Shown in pieces: positions 1 through 64,000 of a DNA stretch of 64,000 nucleotides. The position numbers and the translations under genes are program-made. This DNA is from a bacterium. GTDB lineage: Bacteria > Vulcanimicrobiota > JABDET01. The stretch spans positions 83,634 to 147,633 of the forward strand of contig JAJYZB010000004.1 in assembly GCA_021800275.1 (NCBI GenBank), in the 5' to 3' direction. How positions within the stretch are numbered: the first letter of the stretch is position 1; each line of letters begins with the position of its first letter. Below the pieces are notes generated by a model. That model saw nothing but the letters and a program-made list of their open reading frames with translations, was not told the DNA's origin and searched no databases.

Positions 1-494
1 AAAAGATCAGGATCAGACACGTGATTCGAATTGCCCCTTCAAAAGTAATCGTTAAAGGCGCCTCTCTGAGAGTTAATGAGGTAGAAGATGCCCAGGTTGA
101 AATTCCTAATAACGGCTTAAACCATTCACCTGTTGCAGCAACTCCTGTTCCTGTTGATTCTTTCGGGAGAATCGTGCCCGGGGTTCATATAATCCCTCCT
201 TTTGTTGAGGTCCTGGAACAGAAAGAGAGATCCATTCTTCCGTTTGCAGTGCGCCCTTCTATTACTGGATTCTTATCATCTCATGAACTTTTAAGAGCTG
301 TTTCTGTTTCCCCAGCCATCGTCCTTGGAGAAGTAAAAACAGGAATTCATCCCCCAAAATATCTCTCTACCTTTCCTATCAATATTACCGGAAAAAGGGG
401 AACCTTGATTCGCGTGGTGAAAATTATTTCTCCAGAGGGAGTGATACTCCAGGGAAAGAAAAAAGCGACTGTAATTTTAAAAATAGGAAGATGA
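1..494 (+). CDS. YbbR-like domain protein (CdaR-like), 5' end cut by window edge
   Basis: The frame is open from base 3 with no stop. It shows beta-rich P-x-V-x-V-x-G type repeats like YbbR domains. It lies directly upstream of glmM, as cdaR does in the conserved cdaA-cdaR-glmM arrangement. Motif recalled from memory, not searched. Confidence 0.45.
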   Translation, partial: KIRIRHVIRIAPSKVIVKGASLRVNEVEDAQVEIPNNGLNHSPVAATPVPVDSFGRIVPGVHIIPPFVEVLEQKERSILPFAVRPSITGFLSSHELLRAVSVSPAIVLGEVKTGIHPPKYLSTFPINITGKRGTLIRVVKIISPEGVILQGKKKATVILKIGR

Positions 495-498
495 TCAT

Positions 499-1845
499 AT
501 GGAAATAATGACAAAAAAATTTTTTGGAACAGATGGAATTCGTGGAATAGCGAATCAAGACTTAACTCCTGAGCTGGTTTTCCGCATCGGCAGAGCAGCC
601 GGTTCTATTTTGCGAAAAAATGAAACAGGAGAAATATTAATCGGAAAAGATCCTAGAATTTCGAGCGATATGCTGGCAGGAACTTTAGAATCTGGAATTT
701 TATCGGTTGGAACAAATGTTTCTCGATGCGGAATAATTCCAACTCCGGCAGTCAGTTTTTTAACAAGAAATTTGAAGTTTAAAGCAGGCATCATGATTTC
801 CGCATCCCACAATCCTCTTGAACATAATGGGATCAAAATCTTTTCTTCTTCAGGATTAAAATTGTCAGATAGTCAGGAGCAGCAGATTGAATCTATTTTA
901 AAATTAAAAGAGGATAAATTAAAACGCCCAACTGGCGCTGGCATTGGAAAATTGAGAAATCTCAACGAGGCGAAAGAACGTTATCTTCAATATTTAAAAT
1001 CTCGTTTCAATCTCTCATTAAAAGGAACGGTCCTTGTTCTGGACTGCGCTTACGGCTCAGCGAGCGTGACCGCTCCTTCTCTTTTTGAATCTCTTGGAGC
1101 AAAAGTCATTCTAAAATGTTCAATTCCTGATGGAGAAAAAATTAACGTGAACTGTGGAGCTACCTCCCCAAATTTTTTAAAAAAAGCTGTCCTGAAGGAA
1201 AAAGCGGATTTAGGAATTGCTTTTGATGGGGATGCTGACCGCGTCGTGTTTGTGACAGGTAAAGGCGATCTCTTCCATGGAGATCATACTCTGGCTCTTT
1301 TAGGAATTCACTGGCGCAGGAAAAGAAAATTAAAAGGACCAGTCATAACAACTGTCATGGCTAATTTTGGCCTTGAAAAAGCCTTAAAGGAAAAAAACAT
1401 TAAATTGATCCGAACCCAAATTGGAGATCGATACGTGCTCGAGGAGATGATGAGAAAAAACGCCAATCTGGGAGGAGAACAGTCAGGACACTTGATTCTT
1501 CTGAATCATGGAGTTTCAGGGGATGGGTGTTTAACAGCCTTAGCCGTTCTTTCTGTTCTGCGGGAAACGGGAAAATCTCTAGCTGATTATCAAAATATTA
1601 TTGAAGTATTCCCGCAAATTCTTAAAAACGTTCCTGTCAGAAAAAAAACGCAGTTCCATCATGATGAAGAGATTCAGAGAGTTCTACACGAGCAGGAGAA
1701 AAGATTAAAAGGCAAAGGAAGACTTGTCGTGCGTCCTTCTGGAACAGAACCATTGATTCGAATCATGGCAGAAGGATTAGAGCAGAAAGAACTGGAGGAA
1801 GTCGTCAGTCTTTTGGCTTCTATCATTGAAAGGAGATTAAAGTAA
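499..1845 (+). CDS. glmM: phosphoglucosamine mutase
   Basis: FGTDGIRG N-terminus, phosphoserine loop GIMISASHNP, Mg site FDGDADR, GEQSGH sugar loop; 448 aa. An alternative ATG lies at 508. Confidence 0.92.
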   Translation: MEIMTKKFFGTDGIRGIANQDLTPELVFRIGRAAGSILRKNETGEILIGKDPRISSDMLAGTLESGILSVGTNVSRCGIIPTPAVSFLTRNLKFKAGIMISASHNPLEHNGIKIFSSSGLKLSDSQEQQIESILKLKEDKLKRPTGAGIGKLRNLNEAKERYLQYLKSRFNLSLKGTVLVLDCAYGSASVTAPSLFESLGAKVILKCSIPDGEKINVNCGATSPNFLKKAVLKEKADLGIAFDGDADRVVFVTGKGDLFHGDHTLALLGIHWRRKRKLKGPVITTVMANFGLEKALKEKNIKLIRTQIGDRYVLEEMMRKNANLGGEQSGHLILLNHGVSGDGCLTALAVLSVLRETGKSLADYQNIIEVFPQILKNVPVRKKTQFHHDEEIQRVLHEQEKRLKGKGRLVVRPSGTEPLIRIMAEGLEQKELEEVVSLLASIIERRLK

Positions 1846-3647
1846 TGTGCGGGATCGTCGGATATCTAGGTGAAAAGGAAGCTTCATCTGTTTTACTGGA
1901 AGGATTAAAAAGATTGGAGTACCGCGGCTACGATTCTGCAGGGATGGCTGTATTAAACGGTAATGGAGTGGCAAAAGCGAAGTGCGCGGGGAAAATCGCC
2001 GCTTTAGAAACTGTTCTTTTATCACAGCCTATTCATGGACACACAGGAATTGGACATACAAGATGGGCTACCCATGGAAGACCCAATGATGAAAACGCTC
2101 ATCCGCACTCAGACTGTAAAAATCGTTTTGCTCTTGTGCACAATGGGATTATCGAAAATTATCTGGAAATCAAAGAAAAACTTTTAAAGGCTGGGCATCA
2201 TTTTAGAACAGAAACCGACACTGAAATTATTCCTCATCTGATTGAAATTTATTATAATGGAAATTTAGAGGAAGCTTTAATCAGATCCCTGCACGAAATA
2301 AGAGGTTCTTATGCCATAGCCGCCATTGCCGAGGATGAGCCTCAAAAAATTGCCGCGGCAAGAATGGGAAGCCCTCTGGTCATTGGAATCGGGAAAGGAG
2401 AGTATTTCTTAGCGAGTGACATCCCTGCTTTCCTCCCTTTCACCAGGGATGCCCTTATTGTTGAGGATGGTGAGGTCATTGTCTTAACTCCCGAAGGGGT
2501 TAAACTGCTCGATTCCCATCAAAAAAAGATAGAAAGAACCAGTTTCCGGGTTTTATGGGATACTGCCATGGCTGAAAAAGGGGGATATAAACACTTCATG
2601 CTTAAAGAGATTCATGAGCAGCCAGACGTCATCTCAGAGACCTTGGCGGGGAGATTAAAGCCAAACGGAATCTCTCTAGAGATTGAAATCCCAAAATTTG
2701 AGCGTGTATTTTTAACTGGAGCAGGAACTGCCTATCATGCAGCCATGATTGGGAAATACTGGTTTGAAAATTTAGCGAAAATCCCCGCTGAAGTTGAACT
2801 GTCCAGTGAATTTCGCTATAGAAACCTTCATCTCTCAAAAAAAACCCTGGTAGTGGCAGTCAGTCAGTCAGGAGAAACCGCTGATACTCTTGCCGCTGTC
2901 CGAGAAGCAAAAAAACAAGGCGCTTCAGTTTTAGCTGTCACCAATGTCATGGGAAGCTCAATTTCTCGTGAAGCGCCTTCTTTATACACCAGAGCAGGAA
3001 TCGAAATTGGAGTGGCTGCTACAAAAACTTACGTTTCCCAACTGACCCTGCTTTTTCTTTTAGCTTTAAAAGCAGGTTTAGAGAGAGAAGCCCTGTCGTC
3101 TGAAGAGATGAAGATGTTTTTAAAAGAATTGTACCGCCTTCCTGAGTTGGTTTCTTTAACTTTAAAAAAAGAATCCGATGTAAAACACATTGCAAAATTA
3201 TTCGCCAGCCGAAAAGATTTTCTTTATTTAGGCCGCCACGTCTACTATCCAATCGCATTAGAAGGTGCTCTAAAGCTGAAAGAAATTTCTTATATCCATG
3301 CAGAAGGGTATGCTGCAGGAGAAATGAAACATGGACCGATTGCCCTGATTGATGAAAATGTGGTTGCTGTCGCTCTGACTCTGAAAAGCCCTGTTTACGA
3401 AAAAACGATTTCCAACGTAGAGGAAGTTCTTGCCAGAGACGCATCCCTAATTTTAGTGGCTGAAGAAACGAATAAACAGGTTTCTAAATATACAAACCAT
3501 CTTTTTTTAATCCCTGAAACCCACTGGCTTTTATCCCCTATTCTGGCTGTCCTGCCGCTCCAGCTCCTGGCTTATTTGATCTCTGACAAAAAGGGGTGTG
3601 ATGTGGATCAACCCAGAAATCTAGCTAAAAGTGTAACCGTGGAATAG
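1845..3647 (+). CDS. glmS: glutamine--fructose-6-phosphate aminotransferase
   Basis: MCGIVGY Ntn-amidotransferase start, two SIS domains, C-terminal KSVTVE; 600 aa. Its ATG overlaps the glmM TAA by 1 nt (TAATG at 1843-1847). Confidence 0.95.
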   Translation: MCGIVGYLGEKEASSVLLEGLKRLEYRGYDSAGMAVLNGNGVAKAKCAGKIAALETVLLSQPIHGHTGIGHTRWATHGRPNDENAHPHSDCKNRFALVHNGIIENYLEIKEKLLKAGHHFRTETDTEIIPHLIEIYYNGNLEEALIRSLHEIRGSYAIAAIAEDEPQKIAAARMGSPLVIGIGKGEYFLASDIPAFLPFTRDALIVEDGEVIVLTPEGVKLLDSHQKKIERTSFRVLWDTAMAEKGGYKHFMLKEIHEQPDVISETLAGRLKPNGISLEIEIPKFERVFLTGAGTAYHAAMIGKYWFENLAKIPAEVELSSEFRYRNLHLSKKTLVVAVSQSGETADTLAAVREAKKQGASVLAVTNVMGSSISREAPSLYTRAGIEIGVAATKTYVSQLTLLFLLALKAGLEREALSSEEMKMFLKELYRLPELVSLTLKKESDVKHIAKLFASRKDFLYLGRHVYYPIALEGALKLKEISYIHAEGYAAGEMKHGPIALIDENVVAVALTLKSPVYEKTISNVEEVLARDASLILVAEETNKQVSKYTNHLFLIPETHWLLSPILAVLPLQLLAYLISDKKGCDVDQPRNLAKSVTVE

Positions 3648-3650
3648 AAA

Positions 3651-4505
3651 GTGATGAACTTTTCTCAAAACTCATCAGACTCCACATCATCATTGTCAGG
3701 GAAAAAGATTGCTGTCATTGGAGTTGGAAAAATAGGAGGAACCCTTGTCAGCAGCCTGCTCAAAAACAAAGTCATTCCTCCATCCCATTTATTTGGAAGC
3801 ACCCGGCACTCTATCAACCACGAAAAGATCTCGTCACAATTAGGAATTAAACTCTTTACCCATAATTCCGAAATGGCAAAACTGGCAGATATCGTCATTC
3901 TAGCGGTAAAACCCCAGAATATGAAACAAGCGCTTTCTGAAATTAAAAACTCCATTACCACTGATCAAATGATTGTAACCCTTGCAGCTGCGACCACAAC
4001 CCGATTTGTCGAAGAAATCCTTCCTGACAAAATCCCTGTGATACGGGCGATGCCCAATACTCCCTGCCTGGTCAATGAAGGAATGACTGTTTTATGTCCC
4101 GGCAAATCTGCGTCCCTTCACCACCTGAAAATGGCAAAACAAATTTTTTCTTCAGTTGGAAGAGTCGAGGTTTTAGACAACGAAGATCTGATGGATGCGG
4201 TAACAGCTCTTTCTGGCAGCGGTCCAGGATATATTTACATCATGATTGAGTCCCTGGCAGAGGGAGGAGTTAAAGCAGGACTTCCCCGAGATCTGGCAAC
4301 CACACTTGCTGCTCAATCCATGCTTGGAGCTTCTAAAATGGTTCTAGAAACAGGAGAACATCCCGCCAAACTAAAAGATTCAGTCACAACCCCAGCTGGA
4401 GTCACCATGGATGGAATCATGGAATTAGAAGATGGAGGAATACGAGTAACCCTGATCAAAGCAATCGCAAAAGCCACGGAGAAAGCTAAAGAAATTTCGC
4501 AGTAA
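3651..4505 (+). CDS. proC: pyrroline-5-carboxylate reductase
   Basis: Rossmann motif IAVIGVGKIGG, then MPNTP and SGSGPGY motifs typical of P5C reductase. GTG at 3651 or ATG at 3654. Confidence 0.85.
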   Translation: MMNFSQNSSDSTSSLSGKKIAVIGVGKIGGTLVSSLLKNKVIPPSHLFGSTRHSINHEKISSQLGIKLFTHNSEMAKLADIVILAVKPQNMKQALSEIKNSITTDQMIVTLAAATTTRFVEEILPDKIPVIRAMPNTPCLVNEGMTVLCPGKSASLHHLKMAKQIFSSVGRVEVLDNEDLMDAVTALSGSGPGYIYIMIESLAEGGVKAGLPRDLATTLAAQSMLGASKMVLETGEHPAKLKDSVTTPAGVTMDGIMELEDGGIRVTLIKAIAKATEKAKEISQ

Positions 4506-4522
4506 AAGAGTGCGACAGCAAA

Positions 4523-5107
4523 CTAAGGGGTTTTGTTCGTAGAAAAAACATGAACGTCTGAAGAAAGCGAAAAATGGGGTGGAGTGGAAAAATTTATGGA
4601 AGCTGAAAAAAATTGATTGGTGCCGCTGTCAGGAGTATGATACACAAACTCAAGAGTTTTAACAGAATTCGCTAAAACATGGGTCTGCAGCACATTCCAG
4701 GTTGAAGAAACAGTGGGGCTGTAATCAGGTTCATACAAAAGCTCTAGAATTTCAGCCTTTTGAGAGTTCAGAGTGTATCCAATGGTTTCGTATTTGCCTG
4801 CATTAAAGTTAAAAATCGTGAAAGTCAGAGGCACATTCACCCCTGACTGCGGATCATAAGCACTAAAATTGGTTTGAGTCATATTGCCAGGTTGATAGAG
4901 ATCAGTCATCTGTTTTAAATTATTTACAATGCCGCTGAAACCAAGAGTATCCTCCCGAATCACAAATCCGCTCTGCTGCTGAGATGAGTAAACCTGGTAA
5001 CCATTGACAAAAAGGGATCCTACCATGGTTAAAATCAGAGCAAAAATGCCGATGGCAATCAGCATTTCTAGAAGCGTTAATCCCGAGTGTGAAACCTTTG
5101 TTTTCAT
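4523..5107 (-). CDS. pseudopilin with prepilin-type N-terminal cleavage/methylation motif
   Basis: An internal ATG at 5107 gives MKTKVSHSG|LTLLEMLIAIGIF, with Gly before the cleavage site, Glu at +5 and a hydrophobic helix. The longer ORF to 5182 has no such logic. Confidence 0.7.
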   Translation of the reverse strand: MKTKVSHSGLTLLEMLIAIGIFALILTMVGSLFVNGYQVYSSQQQSGFVIREDTLGFSGIVNNLKQMTDLYQPGNMTQTNFSAYDPQSGVNVPLTFTIFNFNAGKYETIGYTLNSQKAEILELLYEPDYSPTVSSTWNVLQTHVLANSVKTLEFVYHTPDSGTNQFFSASINFSTPPHFSLSSDVHVFSTNKTP

Positions 5108-5115
5108 AAATGCCG

Positions 5116-6993
5116 CTAAAAATTTGTCACTTCTACGGGGTAAGAACTGGAAGATGTGCTTCCATCCCCCAGCATTCCCCATTCATTGCTGCCCCAGGAG
5201 TAAATTTTCCCTGTGTTGGCAAGAACGATAAAAGTTGGTTGATCTGTCCATGCTGCTACTTGTGGGGTCGTAATTCCCCCAGAAAGGCTCAGCAAACTTA
5301 GGCAGCAGGAGTTATTCGTATTATTAACTTCAACAGAATAAGGGGCATAATCAAAAGTAGACGTGGTTGACTGGCAGGTTGTGCTGCCATCAGCATTGAC
5401 CACTTCCTGATAATAGGGAGAAGTTGTATAAGTATCTGGGCCTGTCGTGACTCCAATTCCTAATCCATCTCCACCTTCCCCCCATGTCCATACACTCCCA
5501 TCACTTTTGATGACTAAAACGTCATCTTCACCCACTGCAATTTGTGCTTGACTTGGAGTCCCTACATTAAAAGGTGCTCCTGTAGAGTCCCTCACTTCAA
5601 CAGGAAGAGGAGAGTAATTTATCGGATAACCGGGAGTTAATTCTCCGATAAGAGTCCCCGAAGAGTCAGTCTCATAACACGTGTACGAATATTTCACAGG
5701 TCCTTGATTCGGGAAAGAGCTGCTGTAACCTAATTGCCCCCAAGTATTGTCCCCCCATGCCCAAACATGACCTGAGCTGTCAATAGCATAACTGTCACGC
5801 CTGCCTGTAGCAATTGCCACAATATTGCTGAGGCAGCAGGATCCACTTGAATTCAGGACTTCAGTGAGATAGATTTCACATATTGCTCCTCCACAAAATT
5901 CTTCTCCATAAGGAAGACTGGTATTTTTCCAGGAGCAGCTGATTGTTGTGCCGCATTTGGCAGGTCCTCCATTAATTCCCAACTGTCCGTATTCATCATC
6001 TCCCCATGCCCAAACATGACCATAAGTGTCAAGGGCAAGTCCATGGTAGTTATCCCCAACAGCAGATAAAACAATATTGGTGAAACTATTCCCCCCAGGA
6101 GGGTAACTGCTATTTTGGATAGGAGTAGTTGGAGTTGGATCATAATCTTGAGGAATATTGGTATCAACCCCACTTCCTGTATAACCATTTCCAAGAGCTC
6201 CATAAACATTCCCGCCCCAAACTAAAAGTTTCTGATTGTTGATCCCAACTGCTGTCTGATAGATTCCTCCTGAAAAAGAGGTCCATCCCCCTGAAGAAGG
6301 CAGAACCAAAGTTTTTGGGTAAGCATTAACACCATTGACACAGTTGCCAGAGTTATAGCAGATTCCATCCCCATTGTTTAGAACCCCTGATCCATTTTCT
6401 CCCCAGGAGTACCCTGTACCATTACTCCCAATGACAAAATCCTGGTAAGCGGTTCCAGTGAGTATGGGAAGGACTGGAGGAACTCCAACATTAAAGCAGC
6501 AGGATCCGCTAGATCCATCTGCTTTTACGGGTGTACTGGTGGTAGAACAAGGAGGATTCGAGCACTGGGTATTCCATCCCCAAAGCCACACATTTCCTGA
6601 GGTATCAACTGCCATTCCTGGACCAATAGCTAATGCCTGTGTTCCCACTGGTTTTATAGAAACCAGAGTGGTCCTGACTCCATTGGGTCCAGAAACCATA
6701 ACTTGAACTGTCTTGAGATTAGGATAACTGGCACTGTAAGGGTTGATGCTCAGATTCCAGGAATAATTTTGATAAGGTGCGCTGAAACTGCCGCTGCCTG
6801 CTGTGATCGTTTTCTGATACAAAGTTTCCTCCATTTTTTGTTCGGCTAAAAAATCAGCCCGAGCTAAAAATTGGGATCGGTTAGAAATATCTATGGCTCC
6901 ACCAAAAAGCAGAGCTGCAAAGGTCATGACAATGAAAAGAATCGCTATGGAAATTTCAACCTCTAAAAGACTGAGTCCCTTTTTAAATTTCAT
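5116..6993 (-). CDS. GspI-like minor pseudopilin fused to a seven-repeat RCC1-type beta-propeller
   Basis: ATG at 6993 is preceded by GGAGG and gives MKFKKG|LSLLEVEISIAILF. About 140 aa of pilin-like head follow. Then come seven repeats of the type VW(A/T/L)WG-x4-GQLG (NVWLWGWN, YSWGENGSG, LVWGGNVYGALG, VWAWGDDEYGQLG, VWAWGDNTWGQLG, VWTWGEGGDGLG, IYSWGSNEWGMLG). Many Cys pairs. Confidence 0.75.
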   Translation of the reverse strand: MKFKKGLSLLEVEISIAILFIVMTFAALLFGGAIDISNRSQFLARADFLAEQKMEETLYQKTITAGSGSFSAPYQNYSWNLSINPYSASYPNLKTVQVMVSGPNGVRTTLVSIKPVGTQALAIGPGMAVDTSGNVWLWGWNTQCSNPPCSTTSTPVKADGSSGSCCFNVGVPPVLPILTGTAYQDFVIGSNGTGYSWGENGSGVLNNGDGICYNSGNCVNGVNAYPKTLVLPSSGGWTSFSGGIYQTAVGINNQKLLVWGGNVYGALGNGYTGSGVDTNIPQDYDPTPTTPIQNSSYPPGGNSFTNIVLSAVGDNYHGLALDTYGHVWAWGDDEYGQLGINGGPAKCGTTISCSWKNTSLPYGEEFCGGAICEIYLTEVLNSSGSCCLSNIVAIATGRRDSYAIDSSGHVWAWGDNTWGQLGYSSSFPNQGPVKYSYTCYETDSSGTLIGELTPGYPINYSPLPVEVRDSTGAPFNVGTPSQAQIAVGEDDVLVIKSDGSVWTWGEGGDGLGIGVTTGPDTYTTSPYYQEVVNADGSTTCQSTTSTFDYAPYSVEVNNTNNSCCLSLLSLSGGITTPQVAAWTDQPTFIVLANTGKIYSWGSNEWGMLGDGSTSSSSYPVEVTNF

Positions 6994-7015
6994 TCCAATG
7001 CCTCCGTCCCAGGGC

Positions 7016-7399
7016 TTATTGTTCAACCTCTGACCACTGACTGACACTGCCTCCTGGAGCCACAAGAAGAGCCTGATTGAAAACCACCCCTGCGCCTCCC
7101 AGCACCTCCCCCTGAAAATAGATATTTCCTTTCCTATCTTTCCAGATAAGACAGACGTGATTAGCTGAACCATCAGGAATTTCAACGGTTATCGGGTTAA
7201 TGGAAAGGGTTGGGCTGACTGTCTCATAGTACTGCATTCCCCCCTGTGCAAGATAAAATGCCGCCAGAGAACTGCTGACTTTCCCTGAAACAAAATAGTT
7301 TTGAGAAGAAAAAGTTAGAAGAGCCGCTCCTAAAATAACAACAATTGCAAAAACAGCTAAAACCATGGCTAATGCCATTCCGTTTCTAGGGGAATTCAT
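7016..7399 (-). CDS. PilX/GspK-like minor pseudopilin (no Glu+5)
   Basis: N-terminus MNSPRNG|MALAMVLAVFAIVVILGAALL, 127 aa. It is first in a same-strand run with the two pseudopilins downstream. Confidence 0.5.
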   Translation of the reverse strand: MNSPRNGMALAMVLAVFAIVVILGAALLTFSSQNYFVSGKVSSSLAAFYLAQGGMQYYETVSPTLSINPITVEIPDGSANHVCLIWKDRKGNIYFQGEVLGGAGVVFNQALLVAPGGSVSQWSEVEQ

Positions 7400-7444
7400 A
7401 TTTTTATTGTATCTTATTGAAAATCAATTGTCAATAATTTTGGT

Positions 7445-7520
<76 letters not shown>

Positions 7521-7529
7521 ATAAGCTCG

Positions 7530-8912
7530 TCATCTTAATCCATCTTGAATCGAGTTTAAAATACCGTTCAAAAGTTCCTTTAAAATCCCTTCCTGAATGT
7601 TGAGCGGAGGAGCCAAAACAAGAGTATCCAAAAGAGGCCTAAAAATAATCCCCTGTTTTCGAGCTGCCATCATAATTTTTTTCCCTGCTCTAAATTCCAC
7701 GGGGAAATTTTCCTGTTTAGTTTTTCCTATTTCAATACCAGCAAAAAAACCTCTTCCTCTAACCTCAATCACATTCTCTAAAGGCTCAATCTTCTCTTTT
7801 AAAAAAGACCAGAATAATTCAAGCTTAGGACTAAGCCGTTTTAAAGTGTTCTCTTTTTTGAAAATCTCAAGACTGGCGATTCCAGCAGCGCATGCCAGAG
7901 GATTTCCAGAAAACGTGTGCCCATGAAAAAATTGCTTAAACTCTTCAAAAGGGGCACAAAAAGCCTCAAAAATCTGTTCAGTGACAAGAGTTGCAGATAA
8001 AGGAAGATATCCGCCGCTGAGAGCTTTCCCAAGGCATAAAAGATCAGGAGAAATTTCAGCCTGTTCAACAGCAAATAAAGTTCCCGTTCTTCCAAATCCA
8101 ACCGCCACTTCATCAGCAATAAAGAGAAGATGGTAAGATTTAACTAATTCATACAAGGCTTTTAAATAGCGAGGGGAATGAGGAATAATTCCAGCAGCTC
8201 CCTGGATTAAAGGCTCAACAATACAAGCTGCAGTCGCAGCGCCATGAGATTCAAGTAGGGTCCTTGTTTGAGCTAAAGACTCTTTTTCCGCTTCTTCTTC
8301 AGTCAGATTTTTTTCTCTTTTTAAAAAATAGGGGGAAGGAATCGTATGGGTTTGGAACAACATTTCTTGAAACGGCTTATGAAATGTTTCAGAATACCCG
8401 ACACTCATGCTGCCAAACGTATCTCCATGATAAGATTCCTGAAGTCTTAAAAACTCTGTCCTTTTCTCTCCTTTCAGATACCAATACTGAACCGCCATTT
8501 TTAAAGCCACTTCAACAGCAGCAGCCCCTGAATCCGAATAAAAAACTCTTTTAAGCCCTTTAGGGGCGCAGGAGATCAATTTCTCAGCCAACTGAATGGC
8601 AGGGGGGTTAGATAACCCTAAAAGCGTAGTATGGACACTTTTTGTAAGCTGCTCAATCATGGCGCTTACAATATAGGGATGGTTGTGTCCATGAACAGTG
8701 CACCAGATAGAACTGACAGCATCAATATAACGATGGCTGTCCGTATCATAAAGGAAAGGTCCCTCCCCTTTTTCAATCACAAGGGGTTCCTCCTGCTGCC
8801 ATTCATCCATTTGAGTGAAGGGATGCCAGAGATACTGCCGATCTAATTTATGGAGCGCTGGGTCGCCATGTAAAGAGGTTCTTGTTTTTAAAACTTGTTC
8901 AGTTAAATTCAT
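7530..8912 (-). CDS. bioA: adenosylmethionine-8-amino-7-oxononanoate aminotransferase
   Basis: DRQYLWHPFTQM N-terminal motif, class-III aminotransferase core, FIADEVAVGFGRTG, PLP-Lys region CLGKALSGGY; 460 aa. Confidence 0.85.
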   Translation of the reverse strand: MNLTEQVLKTRTSLHGDPALHKLDRQYLWHPFTQMDEWQQEEPLVIEKGEGPFLYDTDSHRYIDAVSSIWCTVHGHNHPYIVSAMIEQLTKSVHTTLLGLSNPPAIQLAEKLISCAPKGLKRVFYSDSGAAAVEVALKMAVQYWYLKGEKRTEFLRLQESYHGDTFGSMSVGYSETFHKPFQEMLFQTHTIPSPYFLKREKNLTEEEAEKESLAQTRTLLESHGAATAACIVEPLIQGAAGIIPHSPRYLKALYELVKSYHLLFIADEVAVGFGRTGTLFAVEQAEISPDLLCLGKALSGGYLPLSATLVTEQIFEAFCAPFEEFKQFFHGHTFSGNPLACAAGIASLEIFKKENTLKRLSPKLELFWSFLKEKIEPLENVIEVRGRGFFAGIEIGKTKQENFPVEFRAGKKIMMAARKQGIIFRPLLDTLVLAPPLNIQEGILKELLNGILNSIQDGLR

Positions 8913-9024
8913 AAATTACTTATTTACAATTTGTCTTTTTTTACCTTTATTTCTTTCTTCGATGTTATTATTTGACCTCTGAGCCCGGATACAAACAGAT
9001 TCGCTTCTTTTAAGCCTATCAAAC

Positions 9025-10155
9025 TCAAGAGATTGAAAACTCGGGATACCCTTGAATCAAGAGATCCATGTCTATAGAAGACACTTCCCAATCCTTTAAT
9101 TTCACGGCTGCGCTGAGAGAATCAGCTCCCCATCCTTCAATCATTCCTTTTCCACCAGCCCCTCCAAGAAGTTTAGGCGCCATAAAAAGAAGTATTTTAT
9201 CTATTCGTTTTTCTCTTAAAAATGCCCCAAAAACTTTTGATCCCCCTTCTACAAAAAGGCTTGAAATCTGCCGACTGCTTAAAAACTGATACAATGCTGC
9301 CAGATCTATTCTCCCTTCTTTCATCGGCAGTCGAACCACGTCAGCCCCAGATGCTTCTATCTTCTTTATTTTTTCATCATCCCCAGACCCAGTGGCAATC
9401 CAAACTGGGGCTTCTTTTAAGCTTTTCATAAGAGCTGAATCCTCTGAAATTCTTAAATATGAGTCCAGAACTATTCGAATTGGATTTTTAAATTCCGAAG
9501 TTCTGCAGGTGAGCAGAGGATCATCTTTTAAAACCGTATTAATTCCTACTAAAACCGCATCATACCACCCTCTCATTTCCCGCGCTTTTGCCCTGGCTTT
9601 TTCCCCTGTGATCCATTTGGAATCCCCACCTCCAGCCGCTGTTTTTCCATCCAGGGTAATTGCTGCTTTTAAGATGGTAAAAGGGAGGGACTGAGTCATC
9701 CACTTAAAAAATACTTCATTAAGCTGTCTCCCTTGTTTTTCCAAAATGCCAACTTCTGCAAAAATTCCCGCTTCTTTTAATTCTCCAATTCCTTTCCCAT
9801 TGACCTGTGGATTCGGATCCAGAACAGAGACAATCACTTTTTTAATTCCTGCAGCAGTGATGGCTTTTGTGCAGGGAGGAGTTTTCCCATAATGGCAGCA
9901 TGGTTCAAGATTAATATAAAGGTCAGAGTCATGCGCTCTCTCCCCCGCCATTTTTAAAGCTTCAATTTCAGCATGAGGAAGTCCAAAACCTTGATGATAT
10001 CCTTCTCCTACAATCTCTCCATTTTTAACGATAACAGCTCCTACCATGGGATTAGGGGAAGTTTTTCCTTTCCCCTTTTCCGCCAGCCAAAAGGATCTCT
10101 GCATCAAAGCGATCTCAGATTTCATCATTTCATAATAGGGAAAGAAAAAAATCAA
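9025..10155 (-). CDS. ribD: bifunctional riboflavin biosynthesis deaminase/reductase
   Basis: Deaminase zinc motifs HAEIEAL and PCCHYGKTPPC, followed by a RibD C-terminal reductase domain. The start could be a downstream Met. Confidence 0.9.
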   Translation of the reverse strand: MIFFFPYYEMMKSEIALMQRSFWLAEKGKGKTSPNPMVGAVIVKNGEIVGEGYHQGFGLPHAEIEALKMAGERAHDSDLYINLEPCCHYGKTPPCTKAITAAGIKKVIVSVLDPNPQVNGKGIGELKEAGIFAEVGILEKQGRQLNEVFFKWMTQSLPFTILKAAITLDGKTAAGGGDSKWITGEKARAKAREMRGWYDAVLVGINTVLKDDPLLTCRTSEFKNPIRIVLDSYLRISEDSALMKSLKEAPVWIATGSGDDEKIKKIEASGADVVRLPMKEGRIDLAALYQFLSSRQISSLFVEGGSKVFGAFLREKRIDKILLFMAPKLLGGAGGKGMIEGWGADSLSAAVKLKDWEVSSIDMDLLIQGYPEFSIS

Positions 10156-10178
10156 TTTTCTTATCTGTCATTGTTTTA

Positions 10179-11237
10179 TCAATGACCTTTTAAAGCAGAA
10201 TCCGAAGAAACTTGATTCGGATCAAACTCCTGTCTATGGGCTCTCTGACGTTCAAGCTCAGCAAAAACAGCATCTAAAAAACTAGAGATCCCTTCTCCTG
10301 TGACAGCAGAAATCGAAAAGAACGGAATCCCCTGTTCTTTAAAACAAGCTGCCACTCTCATGACTTTTTGAGCGGCTTCTGGGATATCATTCTTATTTCC
10401 GGCAAAAATCTGAGGAAGCTCGCTGAGTTTTGGGCTGAAAGAGTTTAACTCATGATTAATGACCTCCACTAATCTCATAGGTTTTTTTTCATCCACTTCC
10501 ATTAAATCCACCAGATGAACTAAAACCCTGGTTCTTTCAATATGTTTTAAAAATCGTATCCCCAGTCCAGAACCCTGATGCGCTCCTTCAATCAATCCTG
10601 GTATATCAGCAAAAACAGCCTGTTTCCCATAATGACTCACCACCCCTAATTGAGGAGTCAAAGTCGTGAATGGATAATCTGCAATTTTTGGGCGAGCCGC
10701 AGAAATTCGAGATAAAAAACTGGATTTCCCGACATTGGGAAACCCAATAATTCCAACATCAGCCAGAAGTTTTAACTCAAAACGCAGCTCCCTCTCTTCT
10801 CCGAGTTCACCTGGCTCAGCATTTTTAGGAGCCTGATTGACTGAAGTGGCAAAATGAGAGTTTCCCCTTCCTCCTTTTCCCCCTTTTGCAGCGATTATTC
10901 GTTCCCCATGCCTGGCTAGATCCCCCAGCATTAATTTTTCCCGTTTGTCAAAAACAACAGTTCCAACAGGAACAGGCAGAATTAAATCTTCTCCATTTCT
11001 CCCGTGCATATCTTTCCCTTTTCCCTGCTCCCCACTTTCAGCTTTAAAATGTCTTTTATAGCGAAAATCCAGAAGAGTTTGAAGCTCTTTCCTCGCCTCA
11101 ATAATCACACTTCCGCCATTCCCGCCATCTCCCCCATTAGGGCCCCCAAACGGAACATATTTTTCTCTCCTGAAACTAATGCAGCCATCCCCCCCATCCC
11201 CTGCTTTCACATAAATAACCGCTTCATCTATAAACAT
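10179..11237 (-). CDS. obg: GTPase Obg
   Basis: MFIDEAVIYVKAGDGGDGCISFRREK glycine-rich Obg fold, G1 GFPNVGKS, G3 DIPG, G4 NKND. Start set at ATG 11237. Confidence 0.92.
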   Translation of the reverse strand: MFIDEAVIYVKAGDGGDGCISFRREKYVPFGGPNGGDGGNGGSVIIEARKELQTLLDFRYKRHFKAESGEQGKGKDMHGRNGEDLILPVPVGTVVFDKREKLMLGDLARHGERIIAAKGGKGGRGNSHFATSVNQAPKNAEPGELGEERELRFELKLLADVGIIGFPNVGKSSFLSRISAARPKIADYPFTTLTPQLGVVSHYGKQAVFADIPGLIEGAHQGSGLGIRFLKHIERTRVLVHLVDLMEVDEKKPMRLVEVINHELNSFSPKLSELPQIFAGNKNDIPEAAQKVMRVAACFKEQGIPFFSISAVTGEGISSFLDAVFAELERQRAHRQEFDPNQVSSDSALKGH

Positions 11238-11448
11238 AATCTCTAGTCCTTCTGTTCCAACCAATTGTTTCCTACTGGAAGCCTCCTCAACTGGATCCGG
11301 GGCACGACGTATTCAATTTGTGGTAATCTTCAATTATTGACAGCAAATCACTGGCTATTTAACATTCGTTTAATGTTGATTTAATTCTCATTTATTACCC
11401 TGTGTATATACTATAATCATCATCAATTCAAAAAGGAGGAGGACAATA

Positions 11449-12243
11449 ATGAATACAAATTCAGGAGTTAAAAAAATCGGTGGAATAATCATGGGCGCAA
11501 CCATGGGAATCATGGCTTTAACATCACCTGCTCAAGCAGGAACCAGAATAAACAGTCTTTCGGCTAATAATGGACAAGAAGAAACCTGCCCATCCTGTCT
11601 TCATGCAAATTATCAGTATGATCCCAATGACAATTACAGCTCCGGGTTTTCAGTAGGAAAAAATGCGGCAGTTGATATGGCGGTCAATATTTATGTCAGC
11701 CGGTCCCTGGGTGGACAGCTAGATAAAGCTGCTCCAACCATCATGAAAGATTACCAGCAGTTCCAGAAAGGAGTTGAAATGGGGAAAAAATGCCCTGAAG
11801 GAACTTATGAATGGTATCAACACCATATCCCTAAAACAGAAACAGAGCAGGCTTTTGCGAATGGATTTGTGCGAAGTTATCAAATTACTCATCCAAAAGC
11901 AGCTGACTTGGCGCAGAGAGAAAAAACAATGACCCTTAATCAAGGATACATTGATGGGTTTAAAGCCGGCATGTTAAAAGGATTTGAAAAAGTAGCAGCT
12001 TTAGAAACACAGTTAGCTAACCATCAGCGAAACTATGCTCAACAATATAAAGAGGTTGCAAAGGATTATGAGCAAAGTCATTCCTTCAGCGCTTGGATTT
12101 TTGGAGGATCAAACTTTGATAAACAGATGGCTGCTGACAGTATGAAAAATGCAAAATATCATATGAAAGAAGCTCAAATCTACCAAACTGCAGTTCAGCA
12201 GGCGCAGCAAGCTGAACAAGCTCTTACTCAAAAAAACCGGTAA
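11449..12243 (+). CDS. hypothetical secreted protein
   Basis: Strong RBS AAAGGAGGAGG. Signal-like N-terminus ...IIMGATMGIMALTSPAQA|GT. Gln/Lys-rich helical C-terminus. No family recognised. Confidence 0.6.
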   Translation: MNTNSGVKKIGGIIMGATMGIMALTSPAQAGTRINSLSANNGQEETCPSCLHANYQYDPNDNYSSGFSVGKNAAVDMAVNIYVSRSLGGQLDKAAPTIMKDYQQFQKGVEMGKKCPEGTYEWYQHHIPKTETEQAFANGFVRSYQITHPKAADLAQREKTMTLNQGYIDGFKAGMLKGFEKVAALETQLANHQRNYAQQYKEVAKDYEQSHSFSAWIFGGSNFDKQMAADSMKNAKYHMKEAQIYQTAVQQAQQAEQALTQKNR

Positions 12244-12383
12244 CCAAATAGACGAAAAGCGGTCAAGGAGCGCACCCAACGCCGCAGCTCTTCCCGTGTC
12301 CACGGCAGAAAATGAGAAACTTAGGTATCACAATATGATTTTATGAAGAAGCGCTCAAACTGCGGGAAACCAGATATAACAGC

Positions 12384-12803
12384 TTACAAGAGATCTAAAA
12401 GAGGAAGAAAAGGGGATTCTGGACGTGGAACTAATTTTTGATCTCTGCAGTCCACCAAAAGATCCAGCTTTTCCAAAATCACCTGACCCAGGAGTGGGGT
12501 ACTGTTAGGTGCGCCCACAATACAGTTATCTTCTGTAGAACGATTCCCAACCCGAACTGTTACAACTCCTGCCACAGGTCTTTCTTCCTTCCTGCCATCT
12601 GCATACGTAACAACGACTTTTCTTTTTTCTCTCAGTCCCAGTTCTTCGACAAGATCTTGAGGGAGAACCAGCATAACAGCGCCGCTGTCAGCCAAGACTG
12701 AAACTTTCGCTGAATGAATCTGATTTTCAGGAATGAAATTTCGGAGATAAAGCTCTCGATCTCCCGCATTCTCCAATTCAACTTCAACCGTCACTTTTCC
12801 CAT
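12384..12803 (-). CDS. retropepsin-like (clan AA) aspartyl protease
   Basis: MGKVTVEVEL... then catalytic LADSGAVMLVLP and a C-terminal PLLGQVILEKLDLLVD strand, as in the small bacterial/archaeal retropepsin-like family. An alternative ATG lies at 12818. Confidence 0.7.
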   Translation of the reverse strand: MGKVTVEVELENAGDRELYLRNFIPENQIHSAKVSVLADSGAVMLVLPQDLVEELGLREKRKVVVTYADGRKEERPVAGVVTVRVGNRSTEDNCIVGAPNSTPLLGQVILEKLDLLVDCRDQKLVPRPESPFLPLLDLL

Positions 12804-13000
12804 GGTATTCAGTTTCATAGTAAAAAATTCTGCGAAGTTTAATGAGGTTCCTCTCTATTTCCAGCGTGTTATTCCCCAGCACAGCAATTTTGTCGTGAAA
12901 CTAAAAGACAGACACACAAAGACAATTAACATCATGTCAAAGGGAAAGAAAAAACGCCTGAAGAAATTAAACAGCAAGATAAACAGTAGAAAAAACGAAA

Positions 13001-13354
13001 ATGGGAATTACTTATATTGACGGCGCTGTAACAGGGACAACAGGCAAATAAGCCTCTGTTCACTTTCTTGTTGACAGTGGAGTTGTCTATACGCTTCTTC
13101 CCGAAAAAGATTGGAAAACAATTGAGTTAACCCCAAAAAGATCCATGACTTTCAGACTTGCAGATGGAACTCCTGTTGAAAGGCAGATTTCCGAGTGCCA
13201 CATTTCTCTTCCACAAGGGGAAGGGCACACCCCTGTTATTTTGGGAGAATCAGGAGATGAGGCTCTGCTTGGAGTTTTTACTCTTGAGATTCTAGGGCTT
13301 GTCTTTAATCCTTTTTCGCGAACTCTTCTTCCGATGAGAATGATGCTGGCATAA
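13001..13354 (+). pseudogene. retropepsin-like aspartyl protease interrupted by an in-frame TAA at 13049-13051
   Basis: One frame reads MGITYIDGAVTGTTGK*ASVHFLVDSGVVYTLLP...TFRLADGTPV...PVILGESGDEALLGVFTLEILGLVFNP. The stop lies 8 codons before the catalytic DSG. The track ORF 13145..13354 is only the C-terminal half. Confidence 0.6.
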
Positions 13355-13397
13355 AGATCCCTATCCTCCCCTTTACTAATCAATCCCTTTCAACCCT

Positions 13398-14210
13398 TTA
13401 TCTCAGCAGAATTCTATAAAAGAAAAGAACAAAAATAGTAAGCAGATGAGAATCTATTCGATCCAGGACTCCTCCGTGTCCTGGAAGAATGGCTCCTGAA
13501 TCTTTAAGTCCTGCTTTTCTCTTGAAAAATGATTCTATGAGATCTCCTCCAACTGCTGCAAAAGGAAGACCTGAACCTAACAATATTCTTTGAACGAGAG
13601 TCATATCCAAAAACTTACCCATTAAAAAAATCGCAATCCCTGAAATCAAAATTCCCCCTATAGTTCCCTCAACCGTTTTTCCAGGACTGATTTTAGGGAA
13701 AGCCTGATGTTTCCCGATCCCTTTCCCGACAAAATACGCGGCTGTATCATAAAAAGCAGCAGCTAAAATTGCGATAAAAAGCCACCAAAATCCATGATTC
13801 ATCATCCGCAGATAAAAAGCAAGACTGAGCGGGAGAGAAATCCATAAAAAGCCTATCGAAATCCAGAACGGAGACAAAAAATTTAATTTCTTAGAAAGCC
13901 TTAAAATCCACGACAAGCAGAAAAAAAGAAAAATAAAAACACAGGATGAAATCAACAAAAAAGAAGAAAATGAAACACGCATAGAAAATCTCTGCTTATC
14001 AAACATTATCAAAAATAGAAAAATATCAGCGCCATATCCGAACTGCTGATAAAATCGATCCACTTTAGACGCGCGATAAAATTCATAAAGGGAAATAAGG
14101 CTTAAAAAAAACGCTCCTATTCCAACTGCATAAGAACTCTCATAAACAAGAAAAAAAACAATACCGGCAAAAAAAATCCCGGTAAAAACTCTTTTCCCGA
14201 GCGTGTTCAG
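13398..14210 (-). CDS. cdsA: phosphatidate cytidylyltransferase
   Basis: CTP-transferase signature SPGKTVEG ... SFFKRKAGLKDSG..LPGHGGVLDRIDS. The track ORF starts at GTG 14063. The same frame stays open for 49 more codons (KRVFTGIFFAGIVFF...SLYEFYRA), which resemble the usual CdsA first helices. The 5' boundary is uncertain (see finding). Confidence 0.8.
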   Translation of the reverse strand: MNTLGKRVFTGIFFAGIVFFLVYESSYAVGIGAFFLSLISLYEFYRASKVDRFYQQFGYGADIFLFLIMFDKQRFSMRVSFSSFLLISSCVFIFLFFCLSWILRLSKKLNFLSPFWISIGFLWISLPLSLAFYLRMMNHGFWWLFIAILAAAFYDTAAYFVGKGIGKHQAFPKISPGKTVEGTIGGILISGIAIFLMGKFLDMTLVQRILLGSGLPFAAVGGDLIESFFKRKAGLKDSGAILPGHGGVLDRIDSHLLTIFVLFFYRILLR

Positions 14211-14956
14211 CTTCCACCCAGTCGTCTTGAACGGCCCTGATAATCGGCAATTGCCTTCACCAAATCTGCTTTCTTAAAATCGGGCCAGAGCAGAGGAGTA
14301 AACCAGAACTCCGCATATGCCATCTGCCAGAGCAAAAAATTACTTATTCTGAGCTCTCCACTGGTTCGAATTAACAAATCTGGATCAGGAACTCCTGCGG
14401 TATAAAGGTGATCCGAAATTAAATTTTCATCAATCTGGGACAGCTCAAGCTCTCCATTCTTCACTTTCTGGCTGATTTTTTTAACAGCATCCAGCATTTC
14501 GGTTCTTCCACCGTAATTGACCGCCAAATTGAGAAGCAGCTTTGAATTTTCAGCCGTATATTCTTCTGTTTTTTTAAACTCAGCTTGAAGTTTTTCCCCC
14601 ATTTCCTGAGGATGCCCGATCACCCGAAACCGAACCCCGGCGCGATAAAGATTTTCTCTTTCTTTTCTTAAGTAAAAATCAAATAAGTGCAAAATAATCT
14701 CTATTTCTTCTTTGGATCTTTTCCAATTTTCTTTTGAAAATGCGTAAGCAGTTAAAACTTTCACCCCTAGATCTCCACAAGATTCTACGATCTGTTTCAG
14801 GGATTCCGCGCCTTTTCTGTGCCCTTCCCAAACTGGCAGGTGATGCTCTTTTGCCCACCTTCTATTCCCATCCATGATGACCGCAATATGCTGGGGTATA
14901 TTGGATGGGTCAAGAAAAGATTCAGAAAAAACCGATTTTGTTTTTGCCAGCGCCAT
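14207..14956 (-). CDS. uppS: isoprenyl transferase (undecaprenyl diphosphate synthase)
   Basis: HIAVIMDGNRRWA, AFSKENWKR, IRTSGELRISNFLLWQ, DYQGRSRRLG; 249 aa. Confidence 0.92.
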   Translation of the reverse strand: MALAKTKSVFSESFLDPSNIPQHIAVIMDGNRRWAKEHHLPVWEGHRKGAESLKQIVESCGDLGVKVLTAYAFSKENWKRSKEEIEIILHLFDFYLRKERENLYRAGVRFRVIGHPQEMGEKLQAEFKKTEEYTAENSKLLLNLAVNYGGRTEMLDAVKKISQKVKNGELELSQIDENLISDHLYTAGVPDPDLLIRTSGELRISNFLLWQMAYAEFWFTPLLWPDFKKADLVKAIADYQGRSRRLGGS

Positions 14957-15013
14957 AGTCTATTCTAAAAATAACTCTCTATTAGAATTTCAGGAAAAAG
15001 GAGATATTTTCCT

Positions 15014-15214
15014 CTATAAAATTCCTGCAGATTCCTCTGCAGCAGTCAAAATTAATTTCCCTTCTCTGGTGACCTGGCGAACAATTCTCCATTTCCCATT
15101 TCCTTTAAAAGATTTAACTGAATATGTTTTTTGAACTTCAAACTCCAGTCCAAACTCTTCAACTTTTCTGATAGCATCACCCATAGGAAAAGCAATCACA
15201 TCGGGAGACATCAT
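15014..15214 (-). CDS. small conserved-looking hypothetical protein (66 aa)
   Basis: Its ATG overlaps the frr stop (ATGA at 15211-15214). The alpha/beta-looking sequence is not low complexity. No family recognised. Confidence 0.4.
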   Translation of the reverse strand: MMSPDVIAFPMGDAIRKVEEFGLEFEVQKTYSVKSFKGNGKWRIVRQVTREGKLILTAAEESAGIL

Positions 15215-15771
15215 ACTTCCATAATCTCTTTTTCTTTAGCAGAAAAGACTGCATCTAATTCTTTGGTATAATGGTCAACTAGTTTTTGAACCTGATCTTG
15301 AAGCCGTTTAACTTCATCTTCAGGAATTTCTCCTTTTTTTTCCTGCTCTTTGAGTTGTTCGTTTGCCTCTCGTCTGAGATTCCGCAGAACAACTTTACCC
15401 TCTTCAACTTTCTTTTTAACGATCTTTACCAGATCCTTTCTTCTTTCTTCTGTCAGCTGGGGAATAGGAATTCTGATAATAGCCCCATCAACACTCGGGA
15501 CCAAACCTAAATCCGACTTCAAAATCGCTTTTTCAATCGCTGGAATGGTTGATTTATCAAAAGGCTGAACAACCAGAAGTCTGGGTTCAGGGGCTGAGAT
15601 TCCACCTAATTGTTTCAAAGGCATTTCAGCTCCATAGGCGCTCACAACGATTTTATCCAAAAGAGCTGAAGACGCTCTTCCTGAGCGAACAGTAGAGAGT
15701 TCTTTTTTATGAAGCTCTAACGTTTTTTTCATTTTTTCTTCTATTTGACCGACAAGAGATGAACTTGACAT
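15211..15771 (-). CDS. frr: ribosome recycling factor
   Basis: 186 aa; LSTVRSGRASSALLD, IPIPQLTEERRKDLVK motifs. Confidence 0.95.
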   Translation of the reverse strand: MSSSSLVGQIEEKMKKTLELHKKELSTVRSGRASSALLDKIVVSAYGAEMPLKQLGGISAPEPRLLVVQPFDKSTIPAIEKAILKSDLGLVPSVDGAIIRIPIPQLTEERRKDLVKIVKKKVEEGKVVLRNLRREANEQLKEQEKKGEIPEDEVKRLQDQVQKLVDHYTKELDAVFSAKEKEIMEV

Positions 15772-15790
15772 ATTCAGAAGCTCCCTTCGC

Positions 15791-16507
15791 TTAATCCTGA
15801 CGGACCAGGGTTCCTACTGCTTCACCCTTCAAAATATTTTTTATGCTGTCCTGCTGTTCCATATTAAAAACCATGATTGGCAGCCCATGATCTTTGCAGA
15901 GAGAAATTGCAGCTGCATCCATGATTTTCAAATTCTTGCTGATCACGTCCATGTAAGTTAACTCATTATATTTTACAGCCTGTGGAAATTGTTTGGGATC
16001 CATGTCATAAACGCCATCCACTTTAGTGGCTTTTAATAAAGCTTCTGCTCCAATTTCAAGAGCGCGCAGAGCAGCTGTAGTATCTGTTGTGAAATAAGGA
16101 TTGCCGCTGCCAGCCGCTAAAATTACCACTCTATTTTTTTCAAGATGGCGTACTGCTCTTCTACGGATAAATGGCTCTGAAACAGCTCTCATCTCTATCG
16201 CTGAAAGAACTCTGGTAACAACTCCCAGATGCTCCAGACAGTCTTGAAGAGCAAGGGCATTCATAACTGTTGCCAGCATCCCCATGTAATCTGCAGTAGC
16301 TCTATCCATAGAGCGATGTGCCTGATCCGTTCCCCTCCAGATATTGCCGCCTCCCACAACAACCGCAATCTGAACGCTCATCTCTTGAATTTCTTTAATT
16401 TGTTTGGCATACTTCTCAACAGCCAGCAGATCAATTCCATAACCTTGGCTGCCAGCAAATGCCTCTCCTGAAAGTTTCAAAAGAATTCGTTTAAATCGAA
16501 AACTCAA
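15791..16507 (-). CDS. pyrH: UMP kinase
   Basis: [38 protein letters not shown]; 238 aa. Confidence 0.95.
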
Positions 16508-17118
16508 TCCGAATTCTCTCCTAAAGCAAATCTCGAAAAACGGCGAACCAGAATATTCTCACCGATTTTTCCAATAACTTCTTTAATCATCATTGAAACA
16601 GGTTTTTCCTGTTCTTTAATATAAGGCTGCTCTAAAAGACAAACTGCCTGAAAAAACTTTTCCATTTTGCCATCCACAATTTTCTCGACAATAGCAGAGG
16701 GTTTCCCTTCACGGAGAGCGGACTCTCGATGAGCTTTTTTCTCCTCTTCAATCATTTCAGGTGGAACCTGTTCTCGGGAGACCCATTTAGGATTAGAAGC
16801 TGCTACCTGCATGGCTAAATTCTTGCACAAATTTTGAAACTCATCCGTTCTAGCCACAAAATCAGTTTCGCAGTTAACCTCTATTAAAGTACCGATCTTG
16901 CCTCCGAAATGAATATAGGCTTCAACTCTCCCTTCAATCGCTTTTCTGTCCTTCTTTTTTTCAGCGGCAAGAATCCCTTTTTGTCTTAATATCAACACAG
17001 CCTTTTCCATCTCACCTGCAGATTCTTCCAGGGCCTTTCTGCAGTCCATCATTCCCGCCCCTGTTTTTTCTCTCAATTCCTTAATCAAACTTGCTGGGAT
17101 TGTCGTTCCTTGAGTCAT
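16504..17118 (-). CDS. tsf: translation elongation factor Ts (short form)
   Basis: [25 protein letters not shown]-like N-terminus; 204 aa. It overlaps pyrH and rpsB by 4 nt each. Confidence 0.9.
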
Positions 17119-17930
17119 TCTAGTTCCACCTCTTCATAATACTCTTCTTCATAATCTTTTTCCAACAGCTCTTCAACTTTTTCTTGTGATTCTAGCTCCT
17201 CCATAGAAAGAACTTCCCCTTCTGTGGCTTCAGCAACCTGCTCAGACATAACCGCTTTCCCTTCTAAAACTGCATCAGCCATTTTGGAAGTCAACAATTT
17301 AACTGCCCTGATAGCATCGTCATTCCCAGGAATTGGATAATCCACTTCATCTGGATCGCAGTTCGTGTCAATCACTGCCACAATTGGAATCTCGAGCTTT
17401 CTTGCTTCTCGAACAGCAATCGCTTCCTTTTTAGGATCAATAGCGAACACTGCCCCTGGCAGTTTATCCATCCCCTCAATTCCTGAAAGAAACTTTTCAA
17501 GTCTTTCCAATTCTTCCCTCAACTTATTCGCTTCTTTTTTGGGGAGATTCTCCAGGATTCCCTGTTCATTCATTTTTCTGAGCTCTCTCATCCTCTCAAC
17601 CCGCTTGCGAATAACCCCAAAATTCGTCAAAGTGCCCCCGAGCCATCTCTGAGTCACGTAAAACATCCCGCAGCGAACAGCTTCTTCTATAACCACATCC
17701 TGAGCCTGTTTTTTTGTGCCAACAAACAAAATCGCTTTGCCTTCTTTAGCGGTATCTCTTAAGAATGCAGCGGCTTCTTTTATTTTCTGGACAGTCTTTT
17801 GAAGATCAATAATATAGATCCCATTCCTCTGCGTAAAAATAAATCTAGACATTTTGGGATTCCACCGTCTTGTCTGGTGCCCAAAATGCACTCCTGCTTC
17901 CAGGAGCTGTTTCATTGAAATTGCAACCAT
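17115..17930 (-). CDS. rpsB: 30S ribosomal protein S2
   Basis: [22 protein letters not shown] start, with an acidic C-terminal tail. Confidence 0.95.
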
Positions 17931-18016
17931 GCATCACCTCTTTTCACTGTGCTGTTTTCGGTTCGGTAACGATTGAAAATTCCCTGCATGGGGGGATAGA
18001 CGCTGCCAAAAGCAGT

Positions 18017-18895
18017 TTACTGCTTCAAGTTTAAAACCCGGGAAGCGGTATCCCTTATCAACTGAGCAAAAGGGAAAAATACATTCCCAGCAGCTGCAGT
18101 TACCAGAACGCTGAAAGGAGGGGTTATCAAAGGATGAAAGCCTTTGTAAAACTTCTCAAAAATATCCTTTTCAGCCAATCTATTCCGATTTGAAATCAAT
18201 ATTTCGCTGAATTTACTCTCCATATCAGAATCCCACTGCTCAACATACTTCTCCCCATATTTTTGCACCATTTTATGGATCTCTTCATCCGACAGTTCTT
18301 TAATTTTCTCTACCACAGGACGAACATTAGAAGGTTCTGCATATTTTCCCATAATGGTGAGGTTAGCTTTAGGGATTTTTTTAATGCTAGGAACCAAAAT
18401 TTCTCTTGTGGAAATTCCACGATTAAAACTCTGTCCAAAATCGCCTGCCAAAACAGTCCCATCTTTTGCAATAAAAATATTGCTGTTATTAATCGTAATA
18501 TCCCAATCTCCTAACCAACCCCGCACAACACACTGGGCAACCGCTTCATTCGGATTCTTAATCTTTTTCGCCGAAGTCTCCCATAAAGTGGAAAGATCAG
18601 GAACATACGGACAGATTACCGCTTTTTCAAGCTGCCCTTCTTGATTCCTCACTGCTCCTTCCTGATAAGGAATTCCAGGCAATTTAAACTCATCCACCAT
18701 AATATGAGAAGCCACTACTTCTTTCGCAATCGCTTCATTCACTTCAAGAGGACTCCTATTCCCTATCCCATACTGTTTTACAACATACAAATTCCCATCC
18801 TCCCCCCTTGCTTTCTCTGCATGATGAGCTCCCGAGAAATGGGCTTTAGCCCCTGCTGCTGGTTGATTCAAAGGGAAAACTTGAAGGGGTTTCAT
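18017..18895 (-). CDS. kinase-fold paralog 1 (PI3K/PI4K-like catalytic signature)
   Basis: GAHHAEKARGEDGNLYVVK (Gly-rich segment plus Lys), NEAIAKEVVASH, AVICPYVPD, WLGDWDITINNSNIF-x3-DGTVLAGDFG. Its ATG overlaps the paralog 2 stop (TAATG at 18893-18897). Confidence 0.65.
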   Translation of the reverse strand: MKPLQVFPLNQPAAGAKAHFSGAHHAEKARGEDGNLYVVKQYGIGNRSPLEVNEAIAKEVVASHIMVDEFKLPGIPYQEGAVRNQEGQLEKAVICPYVPDLSTLWETSAKKIKNPNEAVAQCVVRGWLGDWDITINNSNIFIAKDGTVLAGDFGQSFNRGISTREILVPSIKKIPKANLTIMGKYAEPSNVRPVVEKIKELSDEEIHKMVQKYGEKYVEQWDSDMESKFSEILISNRNRLAEKDIFEKFYKGFHPLITPPFSVLVTAAAGNVFFPFAQLIRDTASRVLNLKQ

Positions 18896-19785
18896 TATTT
18901 CAAAGCCTTTGGAAGATGCTCTTGCAGTACCCTAAAAGCCTGGGCTATAGGCAGTCCGAAATGGGGGATAACCGCCCCAATGATCGTGCTGACAGGAGGT
19001 GTAATAAAAGGATGAAATCCTTTGTAAAAGTTTGTAAAAGCATTTTTTTCAGACAACTCATTCCTGTTTTGAATCAAAACTTGACTGAACTCTTCCTCTA
19101 ACTCCTGATTCCAGAAGGTGGTATATTCAGAACCATATTTATGAACCATTTCTCGGATCTCTCTATCTGTTAACGCTTTAATTTTTTCCGAGATGGGTCC
19201 AACATTAGATGGATTGGCATATTGATTCATAATCTCTAAATTGGCTTTTGGCGCTCCCTTGCCCGGTAATCTTTTTAAAATTTGATAACGAATTCCCTTC
19301 TGGAAAGCCAGTCCGTAATCCCCTGACAAAACGGTTCCATCTTTTTTCATGAAAATATTGCTGTTATTAATAATTGTATCAGGGTCACCAAGCCAACCCC
19401 GCACAACACACTGGGCAACCGCTTCATTCGGATTCTTAATCTTTTTCACCGAAGTTTCCCAGAGGGTTGAAAGATCGGGAACATACGGACAAATCACTGC
19501 TTTTACAGGAGGACAACCTTCTCTCTGAGAAATCCCTTCCTGATAAGGGATCCCTGCAAGTTTAAATTCATCCGCTAAAATATGAGAAGCCACAACCTCT
19601 TTTGCAATCGCTTCATTCACTTCTGATGAACTTAGCGGCCGATGGCCGCTCCCATACGTGGGAGATTTAACAACATATAGTTTTCCATCCTCTCCTTTTG
19701 CTTTTTCTGCGCCGTTGGCGCCGCCCCATTTAGCATCCGGATTAGCCGCTCTCTGATTCAAAGAATGGACTGTCAATAGATTCAC
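18895..19785 (-). CDS. kinase-fold paralog 2
   Basis: Same motif set (GANGAEKAKGEDGKLYVVK; WLGDPDTIINNSNIF; GDYG). The start is set at GTG 19785, preceded by GGAGGT and overlapping the paralog 3 stop (GTGA). The track Met at 19824 would overlap paralog 3 by 43 nt. Confidence 0.65.
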   Translation of the reverse strand: MNLLTVHSLNQRAANPDAKWGGANGAEKAKGEDGKLYVVKSPTYGSGHRPLSSSEVNEAIAKEVVASHILADEFKLAGIPYQEGISQREGCPPVKAVICPYVPDLSTLWETSVKKIKNPNEAVAQCVVRGWLGDPDTIINNSNIFMKKDGTVLSGDYGLAFQKGIRYQILKRLPGKGAPKANLEIMNQYANPSNVGPISEKIKALTDREIREMVHKYGSEYTTFWNQELEEEFSQVLIQNRNELSEKNAFTNFYKGFHPFITPPVSTIIGAVIPHFGLPIAQAFRVLQEHLPKALK

Positions 19786-20699
19786 TTCTGACCTCCTTTT
19801 ACTGTACTTTTCTTTGGAAAACAATTTTCAAGAGCTCGCAAAGCTTCGGCTAAAGGAGCTCTAACATAAACACTGGCTGCGCCGATAAGGGAGCTGAGAG
19901 GGGGTTTAATGAAAGGATGAAATCCCTTATAAAAACCCTCAAACACATTTTCTTTCCTCAATTCATCACGGTTATCCCTCAGCACCTGGGTAAACTGATC
20001 TTCTAATTCTCTGTTCCAAAAAGAAGTATACTCTGTCCCATATTTATGCACCATCCCACGAATCTCTCCGTCGGACAAGTTCCGAATTTTTTCAGCCATA
20101 GGCGACACATTAGAAGGGTTAGCGTATTGATTCATGACCGTAAAGTTAGCTTTTGGAAATCCCTTAAAACGAGGAAATGAAACAGGTCGAAATCGTATCC
20201 CTTTTTTAAAAGCCTCGCCAAAATCTCCCGCTAAAACGGTTCCATCTTTTTTTACAAAAACATTGCTGTTATTAAGAATCGTTCCCCATTCTCCAAGCCA
20301 TCCTTTTACAATGCACTGAGAAACTGCCTCCTGGGGATTCTTGATTTTTTCCACAGGAATCTCGCAGAGAGTGGCAAGATCAGGAACATAAGGACAGATC
20401 ACCGCTTTTTCAAGATGACCTTCTTGACTTTGAACTAATCCCTCCTGGTAAGGAATTCCAGACAATTTAAATTCATCCACCATAATATGAGAAGCCACAA
20501 CCTCTCTCGCAATTGCTTTTTCTACCTCCAATGAAGTCAAAGGATGGCGATTTCTGCCATATTGGGGAGATTTAAAAACATAAAGTTTCTGATCCTCACC
20601 CAACGCTTTTTCCGCGCCATTTCTACCTTTCAAATAAGCCCCAGGACCTGCAGCAGGCTCATGGAGTGGATGGACACGCAAAAGTTCAATTGAATTCAC
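19782..20699 (-). CDS. kinase-fold paralog 3 (putative catalytic Asp replaced: GEWGTILNNSNVF)
   Basis: Same architecture (GRNGAEKALGEDQKLYVFK; GDFG). The start is probably GTG 20699 after AAGGAG. The track start at 20714 is a TTG. Confidence 0.6.
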   Translation of the reverse strand: MNSIELLRVHPLHEPAAGPGAYLKGRNGAEKALGEDQKLYVFKSPQYGRNRHPLTSLEVEKAIAREVVASHIMVDEFKLSGIPYQEGLVQSQEGHLEKAVICPYVPDLATLCEIPVEKIKNPQEAVSQCIVKGWLGEWGTILNNSNVFVKKDGTVLAGDFGEAFKKGIRFRPVSFPRFKGFPKANFTVMNQYANPSNVSPMAEKIRNLSDGEIRGMVHKYGTEYTSFWNRELEDQFTQVLRDNRDELRKENVFEGFYKGFHPFIKPPLSSLIGAASVYVRAPLAEALRALENCFPKKSTVKGGQK

Positions 20700-20773
20700 A
20701 ACTCTCTCCTTCAATAAATGTCATTCACCAAAAAATTCATATTGATTTATCTCTCACATCAATACACGTTCAA

Positions 20774-20802
20774 AGTATAGCGAAAAGAAATACCTAATTC
20801 AA
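20774..20802 (-). promoter_or_regulatory. candidate sigma-70 promoter for the kinase-like triplet
   Basis: The minus strand reads TTGAAT-N17-TATACT (-35 at 20802..20797, -10 at 20779..20774), about 75 nt upstream of the paralog 3 start. Sequence match only. Confidence 0.3.
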
Positions 20803-20941
20803 TTAAAAAAATGTTACCAATTGGACAGAAACACCTATGCCTCTTTACTCATGAGAATTTGCGGGTATTCTTGCGCCACCCTTCAGCAGGAAAATCAAAC
20901 TTTCATAAACCATTCGGGCTGCAGAGCGCCCCTCTAAGACT

Positions 20942-21784
20942 CTAGAGAATTGATGCTTTTTGGAAAGAAACTTGGGGAGCGATTTTCTTCAGCAATTCTT
21001 TAATCGTTTCTTCTTGACTGATCGCAGCTCCATTTTTTTCTAGCAGCCGCGCTTTTTTTATGCTCCCAAAAGGCTGGCCGTCACAAACAAGGGATATAAG
21101 AGCAGTATGCAGGGGAGAAAGACTTGGATTAAAAGCAGAATTTTCAATATAGCTGCCAACATAAACTTTTCTGTCTTTTGTCATTAAAGCAAGCCCTGAA
21201 GGGGATTTTGAGTAAGGGGAATAAGAAGCCTTCACGCCTCTCAGGGCAGCGAGCCATAGATCCTTATTTCTCAGCCTGGCAGGCAAAAGTTTATCAGAGG
21301 CTTTACGGTCGAAATTTTGAAGAGAAGAAAAAAAAACTGTGCTTTCACCTTGCAAAGAAAATTTGAAGGAATAAGGAAAAAGACGGGAAAATTGGACAGC
21401 TTTCCCATTGGAAATTAAAACTTTCAATCGGGAAGAATCTTTCCCAATCTCAGAAATCCACTGCCTGCAGCAGCCGCATGGTGGAGCAGTAACAGCAAGA
21501 AAAAGAAGCTTTTTCTCCCCATGATTCAAGGCATTGATAATGCCAAACTGTTCAGCATGAATGGTTTGGCTGAGGGGAACTCCAGCGAACTCTAGATTAA
21601 CTCCCAGATAAATATTTCCGCTTTCCCCTAAAAAAGCCGCGCCTACTTGATAATGAGAAATTGGAGCCATTCCTTTTTTAGAAATATCGAAAGCAAATTT
21701 TTGCATCTGTTTCTCTTTTGAGTACCCCGACCTTATCTGACTTTGCAAAACTCTTTCCCTGGAAATAAAAAAAGGATAAATCAT
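20942..21784 (-). CDS. cdd: cytidine deaminase, two-domain (homodimeric) type
   Basis: First domain has zinc ligands HAEQ and PCGCCRQW. The second domain is degenerate CDA-like (SPYSKSPSG...YIENSAFNPSLSP). Its ATG overlaps the upstream gene's stop (ATGA at 21781-21784). Confidence 0.75.
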   Translation of the reverse strand: MIYPFFISRERVLQSQIRSGYSKEKQMQKFAFDISKKGMAPISHYQVGAAFLGESGNIYLGVNLEFAGVPLSQTIHAEQFGIINALNHGEKKLLFLAVTAPPCGCCRQWISEIGKDSSRLKVLISNGKAVQFSRLFPYSFKFSLQGESTVFFSSLQNFDRKASDKLLPARLRNKDLWLAALRGVKASYSPYSKSPSGLALMTKDRKVYVGSYIENSAFNPSLSPLHTALISLVCDGQPFGSIKKARLLEKNGAAISQEETIKELLKKIAPQVSFQKASIL

Positions 21785-23832
21785 TTTAAGGCCGTCCCAG
21801 GATAGTAATGCTGCAGTATCTCCTGGAAAGAAAAACCTTTTTCCGCCATGCCTTCAGCGCCATATTGACAGAGTCCAACCCCATGCCCCCATCCCCCTCC
21901 CATAAAAGTTACTGTACGAAGTGTTCCCGCAGAATTTCGTTTTTGATTGATCACAAACAAAGTGCTCGGAAGCCCCCCTAATCCGATGACTCCTTCACTG
22001 AAAAGCCAACGAATCTTATCTTTATGAATTTTAAAATCCCCTCGATTCGTTTGAATTTCAAGAGTTGTGACTCGCCCAGAGGTGGAGCGGTGGAGCACTT
22101 TGAATCCTGTGATCACACCTATCTTTACCTTTTTGTTTAAAAGCTCGGAAAGAGATCTTTTAAACAAAGAATCCAGTTCTTGTACAGAATAAGTTTCTTT
22201 CCATCGGAAGCGGCCTGAATCTTTGCAGTAACTGTTAGGAGGATGCAGCAGAAACTCTCTCACTCCTCTGTTCGTGCTTAAATCTTCTCGTATCGGTTCA
22301 GGACCATCCACAACTGATTTGAGATAAGGAACAGGGGAAACATTCCAGACATTCTGAATCGCTGCTGTCACTCCTCCGCAGGTAGAAAAATAAGGAAGAT
22401 AAGCAAGTCTCCCATGATAAACAAGGACCTTCCCCTCGGTTTCAGAAACCGCGTTTCTTGAGGAAGCGGATTCATCTTTAACTCCACTGTAAACCTGACA
22501 GGCAGGAGTTGAACAAAGTTCGTATCCTTTGAACTTTTTCTTATGCATTTCTTTCAATGCATACGTACGCGCAACAACAGCCATAGCGTCAAGGGCTTGT
22601 TTTCGAAAATAAAAAGGAACCTCATCGGGAATAACTCCTGCCAGATAATCTTCTAGAGGCAGAGAATTAACCAGAATCCTTTTCCCTCCCATATCTTTTA
22701 AAATCAATGCACCACGCACCGCCAAAAATTTAAAGGCGGCGTCGGGAATTCGATTTCCGCGCCACAAAACGACTTTTAAAGGATAGGCGGGATTTGAAGG
22801 AACAAAATAAAAACGATGCCCCTTGCGCCCTGAAACTGAGAACCCACTCGAAGTCGTTTGGAAAGCGATCTTCCAATTGGATCTTGCATTTAAAAATGCC
22901 CATTTTCTGCTGTTTTCAACTCTAAAAGGGGCAGCACAAGTAATATACCCTGAGCGAACAGAATAGGGAAATCCAATTTCTATCTTGCTCCTCGAACTTT
23001 TGCCATTCAAATTTCTAACTTCTGGGAGTCCAGCAAGGCGCGGGAGATGAGGATAAACCGCGCGAGAATAGGGGGTAAATTTGGCAATCCCTAAAACCAA
23101 ATGGTTCATTAAATCAGCTATTAACTCTCTAACCATTGGGCTGTTGGAATTTTCAGGGTCAAACAAATTTTCTCCCGAATAAATAGCCGTTTTTTGTTTA
23201 TTTTCAACAAGAGCTGCATCCAATCGTTTAGGAAGACTGAAGGTTTTTTCATTGTCGTTCAGCCAGTAGGCTAGAATTCGATCTCCTTTTCGGGTTTGAA
23301 CATAAACCGCGTGATTTCTACCTAACTGAATGGGGAATCCACCCAATTCTTTCTTCAAACCCATAAAGCCAGCTTGAGGTGGTTCTGTTTGATAACTCAA
23401 AAAATCAACTCCTAAAATAGAAGCAAGGCGAAAATCATCTTTCCCATGAGGAGCTTGATCCTCTTTAGTGTGTAAAGAAGTAAACCCTAAAGCCAGAACT
23501 TTCCCTCCATTTTTTACAAAAGTCCTCACATCTCTAACCTCTCTTCGCGACATATCCACTGCATTTGACAGAATCAAAAGTTGATAAGACTTAAGGACTG
23601 AGAGACGGAATTGAGAATCGCGTAAAACTTTATAAGAAACATGAAGAGAATTTAAAGTCTGCAGCATCCCTTTGATTTCCCAATCGAAAAAAATGGGATC
23701 AGGACGATTTTTCTTCGTGTAATCACTGTACAGAACAATGGCTTTAGCCGGTTTTCGAGAGAAGAATGGGAAAGCTCCTAGAACAGAAAAAAACGAAACT
23801 GCAGCTGCTAACAATAAAATCGTTCTTTTCAT
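21781..23832 (-). CDS. SpoIID/LytB-domain protein with a long N-terminal extension
   Basis: Signal-like N-terminus MKRTILLLAAAVSFFSVLGA. C-terminal SpoIID hallmarks: YFSTCGG, GGGWGHGVGLCQYGAEGMA. The ~380 aa N-terminal region is unassigned. Confidence 0.8.
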   Translation of the reverse strand: MKRTILLLAAAVSFFSVLGAFPFFSRKPAKAIVLYSDYTKKNRPDPIFFDWEIKGMLQTLNSLHVSYKVLRDSQFRLSVLKSYQLLILSNAVDMSRREVRDVRTFVKNGGKVLALGFTSLHTKEDQAPHGKDDFRLASILGVDFLSYQTEPPQAGFMGLKKELGGFPIQLGRNHAVYVQTRKGDRILAYWLNDNEKTFSLPKRLDAALVENKQKTAIYSGENLFDPENSNSPMVRELIADLMNHLVLGIAKFTPYSRAVYPHLPRLAGLPEVRNLNGKSSRSKIEIGFPYSVRSGYITCAAPFRVENSRKWAFLNARSNWKIAFQTTSSGFSVSGRKGHRFYFVPSNPAYPLKVVLWRGNRIPDAAFKFLAVRGALILKDMGGKRILVNSLPLEDYLAGVIPDEVPFYFRKQALDAMAVVARTYALKEMHKKKFKGYELCSTPACQVYSGVKDESASSRNAVSETEGKVLVYHGRLAYLPYFSTCGGVTAAIQNVWNVSPVPYLKSVVDGPEPIREDLSTNRGVREFLLHPPNSYCKDSGRFRWKETYSVQELDSLFKRSLSELLNKKVKIGVITGFKVLHRSTSGRVTTLEIQTNRGDFKIHKDKIRWLFSEGVIGLGGLPSTLFVINQKRNSAGTLRTVTFMGGGWGHGVGLCQYGAEGMAEKGFSFQEILQHYYPGTALK

Positions 23833-23952
23833 GCTGAAAATTTCAAATCTTATGACAGACCTCCTCCAGGCGCAGCCTAAAAAAATAAAAACCTTTTTAC
23901 GAATCAGCAGCCATAAATTAACAATTTATTAATGCAGTTAACTCTAACAGTG

Positions 23953-23981
23953 TTGATAACCTTTAAGAATTCTGTTAAAAT
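23953..23981 (+). promoter_or_regulatory. candidate sigma-70 promoter
   Basis: TTGATA (23953-23958) - N17 - TAAAAT (23976-23981), about 45 nt upstream of the AGGAG RBS and ATG 24028. Confidence 0.3.
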
Positions 23982-24027
23982 TAAATCAAGCTAAACACAC
24001 AGCACAAGATAAAGGAGACGATCAATT

Positions 24028-24888
24028 ATGTTGACAATTGGCAGTGGTTTCGGAGGAGCAGGATTAATCAGCCCTGAACTCCAATTTCCTTCTCAAGCCA
24101 TTGGTTCAACTGGGTCAAGCTGTCCCTGCTGCTCAGAGGGCGGTTGCAGCCCTGCAGGTTCAGGTGGTTATGGCGCAGGGTCACCCAATTCATCAGGATC
24201 TTCAAATCCAGCCCAGCTTAATGCAGAATTAGAAATGCTTTTAGCAGAATTAGCCATGCTTTTAGCCCAGCAACAAGGCGGGCTTTCCGGAGGATCAGGC
24301 TCAGGCGGATATGGCGGCAGCGGTGGTTATGGCGGAATGAATCCACTGGGTTCTGTCGGCGGTTCAGGCGGGTATGGCGGCGGCAGCCCTGTAGGTTCAG
24401 GCGGATACGGCGGTTCTCCTGTCCAAGGAGGCAGCGGCAGTTATGGTGGACCCAATTCTTCGGGTTCTGCTGGTCCCCTTACTCCAGCTATTGGTCAAGC
24501 TCCGCAAAATGCAAAAGCAATGTATAATTTCTTCACTTCTCATGGTCTTTCTCCTTACGCAGCATCCGGAATCATTGGAAATATCGCTCAGGAATCCGGT
24601 GGGAATCCCGAGAGCGTCGGTTCAGGAGGAAATGGATTGATTGGATGGACACCTCCTCTCCCTAATGCTGTAACAGGCAACCCACAGAGAGATCTCAATT
24701 ATCAATTGAACGCTGTGATGCAGTACATCGGTCAAAATGGATCTGTTGCAGATATCAATGCTCATGCCAGCAGCCCTGCTGCAGCTGCAGCGTACTTCAT
24801 GAACAATTACGAAAGACCTGCTGTGGCGACAGAGAATGCCTCTCACAGAGAAATGGCGGCCAATGCTACTGCCCAACTTTATGCATAA
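24028..24888 (+). CDS. Gly/Tyr-rich low-complexity protein with C-terminal phage-tail-lysozyme-like domain
   Basis: RBS AAAGGAG. The N-terminal half has SGGYGG repeats, a CPCCSEGGC cluster and a duplicated AELEMLL/AELAMLL heptad. The C-terminal motif ASGIIGNIAQESGGNPESVGSGGNGLIGWTP matches my memory of the phage tail lysozyme family. No signal peptide. Confidence 0.6.
   Translation: MLTIGSGFGGAGLISPELQFPSQAIGSTGSSCPCCSEGGCSPAGSGGYGAGSPNSSGSSNPAQLNAELEMLLAELAMLLAQQQGGLSGGSGSGGYGGSGGYGGMNPLGSVGGSGGYGGGSPVGSGGYGGSPVQGGSGSYGGPNSSGSAGPLTPAIGQAPQNAKAMYNFFTSHGLSPYAASGIIGNIAQESGGNPESVGSGGNGLIGWTPPLPNAVTGNPQRDLNYQLNAVMQYIGQNGSVADINAHASSPAAAAAYFMNNYERPAVATENASHREMAANATAQLYA
24286..24450 (+). repeat. 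imperfect tandem coding repeats (GGYGG units)
   Basis: Repeated ggcggatayggcgg / ggttcaggcgg units encode SGGYGG five to six times. Confidence 0.7.
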
Positions 24889-24925
24889 GCTGTTTAAATG
24901 ATAAGTGTTTGGTTCATCATTTTCA

Positions 24926-26659
24926 TTACTTTCTTCTGAAGAGCTTGTGGACTTCATCAAGCGTAAATTTAACAAGGATGGGTCTTCCATGAGGGCAAAA
25001 ATACGGATTAGAAGATTTTAGAAGCCTCTCAAAAAGAGAAGTTATTTCTTGAGGAGAAACTTCGTCTCCAGCTTGAATAGAAGCCCGACAGGCTATCATC
25101 ATTAAAATCTTCTTGCGGATGCTTTTTTCATCTTTTGAATCTTCCAGATTTTCAACTTTCTCAAGAAATGAAAGAAAAAACTTTTTAGAACCTAATTTTT
25201 CTAGCCCGAGAGGCACTGCTCTCAGAAGAACTGTCCCCTGTCCAAAACTTTCTACTTCAAGACCGACAGAGTGAAAAAAAACTTGATGCCGGTGAATCAA
25301 ACCTGCTTGATGCGCAGAAAGCTGAACAGGTATTGGAGATAGAAGTTCCTGAGAGGGACAAGAGGATTCTCTCAGCCTGCACTCCAGAAGATCAAAATTC
25401 AATCTCTCATGGGCGCCATGCTGATCCATCAGAAAAAGCGTTTCCCCCTCTTGAAAAAGCCCATAGGTTCTGGCCACAAAACTTAAAAATTTGGGATGAA
25501 AACTATCAGTCAACGCTTTATGGGACTGATATTCCCCTTTTTCTTCAAACCATGTTAATGCAGGTACAGTAGTTCCAAAATTAGATGGATAAGCAGAATG
25601 CTGCATCATCTCAAAGGAAGATTGGGATGGAATGATTGAATAAGATTGAAAATGAGCCCTGGTTCCTTCTTGAACTTCTCTTAATTTTAAAGCCACGCTT
25701 TTTTCAATAAATCCGTAAACTTCTTTAGCATTAGAAAAACGAACTTCTGTTTTGGCAGGGTGAACATTAACGTCCACCCACTTTCCTGGAATTTCTAAAA
25801 ATAAAACTGCCGCGGGAAATTTGCCTGCTTCCAAATATCCTGAGTATCCATCCACAACGGCGTGACTCAGAACACCTGGTTTAATGAAACGTGAATTGAC
25901 ATAAATTAAAATTAAATTGCGATTTGATTTTGAAAAAAGAGGAGCTCCAATCAAACCCGATAATCTTAAATAGCCCTGTGATGCTTCAATTGGAAAAAGC
26001 TGAAAATCAGGGGATTGAGGAAACAGCTTCAAAAACCTTTGCTGCAGAGGCTCCCCAGCCGCTAGAGTTTCATAGATCTTCCCGTTTTTTTTCAATTGAA
26101 ACCGAATGGGACATCTGACTAAAGCTAATTTGCTGACCAAATCCAGGGAGGCGGCTTCCTCTGTCTGCGGAGATTTTACAAATTTCTTTCGAGCGGGCAG
26201 ATTAAAAAATAGATCCCTAACAACCACTCTAGTCCCATCTTGCGGAGCCGCAGAAATGATCTTCTGAATTTCCCCGCCCTCACATAAAATTCTTGTCCCT
26301 CTGTGTCCTCCTTTTTCTCCTGTCATCAATTCAATTCTCGAAACAGCCGCAATACTTGACAAAGCCTCCCCGCGAAACCCATACGTTTGAATCTCTTCTA
26401 AATCCTCGAAGGAAGAAATTTTGCTGGTCGAATGTCTCTGCAGCGCCAGAGCAGCATCCCCTTCATCCATTCCACATCCATTGTCAGAAACAAGAATTTG
26501 TTCCAAACCTCCCCCATAAAGCTCAATGTCAATTCTGTCGCTTCCAGCATCCAGCGCGTTTTCAATCAATTCTTTAACGATGGAAGCGGGCCGGTCCACA
26601 ATCTCCCCAGCCGCGATCTTTTCAACAACAGAAGGATCTAAAAATCTAACTTTCCCCAT
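24926..26659 (-). CDS. mutL: DNA mismatch repair protein MutL
   Basis: GHKL ATPase N-terminus IAAGEIVDRPASIVKELIENALDAG, GFRGEAL; C-terminal dimerisation region ACRASIQAGD, CPHGRP; 577 aa. Confidence 0.9.
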   Translation of the reverse strand: MGKVRFLDPSVVEKIAAGEIVDRPASIVKELIENALDAGSDRIDIELYGGGLEQILVSDNGCGMDEGDAALALQRHSTSKISSFEDLEEIQTYGFRGEALSSIAAVSRIELMTGEKGGHRGTRILCEGGEIQKIISAAPQDGTRVVVRDLFFNLPARKKFVKSPQTEEAASLDLVSKLALVRCPIRFQLKKNGKIYETLAAGEPLQQRFLKLFPQSPDFQLFPIEASQGYLRLSGLIGAPLFSKSNRNLILIYVNSRFIKPGVLSHAVVDGYSGYLEAGKFPAAVLFLEIPGKWVDVNVHPAKTEVRFSNAKEVYGFIEKSVALKLREVQEGTRAHFQSYSIIPSQSSFEMMQHSAYPSNFGTTVPALTWFEEKGEYQSHKALTDSFHPKFLSFVARTYGLFQEGETLFLMDQHGAHERLNFDLLECRLRESSCPSQELLSPIPVQLSAHQAGLIHRHQVFFHSVGLEVESFGQGTVLLRAVPLGLEKLGSKKFFLSFLEKVENLEDSKDEKSIRKKILMMIACRASIQAGDEVSPQEITSLFERLLKSSNPYFCPHGRPILVKFTLDEVHKLFRRK

Positions 26660-26760
26660 TTCTGAAAAGTTAACATCCTAAGGATTCTCTCCTTGTGAAT
26701 AAGCTGTGGAATTTACCGCAAAATCAGCCGTTACCGCCTTAAATACGGCAGTGAAGGGTT

Positions 26761-28260
26761 CTATGAAATAAAAGAAATTTTATTTCTCCCACCTTGTTTA
26801 GATTGATAAAGAGCCTGGTCTGTCTTATCAATCAGTTCTTTTTTTGTCGTGATATCTTCCGGAAAACTGGCAACTCCGCCGCTGATCGTGATATGCACAA
26901 TTTTTGAGCCTAAAACAAATTCATACTCTTCTACCGCCTGCCTGATTCGTTCAGCCACTAAAACGGTTCCGATTCGATTTGTTTCAGGCAGAATAACCAT
27001 GAACTCATCACCGCCGTAGCGGCACACGATATCAGAAGACCTCGTGACCGTCTTAATCACAGCGCCAAGCTGGCGAAGCAGCGCATCTCCCTGAGGATGT
27101 CCATAAGTGTCGTTTACGATTTTAAAATGGTCCACGTCCAAAATGATCGTAGATAAAGGCAGATTCTCGTACTTGCAGCGGCGAAATTCACGCTCTAAAG
27201 CGTCCTGCATGTAGCCATGGGTATAAAGCCCTGAAACACTGTCAGTAATAGCCATGGCTGCTGTCTTTTCTCGCAGCTGAACATTTCGGATAGAAATCGC
27301 TGCTTGATTGGCTAGAACAGAAAACAACTTTAAAGCTTCTCCATGATAAAAGTTAGGCGCTGAAGTTCCAACAAATAAAATTCCAATCACTTCTGTTTCA
27401 AAAATCAATGGAGCAGCCATGCAAGAGCGAAGAGAACGAGCTGATCGGGGAATAACCTGTTCTTCGGACGCAGAAATCTTTTCCATGTCAGGGAATATTT
27501 CTGGCGTTTTTTCATGTATCGTTTTAAATAGAACGGTCTTCACGCTCTTTGGATCAAAATCAGAAAACATTCTCGCATAAGGGCTGTCAATTCCTCGAAT
27601 TTTCATGACTTCATCTATGTCTTTTAAATAAATAGCTGTTGTCGAGGCAGCAAAAAGGTTTTTGCTCATTGTAAAGGTCAGTTGAAAGACATGCTCATAA
27701 GTTAACGTAGAACCAAGCTGCTGACCTGCCTCTATCAAGGAAATAAGAGCATCCATTTTTTTCTCCTGTTCCTGAGAAGCGACTTTAAACATGCCAAAGC
27801 TGGAAACAACTGAATTCAATGCCAAAACAAACATCCAGGAAGGATCCATCAAAACAGAAAAAACTGATCCTTGATGATAATAAACATTGATGCCAGCAAA
27901 AAGGATGGTTCCCCCCAGAGCAGAAAAAATCGCGGCTCCCCATGAAATAGATCCTGCTGTATAAGTTGCCAGAAAAAGGGGGAGCGAAAACAACAAATGT
28001 CCTTGATAAAGAAAGAGGAAAAAAATGCCTGAAAAAAAATCCAAAAAGATTAAAGCTGGCTCCAAGAAAGTAAATTGAAAAAACCGATAAAGCAAAATAA
28101 GAGAGGCTAAAATATATATGACGGCAATTAAAGCTGGGATTTCCCATGTGACAGTTTGACCCAAAAAAGATGCTTTTCCGGACATAATTCCCCAGAGCAA
28201 AAAACACAGAGCAATAAGCCTTAAAGATAAGTGCAGAAACTGAAACCGAGAAGTTTTCAT
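26761..28260 (-). CDS. membrane-anchored GAF-GGDEF diguanylate cyclase
   Basis: Multi-TM N-terminus, GAF-like middle, canonical active site RYGGDEFMVIL with an upstream RxxD-like site. Start set at ATG 28260, overlapping the mutS stop (ATGA). The track start is 28284. Confidence 0.85.
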   Translation of the reverse strand: MKTSRFQFLHLSLRLIALCFLLWGIMSGKASFLGQTVTWEIPALIAVIYILASLILLYRFFQFTFLEPALIFLDFFSGIFFLFLYQGHLLFSLPLFLATYTAGSISWGAAIFSALGGTILFAGINVYYHQGSVFSVLMDPSWMFVLALNSVVSSFGMFKVASQEQEKKMDALISLIEAGQQLGSTLTYEHVFQLTFTMSKNLFAASTTAIYLKDIDEVMKIRGIDSPYARMFSDFDPKSVKTVLFKTIHEKTPEIFPDMEKISASEEQVIPRSARSLRSCMAAPLIFETEVIGILFVGTSAPNFYHGEALKLFSVLANQAAISIRNVQLREKTAAMAITDSVSGLYTHGYMQDALEREFRRCKYENLPLSTIILDVDHFKIVNDTYGHPQGDALLRQLGAVIKTVTRSSDIVCRYGGDEFMVILPETNRIGTVLVAERIRQAVEEYEFVLGSKIVHITISGGVASFPEDITTKKELIDKTDQALYQSKQGGRNKISFIS

Positions 28261-30818
28261 TCTCTGCAGTACTCCTTTCTCCATTGATCCAGCAAATTTA
28301 AAGCCTCTAAGCCTGTCAAATGGTCAATTTCGACCGATTTCAACTGATCTAGAATAGGATGCTGATCGCAAGAAAAAAGATGCAGCTGCATCGAACGGAA
28401 AGAATGAGAAGAATAGGAAAAACGATTTGAAAAACCTCGCGATTTAGAAGGGCTTCTGCTTTCAATAGAACCAAGTATTTCTCTCGCCCTTTGAACCACA
28501 GATTCAGGGATGCCTGCCAGACGAGCAACCTGAATCCCATAACTTTTATTTGATAATCCAGGCAAAATTTTCCTCAAAAAGATTAGCTCCTCTTCTTTTT
28601 CCTCAACTGCTACCGTAAAATTTTTTACGACAGGATACAGCTCAGCTAAATCTGTCATTTCATGATAATGTGTGGCAAAAAGAACTTTCGCTTCGGTCTT
28701 TAACAGAGCTTCAGAAACAGCCCATGCTAAACTTAATCCATCAAAAGTGCCGGTGCCTCTGCCCACCTCATCCAGTAAAACCATTGTGTTTCTCTTTGCT
28801 TTTCTTAAAATCTCAGCGCATTCCTTCATTTCCACAAAAAAAGTGGATTCTCCCTGGTGGAGGTTATCAGAAGCTCCAATTCGGGTAAAAATTCGTTCCA
28901 AAACCCCAATTTGAGCGGCATCCGCTGGGACAAAACTTCCAATTTGCGATAAAATCACGATTAAAGCAGTCTGGCGAAGAAAAGTGGATTTTCCCGCCAT
29001 ATTAGGTCCTGTAATCACAAAAAGGCGCGACTTGGGATAAAGACAGACATCATTAGGAATAAAAGGACCAGACAAAAATGATTCGACAACAGGATGACGT
29101 CCTGCGGAAATACTAATCACGTCCCCATCGTTCACTTCTGGCCTAACAAAACGATACAGCAGAGCAGCAGAAGCCAGGCTGGAAGTGCAGTCCAACTGCG
29201 CCAGCAAACCTGCCGCTTTTCTCAATGCTTCTTCATGTTTTTTTACTTCATTACGTATTTCACAAAAAATTTCATATTCCAACGATTTAATTTTTTCTTG
29301 AAGAGACAAAATCAGAGTCTCCTTTATTTTTAATTCTTCTGTTACATACCTCTCTGCATTCGCAAGAGTTTGTTTTCTAACATAATGAGGAGGAACAAGA
29401 GATAAATTGGATTTTGTAACTTCCAAATAATACCCGAAAACCTGATTGAAGCCAACTTTTAAAGACTTGATCCCTGTGTTTCTTTTTTCTTTTTCTTCCA
29501 GAGCGGCTATCCAGTCTGCGGCCTCATTCAACTCTTTTTTCAATTCGTCTAATTCCAAATGGAATCCATCTTTAATAAGACCCCCGTCTTTTAAATTAAA
29601 TGGAGGATCGGAATGAATCCCATTTTCCAGTAAAACTGCCAGAGAAGAAAAATCAGGCATTTGAAGAAAAAAGTTTTGAAAAAATTCAGCCTGGCAGGAG
29701 GAAAGCAGACGAATCAAAACAGGAACTTCTTGCAAAATCGTTTTCAGAGAAATCAAATCTCGAGCATGGGCGATTTCAAAAAGAACACGGGATAGAATCC
29801 GTTCCAAATCTCCAACGTGAGATAAAGAGTTCTGGAGTTCTGACAACAGAATCTGTTGGCCCAAAAGTTCTTCTACAGCATCCTGACGATAAGCGATCTT
29901 TCCTAAATCCAAAAGAGGATAAAGCAGCCATTGACGCAGAAGTCTCCCCCCCATCGGAGTTTTTGTCTTATCCAAAAGATGCAGCAAACTTCCCTCTTTT
30001 TTCCCCGTGGATAAATTTTCAAAAAGCTCCAAATTCCGACAGGTGGTAGAATCCAGCATCAAATATTCCCGAGCATGACAAAAAACAGGTATCTGCATTC
30101 TGGGAGGATTCCCTCTATAAATTCCCTGAAGATATTCCAATAAAAAAGCAGAAGCTTTTTGAGCTGAAACAGGCATTTCAGGGAAACGCAGATTCAATCC
30201 AAGGAATTCTTCTCTAAATTCAAAAAAAGAAATCTTCACAGATTCAGGCTGAATCCATTCCTTTATAAATGATCCCGTGGAAATAAGAACCTCTTTGGGG
30301 GAAATCCTTAAAAACTCGTGCAGAAAAGTCGCTCTCTCGTTAGGGACCACTGCTGCTTTCCAATCTCCTGTAGAAATATCTGCCCAGGACAGTCCTATTT
30401 CATCTGAATCCACGTGAATTGCCAGAATAAAATTAAACTCTTTTTCATTTAACAAATCCCCTTCAACAATGGTTCCAGGGGTTAAAAATCTCACAATATT
30501 TCGCTCGATCAAACCTTTAGACTGCGAAGCTTCTTCCAACTGTTCTGAGACGGCAACTTTATAGCCTTGATAAAGCAGAGTCTTTAAATGGTTATCCAGA
30601 GTATGATAGGGAAATCCAGCCATTGGAATTCTATTTCCACGAATCTCTTTCCCTGTTAAAACAATGTCTAGCGCAGAACTCAATGTCTTTCCATCTTCCC
30701 CGTAAGCTTCGTAGAAATCGCCAACCCGAAATAAAAGAAGAGAATCAGGGCAGCTCTTTTTTAAATCAAAATATTGATCCAGGAGAGGGGACAAAGAAAT
30801 TTCAAGAGAGGATTTCAT
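28257..30818 (-). CDS. mutS: DNA mismatch repair protein MutS
   Basis: TPLLDQY-type N-terminus (SPLLDQYFDLKK), Walker A GPNMAGKST, DEVGRGT, STHYH-like ATHYHE. Start set at ATG 30818; the track start is 30848. Confidence 0.95.
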   Translation of the reverse strand: MKSSLEISLSPLLDQYFDLKKSCPDSLLLFRVGDFYEAYGEDGKTLSSALDIVLTGKEIRGNRIPMAGFPYHTLDNHLKTLLYQGYKVAVSEQLEEASQSKGLIERNIVRFLTPGTIVEGDLLNEKEFNFILAIHVDSDEIGLSWADISTGDWKAAVVPNERATFLHEFLRISPKEVLISTGSFIKEWIQPESVKISFFEFREEFLGLNLRFPEMPVSAQKASAFLLEYLQGIYRGNPPRMQIPVFCHAREYLMLDSTTCRNLELFENLSTGKKEGSLLHLLDKTKTPMGGRLLRQWLLYPLLDLGKIAYRQDAVEELLGQQILLSELQNSLSHVGDLERILSRVLFEIAHARDLISLKTILQEVPVLIRLLSSCQAEFFQNFFLQMPDFSSLAVLLENGIHSDPPFNLKDGGLIKDGFHLELDELKKELNEAADWIAALEEKEKRNTGIKSLKVGFNQVFGYYLEVTKSNLSLVPPHYVRKQTLANAERYVTEELKIKETLILSLQEKIKSLEYEIFCEIRNEVKKHEEALRKAAGLLAQLDCTSSLASAALLYRFVRPEVNDGDVISISAGRHPVVESFLSGPFIPNDVCLYPKSRLFVITGPNMAGKSTFLRQTALIVILSQIGSFVPADAAQIGVLERIFTRIGASDNLHQGESTFFVEMKECAEILRKAKRNTMVLLDEVGRGTGTFDGLSLAWAVSEALLKTEAKVLFATHYHEMTDLAELYPVVKNFTVAVEEKEEELIFLRKILPGLSNKSYGIQVARLAGIPESVVQRAREILGSIESRSPSKSRGFSNRFSYSSHSFRSMQLHLFSCDQHPILDQLKSVEIDHLTGLEALNLLDQWRKEYCRE

Positions 30819-31170
30819 GAACCCTCTGAACAAGCATTCGCGGGTCAAATGGCTTTGTCAAATACATAACCACTCCGTTGTCATACGCGTCAAGAACATC
30901 TTGAAATCCATCTTTAGCGGTCAGAACAATAATAGGTATATTCATGGTCTCTTTCTTCTCTTTCATTCTTTTATAGAAAGTAATTCCATCCATTTCAGGC
31001 ATCATTAAATCCGTAATCACCAGGACAGGCATCTCTTTTTGAACCAGTTCCATCCCTTCCTGTCCATCTGCAGCTTCATACACCTTAAATCCTTCGAACT
31101 CCAAAGAAATCTTAACAAATCTTCGAAGCACTTCCTCATCCTCCACAATCAAAATCTTCCTTGTATTCAT
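30802..31170 (-). CDS. single-domain response regulator (CheY-like receiver)
   Basis: ILIVEDEE, phospho-acceptor context LVITDLMMPEMDG, LTAKD, K in YLTKPF; 122 aa. Confidence 0.85.
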   Translation of the reverse strand: MNTRKILIVEDEEVLRRFVKISLEFEGFKVYEAADGQEGMELVQKEMPVLVITDLMMPEMDGITFYKRMKEKKETMNIPIIVLTAKDGFQDVLDAYDNGVVMYLTKPFDPRMLVQRVHEILS

Positions 31171-31389
31171 AGAGAACTGCCCGATGCGTGACGAAATAAA
31201 TTAACAAGGGAATAAACAGTTGAAACCATGAAAAACTTATTCTAACTAGAGAAACGTTTTCCTGTTGATCTTTTATTGAAAAAATATCTCTGGCATCAAG
31301 TTCAGAACAGACAGCTGCATTCGGAAACATAAATTCTCTGCACGAAAATTCACTCTGTCTGCTGAAGTGCGACGCACAAATAAGGCAGA

Positions 31390-31767
31390 CTAATTGGGAA
31401 TTAAAAGAATTTCTTTTATTCTCTGGACTAAATCATAAGGGTCAAATGGTTTTGTCACATAATCAACGACCCCCATTTCAGCTCCTTTCGCGAAATCCGA
31501 TCTCTGGGTTTTAGCCGAAGTAACAATCACTGGAATTTTTCCCAGACCCTTTGCATTAATATGTTCTAAAACTTCCCACCCATCTTTCCCTGGCAGCATC
31601 AGATCCAATAGAACAAGGGAAACTGGATTACAGTCAAACATCTGAATCGCAGCCTCTCCATCATGGGCAAGAACAGCCTTAAAACCTGTTAAGTCCAGAT
31701 TAATTTTAATTAAATTTGCAATGCTTTCATCATCTTCAATGACTAAAATGACGGGATGATTTATCAT
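31390..31767 (-). CDS. single-domain response regulator (CheY-like receiver)
   Basis: [32 protein letters not shown]; 125 aa. It overlaps the 3' end of the upstream kinase. Confidence 0.85.
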   Translation of the reverse strand: MINHPVILVIEDDESIANLIKINLDLTGFKAVLAHDGEAAIQMFDCNPVSLVLLDLMLPGKDGWEVLEHINAKGLGKIPVIVTSAKTQRSDFAKGAEMGVVDYVTKPFDPYDLVQRIKEILLIPN

Positions 31768-33967
31768 TCATTCCTTCCTTTTCCACTACAAAATTTTTTA
31801 AAGGGAGCGTAAAAATAAATTTAGATCCCCCGCCTAAAATTGACTCCACCCATATTTTACCTCCATGAGCTTCTACAACTTTTTTAGCGATAAACAATCC
31901 CAATCCCCAGCCATAAGCCCAACGAGTTGGACGATTATCCACTCGATGGAAACGATCAAATATTTTTTCCTGTTCATCAAAAGGTATTCCTACCCCATGA
32001 TCCTTAACACTGATGCAAACTCTTTCATCCTCAGGCTGAATCTGAATCTCCACATCCCCTCCTTTAGGGGAATACTTGACTGCATTGCTCAGGAGATGCT
32101 GCATCACATACTCTATCTGGCTTCCATCAAATTCCAATTCAACTTTTTCAGGACCCATGCAGGAAAACCCATGTTTGGGATGCAGCTGTTTATATCTATC
32201 CACCAGCTGCTTTGCTATTGGAATTAAATCCAACAGTCGGGGATTCGTATGAAATTTCTCGGATTCAATTCTAGACACTTCCAGAAGATCAGAAATCAGG
32301 CCGCTCAATCGGTCCACCTCTCGATTCATAATTTGCAAAAACTCCCTTTGGGTGGCATGATCGAATGTGGTGGCTGGATGCAGAAGAGTCGCAATATATC
32401 CTTTGATAGAAGTTAATGGGGTACGGAGTTCGTGAGAAACTGTAGAGATAAAATCTGATTTCATCTGCTCCATTTCCTTTACTTTAGAAATATCCCTGAA
32501 AACTGAAACAAAACCCAACAGATCTCCACTCTCGCCCCGAAGAGGAGAAAAAGCCAGAGATAAAAACTTCTCGGAACCATCTTTCGCTTTTACTAAAATC
32601 TCCCGATACGAGGGGCCGGAAATACTTTCATCTATTTCATTTTGGAGACTCGTGTCAATATGAAAAATTGATAAAAAAGAAGTATTCAGCAATTCTTCTT
32701 CTTTCCAATTTAAAATTTTCTCTACAGCGGGGTTTACGGAAATAATCTTTAATTTTTTATCTGTGGTTATCACGCCATCAGCAATAGAAGTAAACAGAGA
32801 ATCCAAGAGTTTTTTTTCCTTTACAACCTCTTCATAAAGCCTGGCGTTTTTTATCGAAATTCCCGCCTGCTGCGCGAGAGCCAGGAGAAGCCTTGCTTCT
32901 TCTTCAATAAAATCATGGTGATCTCGATAGCAAACCTTTATCATTCCGCCCAATTTTCGATCAATTAAGATGGGGATAATTCCAAAAGAAGAGACATCGC
33001 CGTTCTTTTCAAGCCAGGAAGCAAAAACTTCCTGATTTCTGGCGTCAGAAAAGAAAAGAGGAACCCCTTCTAATAAAGAAGCAGAGAATTCTTTAATATT
33101 TAACAAAGTTGTGATATCTGAATCTCCTTCCAAAAGAACGGCGGTGCTGCTCGCCTTTAAAGTTTGAAGAATCAAATTCTCAAGGCGCTGCAAAATAACA
33201 TCAGGATTTAAAGGAGAAGAAACAACCTGTGTAACATGATACAAAGTGAACAACTCGTCCAATCTCTTTTCCAGGTTTTCGCTGGACTCTTGATACATCT
33301 TGGCATTATCAATTGCCATCGCTAAAGAAGATGAAATAACTTCGAATAGATTTAAATCTTCTTCTTTAAAATAGGAAGAAAGGGAGTGATGCAGCTCAAC
33401 GGTTCCAATCATTCTACCCCGAACTATTAAAGGGACTGCCATAATAGATTTGATGCTTCGCCTAATGAGACTGGATAAATCAATGTTCGGATCGCTTTCG
33501 ACATCACCAATCAAGAAAGGAAAGTTTTGCTGAAATACGATCCCGGCTATCCCTTTTCCAACAGGCAGGGCTACCGGAGTTTTAGAGATTCCAAAACACT
33601 CCTGAAGAATTAACTCATTTCTTTTTTTTTCTTGTAAAAAAATCCCGCCTGACTCAGCCTTAAAAATTCTTACCATCTCTCTAAGAGCCTGCTGCATCAC
33701 TTCTGGCAGAGAAAGAGTTGAGTTCAAAGTCATCGCAATCCTATGGAGAGTAGAAATCTCTTCCAATCTCTGCTGCACTTTTTCGTAAAGAATTCTCTGA
33801 GTTTGAAGAGAGTCCTGATATTTATGAAGCTGATCAGCCATGCCTTGTTCTGTTTTTTCTTTCATTTTTAAAACTCGCCGGTCAAACTGCCTGGACAAAA
33901 TCAACCAGAATAAAATAGCCAGGAACAGAGCCAGCAGAACAGCCAGAGGGATCACAAATGAAGTCAA
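31736..33967 (-). CDS. sensor histidine kinase (TM - 2x GAF - PAS - HisKA - HATPase)
   Basis: H-box [18 protein letters not shown]-box [11 protein letters not shown]-boxes DHGVGIP and GWGLGL. The start is uncertain: TTG 33967 follows GAGGAG and overlaps the hslV stop (TTGA); the track ATG is at 34009. Confidence 0.85.
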
Positions 33968-34485
33968 AGCAGCTCCTCTATCGTTAAATTCTGATTCGTA
34001 TAAATACAAATATCAGCCGCAATTTTCAGAGACTCCTCAACCATTTCCCTGGGGCTCAAAGCAGAATGTTTAGAGAGCGCTCGAGCAGCAGCTACAGCAT
34101 AAGGAGAACCCGATCCAATCCCGGCAACTCCTTCATCAGGCTCTACGACATCCCCTGTTCCCGAAAGCACAAAAAGATGTTCCTTATCCGCTGCCAGCAG
34201 AAGAGCTTCAAGTCTTCGAAGAGCTTTGTCCAATCTCCACTCTTTTGCCAGTTCCACGCAGGCTCTAGGTAAATTTCCATGATACTCCTCTAATTTTTTT
34301 TCGAACTTTTCAAACAAGGCAAGACCATCTGCTGCCGATCCAGCAAATCCTGCCAGAACTTTTCCGTCAAACATTTTTCTAATTTTTTTTGCTTTATGTT
34401 TTATCACGGTCTTATCAACGGTTACCTGACCATCCCCACCCATTGCCACTTTCCCATCTTTTAAAACAGCTAAAACTGTTGTCAT
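33964..34485 (-). CDS. hslV: ATP-dependent protease subunit HslV
   Basis: [22 protein letters not shown] (Thr nucleophile after Met), GSGSPYA; 173 aa. ATGA overlap with trmFO. Confidence 0.9.
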
Positions 34486-35807
34486 AAGGCAGCAGCCTCC
34501 TTTCTCACCTGGCTTGTATATTTCTCTAAATCCCGAGCCGCTCTTTCCACAAGCTGCTTCTGCCTCAAAACTTTATCTCTGACAGGAACAGCAAGAGGGG
34601 GAAACAAGCTGAAATTAATGTTCATTGGCTGAAAATCACGCGGATTTGCATGGGTAATGTAATGAATCAGGGAGCCAATTCCAGTCGTAGAGGGTGGAGA
34701 AAACATCTCTCTGCCTAAAAGGAATCTGGCGGCATTCACCCCGGCTAAAAAACCCGATGCAATATCTTCAACATATCCTTCCACACCCGTAATTTGGCCA
34801 GCAAAAAAAAGAGTTGGGATCGCTCTTAACTGAAGCGTTGGATAAAGAAGAACTGGAGCTGAAATAAAAAGATTTCGATGCATCACCCCATATCTCACAA
34901 ATTCGGCCTGCTCAAGTCCAGGAATCATTCGAAAAACGCGCTCCTGTTCCCCCCGTTTCATTCGGGTCTGGAATCCAACTAAATTATACATCGTTTCTTC
35001 TTTATTTTCAAGGCGCAGCTGAACAGCAGCATACGGTTCTCTGCCTGTTCCAGAAACAGGAAGTCCAACAGGCTTTAAGGCTCCAAACCGCAAGGTATCA
35101 AAACCTCGATCCGCTTTTTCTTCTATTGGCATACAGCCTTCAAAAAACTTTGGCGGCTCATGAGGAGCATAGGGGACTCTTTCGCTAGAACGAACAGCGG
35201 CCACAAAACTGCAATATTCTTCCTTAGTCAAGGGGGAGTTCAAATAGGCCTTATCATCCCCTCTGCCATAACGGCAGCCATGATAAAGTTTTGAAAAATC
35301 TAAACTTTCTCTTGTGACAATCGGTGAAACGGCATCATAATAATACAAATAATCTCCACAGAAAGTTTTAAGAAAAGCGGCAAAATCTGGACTGGTCAAA
35401 GGTCCAGTGGCGACAATGCAAACTCCTTCAGGAAGCTCCCGAACCTCTTTTCGAATCAGATGAATGCAGGGATGCCTGGAGATGCAGTCTGTCACTTTTT
35501 TAGAAAATTCTTCACGATTCACTGCCAGAGCCTGCCCGGCTGGAACAGCACAAAAATCAGCCGTTTTAATCAGAAGAGAGCCTAATTTTCTCAACTCTTC
35601 TTTCAATAGTCCTGGAGTTTTCAAAGGATTGTTAGTTCCCAAAGAGTTTGAACAGACCAATTCAGCAAGAAGATCGGTTTTATGAACGCCTGTTAAAACA
35701 GCAGGGCGCATTTCAAAAAGATCAACCTCAATACCAGATTCAGCAGCCTGCCAGGCAGCTTCACATCCTGCCAGTCCTCCTCCAATAATGGTCAATCTTT
35801 GCTTCAT
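34482..35807 (-). CDS. trmFO: methylenetetrahydrofolate--tRNA-(uracil-5)-methyltransferase
   Basis: FAD motif [31 protein letters not shown]; 441 aa. Confidence 0.9.
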
Positions 35808-35831
35808 AAAAATGTCACAAACAGCTCAGGT

Positions 35832-37949
35832 TCAAAAACTTTTATACCCGCAGCCTTCTTTTGCACAAATCTTCCCTGTCATTCCATTTTTTCCATTCTT
35901 TTCAAATAATAGAGAACCGCACTGCGGACATTTCTCTGAAGAAGGCTTATTCCAGCTTCTGAACTGACATTCAGGATAACGGCTGCAACCATAAAATATT
36001 CTTCCTTTTTTCGTTTTCAATTGCAAAATCTCGCCAGAACAGCCAGGTTCAGGACAAGAAATCCCTGTTCCTTTCGAAATCCCTTTTGTATAACGACACT
36101 CAGGATAACCAGAACATGCCATAAACTGGCCGAATCTTCCTTCACGAATCACTAAATTCTTCCCGCAGTTAGGACAGATTTCTTCAGTTACCACGGGCTC
36201 AACTTTAACTCTTTCCAAATGAATCTGAGCCTCTTTTAATGCCCCTTCAAAAGAAGGATAAAAGTTCGAAAGAAGATCCACCCAGTTTAATTTTCCTTCT
36301 TCTACCGCATCTAACTTGTTCTCCATATCAGCCGTAAAATCCACATTTAAAATATCAGAAAAGTTTTTTTCGAGGGTCTCAGTCACGACAAATCCCAATG
36401 GTGTTGGAAAAAATCGTTTGTTTTCAAGAGAAACATATCTCCTTTGCAAAATAGTTTCAATAATAGGAGCGTAAGTAGAAGGACGGCCAATCCCATTCTC
36501 TTCAAGAGTTTTAACAATACTGGCTTCTGTGTAGCGAGGAGGGGGCTGGGTAAAATGCTGTTTGGGCGCAAGTTTATCCAAATTCAAAAACTCCCCTTCT
36601 TTTAACTCTGGCAGAGAAACTTTTTCAGGATCTTCAAGATTGTCCCCTAACGTTTCTTCATCCGTTTTTTTTGCATCTCCGCTTTCACCTGCGTCACTAT
36701 AAACAGCTAAAAATCCAGGAAATTTTAAGGTGCTTCCCGTTGTCTTAAATTCATATTCTCCGGCTTTAATTTCGATTGTTCTGACATTGAACAAAGCAGA
36801 ACTCATCTGACTCGCTAAAAATCTTTCCCATATTAAACGATACAAACGATACTGATCTCGATTTAAAAAAGGTTTCACTTTTTCAGGTGTTCTAAACACG
36901 CTGGTTGGACGAATCGCTTCATGAGCATCCTGAGATCCTTCTCTGATTTTAAAAATTTTCCCTAACCAGTACTCTTCAGAATACTTTTGAATAATAAACT
37001 CCTGAGCCTCTTTTTGCGCATATTCTGCAACTCTAGTGGAGTCCGTTCTCATGTAGGTGATCAATCCTGCTGTTCCTTCTTCGCCAATATCCAGTCCTTC
37101 ATAAAGCTGCTGCGCAATGCTCATGGTTCGGGAAACTTTAAATCCTAATTTTCGATTAGCATCTTGCTGCAGAGTGCTGGTGATAAAGGGGGGAAAAGGA
37201 TTTCTTCTATGATCCTTTTCCGAAATGGAAGAAACGACATAAGATTCTCCAGTCAATGCATGGACAGTCTCCTGTGTTTTTGTTTCATCTGAAAGAAGAA
37301 GCTTTTCACCTTTGAACTTAACCAGTAAAGAAGGAAAAGCAGACAAACTTCCGTCTTTTTTCAAAAAATGCGCTGTAATTGTCCAATATTCCACAGGAAC
37401 AAATGCTTGAATCTCTTTCTCTCTTTCACAGACTAGTTTGACAGCGACAGATTGAACTCTGCCAGCGCTCAACCCCCTCTTAACTTTGCTCCAGAGCAGA
37501 GGGCTTAACTTGTACCCCACGAGGCGATCTAAAACCCTTCTAGCCTGCTGAGCATTAACTTTGTCCTGATCCAGATGTTTTGCTTGCTTCAAGGCATTCA
37601 AAAGCGCGGTTTTTGTAATCTCGCGAAGTTCAATTCTCTTCGCGCTTTCTTCAATTCCTAGAATTTCGCTTAAATGCCAGGCTATCGCCTCTCCTTCCCG
37701 ATCAGGATCTGTCGCTAAAAAAATCTGCTTCGAACCTTTTGCCGCGGCTTTCAATTCCTTGATAATTTTATGCTTCCCTTTAATGACTATGTATTTAGGG
37801 GCAAAATGGTTTCCAACATCTACTCCTAACTGGCTTTTAGGGAGATCTCGAACGTGCCCCATCGAGGCTTTCACTTCATATCCTTTGGAAAGGAACTTCT
37901 TTATGGTCCGCGCTTTTGCGGGAGATTCTACAATGATCAATGAGTTCAT
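35832..37949 (-). CDS. topA: DNA topoisomerase I
   Basis: Toprim start MNSLIIVESPAKARTIKKFL, active-site region GLITYMRTDS, three C-terminal Cys4 zinc ribbons. ATG 37949 overlaps the dprA stop (ATGA). The track start 38051 adds a non-homologous leader. Confidence 0.95.
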   Translation of the reverse strand: MNSLIIVESPAKARTIKKFLSKGYEVKASMGHVRDLPKSQLGVDVGNHFAPKYIVIKGKHKIIKELKAAAKGSKQIFLATDPDREGEAIAWHLSEILGIEESAKRIELREITKTALLNALKQAKHLDQDKVNAQQARRVLDRLVGYKLSPLLWSKVKRGLSAGRVQSVAVKLVCEREKEIQAFVPVEYWTITAHFLKKDGSLSAFPSLLVKFKGEKLLLSDETKTQETVHALTGESYVVSSISEKDHRRNPFPPFITSTLQQDANRKLGFKVSRTMSIAQQLYEGLDIGEEGTAGLITYMRTDSTRVAEYAQKEAQEFIIQKYSEEYWLGKIFKIREGSQDAHEAIRPTSVFRTPEKVKPFLNRDQYRLYRLIWERFLASQMSSALFNVRTIEIKAGEYEFKTTGSTLKFPGFLAVYSDAGESGDAKKTDEETLGDNLEDPEKVSLPELKEGEFLNLDKLAPKQHFTQPPPRYTEASIVKTLEENGIGRPSTYAPIIETILQRRYVSLENKRFFPTPLGFVVTETLEKNFSDILNVDFTADMENKLDAVEEGKLNWVDLLSNFYPSFEGALKEAQIHLERVKVEPVVTEEICPNCGKNLVIREGRFGQFMACSGYPECRYTKGISKGTGISCPEPGCSGEILQLKTKKGRIFYGCSRYPECQFRSWNKPSSEKCPQCGSLLFEKNGKNGMTGKICAKEGCGYKSF

Positions 37950-39049
37950 AGTTTCACGTAAAAATTTCCTGGCAGCCTGGAAACAAAACCTTTCATTTCT
38001 AGGGAAGCCAGAATGGCTGAAAGTTTTGAAACTGGAAGTTCTAATTGACAAACCAGGTCTTCAATACATACCCCCTCTTTTGCACTCAACATCTGCAAAA
38101 CTGTTTTTGCCATTTTTTCCTGAGGCATTTTCTCCCTCTCTTTTAATAAGCTATCCGAAGATTTTAAATTTAACACCGAAATGACCTGCAGAGGAAATTC
38201 TTCAAGGATATCTCTGATCTCCTGCACCAGCTTCCCTCCTGACTGAATTAACTGGTTGGTTCCTTTCGATAAGTCACTGCCAGGAGCTCCAGGAATCGCA
38301 AACACTCCTCTGCCTTGTTCAAGAGCAAATTGAGCGGTAATAAGGGCGCCGCTTTTCTCCCCTGCTTCAACCACTAAAACTCCTATTGACAGTCCACTAA
38401 TGATCCGATTTCTTTGAGGAAAATGCCAGGGACTTGGGAGTGTCCCGGGAGGGAACTCGCTCAAAACCACCCCCTGTCTTTTAATTCTTTCGGAAAGGTT
38501 CTGATTTTCAGGTGGATAAATCTGGTCAATTCCACTGCCTAAAACAGCGGCTGTTTCTCCTGACTTTAAACTGCCTTCATGGGCAGCCTGATCAATCCCT
38601 CGGGCTAGTCCGCTCACAATAGTAATTCCCAAACCAGCCAGGGTTTCCGATAGTTTAGCAGCCTGCAGCTTTCCGCAAGGACTTGCCTGTCTAGAACCAA
38701 CAATCGCAAAACAAATCTTATTTAAACATTTTAAATTTCCCTGATAAAATAAAACAGGAGGAGGATCAGGAATTTCCTTTAAGGCTTGGGGATACTCTAA
38801 ATCCTGTAATGCTGCCAAACCAATTCCAGACCTCTTAAATTTCATCCAAGAACTTTGAAGGTCATATTTCTCCTTAAAAGCGAAAAAATCCTTAATCTTT
38901 TCAGCCCTTAACCCTGACTGTCTTATCCATGATTCAAAAGAAGCATTCCAAATATTCTGCGGGGTTTTAAAAACCTGCAGAAGTTTTAAAAAAGCGCGAG
39001 GCAGAAAGCCAAAATCACTCAATGCTAAAAAGTAAGCCTTTTCTTCCAT
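37946..39049 (-). CDS. dprA: DNA processing protein DprA (Smf)
   Basis: Rossmann-like core IVGSRQASPCG, SGLARGID, VVVEAGEKSGALITA, plus a C-terminal winged-helix-like tail. Start is ATG 39049 or 39103. Confidence 0.85.
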   Translation of the reverse strand: MEEKAYFLALSDFGFLPRAFLKLLQVFKTPQNIWNASFESWIRQSGLRAEKIKDFFAFKEKYDLQSSWMKFKRSGIGLAALQDLEYPQALKEIPDPPPVLFYQGNLKCLNKICFAIVGSRQASPCGKLQAAKLSETLAGLGITIVSGLARGIDQAAHEGSLKSGETAAVLGSGIDQIYPPENQNLSERIKRQGVVLSEFPPGTLPSPWHFPQRNRIISGLSIGVLVVEAGEKSGALITAQFALEQGRGVFAIPGAPGSDLSKGTNQLIQSGGKLVQEIRDILEEFPLQVISVLNLKSSDSLLKEREKMPQEKMAKTVLQMLSAKEGVCIEDLVCQLELPVSKLSAILASLEMKGFVSRLPGNFYVKL

Positions 39050-39127
39050 CCTGTCGAATAGAATAGCAGGTTTAAAGAGGAATGTCAATAAAATGGATGT
39101 CAAAACAGATGTAGAAAAAGAGGAAGA

Positions 39128-40897
39128 ATGAAATTGAAAGAAAAAAGCCCTTATTTTTTGATCTTATTTTATACTTTAAGGTTTGGATGTCTGGGTGTGG
39201 GATTTTTGCTTCTGACTCTTCCTACTTTGAATGCATCATTTTCAGGACTTTTTGTTATTTCTCTTCTTTCTTACGAGTTGATCGTTTCTCTTTTTCAAGG
39301 AAAACTTAAAACAAACTTAGGGTATTTTATTACAGGACTGGATATTGTCTCTGGAATTTTGCTGCTGAAACTTTTCAAAGCTCCATTTTTTCTTCTGTCA
39401 GTCTTTTTCCCTGTTCTTGAAGGTTTTTATATTTCTGCTGCTGTAGGCAGCATCGTGAGCATTTTGGAATTGATAGGAATTCTCATCTACGTCATTCCTA
39501 TCCTGGTAAATTTCACCGCAGCATCAGAATCAGCAAGAGGGCTTTCTCTACACCTGATCATTGTGCAAACAGCTTTAGGAGTCATCCTTCTCATTCTTTT
39601 TCTTTTAACTCAAGCTCAAGAGCAAGAAACCCTGGAAACAGAAGAAAAACGAGAAAAAGAAATACAAATATGGAAGCTTGAAGTAAAAAAAGCCGAAACA
39701 GAAATAGAAAGACTTTTCAGAGAACTTTTTGATGCAAAGAAAGAAGCAGAGGGACTTCGCATTCACTCCCAGACTTCTCTTAATCAAGAAAGAGAAGACT
39801 CCCAGGCCATGATGACCAATCTGCAGGAACAAGCAGAAGCCACTGCATCCAGGCTGAATGACCTCACCCAAGAACTGGAAAATATCCAGAAAGAGAGAGA
39901 AAATTTAATTTTTTTGCTGGAGACCTCAGGAGAAATGCACAAAAGTTTAGTCCTGGAAGAGACTCTAGTGACCGCAGTAGAAACCATTGAAAAAGCGGTA
40001 TCTTCTCAAACCTGTGTGGTCTTTCTGTGCGAAAATCAGAATGGGGAAGAAAAAATATATGCTGAGGTTGCTGCCAGCATTCATTCAGACTACTTTAGAA
40101 ATTATAGTGTCTCTTACGGGGAGGGGATTGTGGGATGGGTGGCGCAAGAGAAAGAACCGGCAGTTATTGAGAATGGATCCCTGTTAACAACAGATGGACA
40201 CGAATTAACAACCCTGATTCCCAGCGAAAAATCAGCCATCACTGCTCCCATGCTAAAAAAAGATAATACTTTATTAGGAGTTATCTATTTAGGACAGGCA
40301 GAACCAAAAGCTTACTCCTGGCAGGATGTCAATGTGATTCTAAAATTCATTCCCCACATTCAAAATGCCATAGCAAAAGCCAAACAATATCATGAGGCAG
40401 TCTCACAAGGAATTCTAGACCCTATGACAGGGCTTTACAACAGAGTTTATTTTGAAGAAAGGCTCTCTGAAGAGATAAAAAGAGCCTATCGCTACAATCT
40501 TCCTTTAACCCTGATCTATTTGAAAATTGACAACTGGAAAGAAAAAAATATAAAGGAATCTGATATTCAATCCGTTCTAACTGAGATAGGAGAATTTTTA
40601 AAAGGGTACCTGCGAGATGTAGATGTTCTAGCCCAAATCACTGAAGGAAAATTTGCCATTATTTTGTTACAGGCAGAAAGGAACAATGCAGTCCTCATTG
40701 CTGACAGAATTCGTTTGGCCGTGCAGATGCGGGTATTTGGAGAAGGAATAAAACAAAAACTCCACTTGACTGTCAGCATTGGTGTCTCTGCTTATCCTAA
40801 AGATGCCCAGTACAAATCAGACCTCATGACAAAATGCGAAAAGGGACTGGAACAGGCTGCTGCCCAGGGGGGAAACAGAACCATTATAGGCGGATAG
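39128..40897 (+). CDS. membrane protein with coiled coil, GAF and degenerate GGDEF domain
   Basis: Five to six predicted TM helices, a Glu/Lys-rich coiled coil and a GAF-like region. The GGDEF fold (DPMTGLYNRVYFEE) has the active-site position reading TEGKF instead of GG(D/E)EF. Confidence 0.75.
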   Translation: MKLKEKSPYFLILFYTLRFGCLGVGFLLLTLPTLNASFSGLFVISLLSYELIVSLFQGKLKTNLGYFITGLDIVSGILLLKLFKAPFFLLSVFFPVLEGFYISAAVGSIVSILELIGILIYVIPILVNFTAASESARGLSLHLIIVQTALGVILLILFLLTQAQEQETLETEEKREKEIQIWKLEVKKAETEIERLFRELFDAKKEAEGLRIHSQTSLNQEREDSQAMMTNLQEQAEATASRLNDLTQELENIQKERENLIFLLETSGEMHKSLVLEETLVTAVETIEKAVSSQTCVVFLCENQNGEEKIYAEVAASIHSDYFRNYSVSYGEGIVGWVAQEKEPAVIENGSLLTTDGHELTTLIPSEKSAITAPMLKKDNTLLGVIYLGQAEPKAYSWQDVNVILKFIPHIQNAIAKAKQYHEAVSQGILDPMTGLYNRVYFEERLSEEIKRAYRYNLPLTLIYLKIDNWKEKNIKESDIQSVLTEIGEFLKGYLRDVDVLAQITEGKFAIILLQAERNNAVLIADRIRLAVQMRVFGEGIKQKLHLTVSIGVSAYPKDAQYKSDLMTKCEKGLEQAAAQGGNRTIIGG

Positions 40898-40946
40898 AGC
40901 GTCTCAATCTTGACAAAATATGATATAATAATATTGAGTTCACTTT

Positions 40947-42065
40947 ATGAATTTTTCTGAAAGACCTATCTTAGTTTTCTGGGAATCTACCAGAGCATGC
41001 CTTTTAGCTTGTAAACACTGTAGAGCAGAAGCTATCAAGGAATCTCTTCCAGGAACTCTTTCCCACCCTCAAGCTGCTGATTTTATTAAAAGCCTTATTC
41101 AGTTTAAAAAGCCTTTCCCAATCCTCGTGATAACAGGAGGAGACCCTTTGATGAGAGACGACATTCTTGACTTAGTGAATCTTGCCCGAGATCTCGAAAT
41201 ACCAGTCGCATTATCTCCTGCTGTCAGCCCCAAATTTGACCCCAACCTTTTTATCACTTTCAAAAAATTAGGAGTAAAAGCTCTTTCTATCAGTTTAGAC
41301 GGAGCCCATGAAAAAACCCATGACAAGGTCCGTGGAGTTCCTGGGCATTTTCAGCAAACCATGGAAATGATCAAGTTTCTGGTTTCTCAAGGATTCTCTC
41401 TACAAATTAATACCACAGTCATGAGAGAAAACGTGGAAGAAATGGCTGATCTCGCCCATCTTCTAAAAACGCTTAAAGTTTCTATCTGGGAGGTTTTTTT
41501 CTTAATCCAAACGGGAAGAGGAAAAGCCGTGAATCCAATTTCTCCTGAAGAACATGAGGAAGTCTGCCACTTTCTGGTGGATGTTTCTTATTATGGAATC
41601 ATCGTCAGAACAGTAGAAGCTCCTTTTTTTAGGCGAGTGGTGGACTGGAGAAAAACAAAAGACAAATCAGAGTACTACCCTTCGCCTGGACCTCTTTACC
41701 AAAAACTTTCTAAAAAACTGGCTGTGTTTTTGGGGGAGCGCGGAGCAACTTGTTTAGCTCAAACTCAAGGAACTAGAGATGGAAATGGGATTATTTTTGT
41801 CGGTTACAATGGAGATATTTATCCCGCAGGATTTCTTCCTTTCCCCCTTGGAAACGTCAAAGAAAATCCCCTTCAGAAAATTTACTCTGAATCCTCCCTT
41901 TTAAAAGCCATTCGAAACGGAGATTTTACGGGAAAATGCGGGCTCTGCGACTATAAAACGATCTGCGGTGGATCAAGGGCAAGAGCTTATACGGTTTCCA
42001 ATGACCCCCTTGGAGAAGATCCAGCATGCCCCTATCTCCCAAATCCAAATTTGATAAAAAAATAG
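40947..42065 (+). CDS. radical SAM protein with SPASM-type C-terminal Cys cluster
   Basis: CxxxCxxC at CLLACKHC. C-terminal GKCGLCDYKTICGGSRARAY ... ACPY auxiliary cluster motif; 372 aa. Confidence 0.8.
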   Translation: MNFSERPILVFWESTRACLLACKHCRAEAIKESLPGTLSHPQAADFIKSLIQFKKPFPILVITGGDPLMRDDILDLVNLARDLEIPVALSPAVSPKFDPNLFITFKKLGVKALSISLDGAHEKTHDKVRGVPGHFQQTMEMIKFLVSQGFSLQINTTVMRENVEEMADLAHLLKTLKVSIWEVFFLIQTGRGKAVNPISPEEHEEVCHFLVDVSYYGIIVRTVEAPFFRRVVDWRKTKDKSEYYPSPGPLYQKLSKKLAVFLGERGATCLAQTQGTRDGNGIIFVGYNGDIYPAGFLPFPLGNVKENPLQKIYSESSLLKAIRNGDFTGKCGLCDYKTICGGSRARAYTVSNDPLGEDPACPYLPNPNLIKK

Positions 42066-42149
42066 AGCGGTGCACTTCTGCATCTAGCGACACCCATGAA
42101 TAATTCAAGATGGGAGAGCCTTTTTCTAAAAACGAAACTTGAAAAACTT

Positions 42150-42226
42150 TGGCGCGCCCGAAGGGACTCGAACCCCTAACCCTCAGATCCGAAGTCTGAT
42201 GCTCTATCCAATTGAGCTACGGGCGC
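42150..42226 (-). tRNA. tRNA-Arg (anticodon TCG), CCA encoded
   Basis: Reverse complement GCGCCCG-TA-GCTC-AATTGGATA-GAGC-A-TCAGA-CTTCGGA-TCTGA-GGGTT-AGGGG-TTCGAGT-CCCTT-CGGGCGC-G-CCA. Confidence 0.9.
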
Positions 42227-42249
42227 ACACTAAGTTCTCTCAAATTTTA

Positions 42250-42327
42250 TGGGGTGAGTGAAGGGACTTGAACCCTCAACCCTCGGAGCCACAGTCCGAT
42301 GCTCTAACCAGTTGAGCTACACCCACC
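42250..42327 (-). tRNA. tRNA-His (anticodon GTG) with encoded G-1 and CCA
   Basis: The reverse complement starts G-GTGGGTG, anticodon arm TCGGA-CTGTGGC-TCCGA, T arm GAGGG-TTCAAGT-CCCTT, 3' CACTCAC-C-CCA. The extra 5' G pairs with C73, as is typical of bacterial tRNA-His. Confidence 0.9.
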
Positions 42328-42384
42328 ATGTTTGGTTGTATAATTAAATAAAAAAAGCTCAAAACCTTGCACGCGGATAAAAAG

Positions 42385-43083
42385 CTAATGAACTTGAAAT
42401 TGATGGAGCAGTGGATTCAAATAGGTTCGGATCACCAGCCACACAATAATCATGAGGGGGACTCCTACAATCAAAAAATAAAGTAACACCTGAAGAAGAT
42501 AAGCAAGTGTCGTCTTCCAGGCAGGGACTCCCTGAGCTCTGCTTAAGGCAATAATCGAAATGACAGATGCCCAAAGCCACCCAAAATAAGGAACAGCATT
42601 CGGAGCAGCGCCGTATGCCAGAGCGCGAAGAGTTGCATAAAATCCTTTAGGAGCGGCTTTTACTATCAGCAAAACAATTTGAAGAAAAACAGCAGATATC
42701 AACAAATCCACGAGCAGAGTAACAGGAGACATGAAAAAAGAAACCCATTTCATTTCAGTTAAAAATGAAGGGATAAGACCAAGATAAGGTCCCCACTTCC
42801 CCATCAGCGGGGCCGATTCAGCAATTTTTTTCTGCAGCAAACGATGAACAACAGAATTGTATCCTTCAAACGGCAGTCCTATTAAAAAATTGATGACAAC
42901 ACCGATAACTCCCACGACAACATAAAAGCCAAGAGCTGCCACCGTATTTTCCGATTCTCCGACAGCTTTAAAAAATGAATTAGGGTAACAAGAAGCTAAA
43001 ACCCAGGTTTCCCACAGGCTCCTCCAAAAGCCTTTTACTCTCCAATTCTCAAATGGAATTTCTGCTGAAATTTTAGCCTTCAT
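42385..43083 (-). CDS. Yip1-like multi-pass membrane protein
   Basis: N-terminal motif IPFENWRVKGFWRSLWETWVLASCYP followed by about five TM helices. Paralog of the upstream gene. Confidence 0.55.
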   Translation of the reverse strand: MKAKISAEIPFENWRVKGFWRSLWETWVLASCYPNSFFKAVGESENTVAALGFYVVVGVIGVVINFLIGLPFEGYNSVVHRLLQKKIAESAPLMGKWGPYLGLIPSFLTEMKWVSFFMSPVTLLVDLLISAVFLQIVLLIVKAAPKGFYATLRALAYGAAPNAVPYFGWLWASVISIIALSRAQGVPAWKTTLAYLLQVLLYFLIVGVPLMIIVWLVIRTYLNPLLHQFQVH

Positions 43084-43091
43084 CGAATCTC

Positions 43092-43892
43092 CTAAGGTTT
43101 AAATCCCGGTATATTGAAAAAATGAGCGGCCAGCAAAGTTGATAAACCCATGAGCACAACCAAGAAAAAACCAAGAAAAGGTACTCCCACAGCCAGAGCT
43201 GGCTTCCAGATCGAACTCTCCTGAGACTCGCTCAAGCCAATGATTTGAACGACTAAAGACCAGATCCATCCAATCAAATAAGGGATAATCGCTGGAGCAG
43301 AAGCATAAGCAATGGTGATAAGAGTTGTCTTAAATCCTTTCGGAACGCCATTTAAAACGGAAAGTAGAAAATAAACCACAGCGCTCCATAAAAAAAGTCC
43401 AGCCAGTAAAACAAAAGGATAAAAAAATAAAAGAGAAATCAACTGAAAAAGAATGAGAGAACCAGGATGGGAAGAGATCGAGCCTCCAAACTCCTTCATT
43501 ATAGAGTGAAGCATAGGGTTAGGAAACAAAAGGGACAAAAAAAATCCCAAAAAAGCTCCAAACATTTCCCAAATCAAAAAGAATAGAACAGCAGAGATAA
43601 TATTTTCTGTTTTGCCCACTAAGGGATAAAATTCTTTAGGATAAAAAGAAGCTTGAATCCAAGTTTCCAGCAGGCTCCTGAAAAATCCGCGAGTTTGCCA
43701 TTCTTCAAATGGAATTTTTCTTTCCGATCCAACCCCAGATCCTGTGGATGCTGCAAGAGAAGTTTGTTCAGGCAAATCTTGCGGCGGTTCAGGCATTTCC
43801 ACAGATTTTGACATTTCAAAAGATTTGCCGCAGCGATAACAATAAGCTGAATACTCGCTGGAAACCGCTTTGCACTGAGGGCATGCTTTCAT
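43092..43892 (-). CDS. zinc-ribbon plus Yip1-like multi-pass membrane protein
   Basis: MKACPQCKAVSSEYSAYCYRCG zinc ribbon, a linker, then IPFEEWQTRGFFRSLLETWIQASFYP and about five TM helices. ATG 43892 overlaps the upstream kinase's stop (ATGA). Confidence 0.55.
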   Translation of the reverse strand: MKACPQCKAVSSEYSAYCYRCGKSFEMSKSVEMPEPPQDLPEQTSLAASTGSGVGSERKIPFEEWQTRGFFRSLLETWIQASFYPKEFYPLVGKTENIISAVLFFLIWEMFGAFLGFFLSLLFPNPMLHSIMKEFGGSISSHPGSLILFQLISLLFFYPFVLLAGLFLWSAVVYFLLSVLNGVPKGFKTTLITIAYASAPAIIPYLIGWIWSLVVQIIGLSESQESSIWKPALAVGVPFLGFFLVVLMGLSTLLAAHFFNIPGFKP

Positions 43893-44977
43893 TTCTTTTT
43901 CCCTTTCTGCAAAACAAACCAAAAAGCTGCGCCTTGACCTGGTTTTGAGTCAACATGAATCTCCGAGCCATGCATATCTATCATCTTCTTTGCTATGTAA
44001 AGACCCAGTCCTGTTCCACCTTTTTCTCCTTTTCTTTGAGAAAACTTCTGAAAAAGCCTCTGCTTGTCTGTTTCTGAAATTCCAGAACCCTGATCGATCA
44101 CTTGAATAACGACCCCTTTTTCTTCTTCTTTAGCGTTTATTTCAACACTTTCCTCTTCGGGAGAAAATTTAATTGCATTCGATATAAGATTAATAAGGAC
44201 TTGTCTGACTTTTTCGAAATCACCATGAACCATAATACTGTTTTCACCTGAAAATTTCAAAACGATTTTCTTTTTTTGCGCAAGAGGCTGCATCATGGAA
44301 AATACTTCTTCCACCAATCGTTTAAAAAGAAAGTTTTCGGCTGCTAAGGGCATATTTCCCGAATCAATTCTCATGACATTCAACAAATTATTGACCAAAA
44401 AGAGCAGATTTCTAGAAGCCAAATCAATCGTTTTTAATGAATTTTTATCCTTTTCACTTTGATGATTGAGCAGCAGAATCTGAATATTCCCAATAATGGA
44501 GGTCAATGGTGTTTTTAAATCATGTGTAATCAATGAAAGGAACTCTTCTTTCATTTTGTGGATTTTTTCTCTTTCTAACAAGAGCTGATCGTAAAAATAT
44601 TTAATTCTAATTAAGCTTTCAACTCGGAAAATCATCTCTGTCTTTTCAACAGGCTTCATAATAATTTCATCTGCTCCTGACTCAATCGCCTCAAGCCTTT
44701 TATCTCTTTCGTTTTCAGGAACCATAAGAAGGATGCGCGCTGTTCTTATATCAGGAGAGATCTTAATCTGCCTTGCCAGATCATATCCGTTAATTCCGGA
44801 AAGCATTGAATCAAGCAGGATCAAATCTGGCTTCTTTTCAAGAGCAATTCTTAAAGCTTCAAAACCGGAGTGAGATTCGATGACAGTGTATGGGAGCGCG
44901 TATTCAATATCATATTTAAGTTGACTGCAGTTTTGAATATTAGAGTCTGCGAGAAGAATTATGTGCTGAACATCCAT
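43889..44977 (-). CDS. hybrid receiver - histidine kinase
   Basis: N-terminal receiver (ILLADSN, LILLDSMLSGINGY, K in IMKPV), H-box ITHDLKTPLTSIIGN, HATPase motifs LISNAIKFSP, DQGSGI, GTGLGL; 362 aa. Confidence 0.85.
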   Translation of the reverse strand: MDVQHIILLADSNIQNCSQLKYDIEYALPYTVIESHSGFEALRIALEKKPDLILLDSMLSGINGYDLARQIKISPDIRTARILLMVPENERDKRLEAIESGADEIIMKPVEKTEMIFRVESLIRIKYFYDQLLLEREKIHKMKEEFLSLITHDLKTPLTSIIGNIQILLLNHQSEKDKNSLKTIDLASRNLLFLVNNLLNVMRIDSGNMPLAAENFLFKRLVEEVFSMMQPLAQKKKIVLKFSGENSIMVHGDFEKVRQVLINLISNAIKFSPEEESVEINAKEEEKGVVIQVIDQGSGISETDKQRLFQKFSQRKGEKGGTGLGLYIAKKMIDMHGSEIHVDSKPGQGAAFWFVLQKGKKK

Positions 44978-45048
44978 CCTTTAAAAATTCGGAAAGCAGC
45001 CATTATTTACCCTTTTTGTTCGGCAAAAAACTCTTTAATTGAGATGCT

Positions 45049-45921
45049 TTATGCGGCTTTACCCTCTTCTTTTTCCGATCCTTTTACTGCAGGCGATTTT
45101 TTCGCAGGCTGTTTTTCTTCAATAAGAGGTTCTTTACCTTGAAAAACTCGTTCAGAAAGCGAAGTAGCAGACTGCATGTTCATATACTTATTAAGCCTTT
45201 CGGAAAAAGTACTGCCATTGATCGGATCAGAAAGATTAATCCCCGCTTTTGCGGCATGAAATCCAAGAGAGGCAACGTGTCCCCAGATGGAATACCCTAA
45301 AAGAGTTGGAGCAATAGCAGCAAGAGGAGGAAATCCAACAGCAGCTCCTGCTAGAGCGACTGCGGTGGCAACATCTAATCCCCAATGCCCGCCATCCACA
45401 GCAATCGAAGCTAAATTTTTAATGGTTAAAGCATTTTTCCAACTTTTCTCTGCAGGGTTATCTGGAGAAAGGCGCGCCAATTTTACAGTATTCATAAATT
45501 TAATACCATCTAAAATAGGAGCAGCAACAGCTTCAAAAGGGGCATACGCCAATTTAAATGGAGCAGCTAACCACTGCATATTGGAAAAGAAATTAAAAGC
45601 TCCATAGAGAGCTCCTCCTGAAGCAGCCACTGGATCTGTTCCTAGAGAAAGATTAATCAATGAAGTTCCACCGGTTGCAACAGTTTTGAACGCGTCAATC
45701 ACATTCCCTTTTAACATGGGATACGCATTAAAAGCTGTTTTTTCGACTTCAATCGTTTTACCATTGGGGAGTTTTATAATTGCTTTTTCGCCCGATTTTA
45801 CGCCGGAAACCAAATTATTAAGATCGACAGACTCAGAACTGCCTATTTCTGGGCACCCAGTTTCTCCAATCTTCCCACCAACCTGAACAGGGGGGGCAAC
45901 TTTAACATCTCCAACCATCAT
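45049..45921 (-). CDS. hypothetical protein with central Gly/Ala-rich hydrophobic hairpin
   Basis: 290 aa with no signal peptide. Segment GLDVATAVALAGAAVGFPPLAAIAPTLLGYSIWGHVASLGF looks like two adjacent hydrophobic helices. Lys/Glu-rich tail. No family recognised. Confidence 0.5.
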   Translation of the reverse strand: MMVGDVKVAPPVQVGGKIGETGCPEIGSSESVDLNNLVSGVKSGEKAIIKLPNGKTIEVEKTAFNAYPMLKGNVIDAFKTVATGGTSLINLSLGTDPVAASGGALYGAFNFFSNMQWLAAPFKLAYAPFEAVAAPILDGIKFMNTVKLARLSPDNPAEKSWKNALTIKNLASIAVDGGHWGLDVATAVALAGAAVGFPPLAAIAPTLLGYSIWGHVASLGFHAAKAGINLSDPINGSTFSERLNKYMNMQSATSLSERVFQGKEPLIEEKQPAKKSPAVKGSEKEEGKAA

Positions 45922-46109
45922 GACGTCCTCCTTCGTGCTGCAATCTTAAATCTATCTTTAATCATATAGGCTGTAAGCAAATAGATCAAGGGAGAGCATG
46001 TAACAAAATTGTAAATTCTAAGGATCTATCCGAGATCAGATCCAAAAATTCATATTGAGTTCACATTTCACAACTTAACAAACAACGCGGCTTTTGTTAC
46101 AGTGAACCC

Positions 46110-48158
46110 ATGATTCAAAACACGGGTTATTCAATCCCTGTAAGCACGCCTCCTCCTCAAAATTTAAAATTTTGTCAGGGAAGCTCAAATACCCATGAAC
46201 CATTAATAACTTCAGGCGATTCAAACGCATCTATCTACCCGCTTAGAAAGGGCATTGTTAAGCCTGATCCAGCCCTTTTATCGAACCGAATGCAATCTTT
46301 AAAAAAAGCCTATTCGGGACACCTGCCTGAATCAGCAGCCGCTTATTTTTTATCCAGCAGCATTTCTACTGCAGACATGACTTCTGTTATAACAGCTCTA
46401 AATCAACTTAAGGATGGCAGCAGTCCTTTAATCAGCCAGGAAAATCAGACAGAAGTGTTGATCCGAGGAGAAGTCTGGAAGAAAAAGATGGCTCTTCTCA
46501 ATCATGCAATCTCACAGCTTGAGTTGAACGGAAAATCAGTCGAAATCAATCTAGAGTATTACGAATTTTCCAATCCTGAAATGATCCAAAAAGTTCGGCA
46601 TGCTCTTGCCCTTGGAGCCAAAGTGCGCATTTTGATGGATCCAGGAAAATTGGATGCCCAAAACGATTCACTGGATGCCTCTTCTTTAGCTGCCAGACTC
46701 CAAACTGTTTCTCTTCTGAAAGAAGGAATGGAAAACCAGGATCTAGCCATAGCTTTTTTCCCAAACCGAGAACAGTTAACAAAAGATGGGATCATGCATC
46801 GAAAAATCTTCAGAGTTGGAAATACTGTCATTCTTACAGGAATGAATGCTGGCTTTGGTTCTGGGGAAGATGTGGACTGCGGATTCGCTTTGCGCGGTGC
46901 AGGAGCTGACCGCTTGATTCAAATTTTCAAGGACGACATGAATCTGGCGCATCATAAAACCGAATCGGAAATTTATGGAAATCAAATTGAAACTCTAATC
47001 AATCATCCATCCATTGTTTTAAACCGTGAAGGAACCCTTCGATTTTTTCAAACCCTGTTAAAAATCCAAACGGCCTCGGAAAAAACATGGAAAGAACAAG
47101 CCCAGGAAGTCCTGAGTGAAGCTTCAAAACAAGGAATGAAAGTTCAGAAATTAATCCAACTTTCTCCCGAACAAATGCTGGCTTCTTCTCCTGAATCTTC
47201 CCCTGCGCTTTTAACGACTGAAGGGAAAGAACTGCTGGCAAAAAAAATGAGAACAGTAGAAATGCTTCTCGTGTCCGAGAAAAATCAGAACAAAATGTTA
47301 GATGCGAATCTTTCCGCAGAATCATCTGGAAATGAAGCTGTAATCACTGCGGCCACTCCGATTGAACGGCAGGCTCTTATATTATTTGGGATCGAATCAG
47401 CCGAACGATTTATTAAAATCCCTGCTTTTGTTTTGACGAAAGGGATTGCCAATGCCCTTATCGCTAAGAAAAACGAGATGGAAAAGCAAGGGAAAGAATT
47501 CTCCATTCAAGTTATCCTTGACCCTGGCCTTTACAATGAAACAGGAAAATATCCATTCAATCCCAATGAGCCTTCTTTTTTATTTCTTCAAGAGCACAAC
47601 ATTCCTGTTAAATGGGCGGCTCTTGAACGCAGCACCAATGATCATGACCGCAAACTCCATTCTAAAACCATTATAACAGATCAACTGGCGATTACTGGCA
47701 GCACGAATTTCTCAGATAAAGGATTGAGAAAAAACTGGGAAATCTCGGGAGCGCTTCTATTCAATTCGGAGAACAAAGGAAAAAGGGCTAAACTTGAAAA
47801 AGATTTTAGAACTCTTTATGAAAATGAGAGCCTTGCACCTGATATCAAAGCCATGGCTGAGAAGCGATTCATCAATCGCCAGGATGTCGGCAGCCCTGAA
47901 CAGATGCAGACTTATAATTTCATGACCACTCGACACTTTCTGAGAGATCTTGCTGAACTTGAAAAAGAAACAGGAAGTTGGATGGATGCTTATCAACAGG
48001 ATTCTTTTAACAAACATGAAATTGCAAAACTCATCAAGCAAGGAGAACACCCAGGAATCGCAGCATTTAAAGTTGTTGGAGATCAAACCATGAAACAAAT
48101 AAGGGATAAAACCCCTATCTGGAGAAAAATGCAGAGTTATTGGATTTTCAAGGATTGA
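46110..48158 (+). CDS. phospholipase D superfamily protein with two HKD-type motifs
   Basis: Motif 1 is HRKIFRVGNTVILTGMN (His codon 46797-46799; Asp position is Gly). Motif 2 is HSKTIITDQLAITGSTN (His codon 47658-47660; near canonical). 682 aa, with an N-terminus that looks disordered by eye and no signal peptide. No obvious SD. Confidence 0.7.
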   Translation: MIQNTGYSIPVSTPPPQNLKFCQGSSNTHEPLITSGDSNASIYPLRKGIVKPDPALLSNRMQSLKKAYSGHLPESAAAYFLSSSISTADMTSVITALNQLKDGSSPLISQENQTEVLIRGEVWKKKMALLNHAISQLELNGKSVEINLEYYEFSNPEMIQKVRHALALGAKVRILMDPGKLDAQNDSLDASSLAARLQTVSLLKEGMENQDLAIAFFPNREQLTKDGIMHRKIFRVGNTVILTGMNAGFGSGEDVDCGFALRGAGADRLIQIFKDDMNLAHHKTESEIYGNQIETLINHPSIVLNREGTLRFFQTLLKIQTASEKTWKEQAQEVLSEASKQGMKVQKLIQLSPEQMLASSPESSPALLTTEGKELLAKKMRTVEMLLVSEKNQNKMLDANLSAESSGNEAVITAATPIERQALILFGIESAERFIKIPAFVLTKGIANALIAKKNEMEKQGKEFSIQVILDPGLYNETGKYPFNPNEPSFLFLQEHNIPVKWAALERSTNDHDRKLHSKTIITDQLAITGSTNFSDKGLRKNWEISGALLFNSENKGKRAKLEKDFRTLYENESLAPDIKAMAEKRFINRQDVGSPEQMQTYNFMTTRHFLRDLAELEKETGSWMDAYQQDSFNKHEIAKLIKQGEHPGIAAFKVVGDQTMKQIRDKTPIWRKMQSYWIFKD

Positions 48159-48202
48159 CATTCTGTCAATCAGTCCAATGCAGAATAAGGAGTCAATTTG
48201 AA

Positions 48203-48982
48203 ATGAGTTCTTATGTTTTAACCGAAAAAATCGAGACAATCGGAAAACTAATTTTGAATCGCCCTGAAAAGCTAAATGCAGTCATCGGAGGAATGAGAGA
48301 AGAGATCTTAGATTCTCTTCAAAAAATTTCGCGAGATGATAAAATTCGAGTCGTTGTGATAACTGGAGCAGGAAGGGCATTCTGCGCAGGAGGGGATATC
48401 AGCTATTTACGAGAGCTGGTGGATTCCCAAAATGTAGAAGGATTAAAAGAGCTGCTTTTTTTGGGAAAAAATCTGGTCACTTTAATCCGTAAAATGCCTA
48501 AACCCGTCATCGCTGCTGTGAATGGACCAGCAGCAGGGGCAGGATTAAATCTGGCTCTGGCATGTGACTTAAGGATATCAAACGAAAAAGCGGTTTTCGG
48601 AGCCAGCTTCTCGAAGATTGGACTTCATCCGGATTGGGGAGGCTCCTGGTTTCTGCCAAGACTGGTAGGACCTTCTCGCGCCCTTGAGTTAATTCTGACT
48701 GGGGAGCCAATCAATGCCCAGGAAGCCTATCGAATTGGCCTGATTAATCATGTTTATCCTGAAGCAGATTTTAATGGTGAAATTGAAAAATTATGCGAAT
48801 TACTTTCTTCAAGACCTCCAAAAATCATGGCTGCAGCCAAATCACTACTCTGGGAGTCCTGTCACTGGGAACTTGAAAAAACATTAGACCAGGAAATAGA
48901 AAATCAGATTCAAGCCTTTCAAGCCAAAGATGCTAAAGAAGGAATTCATGCCTTCTTGGAAAAACGCGCCCCTCAATTTTAA
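48203..48982 (+). CDS. enoyl-CoA hydratase/isomerase family protein
   Basis: Crotonase motifs ITGAGRAFCAGGD, AAVNGPAAGAGLNLALACD, EAYRIGLIN. Start set at ATG 48203 after AAGGAG; the track start is 48140. Confidence 0.85.
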   Translation: MSSYVLTEKIETIGKLILNRPEKLNAVIGGMREEILDSLQKISRDDKIRVVVITGAGRAFCAGGDISYLRELVDSQNVEGLKELLFLGKNLVTLIRKMPKPVIAAVNGPAAGAGLNLALACDLRISNEKAVFGASFSKIGLHPDWGGSWFLPRLVGPSRALELILTGEPINAQEAYRIGLINHVYPEADFNGEIEKLCELLSSRPPKIMAAAKSLLWESCHWELEKTLDQEIENQIQAFQAKDAKEGIHAFLEKRAPQF

Positions 48983-49017
48983 AAGGGATTATCGGATTTT
49001 TCAGAAGCAGAACAGGA

Positions 49018-50220
49018 TTAGGAAGGGGGTTTGAGCTCACGTTCAATGAACTTTTCGTGAAGGACGCGAACCGATTTCTCCATATCAGCCTCTTTCACCA
49101 GACAGGCGATTGTAATATGTGAATCTGTTGAATGATACAATTTAATCCCTGCTTGATAAAGGGCATCTACCACACCAAACATGACTCCTGGTTTTCCTCG
49201 CATCCCCGCTCCCACAATAGAAACTTTCGCAAATCCGTTTTCTATGGCAAATTTCCACTGATTCTTTACAAGAAGGGTTTCAGCCCGTTTTGTTTTATCT
49301 TTTTCAATAATAAAATAAACCCCATCCTGATCCACGGTAATGAGATCAAGGCTGATGCCATTTTCAGCAAAATCCTGAAAAAGTTTATGTCGAGCATTCT
49401 CTAAATCCCCCTGAATCTTTACCTGAACATAACTCATCCCTGGAATATGGGCGATCCCAATAATAGAAGCGCCCAGTTTGGCAGATTCCGCTTTTATCTC
49501 TGTTCCAGGGTGGTCTGTGAAATGAGAAATAACCCGAATCGGAATCTCAGTTTCCATAGCGAAACTGACAGCTTTAGGATGCAGAACTTTTGCCCCTTGA
49601 TAAGCCATTTCTCCAACTTCTTGATAGCTCATTTCAGACAAGATCTGTGGATTTGAAACCACTCTGGGATCAGCAGAAAAAACTCCATCCACATCTTTAT
49701 AAATCTCAATTCTTTCCGCTTTTAATGCAGAACCAAGGGCACAGGCTGTAATATCACTCCCCCCTCTTCCCAAAGTCGTCATTCTCCCCTTCTGAGAGAT
49801 TCCTTGAAACCCGGGAACTACAGCCACTTTTCCTTCCTCTAAAACCTTAAAAATCTGGGTTGTATTTACTTCCAGAACCTCGGCATTCCCATACTGCTCA
49901 TCAGTTACAACTCCAATCTTCTCAAAAGGGAAAATTTCATAAGAAATTTCAAACTCCTCAAAAAGTTCCCCCATCAAAGCACAAGAAATAATCTCTCCGC
50001 AGGAAGAAAGCAGATCTTTCAATACAGGTGAAGAATCTCTGCTGAGTAAACCCAAAAGGGTGTCTGTTGCATAAGGGTCTGGAGATCGTCCAACCGCTGA
50101 AAAAACTGCCGCAATCTGAAAACCAGAAGCTCTGCCAGCTTGAATTTTTTTGATCGCTTGTTTTCTGGCTTCTAAAGAAGCTAAAGAAGTTCCGCCAAAC
50201 TTTTGGACTAAAATCCTCAC
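49018..50220 (-). CDS. lysC: aspartate kinase
   Basis: VQKFGGTSL, TLGRGGSD, two C-terminal ACT-like repeats; 400 aa. 4-nt overlap with asd. Confidence 0.9.
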   Translation of the reverse strand: MRILVQKFGGTSLASLEARKQAIKKIQAGRASGFQIAAVFSAVGRSPDPYATDTLLGLLSRDSSPVLKDLLSSCGEIISCALMGELFEEFEISYEIFPFEKIGVVTDEQYGNAEVLEVNTTQIFKVLEEGKVAVVPGFQGISQKGRMTTLGRGGSDITACALGSALKAERIEIYKDVDGVFSADPRVVSNPQILSEMSYQEVGEMAYQGAKVLHPKAVSFAMETEIPIRVISHFTDHPGTEIKAESAKLGASIIGIAHIPGMSYVQVKIQGDLENARHKLFQDFAENGISLDLITVDQDGVYFIIEKDKTKRAETLLVKNQWKFAIENGFAKVSIVGAGMRGKPGVMFGVVDALYQAGIKLYHSTDSHITIACLVKEADMEKSVRVLHEKFIERELKPPS

Positions 50221-51239
50221 AGCAGATTCAGCTCAATCATTTTCTCCGCGATTTGAACTGCATTGGTGGCTGCTCCTTTTCTCAAATTGTCTGAAACCAC
50301 CCAAAAAAACAACCCATGAGAATGATCTAAATCTTCTCTCACATGGCCCACATAAACCCAGTCATTCCCTTCAGCATCCAGTTGGGTTGGGTATTTTCTA
50401 TTCTCTGGGTCCTCCATGAGCTTAATCCCTGGGAAATTCTCCCACAAATTTAATGCTTCATTTCGCATTAATTTCTTTCTGGTTAATAAATAAACTGATT
50501 CACCATGCCCTCTATACACGGGTACTCGAACTGCTGTCACACTAACTTTCAATTCATTGTCAGATAAAATCTTTTTTGTTTCTCGAACCATTTTTAATTC
50601 TTCTTCTGTATAAAAAGTCTCAAAATCAAGACTCCATGCCTGGGGCAGACAATTGAAGGCTATTTGCTGCGGATAAATTTTAGGAGTCACAGGGGCGCCT
50701 GATAGAGCTTGGCGAGTCTCTTCTTTTAAAGCTTCAACTGCATCCTTACCGGTGCCTGAAACGGATTGATAGGTGCTGACGATCAAATGCTCTATTCCCA
50801 CCTGGTCATAAATTGGCTTCATGGCGAGCACCATCTGAATTGTAGAACAATTAGGATTCGCAATAATTCCTTTATGCTTTTTTAAAGCATCCGGGTTGAC
50901 TTCAGGGATCACAAGAGGAACCTCTGGCTCCATTCTAAAAGTGCTGGAATTGTCAATCACCAAGACTCCCTGTTTAGCTAAATCTTTTGCCAGAAGCTGG
51001 CTGGATTTATCCCCTCCTGCAAAAAGCGCAATATCAATTCCTTTAAAAGCGGCCAACTCTGTTTCTTCAACAGTTAACTGAGTCCCATGACAAGAAACAT
51101 GTCCTCCCTTGGATCGAGCCGTAGCCAATGGAAGCACTCGGTTAAGAGGAAAGTTTCTCTCAGTCAAAACGCGCAGCATCTCTTGCCCAACAAGCCCTGT
51201 TGCCCCAACTACAGCAAGATTTAAAGTTTTAGTTTTCAT
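50217..51239 (-). CDS. asd: aspartate-semialdehyde dehydrogenase
   Basis: VVGATGLVGQ, active-site ANPNCSTI, VPVYRGHGESV; 340 aa. Confidence 0.95.
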   Translation of the reverse strand: MKTKTLNLAVVGATGLVGQEMLRVLTERNFPLNRVLPLATARSKGGHVSCHGTQLTVEETELAAFKGIDIALFAGGDKSSQLLAKDLAKQGVLVIDNSSTFRMEPEVPLVIPEVNPDALKKHKGIIANPNCSTIQMVLAMKPIYDQVGIEHLIVSTYQSVSGTGKDAVEALKEETRQALSGAPVTPKIYPQQIAFNCLPQAWSLDFETFYTEEELKMVRETKKILSDNELKVSVTAVRVPVYRGHGESVYLLTRKKLMRNEALNLWENFPGIKLMEDPENRKYPTQLDAEGNDWVYVGHVREDLDHSHGLFFWVVSDNLRKGAATNAVQIAEKMIELNLL

Positions 51240-51344
51240 GGCTTAAGCACCTCTGCTGAAATGGAATAACATCCTGTGATTTTTTATTAGTCCTGCAAGT
51301 AAGAGGTTGAGTTCCCTACAGCTGCAAAGAAAAATCACTGAGTC

Positions 51345-52697
51345 TCAAGAAGTATAAGAAGATTCTCTTCCACCGCCGCCGCTCAACATTTCGGGAGAAA
51401 TAAATTTTAAAAACTCTTTGTTAGTCTTTATTTTGTTTAATCGATCGATCAAAACTTCGGTTGCGTCTGTCGTATCCCCTGGAATCAGGTCAAGGGCTCT
51501 TCGGAGAAGCCAAATCTTTTTTAAATCTTCTTCATTGTACAATAACTCTTCATGTCTTGTTCCTGATCGTTTAATATCAATCGCGGGGAAAATTCTCCTT
51601 TCTTGAAGTTTTCGGTGCAGATTCATCTCCATGTTTCCAGTCCCTTTAAACTCTTCAAAAATCACGTCATCCATTTTGCTGCCAGTCTCCACGAGAGAGG
51701 TCGCTATAATGGTCAAACTTCCTCCACCTTCGATATTTCTGGCTGCTCCAAAAAAGCGTTTCGGTTTATACATCGCCTGTGTATCCAACCCTCCTGATAA
51801 AGTTCTACCGCTTTGGGGAACCAGCAGATTGTAAGCTCGAGCCATTCGGGTTAAGCTGTCTAACAAAATAACCACATCTCTCCCGAGTTCGACCAGTCTT
51901 TTCGCTTTTTCAAGGGTCAATTCAGAAACTCGAGCATGATCTTCAGGGGGTTCATCAAAAGTGGAGCTCACCACTTCTCCTTGAATGGAACGCTGCATAT
52001 CAGTCACTTCTTCAGGTCTTTCATCAATCAATAAAGCTATCAAATATGCCTCAGGATAGTTAGTCGAGATTCCCTGGGCTATTTTCTTCAGCAAAATTGT
52101 TTTCCCCGCTTTTGGAGGAGCGACAATTAAAGCTCTCTGTCCTTTTCCAACAGGGCAAATTAAATCAATAATTCGTGCAGAAACATCTCCTGATGACGTC
52201 TCAAGGCTGTATCTTTGATTTGGGAAAATCGGGGTCAAACTATCAAAAGTAGGGCGATTTCTCAAATCTTCAGGGTTAATGTTATTGGTTGCATCAACTT
52301 TCAGCAGACTGTAATACTTCTCACCATTTTTAGGAGGGCGAACCTGTCCCATGACAAAGTCTCCCATCCTTAAGTCGAGTCTTCTAATTTGAGAGGTTGA
52401 AACATAAATATCATTAGGAGTAGGTAGATAAGAAGAACCTCTCAAAAATCCATATCCTTCAGGCAAAATCTCTAAAACCCCTGAAGCAAAACTCAATCCT
52501 TGTTTTTCAGCATTAACTTTTAATATTTTAAACACAACTTCTTGTTTTTTTAAACTTTGATATCCAGTCACTCCTATTTCTTTCGCCAAATCAAACAGAT
52601 CGGTCTTGGTCATTTTTTCCAGAACCCCAATATTGATCTGTAAAGCCTGAGAAGGTTGAGCTGCTGCGGTGGTTTCAGTGGTTTCAGTTGTTTCCAT
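51345..52697 (-). CDS. rho: transcription termination factor Rho
   Basis: Rho N-terminal and CSD-like RNA-binding region ([14 protein letters not shown]), Walker [27 protein letters not shown]; 450 aa. Confidence 0.95.
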
Positions 52698-53310
52698 GAT
52701 TTCCTCCTTGATTCTGGTCTTCCAAAAAATGTTTCAACGATGCAATTTGCCCACTGGAAAGATTGTGGACGCTAATTTCATATCCACTCTCATATCTCGT
52801 CCTTTCACTCGGGACAACTTTCCAATTATATCCATGTTTCTTTAACTTTTCTACTATCATTTCTGCTCCTTGTTTTGTTTGACAAATAGGGCCGACTTGA
52901 ACCTGTATCCTCCCTCCTGGCGCCTGACTGGTATGGACCGCAAGATGAGATGAACTCGCAACAATTTGTGCCACCTGTTTAGCCACTGCTGCCGCTATGT
53001 CTCGAGCAGCAATAAACCCTTTCCCAATTTTAACTCGTATTTGAGTTTTTTGAACGGTTGCGTGGTATCCCCTTTTTTTTAATTCAAGCATAATCTTATT
53101 AACTCCTGCTTTTCGTTTAACAGCAAAACTAAAAGTCCTACTCTTTTCTTTCGGGACAGCGCTGCTGCGAACGCTGGATAGGTGCTGATGTGGTGAATGA
53201 TTAAGAATAAATGCTGTTAAAAAACAAATAATGCTCACCCCTCCGAACAAAAAAAACAACATGCGCGGGGGAGCCGGCAGAGAAGTTTGAGCAGATTTCG
53301 AAGAATTCAT
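52684..53310 (-). CDS. membrane-anchored hypothetical protein with two SPOR-like beta-alpha-beta repeats
   Basis: One TM helix (MLFFLFGGVSIICFLTAFIL). Two repeats of the type LKKRGYHATVQK / LKKHGYNWKVVP. The SPOR call is tentative. The 3' end overlaps the rho start. Confidence 0.4.
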   Translation of the reverse strand: MNSSKSAQTSLPAPPRMLFFLFGGVSIICFLTAFILNHSPHQHLSSVRSSAVPKEKSRTFSFAVKRKAGVNKIMLELKKRGYHATVQKTQIRVKIGKGFIAARDIAAAVAKQVAQIVASSSHLAVHTSQAPGGRIQVQVGPICQTKQGAEMIVEKLKKHGYNWKVVPSERTRYESGYEISVHNLSSGQIASLKHFLEDQNQGGNHGNN

Positions 53311-53404
53311 ACGAAAAGAAGTAATTGAGAATCCCTGTCTATATAGGTTATAGGTTCCTTACATCCTAGAGAAAATCCTTCTATTTTAATACAACTCCCT
53401 GTTT

Positions 53405-53719
53405 TTAAAATTTTTGAACTGCTGCAGGAAGCCAACTGGGAATTTTCACCACTACTTTCCCTAGTATTTTGCTCTGACAAGCCAATCGACAGTTTTGTTG
53501 AATTCGATCTTCCCCTAGAAGTTCAAGCTCTCTACGAGAAATTGGGGATAAATTTTCCTTTCCTTCAAGAACAATGACACGACAGGTACCACAGGTAGCA
53601 TTTCCCCCGCAAACATGGCGGTGAGTTAACCCTATTCCCAAAGATGCGTCTAAAATCGTGGTCCCTATAGGAATACTTGTTTTTTTATTCTTCGGCAGAA
53701 AAGTAATCTCTGATTCCAT
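53405..53719 (-). CDS. 2Fe-2S ferredoxin
   Basis: Cys pattern C-x5-C-x2-C ... C (CGGNATCGTCRV ... LACQS); 104 aa. Confidence 0.8.
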   Translation of the reverse strand: MESEITFLPKNKKTSIPIGTTILDASLGIGLTHRHVCGGNATCGTCRVIVLEGKENLSPISRRELELLGEDRIQQNCRLACQSKILGKVVVKIPSWLPAAVQKF

Positions 53720-53763
53720 AACTTACATCATAACTATATTAGTAATTTCTTAAAATAATCCTC

Positions 53764-53792
53764 TTGCTTTTTCTTTTCTTTAAGGGTATAAT
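53764..53792 (+). promoter_or_regulatory. candidate sigma-70 promoter of ssrA
   Basis: TTGCTT (53764-53769) - N17 - consensus TATAAT (53787-53792), 8 nt before the first G of the tmRNA. Confidence 0.5.
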
Positions 53793-53800
53793 AAAACCAT

Positions 53801-54210
53801 GGGGGCGCCCGGTTTCGACGGGAGCGCTTCAAGAAAGAAGAGCAGGTCGAGGTTCCGCTGGCCTCGTAAAAAAGCGGAAAAAACGCAAGTGCGTATAGCA
53901 ATCTTGCAAGCCACTCAGCAGAAGAAGTTATTGCGAGAGCAGAATCTCTTCTGAACCCAGTGGCAGTTGCTGCCTAATTTAAGGTAGCCGTCTCGGGCGG
54001 CTTCTGTCTGTAGGGCCATCTAGAGGCGCAACTAATGCAGACTTTCTCTGATTGTTCGCCTCTACAGTCAAGAGGAGAAAAGAAAAGGCTAGGCTGACCA
54101 GATCCAGCTTTAGGGGAGCTGAGCAGCTGAACTAAAAACCAGAGCTAAACCTGTAGCGCTTTTTTCTTAAACCTCTTCGGACGCGGGTTCGATTCCCGCC
54201 GCCTCCACCA
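53801..54210 (+). ncRNA. ssrA: tmRNA (one-piece)
   Basis: 5' GGGGGCG pairs with 3' CGCCTCC-ACCA, including a G3:U70 pair. 5' GGTTTCGACGGG box. PK1-like GGCCTCGTAAAAAAGCGG as in E. coli. 3' T arm GCGGG-TTCGATT-CCCGC. An internal reading frame ends GCA GTT GCT GCC TAA. Confidence 0.9.
53885..53977 (+). other. predicted tmRNA tag reading frame (ASAYSNLASHSAEEVIARAESLLNPVAVAA-stop)
   Basis: The resume codon GCA at 53885 is inferred by analogy with E. coli (PK1, then an A-rich spacer, then GCA). In-frame TAA at 53975-53977. The resume position is the uncertain part. Confidence 0.45.
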
Positions 54211-54506
54211 CTTTCTTCTAACTTCTTTCCCTCGCAGCCTGCAATTTCTTCACCCGCGGGAATCGAACGGGAAACTTCCGCGTCCTGTGGACGATAGTGC
54301 AGCAGAACTGCGAAACGGCAGGAAGTTTCACAGGGTCGAAGGGAGCGACCACGGATGGAAGCGACCAAAGACCGATTCCCGCCGCCTCCACCACTTTCTT
54401 CTAACTTCTTTCCCTCGCAGCCTGCAATTTCTTCACCCGCGGGAATCGAACGGGAAACTTCCGCGTCCTGTGGACGATAGTGCAGCAGGACTGCGAAACG
54501 GCAGGA
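54190..54506 (+). repeat. direct repeat: 134-bp block present twice with 183-bp period, starting inside the ssrA 3' end
   Basis: 54190-54323 and 54373-54506 are identical except for one position (A 54306 versus G 54489). Each copy starts with CGATTCCCGCCGCCTCCACCA, the last 21 nt of the tmRNA. They are separated by a unique 49-nt spacer. Confidence 0.9.
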
Positions 54507-54575
54507 TCCAATGCTAAAAATATCTGAGCTGGAGATATCCTGACCCAGACTATCAGAAGCAGGAGGTGGAAAGAA

Positions 54576-55751
54576 ATGATTGTGGCGATCAGCGCTGTGA
54601 GAACCCCAATGGGAAAGTTTGGAGGGACATTAAAAGATTTTTTTGCCTATGAACTTGGAGGAATTGTGCTCAAAGAAGCATGCAAAAGAGCAAAAATTCC
54701 ACCGCATCAGATTGATGAATGTTTTTTAGGCTGCTGTTTCCTTGCAGGAAATGGGATAAATCCAGCCCGCACCGCTTCCCGATTAGCTGGTTTTCCCGCT
54801 TCTGTCTCAGCAACCACCATTGCAATGGCATGCGCTTCAGGAATGAAAGCAGTGATTATGGGAATACAAAGCATTCTTTCTGGAGATGCGGAAATTGCAG
54901 CAGCCGGTGGAATGGAAAGCGTGAGCAATATTCCTTATCTTTTCGTTGATTCTAGATGGAAACAGCTCAAACAGGGGAACAAAATTCTGTTAGATGGCTG
55001 GTGCGATGCCAGAGACCCTTTCCTTAAAAACCCAAGGGTTGGAAACACTGCGGAAAACCTAATCTCAAAATACAAAATTTCTCGTAAACAGCAAGATATT
55101 TTTGCTTTAGAAAGCCTTCAGAAAGCATTGTCCGCCCAAAAAAAAGGGCTTTTCAAGCCCGAAATTGTTCCTATCCCTTTAAAACACACCTCTCAAAATC
55201 AAATCTTTGCAGAAGACGAGACCATCAGAGAGAACCCATCTCTTAAAGAACTTGAAAAGCTTAACCCTGTTTTTAAAGAAAAAGGGACGCTGACTGCTGG
55301 AAATTCTTCCCAATCCGCAGACGGAGCCTCAGCAGTTCTTTTGACAACTGAAAAAAAAGCCAAAAAAACTGGGACTAAACCTCTTTTCAAAATTTGCTCT
55401 TATGCTGTTGGAGCCGTAGAAAACAAATGGGCTGAGGAAGCCCCAAGCAGGGTCCTCCCAATGGCTCTAAAAAAATCGGGAATGACTTTAAAAGATCTTG
55501 ATTATTTAGAAATCAACGAAGCTTTTGCGGGAATGATTCTCGCCAATTTAAAAATCCTAAACTATGACACAAAAAAATTAAACGTGAATGGAGGTTCCAT
55601 TGCTTTAGGGCATCCCTTAGGATCCAGCGGCAGTCGAATTTTAGTAACGCTTTACCATGTTTTAAAAGAACGCGGCGGGGAAATCGGAGGCGCAGTCATT
55701 GGAGGGGTAGGAGGGGTCGCAGCAAGCATCATCATTCAACGGTATGAATGA
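54576..55751 (+). CDS. acetyl-CoA C-acetyltransferase (thiolase)
   Basis: RBS AGGAGG. AVRTPMGKFGG; active Cys in MACASGMKAV; NEAFA; C-terminal GGSIALGHPLGSSG and GGVGGV; 391 aa. Confidence 0.9.
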   Translation: MIVAISAVRTPMGKFGGTLKDFFAYELGGIVLKEACKRAKIPPHQIDECFLGCCFLAGNGINPARTASRLAGFPASVSATTIAMACASGMKAVIMGIQSILSGDAEIAAAGGMESVSNIPYLFVDSRWKQLKQGNKILLDGWCDARDPFLKNPRVGNTAENLISKYKISRKQQDIFALESLQKALSAQKKGLFKPEIVPIPLKHTSQNQIFAEDETIRENPSLKELEKLNPVFKEKGTLTAGNSSQSADGASAVLLTTEKKAKKTGTKPLFKICSYAVGAVENKWAEEAPSRVLPMALKKSGMTLKDLDYLEINEAFAGMILANLKILNYDTKKLNVNGGSIALGHPLGSSGSRILVTLYHVLKERGGEIGGAVIGGVGGVAASIIIQRYE

Positions 55752-55794
55752 CGTCAGGATACTTTTTTCATCTCTGTTCTGTGAATATGGCAGC

Positions 55795-57462
55795 CTATAG
55801 ATTTAGAGACCCATCTAATTTTGCTTGGAGCATCTGCTGCAGCTCTTTCCTCTTCACTTTCATGGTCGTGGTTTTAGGAAACTCTCCATCCCATAAAATT
55901 AAATCCTTCACTCGTTTGTATTCTGCCATTATCAAGTTAACTTTTTTAATCTCCTCCCAAAGGATTGTTTTCTCTTCTCCATGTGGAACCTTATCCTGAA
56001 CCAATTTATCCCTGTCAGGAATCACCACTGCTGTTACATCCTCATCAGAGGCTACTTTTCTTCCAATCACACAAACCTCTTTAACGTATGGAAGATTCTG
56101 GAGTTTGTATTCAATTTCCTCAGGAAATATTTTCTTCCCTGAGGAGCTGACAATTAAGTTTTTTAGACGCCCTGTAATGTGCAGATACTCATCTTTGTCA
56201 AAATATCCTATATCACCAGTGCAAAAATAGCCATCTTTCATCACTTCTTTTGTCGCAGTTTCATTTTTATAATAACCTTTCATAACGTTCTCACCTTTTG
56301 CCAGAATCTCTCCCTCTTTCTCCCCTTCTGGAGCATCAATCTTTATTTCAACCCCAGGAATAGGACGTCCCACTGAATTTTTCCTGGGGCGATGCAGAGG
56401 ATTAACGGTTAAAACAGGGGAAGTCTCAGTGAGGCCATACCCTTGTAAAACCACAAATCCTAGCTTCTCGAAAAAATCCTGAATTTCACCTGATAAAGGC
56501 GCTCCTCCAGAAACTAGACACCATAAATTCCCCCCAAAACGTTCATGAACTTCTTTAAAAAGCCAGCGGCGGAAAAATTGAAAAGGGAAAAAAGAAGATA
56601 GCTTCAGAGCGGTGTCCAGCTTTTTCTTCTGCCCGGGAGACAGTTGGCGTAGAATTTGATGGTGCAGAAGCGATAAAAAAGCGGGAACCGTGAGCATGAT
56701 TTCAGTGCCAGTTTTTTTCATGGCCTCAAGAATTTGAATCGGTTTTAAAGAATCTTGATAAGTGATCGTGCCTCCACCCAGCAGAGGCGCCAAAAAACCT
56801 CCTGTTAATTCAAAAGTATGATTTAGTGGTAGAATAGAAAGGAACTGAGAATGAAGAAACTCTGCGTGAAAAATCTTTGCAAATGACTGAACATCGCTTA
56901 AAAAATTTCTATGAGACAGCATGACTCCTTTCGGATCCCCTGTTGTTCCAGAAGTAAAAATCATAACAGCGGTGTCATCAGACTTTGATACTATTTGCCC
57001 TAAAGCAGGGGCTTTCGCTCCTTCTTCAATACCTTTTGAAAGGGTAGAAATATTCGAATCCCCTTCATCAAAACAAAGAACAGGTATATTTAAAGGAATT
57101 TGAGCCAGCACAGGGAGGAAATTCTTTGAAGTCACAATCGCCCTGGTCTCGGATTTTTCCAAGATATTCTGTACTTCATTCTTCTTCAGCAGTTTATCAA
57201 TCGGAACAACCACACAGCCCGCGCGGAGAATAGAAAAAAAACCAATCGCCCATTCGGGGCGATTCTCACTCAAAATAGCTATTGAGGCGCCTTCTCCAAA
57301 TCCTTTTGCCTTAAATGCCCGGGCTAAAAGCTCTGAGCTGTCGTGCAGCTGATTATAGGTTAACCGTCTCCATCCATTTCCATCCTGAATCTGTGCCGCT
57401 GTCGCATCCTTAAAACGCAGAGCGCTGCGTTCGAGGATCTCAAACAAGTGATCCACAAGCAA
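55795..57462 (-). CDS. long-chain acyl-CoA ligase (AMP-binding family)
   Basis: AMP motif IFTSGTTGDPKGV, GYGLTET, TGDIGYFD, and a terminal K in MKVKRKE; 555 aa. Confidence 0.85.
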   Translation of the reverse strand: MLVDHLFEILERSALRFKDATAAQIQDGNGWRRLTYNQLHDSSELLARAFKAKGFGEGASIAILSENRPEWAIGFFSILRAGCVVVPIDKLLKKNEVQNILEKSETRAIVTSKNFLPVLAQIPLNIPVLCFDEGDSNISTLSKGIEEGAKAPALGQIVSKSDDTAVMIFTSGTTGDPKGVMLSHRNFLSDVQSFAKIFHAEFLHSQFLSILPLNHTFELTGGFLAPLLGGGTITYQDSLKPIQILEAMKKTGTEIMLTVPAFLSLLHHQILRQLSPGQKKKLDTALKLSSFFPFQFFRRWLFKEVHERFGGNLWCLVSGGAPLSGEIQDFFEKLGFVVLQGYGLTETSPVLTVNPLHRPRKNSVGRPIPGVEIKIDAPEGEKEGEILAKGENVMKGYYKNETATKEVMKDGYFCTGDIGYFDKDEYLHITGRLKNLIVSSSGKKIFPEEIEYKLQNLPYVKEVCVIGRKVASDEDVTAVVIPDRDKLVQDKVPHGEEKTILWEEIKKVNLIMAEYKRVKDLILWDGEFPKTTTMKVKRKELQQMLQAKLDGSLNL

Positions 57463-57467
57463 AACCT

Positions 57468-57926
57468 CTAGTTTACATCCTGATTTTGCCGATCCCGATC
57501 CTGAAGGAAATAACTTTGAGCAAGAAACAAATCAAGTCCCAGCAGCTTCTCCATAACTGTGGCTTTAGAACTTGTTACAAGAGTGAGCCCAATCCCGCTG
57601 AATGAATCAATCTTATTGGCTTCAGCGAATTTGTTTCCTTCCTCAAGAATTTGCTGGAAAGGCTCTTTCCGATCCCGAGAAATAGAGGTGACATATAGAG
57701 AAATCTGCTGATAGGATTCCTGAACTGTCAACATTCCTCGAATTTCTGCGTACTCTAAAAAAGATTGAGGAATCTGCTGCTGCTTCCCCATTTCCAACAA
57801 TACTGTTTTAGGCATTACCTTCCCGACAAGAAAAACTGAAGGAGAACCTTTAGATGCCATGTCCATTACAGTTTTTCCAAGCTGGGTTAAATCTTTAAAC
57901 AGATCTCTTGTGTCTAAGTCTCCCAT
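57468..57926 (-). CDS. hypothetical protein
   Basis: A 152-aa ORF 5 nt upstream of the acyl-CoA ligase start on the same strand. No motif recognised. Confidence 0.45.
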   Translation of the reverse strand: MGDLDTRDLFKDLTQLGKTVMDMASKGSPSVFLVGKVMPKTVLLEMGKQQQIPQSFLEYAEIRGMLTVQESYQQISLYVTSISRDRKEPFQQILEEGNKFAEANKIDSFSGIGLTLVTSSKATVMEKLLGLDLFLAQSYFLQDRDRQNQDVN

Positions 57927-57993
57927 AACACCCCTCTTTCTTTTTTGCCCTCCACAATACCCTTCTTACTTTATCATAAGGATATTCCTTCTG

Positions 57994-58488
57994 TCAAGTT
58001 TTTTTGTTAATTTTTTTTTGTGGGTAATCTAAAATATAAACTTTAATTGTTCTCACTCCAAAATCAATTGCATGACGATACCGATTATAACATAAATCAA
58101 TCCTGTCGCCCTGAATGGCTCCTCCGGTGTCTGCAGCAAGGGCATAGCCATACCCTGGAATATACAATTCCGTCCCCAGGGGGATAACTCTAGGATCAAC
58201 AGCAGCAATTCCTCTGCCTGCTTTAATTCCTACAGCAGTTAGCCCTGATGAACCACATCCATCACATCCTCTAATCCCAGGATCATAAGCAGTCGCTTTC
58301 ATGACTAAATAAGTATTTTGAGGAACCTTCCCTACTGCAGCGAGCTTCCAACTGTTTCCATTCTTATGATAGGCAAAACTTATTTTAGCTGATTTAGCCT
58401 GAGCCTGTCCTGTGCTGAAGCGGCCAAAATTCAAGCCAGTCAATAAACATAAACATACGGTCAACATGATAATGGTCAGTAGTCTCAT
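57994..58488 (-). CDS. 3D-domain (MltA/RlpA-like double-psi barrel) secreted protein
   Basis: ATG 58488 follows AAGGAGG. Signal peptide MRLLTIIMLTVCLCLLTG. Motif ATAYDPG...GRGIAAVDPRVIPLGTELYIPGYGYALAADTGGAIQGDRIDL. Confidence 0.7.
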   Translation of the reverse strand: MRLLTIIMLTVCLCLLTGLNFGRFSTGQAQAKSAKISFAYHKNGNSWKLAAVGKVPQNTYLVMKATAYDPGIRGCDGCGSSGLTAVGIKAGRGIAAVDPRVIPLGTELYIPGYGYALAADTGGAIQGDRIDLCYNRYRHAIDFGVRTIKVYILDYPQKKINKKT

Positions 58489-58660
58489 GTCATCCTCCTT
58501 TTTACTGGAGAGCAGGATAGGGCGCCTCACTCCGTTTCCACTGCCAAAAGGGGTTTACGCGCACAACTCTCTACCAGTTAAAGGTTATATTCTTGTTTTA
58601 AGGCAAATTTCCTCCATTTATAGGAGATTTACCCTGAATTTATAAGTTGCAATCTGCTTT

Positions 58661-59758
58661 TCAATATAACTTTCCTGAATGCTCTTTTATTCGAGCTATA
58701 ATCTCATCAGCTACCTCTTTTGTTCCAACAACCAGAGATTCTTCAGAGGCACTTTTCACATCATAGGTAACCATTTTCCCTTCACTTAATACTTGAGTAA
58801 CCGCTGACTCAACCTGTGCAGCTCGAGCTTCTTCCCCGAGGTGTCTCAACATTAAACAAGAAGAAAGAATAGCTGCCATGGGATTTACTTTATTCTGACC
58901 AGCGTAGCGCGGAGCGCTCCCATGGACAGGCTCAAACACCGCTGCCTTGTCTCCTAAATTGGCGGATGGAGCCAAGCCAAGCCCACCAACAAGCCCTGCG
59001 CACAAATCAGAAACAATATCACCATATAAATTAGGGAGAACCAGAACATCATAAAGTTCTGGCTTTTGAACCAACTGCATGCACATATTATCCACAATCC
59101 GATCTTCAAACTCTACTTCTGGAAACTCTTCTGCAACTGTTCGCGCTGCTCTGAGAAATAAACCATCTGTGGCTTTCATAATATTAGCTTTATGAACAGC
59201 CGTTACTTTTCTTCTTTTATATCGAACAGCGTACTCAAAAGCAAATCGCACAATACGAATCGAGCCTTTCCAGGTAATTAATTTAAAAGAACAAGCGGCA
59301 TCTTCATTCACTTTTATCTTTTCAGTTTCCATAAATTCCCGCAGATGACGCATTTCAGGCGAAGCCTGCTCAAATTCAATCCCTGCATACAAGTCTTCGG
59401 TGTTTTCTCGCACAATGACCAGATCAATATCAAGAAATGGAGATTTAACTCCCGAGAAAGATCGAGCGGGACGAAGATTCACATATAAATCAAGAGCTTT
59501 ACGAATAGCAACATTCACACTTCTAAATCCAGTTCCAACAGGAGTAGTGATAGGACCTTTTAACGCCACTTTATTCATGCGAATACTCTCTAAAACTTTA
59601 TCAGGAATAGGAGAACCAGAAGTCTCAACAGCTTTTTCTCCTGTCTCCTGGACATCCCACTTTACCTGAACCCCAGCAGCTTCTACCACCCTCCTGGCAG
59701 CTTCTACTACCTCTGGTCCTACTCCATCCCCTGGAATTAAAGTAATTGTATATGCCAT
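58661..59758 (-). CDS. icd: NAD-dependent isocitrate dehydrogenase (isocitrate/isopropylmalate dehydrogenase family)
   Basis: [60 protein letters not shown] at 59758; the track start 59839 adds a Trp-rich non-homologous leader. Confidence 0.85.
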
Positions 59759-59766
59759 GATAATCC

Positions 59767-60315
59767 CTAATGAACCGCTATGCTGATAGGTCCAGCAAAC
59801 TCTCCAAGGCCTGAACCATGAACTCCAAAAGAAACCCAATTTCTTCCATTCATATTGTCAATCCTAACAATTCTGTTGTTTCCAAAATCAGCAATGTAAA
59901 TCCTCCCTTTTGCATCCAGGGCTATTCCTCTTGGATCATTAAACTCTCCTATTCCGCCTCCAGGATGTCCATAACTCTTCCATCCATCCCCTTGTATATT
60001 GTTCATGCGAATAATCCGATCATTCCCTGAATCCACCAGATAAATCCTTCCTTTCGAGTCAACAGCAATGGCACGTGGCCCATTAAATTGGCCGATCCCT
60101 CTTCCTGCATCTCCTAGTGAAACAAATCCTTTCCCTTCTATATTGTCCATCCTTACCAGGCGATGATTCCAGAAATCTGAAACCAATATCTTAGGCTGAT
60201 ATCCGTGGTAATGGGGGATGTATCTTGCTCTTCCGATCTGAATTCCCAACACAAAAAATGCTAAAGCTAATAAAATCAAGATTAAAAAACGAATGCCATT
60301 TTTTTTCACCATCAA
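59767..60315 (-). CDS. NHL-repeat protein with N-terminal membrane anchor
   Basis: Anchor [17 protein letters not shown]. Four repeats of the type G-x-G-x-F-x-GP-x-(G/A)IA-(V/L)D-x-KGRIY-(L/I)-(V/A)D-x-GN-x-RI-(I/V)R. Confidence 0.75.
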
Positions 60316-60370
60316 TTCCTCCTGGTCACTTATTTTTTCTTCATTTCCGAACGAAAAAAAGAACTCCTTC

Positions 60371-61357
60371 TCAAATATCTACTTCTCCTGATAAAGAGAC
60401 TGCCTTGCTGCTGACAATACTGCCCTCAGAGATTACGCAGTCTCCACCAATAATCGAATTAAAAACATGGACTTTCTCTTTTACAACAACATTTTTCCAA
60501 AGAACACTGTTCGAAATTTTAACGCCTGCTTCAATTTTGCAGTTTTCTCCCAAAACGACATAAGGACCAATCTCAGCGCTTGAATCAATTTGTGCCCCTG
60601 CGCCAGCAAAAACTCCCTCCTTTTGAGCAGAGTCCTCCTGCACTTTTAACGCAATCTGATCATTAAAAAAATCCCGATGAATTTGAAGGTAATTTTTTAA
60701 AGTCCCCATATCCTGCCAGTAACATTCCTGTTTAAGACCATACAACTTGCCGGCCTCTGCAATCTTTGGAAAAATCTCCCTTTCCAGAGAAACTTTCTTT
60801 CCCTCTGGGATCTGCTCCAGGACTTCTGGTTCAATAACGTATATGCCTGCATTAATAAAGTTTGAAGGGGATTTCCCTTTTTCAGGTTTTTCAACAAAAC
60901 GTCGAATCTGGCCTATTGGGTTTAAATCTGCAGCACCGAATGCGCTTGGATCTAAAACAGGCACAAGACCTAAAGTCATTTGCGCTTTTCTATCTTCATG
61001 AAATTTAAGTAGAAGAGAAAGATTAAAACTTGTCACAACATCAGCATTAAAAGCAAGGAAAGTCTCGGTTAAAACCTCTCCTGCATTTTTAATGGCTCCT
61101 CCTGTTCCAAGAGGCTCCTTTTCAACCAAATATTTTAAAGTGAATCCCGTACGTGAAACTTTCTCGCAAAAATCCAATATTTTTTCGGAAAGATAGCCTG
61201 CCAGCAAAATCAGTTCATGAATGTGAAACTGCTCAAGATAAAAAAGAAACTGCTCAAGATAAGGTAAATTTAAGATCGGCACTAATGGTTTAGGAAGCTC
61301 AAGAGTAAATGGCCTAAGCCTGGTGCCTTCGCCGCCCACCAACAAAACAGCCTTCAA
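60371..61357 (-). CDS. sugar-1-phosphate nucleotidyltransferase with left-handed beta-helix C-terminus
   Basis: MKAVLLVGGEGTRLRPFTLELPKPL signature, followed by C-terminal hexapeptide-like repeats; 328 aa. Sugar specificity is not callable. Confidence 0.8.
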   Translation of the reverse strand: MKAVLLVGGEGTRLRPFTLELPKPLVPILNLPYLEQFLFYLEQFHIHELILLAGYLSEKILDFCEKVSRTGFTLKYLVEKEPLGTGGAIKNAGEVLTETFLAFNADVVTSFNLSLLLKFHEDRKAQMTLGLVPVLDPSAFGAADLNPIGQIRRFVEKPEKGKSPSNFINAGIYVIEPEVLEQIPEGKKVSLEREIFPKIAEAGKLYGLKQECYWQDMGTLKNYLQIHRDFFNDQIALKVQEDSAQKEGVFAGAGAQIDSSAEIGPYVVLGENCKIEAGVKISNSVLWKNVVVKEKVHVFNSIIGGDCVISEGSIVSSKAVSLSGEVDI

Positions 61358-61391
61358 ATCATCCCCAAACCTTTCAGACAGCTCATACGCT

Positions 61392-62024
61392 TCATGATTG
61401 ATTTAAAGCATCCCTGGCAGCACAGGCAGCATAGACACTCTCTGCTCCACTTTTCATCAAAACTTCTGCGCATTCAGAAAGAGTTGCTCCTGTTGTAACA
61501 ACGTCATCTACTAAAAGAAAAGAGCGTCCTGAAACAGCTTCTCTCTCTCTAACTCCAAAGGCTCCTGCAACGTTTTTCAATCTCTCTCCTCTTCCCAGAC
61601 CCACTTGATGAGACACTAAACGAATTGTTCTTAAAATATTTTTACACGGTTTTCCTATCACGCTGCTGACACCCATACCTATTACCTCTGCCTGATTGTA
61701 TCCCCTTTTCTGCCACCTCTTTTTATCCATCGGTACTGGCGCTATACAGTGAAAATCCCACCCTTTCTCTCGAACCATAAAGCCAACCATTTTCCCAAGA
61801 GTTTTACCAATAATTTTCTGATGATTAAACTTCAAATCGCGTACTGCCTGTTCAAGAGGAGGAGCATAAAAGCCCAGAGCGGCTCCTTGTAAAACGTGAG
61901 GAATAGAAAAGAGAACAGTATCTTTAGGAAGCTTATTCTGACAAACCGAACAAAAGCCAGAAGATTCATAGGCTTGGCACCCTGAACAGCGAACAGGAAA
62001 AAAAAACTGGAAAAGGAAATCCAC
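61392..62024 (-). CDS. comF: ComF-family phosphoribosyltransferase-like protein
   Basis: N-terminal Cys4 (CSGC...CSVC) and PRTase loop FLLVDDVVTTGATL; 210 aa. Confidence 0.8.
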   Translation of the reverse strand: MDFLFQFFFPVRCSGCQAYESSGFCSVCQNKLPKDTVLFSIPHVLQGAALGFYAPPLEQAVRDLKFNHQKIIGKTLGKMVGFMVREKGWDFHCIAPVPMDKKRWQKRGYNQAEVIGMGVSSVIGKPCKNILRTIRLVSHQVGLGRGERLKNVAGAFGVREREAVSGRSFLLVDDVVTTGATLSECAEVLMKSGAESVYAACAARDALNQS

Positions 62025-62134
62025 AAAAAAACAATTCTACCTTCAACATGCCTTTCCTGGATTCAAACCAATATTTTTAGAAAGAGCGGATAAAAGGAGA
62101 GGAATTTTGCTTTCATGCTAGAAAAACGGTCAAC

Positions 62135-63433
62135 ATGATAACAATTTTAAAAAAAGAAGTCTCAGCAAATTTACCTGCATCTGCAGCTGAAGCAGTGTCT
62201 TCTGACTTAAAAAATGATTTCACCCCATTGATCAACTCTGTAAAAAAAGAATACTGGACAACTCTAGGTCTCCCTTTTCCTGAAGAAGCATCTCCTCTCA
62301 TAAGTGAAGAATCAGACACGGGAGAGATTTATCTGTCGAAAACAGGCAATCTCTTCTATTATACAATTTCTGATAGAAGAAAACGGCTTGAATGCGGGGG
62401 ACTTCTGAAAAATGATGGAGCTCAAGAGTTCAATCAATTTTCAGAACGAATCGGCAGTTCACTTCAGCGTGAATTGAAAGTAAAAGATATAAAATGGAAG
62501 ACTTTAACAAGAGATGAAACTTTTCAAAATCTTAGTTCTTATGGTATCCCGCTGAGCCCAACCAAAGAGGAACTTGCCACAGCGCATGAATTAGAAAATC
62601 CCGATCTTCTTCACGTTCTCATGAACACTCAAAACCTGCTCTCCTATTCAGCTCGAAATCTGGCAAATCTTTTGGAAGACAAAATGAAAGCCGATACCAT
62701 TTTAGAGAAGCTGGTGCAGACAAAACTGATGACAAAAGATTTTGTGGTTTTATGCAAGGAAAAAGGACAGCAAATTATTAAAGTGGCGTCTAGACAAGCT
62801 ATTGAAGAAACTTCTCAAAAAGGACTTAAGTGCTTTTTGTGCGGCAAACCTATTTCAGAAGAAAATATTGAAGAACTATTATGCAATACTGAACTTGGCA
62901 GAAAAATGATTGATAAAGGCTACTGGATGCCTGTCAGAGTTTTAGAAACACTGGGCAGACTTGGGATTAAAAACCAGGAAGTCGTCAAAGAAGCGGAAGA
63001 AGATTTTTTTACACTCTATTTCCTCTCCTCGGGTGAAATCGTGATGGCAGCCACCCTGCCCAGAAAATTCTCTCTCTCTGACGCCTACACCTTAAATGCT
63101 AAACTTTCAGTCTCACAAGCTGGCGTAGGAATCGTAGTCAGCACTCATCCGGTGTCCATAATTTATAAAGAATTTTTAATTCAATCTAATCCTGAGCGGT
63201 CACTTTATTTTTTGGAAATTTTTTCAAACCTTGAAGAAAGACTCGAACAAATCATTAAAACACAGCAGCAGGAAACCATACGAAGAGTTACAGAGTCTTT
63301 CACAAAATTTACCTCTGTCACTCTTTCCGATCTGGTCTGCCAAAAGCTCTTCGGAATTGATGAAGCTAAAAAAACCATGCCAGTATCTTCTCCACAGAAA
63401 AAAGGGCGTGGAAAACAAGAAACTGAAGAATAA
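62135..63433 (+). CDS. hypothetical protein (432 aa)
   Basis: A long ORF with non-repetitive composition, divergent from comF. Contains KCFLCGKP...LLCN and a Lys/Glu-rich tail. No SD and no family recognised. Confidence 0.5.
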   Translation: MITILKKEVSANLPASAAEAVSSDLKNDFTPLINSVKKEYWTTLGLPFPEEASPLISEESDTGEIYLSKTGNLFYYTISDRRKRLECGGLLKNDGAQEFNQFSERIGSSLQRELKVKDIKWKTLTRDETFQNLSSYGIPLSPTKEELATAHELENPDLLHVLMNTQNLLSYSARNLANLLEDKMKADTILEKLVQTKLMTKDFVVLCKEKGQQIIKVASRQAIEETSQKGLKCFLCGKPISEENIEELLCNTELGRKMIDKGYWMPVRVLETLGRLGIKNQEVVKEAEEDFFTLYFLSSGEIVMAATLPRKFSLSDAYTLNAKLSVSQAGVGIVVSTHPVSIIYKEFLIQSNPERSLYFLEIFSNLEERLEQIIKTQQQETIRRVTESFTKFTSVTLSDLVCQKLFGIDEAKKTMPVSSPQKKGRGKQETEE

Positions 63434-63450
63434 AAAAACAAACGCTTAGG

Positions 63451-64000
63451 TTAAAGCTCCTGAAAAGCCAGAGATAAATTCTCTGCCAGAAGACTAGCTG
63501 TTATTCCACGTATTCCTCTTTTTTGTTTTAAGAGATCTCCTGTCCTTCCATGAATAAAAACAGCAGAGCAGGCTGCTTCAACCGGGCTCATTCCCTGGGC
63601 TAGCAGTGATGCAAGGAGTCCTGTTAAAACATCTCCTGACCCCCCAACCGCTATTCCTGGATTTCCTGTTAAATTGAGATACACTTGTTCCGGAGCGGCA
63701 ACTATTGTGGAAGCGCCTTTTAAAACGAGAATACAATTCCAATCCTTCGCTTTTTGAACTGCCAACTCCCAGCGCTGCTCTCGAACGGTTTCCTGGGAGA
63801 TCCCGCACAGCCTTGCCATTTCCCCTTCATGCGGAGTTAAGATCCAGTTTAATCTGCCATTTTTCTTTAAAAACAGATCGTCGAGCGGATAAAGAGCATC
63901 TGCATCAATCACGATATTTCCTTGATAGTCCTGAAGAACCATCTTCACATATTCCCCAGTTTCAGAATCTCTTCCAATTCCTGGACCTAATGCGGCGGCG
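63451..64000 (-). CDS. nnrD: ADP-dependent NAD(P)H-hydrate dehydratase (YjeF C-terminal domain), 5' end beyond the window
   Basis: The frame is open to the window edge (..AAALGPGIGRDSETGEYVKMVLQ..). Motifs VIDADAL, ILTPHEGE, GGSGDVLTGLLASLLAQG. Confidence 0.8.
   Translation of the reverse strand, partial: AAALGPGIGRDSETGEYVKMVLQDYQGNIVIDADALYPLDDLFLKKNGRLNWILTPHEGEMARLCGISQETVREQRWELAVQKAKDWNCILVLKGASTIVAAPEQVYLNLTGNPGIAVGGSGDVLTGLLASLLAQGMSPVEAACSAVFIHGRTGDLLKQKRGIRGITASLLAENLSLAFQEL

Follow-up and report, generated by a model that had tools for sequence, protein, structure and literature searches.

What do three neighbouring, similar genes between cdd and rpsB encode, and how are their products related to the known kinases? 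We addressed this question for an array found in the window, i.e. the whole analysed stretch of 64,000 nucleotides. A preliminary description, made from the sequence alone, had read the array as an accessory insertion of uncommon PI3K/PI4K-like kinases. It consists of the following genes:

19782..20699, minus strand: gene A, 305 aa, GTG start; predicted kinase-fold paralog without the catalytic-loop Asp
18895..19785, minus strand: gene B, 296 aa, GTG start; predicted kinase-fold paralog with the full catalytic set
18017..18895, minus strand: gene C, 292 aa, ATG start; predicted kinase-fold paralog with the full catalytic set

All three open reading frames lie on the minus strand, in agreement with the earlier reading, and their limits were refined to the lengths given above. 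We placed the starts on the basis of Shine-Dalgarno sequences (AAGGAG 7 nt 5′ of the GTG of gene A and AGGAGG ahead of gene B) and of the ortholog lengths in a sister species, which are 300, 297 and 288 aa for genes A, B and C respectively. The stop/start overlaps described for the two junctions were exact: the TGA stop of gene A and the GTG start of gene B share GTGA (19782-19785), and the TAA stop of gene B and the ATG start of gene C share TAATG (18893-18897). The pairwise identity of A, B and C is 58–62%, with tblastn E values of 1e-98 to 1e-117 that are far beyond chance.

The three proteins have in common a Gly-rich stretch followed by LYV[VF]K, the Glu-bearing helix with EVVASH, the segment AVICPYVPD, GD[FY]G, the FYKGFHP-x-I-x-PP motif and a C-terminal tail, all of which the preliminary description had listed. 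Residues are numbered here according to the 309-aa ORF of B. The catalytic positions are the beta3 Lys K53, the alphaC Glu E76, the loop W-x-G-[DN]-x-D149-x6-N156 and the Mg-binding D169-[FY]-G, and correspond to the following codons:

Gene B: Lys 19666-19668; Glu 19597-19599; Asp 19378-19380; Asn 19357-19359; Asp of DYG 19318-19320
Gene C: Lys 18776-18778; Glu 18719-18721; Asp 18500-18502; Asn 18479-18481; Asp of DFG 18440-18442
Gene A, retained codons: beta3 Lys 20571-20573; alphaC Glu 20502-20504; Asn 20262-20264; Asp of DFG 20223-20225

Conservation of the Lys, the catalytic Asp and Asn and the DFG Asp among homologues had been proposed as a check of the kinase assignment, and it was found. 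In the family alignment of 49 sequences K53, G146, D169 and N253 are invariant (49/49), and N156 (48/49) and D149 (47/49) are nearly so. Position N154, at +5 from D149, is N in 15 and D in 16 of the 49 sequences. Since the conserved Asn is N156 and not N154, the spacing that characterizes the family is D-x6-N-x12-D, and the D-x4-N spacing proposed earlier had to be corrected. From the sequence we infer that D149, 7 residues before the Asn, would be the catalytic base. Further invariant residues are specific to the family (N253-R254, P192 and L218-x-D220), and the triplet proteins carry an insertion of 8 residues, rich in K/R, after the DFG motif. The tail, which had been called hydrophobic or amphipathic, proved amphipathic in A, B and C (hydrophobic moment 0.46–0.69); a transmembrane segment is not convincing, as the best 19-residue Kyte-Doolittle mean is only 1.0–1.6. 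Direct reading of the three N-termini revealed no hydrophobic signal-like segment, as expected from the preliminary description.

The D-x4-N motif had been claimed for all three copies, but copy A reads GEWGTILNNSN. At the position of the catalytic-loop Asp of B and C, gene A thus encodes Gly (codon GGA, 20283-20285), and it also carries the substitution D147E. Six of the ten A-specific substitutions fall at residues 140–157, i.e. they are concentrated in the catalytic loop. Because gene A and its ortholog P0004, which has the same Gly, are the only two of the 49 sequences without D149, the product of gene A is probably a pseudokinase or regulatory subunit. Copy A could also be active via E147 or another residue.

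For the fold, an AlphaFold2 model of protein B was built from the 49-sequence alignment (pLDDT 88.6, pTM 0.85). The model displays strands at residues 17–25, 40–44, 49–53, 95–100 and 107–113, an alphaC helix at 66–86 and a helical C-lobe. A Foldseek comparison of this model with the PDB, suggested as a way to expose a non-kinase fold, resulted in 883 matches at E<=1e-3, and the 50 listed, which rank highest by E value, were all canonical protein kinases with a probability of 0.99–1.0. The TM-scores to solved kinases are low, in the range of 0.3–0.4. Among the viral proteins of BFVD, the model most closely matches kinase-like domains that occur in large phage proteins, together with proteins annotated as PI3K/PI4K; the latter superpose at a TMq of 0.37–0.48, compared with about 0.32 for canonical Ser/Thr kinases. 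Together with the conserved catalytic positions, the model supports a two-lobed kinase fold in the triplet proteins, as first suggested. By sequence searches, no solved structure was detectable for the window proteins. The sole sequence signal in a profile search of the PDB was NEK1, with E = 0.01 over 21 residues, where N156..D169 fall on the catalytic Asn and DFG of NEK1.

The family is indeed uncommon, with about 60 clusters among 1.84 billion representatives. In the sister species the triplet occupies the same position in the same order, with one-to-one orthologs:

Gene A: ortholog P0004, 73% identity, dN/dS 0.14
Gene B: ortholog P0002, 78% identity, dN/dS 0.08
Gene C: ortholog P0006, 82% identity, dN/dS 0.07

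Purifying selection acts on each of the three genes. Because the array is syntenic in the sister species, has the GC content of its flanks and shows dN/dS values this low, it is not a recent event, and the idea of an accessory insertion is not supported in the sense of a recent insertion. We also detected a stretch of 55 nt, spanning the hinge to alphaE region, that is exactly repeated in two of the genes:

18515..18569, no strand assigned: copy in gene C of the 55-nt stretch exact in B and C (script match)
19393..19447, no strand assigned: copy in gene B of the same stretch

The surrounding 40 or so codons have 88–89% nucleotide identity and 73–80% third-position identity against a background of about 50%. 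Judged by this pattern, the stretch is a gene-conversion tract. The gene neighbourhoods of the relatives have no common partner, and they therefore offer no guilt-by-association clue.

Two further elements flank the genes:

20765..20827, minus strand: conserved upstream block with a sigma-70-like promoter (promoter scan and sister-species conservation)
17931..18016, minus strand: spacer of 86 nt between gene C and rpsB, without a convincing terminator

The candidate promoter of the triplet's own, proposed earlier, was found as TTGAAT-17-TATACT at 20802..20774, with the -35 element at 20802-20797, a 17-nt spacer and the -10 element at 20779-20774. Promoter-like sites are no more numerous in this region than expected from shuffles, so that the support for this promoter comes from conservation: the block 20765-20827 is near-identical in the sister-species loci L001 and L005, whereas the remainder of the 227-nt gap has diverged. 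At the other end, a scan of the minus strand found no terminator between gene C and rpsB. In predicted folding stability the spacer does not surpass its shuffles (z = 0.72), and its rpsB-proximal half is kept in the sister species. As the spacer has no convincing terminator, transcription read-through from the triplet into rpsB-tsf-pyrH-frr is possible.

Taken together, we favour the reading, with a probability of roughly 0.55, that the triplet is one operon of cytoplasmic ATP-dependent phosphotransferases from a rare, uncurated protein-kinase-like family on the HipA_2 / PI3K-PI4K-like side of the kinase superfamily. Judged by their catalytic residues, B and C would be active kinases and A a catalytically impaired, ATP-binding paralog with a regulatory or scaffolding role. 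The three proteins would be produced at a constant ratio and function jointly, held at the inner membrane face, or to one another, via the FYKGFHP-x-I-x-PP motif and the amphipathic C-terminal helix. From the translational coupling and the shared tail we infer that they may form a hetero-oligomer. The basic, paralog-specific insertion after DFG, which resembles an activation loop, would set the choice of substrate. As to the substrate, we slightly prefer a target close to the membrane, be it a lipid or a protein associated with the membrane, over a HipA-style attack on the translation machinery.

The kinship to PI3K and PI4K, central to the preliminary description, is right only remotely. HMMER searches, proposed as a means of placing the proteins, did not do so: no window protein matches any model of Pfam or NCBIfam, and PF00454 is matched neither by the three window proteins (E<=1) nor by any of the 49 family members (E<=0.01). 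The profile search of the PDB returned no PI3K, PI4K or HipA chain. The catalytic loop of B and C, G-D-[WP]-D-[IT]-x-I-N-N-S-N, lacks the Arg-His of the DRH motif, and D-R is found in this loop in 22 of 49 relatives. With a length of 292–305 aa and a kinase N-lobe from about residue 17, the proteins have no helical (PIK) accessory domain. On the other side, hhalign of the family profile against gp16 of the halovirus HSTV-2 (AGC34285.1) gave 56% probability and E = 1e-4. This alignment pairs the Lys, the DR..N loop and DxG, and needs a 2-residue gap against the DRHxxN of gp16, which itself scores 25.5 bits against PI3_PI4_kinase, below the cut-off of 27.1. The gp16 gene sits in a virion structural module. 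The BFVD superpositions, the gp16 alignment and a HipA_2-like subgroup of the family thus sustain a remote resemblance, and the missing PF00454 match and DRH motif speak against membership.

The same evidence bears on the possibility that the proteins are true lipid kinases of the PI3K/PI4K type, which would transfer phosphate to the headgroup of a membrane lipid (phosphatidylinositol, or a different glycerolipid or glycolipid) and bind the membrane through the tail and the basic post-DFG loop, as in eukaryotic PI3Ks. The amphipathic C-terminal helix recalls the membrane-binding C-terminal helix of these enzymes, and the K/R-rich insertion, the better superposition of the PI3K/PI4K-annotated viral proteins and the link to gp16 with its near-threshold match point in the same direction. 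Fusions to domains of small-molecule kinases (Udk-like and APH) occur in some relatives, and for one relative the gene forms an operon, within a pho/pst cluster, with that of a PF01663 phosphodiesterase. We nevertheless consider this possibility unlikely, given the lack of PF00454 matches in 49 members, of DRH and of a helical domain in proteins of only about 300 aa, the protein kinases that make up the 50 listed PDB fold matches, and the absence of lipid-synthesis genes nearby. A more elaborate version, in which a heteromeric kinase-kinase-pseudokinase complex sits at the inner membrane face via its C-terminal helices and phosphorylates lipid, with a pseudokinase regulator that arose by tandem duplication, would amount to a new bacterial lipid-kinase family that links the HipA-type with the PI3K/PI4K-type kinases. 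It appears rather improbable to us.

The array could alternatively be a HipA-like growth-arrest module, in which B and C are Ser/Thr kinase toxins acting on a translation component and the dead copy A neutralises them. The nearest curated family is in fact HipA_2 (PF20613): the distant relative P0028, which aligns to the triplet at E ~1e-23, matches this model with 29.4 bits (cut-off 27) over the N-lobe and catalytic loop, and no other curated model is passed by any family member. Weak matches to the same region were obtained for P0022, P0029 and P0031, and precomputed PF20613 assignments exist for P0028, P0094 and P0096. The position directly upstream of rpsB-tsf would also fit, as would the inactive-looking copy being encoded first, as antitoxins usually are. 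The window proteins themselves, however, match none of HipA_C, Couple_hipA and HipA_2 (E<=1), and the hhalign comparison that, in favour of this reading, sets D149 on D309 and N154 on N314 of E. coli HipA is insignificant (1.9% probability; 1.3% for HipH). By the criteria of Gerdes et al. (2021, PMC8262856), a Hip kinase gene has next to it the gene of an antitoxin, which usually binds DNA or resembles HipS. Such a gene is absent beside the triplet, whose flanks are cdd and rpsB here as in the sister species, and the ORFs in the 227-nt gap upstream are no longer than 20–44 aa. Single-copy relatives have no partner gene, the locus is stable, syntenic and host-like in GC rather than patchy or mobile, and PADLOC-DB 2.0 gave no match for the three proteins at E<=1. 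A HipA-like role therefore seems a poor prospect, and by its sequence the triplet does not look like a toxin–antitoxin or defence module.

The kinase fold may also have been turned to other chemistry or to none, as in AMPylases, glutamylases (SelO, SidJ) or structural pseudokinases. The atypical catalytic loop (7 residues from Asp to Asn instead of 5), the family-specific invariant residues and the low TM-scores to canonical kinases are in line with this idea. It is very improbable, as the Lys/Glu/Asp/Asn/Asp set is kept in about 47 of 49 members, as expected for ordinary phosphotransfer. Least probable are effectors secreted or injected into a eukaryotic or bacterial host cell, by the analogy to Legionella LepB and MavQ drawn earlier: the relative P0009 (40% identical) does lie among Pkinase-ankyrin and FHIPEP/TPR genes, and the viral neighbours include large phage proteins and the virion-module gp16, but the triplet has no signal peptide, no secretion-system genes in the regions of the 64-kb window examined, a place among housekeeping genes and no sign of a host-associated organism.

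As putative phosphotransferases of an uncurated family, the triplet proteins have a wider bearing. The catalogue of bacterial kinase-like families beyond the curated ones is still growing, and for several of them the chemistry or the substrates proved unexpected. The present family is rare and unnamed anywhere, and since it is placed in the poorly sampled space between the HipA-like and PI3K/PI4K branches, it bears on how these relate. The operon is a natural experiment, with two catalytically complete copies and one without the catalytic-loop Asp under purifying selection in two species, and offers a compact bacterial system for kinase-pseudokinase partnerships and for gene conversion among tandem paralogs. 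As the host is uncultured, the practical impact is limited for now.

Finally, we compared the triplet with known systems. Eukaryotic-like Ser/Thr/Tyr protein kinases (PF00069; JAK2, Abl, NEK1, PknA) are its top Foldseek PDB matches, over about 300 aligned columns, but neither the window proteins nor the 49 family members match PF00069, the HRD and APE motifs are missing and the TM-scores are only those given above. [quoted passage not shown] HipA_2, a HipA-like kinase family grouped with HipA_C as KINtaro PKLF000019 (bioRxiv 10.64898/2026.09.18.752743), shares the catalytic-loop start G-N-x-D-R with distant family members, whereas the triplet is without a partner gene, has its own FYKGFHP motif and amphipathic helix, and has a catalytic loop 2 residues longer. 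With PF00454 and HSTV-2 gp16 the family shares the beta3 Lys, the G-[DN]-x-D-R...N loop and the DxG motif; compared with PI3K/PI4K, the window proteins are without Arg-His after the Asp, have a 2-residue loop insertion and possess neither a helical nor a C2 domain. SEAE1 is an intracellular bacterial protein-kinase-like family with a PI3K-like structure, 7,867 homologues, mostly in Bacteroidota, and the spacing D216-x4-N221-x19-D241 (bioRxiv 10.64898/2026.09.18.752743). Going by SEAE1's description only, the triplet family is set apart by its small number of clusters and its D-x6-N-x12-D spacing, and SEAE1 recalls the triplet in its intact Lys/Asp/Asn/Asp core and in a similarity to PI3_PI4_kinase that is very weak in sequence but present in structure.

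The feature is real: the window contains a tandem triplet whose members belong to a rare kinase-like family that lacks annotation, and whose first copy is conserved and apparently pseudokinase-like. On the minus strand the gene order is cdd, a 227-nt gap, the three paralogs A, B and C, an 86-nt gap and rpsB-tsf-pyrH-frr. A mechanical ORF list places the starts of A and B at upstream TTG codons; these were revised as follows, shown together with the neighboring gene and the candidate promoter.

20942-21784, minus strand: cdd, ahead of the 227-nt gap and A
20802..20774, minus strand: sigma-70-like match TTGAAT-17-TATACT, from a promoter scan of the upstream gap
20699, minus strand: GTG start of A, with AAGGAG 7 nt upstream
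19785, minus strand: GTG start of B, with AGGAGG 6 nt upstream, overlapping the TGA stop of A as GTGA
18895, minus strand: ATG start of C, overlapping the TAA stop of B as TAATG

From the revised starts the proteins comprise 305 (A), 296 (B) and 292 (C) amino acids and are 58–62% identical to one another, a similarity far beyond chance. The orthologs in the sister species are 300, 297 and 288 aa long, and 4-nt overlaps are found there too. The number of sigma-70-like matches in the region does not exceed the shuffle expectation. The block 20765-20827 around TTGAAT-17-TATACT is, however, almost identical in the sister species despite divergence of the remainder of the gap, and this location supports the candidate as a real promoter. 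A convincing terminator was not found in the gap between C and rpsB, so transcriptional read-through is possible. Further along the same strand, a 66-aa ORF (15014-15214, minus strand) without a Pfam match overlaps the frr stop just upstream of uppS, and a 67-aa gene is called at the matching position in the sister species.

The sister species carries the identical three-gene order between cdd and rpsB. Positional orthologs are 73, 78 and 82% identical, whereas any paralog pair reaches 58–66%. As each gene is thus closest to its positional ortholog, the triplication is older than the species split. The GC content of the triplet (41.7%) equals that of its flanks (41.5–41.8%), and dN/dS is 0.14 for A, 0.08 for B, 0.07 for C and 0.03 for rpsB, values that are rough because dS is near saturation. 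A recent horizontal insertion was rejected on the basis of GC content, synteny and dN/dS. The preliminary description had regarded the triplet as an accessory insertion; synteny in the sister species, flank-like GC and dN/dS of 0.07–0.14 point instead to an array that is, as judged from these comparisons, old and maintained. Since relatives elsewhere are single-copy, the tandem arrangement is specific to the window and sister lineage.

B and C share an exact run of 55 nt (18515-18569 in C, 19393-19447 in B). In the patch of about 40 codons around it, nucleotide identity is 88–89% and third-position identity 73–80%, compared with a background of about 50%. The exact run and the high third-position identity indicate gene conversion between the tandem paralogs. 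Comparable patches occur between A and C (codons 59–89) and between the sister-species orthologs of A and B (codons 44–74). The sister genome also encodes a fourth, unlinked paralog of 308 aa (L006 9950-10876; MAG YP4.bin17, JAKAVV010000012.1), flanked by a UDP-glucose-dehydrogenase-like and a RarA-like gene. It is 47% identical to B and about equally close to the triplet and to the remote relatives P0007 and P0009 (44–48% identity).

Searches of A, B and C against Pfam, NCBIfam, PADLOC and PHROGs gave no meaningful match. Weak matches to AraA_central/L-arabinose isomerase (E about 0.03–0.1) cover a helical stretch and were put down to chance. In a word-indexed search of 5.8 billion proteins, only the three proteins themselves and the three orthologs of one sister species were retrieved. 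When 1.84 billion cluster representatives were searched exhaustively with an HMMER profile, 60 proteins scored E ≤ 1e-3, including 18 with E ≤ 1e-30, and every name found for family members was "hypothetical protein". The earlier judgement that such genes are uncommon is thereby borne out. Most of these proteins have 250–450 aa, and some have 770–1080 aa with the family domain at the C-terminus. In two relatives the domain is joined to a kinase of another type, a uridine-kinase-like domain in P0008 and an APH domain in P0024; APH, PRK, ABC1 and AAA_16 were rejected as family assignments, as these matches fall in the separate C-terminal domains of the two fusions. The NCBI label of the sister MAG reads "Firmicutes/Bacillota bacterium" (a label only), and one distant relative originates from Elusimicrobiota. 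Neither two metagenome scans nor a tblastn search with B as query in 50,697 phage genomes turned up a relative.

The AlphaFold2 model obtained with only 6 sequences was unusable (pLDDT 47), while the 49-sequence family alignment gave a model with pLDDT 88.6 and pTM 0.85. Its elements are listed below; residue numbering throughout refers to the 309-aa ORF of B, from which 13 is subtracted to obtain the position in the real protein.

N-lobe: five strands and a long alphaC helix (residues 66-86)
Hinge: AVICPYVPD
Residues 132-144: alphaE-like helix
Catalytic loop, followed by two short strands and then D[FY]G
Activation-loop-like segment: about 25 residues, ending in a conserved P-K-A-N
C-lobe: five helices
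Residues 278-303: C-terminal helix, modeled at low confidence

In the PDB, Foldseek found 883 matches at E ≤ 1e-3. The best 50 of the 883 consist entirely of canonical protein kinases (JAK2, Abl, MAPKs, NEK1, PknA) with probabilities of 0.99–1.0, at TM-scores of only 0.3–0.4. The kinase assignment made from the bare sequence was right. Among predicted structures of viral proteins, the model fits best to kinase-like domains in phage proteins of 1.1–1.5 kaa (E down to 1.9e-9, TMq 0.50); several viral proteins annotated as PI3K/PI4K catalytic domain follow at TMq 0.37–0.48, and canonical viral Ser/Thr kinases at about 0.32. Together with the halovirus protein gp16 described below, these viral neighbors suggest kinase-like domains borne on virions. 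Some of the phage proteins nearest in structure are annotated as ADP-ribosyltransferase or portal fusions.

Residue conservation, counted over the 49 family sequences
K53: 49/49
Position E76: E in 33, D in 8
G146: 49/49
Residue 147: D in 33, N in 14, E in 2
D149: 47/49
N153: 39/49
Position N154: N in 15, D in 16
N156: 48/49
D169: 49/49
P192: 46/49
N253: 49/49
R254: 45/49

These counts give a family signature W-x-G-[DN]-x-D-[R]-x2-N-x2-N ... G-D-[FY]-G rather than a strict D-x4-N. In the HMMER alignment, N156 to D169 fall on NEK1's catalytic Asn and DFG motif; hhalign, by opening a 2-residue gap, places D149 and N156 on the D and N of a DRHxxN loop. The motifs previously listed are present in A, B and C, except that the catalytic-loop Asp is not shared by all three: A reads GEWGTILNNSN, with Gly in place of the Asp of B and C. 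Indeed, the only two of the 49 family members missing D149 are A and its ortholog, both with Gly at 149 and both with D147E. At ten positions A and its ortholog share a residue that differs from the one common to B, C and their orthologs; 6 of the 10 lie within residues 140–157. K53, E76, N156 and D169 are retained in A, which evolves under purifying selection. Such a pattern is classic for a nucleotide-binding pseudokinase acting as a regulator or scaffold, and the first copy is probably a conserved, pseudokinase-like protein.

The distant relative P0028, which aligns to A, B and C (E about 1e-19 to 1e-23), matches Pfam HipA_2 over the N-lobe and catalytic loop with 29.4 bits against a cut-off of 27. 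The link to HipA_2 is thus one of transitive homology. Three other relatives weakly match HipA_2 over the same region, and precomputed PF20613 assignments exist for P0028, P0094 and P0096. Direct hhalign comparisons of the family profile with E. coli HipA (1.9%) and HipH (1.3%) were insignificant. Against gp16 of halovirus HSTV-2 the same profile reached a probability of 56% (E = 1e-4), with an alignment covering the Lys, the catalytic loop and the DxG motif. This 490-aa protein, encoded in the head/tail structural module of the virion (L019 10647-12119, KC117376.1), is labeled "PI3K/PI4K catalytic domain" in UniProt and scores 25.5 bits against PI3_PI4_kinase, below the cut-off of 27.1. PDB profile searches with the whole family and with the GNxDR subgroup returned no PI3K, PI4K, HipA or CtkA chain. 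By these profile comparisons, the family of A, B and C is probably a separate one within the HipA / PI3K-PI4K-like region of the kinase superfamily and belongs to neither group. The PI3K/PI4K label proposed at first is apt for a remote resemblance, as seen with gp16, but not for membership; likewise, the comparison of NNSNIF...GDFG with GDRHNSNIM...HIDFG captures the catalytic loop fairly but does not extend to family membership.

The data show a kinase fold, all catalytic residues present in B and C, signals for joint expression, and maintenance over a long time. We propose that B and C would be active phosphotransferases and that A would modulate both. The FYKGFHP-x-I-x-PP motif and the amphipathic helix of all three proteins may serve to attach them peripherally to the membrane or to assemble them. 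For the helix, the hydrophobic moment is 0.46–0.69 and the Kyte-Doolittle mean only 1.0–1.6, and as this hydrophobicity is borderline, the idea of a transmembrane anchor was rejected. That A, B and C are lipid kinases would fit the PI3K/PI4K-like viral structural neighbors, a basic insertion after DFG, the amphipathic C-terminal helix, the small-molecule kinase fusions among relatives and one relative in an operon with a phosphodiesterase inside a pho/pst cluster; none of these indications is strong, and we rate this reading as a less likely alternative. A HipA-type toxin-antitoxin role is unlikely, as no antitoxin gene was found at the locus, judged by the criteria of Gerdes et al. 2021 (PMC8262856), the locus is stable and a defence-system signature is absent (PADLOC). 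The suggested likeness to secreted effectors found no support.

A comparison of the gene neighborhoods of relatives revealed nothing consistent in common. On an Elusimicrobiota contig (L013 8586-12844), the gene encoding P0038, a relative of 947 aa, and the end of a PF01663 phosphodiesterase gene overlap by 4 nt. The two genes are flanked on one side by a PhoR/PhoB-like two-component pair and on the other by a pst-phoU phosphate-transport cluster. Long family members may be linked to phosphate starvation. P0009 (40% identical; L010 481-17305) lies among two Pkinase-ankyrin-repeat genes, FHIPEP-TPR fusions and more TPR genes; FHIPEP denotes type III export, and symbionts of eukaryotes typically have such a gene content. 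MAG GCA_964393635.1 (L017/L018, L008/L009) encodes two divergent family members, P0059 and the APH-fused P0024, with a second APH gene and a Zeta_toxin-like gene close to the family loci.

Several other features were recorded in the window.

5116-7185, minus strand: 689-aa protein with RCC1 repeats (RCC1-like beta-propeller), a domain typical of eukaryotes and uncommon in bacteria
7448-7520, 42153-42226 and 42253-42326: three tRNA genes
24028-24888, plus strand: 286-aa protein whose N-terminal half is long and Gly/Ser-rich and contains GGYGG-type repeats, the sole plus-strand gene within a long minus-strand run; the syntenic sister-species gene (L001) has a Phage_lysozyme2 domain
53801-54210, plus strand: full-length tmRNA gene (Rfam RF00023, 168 bits)

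Many bacterial kinase-like families await characterisation (e.g. PMC9758233; bioRxiv 10.64898/2026.09.18.752743). Among them, the family of the triplet is unusually rare and bridges two kinase branches, and the triplet itself would represent a neat kinase-pseudokinase operon.
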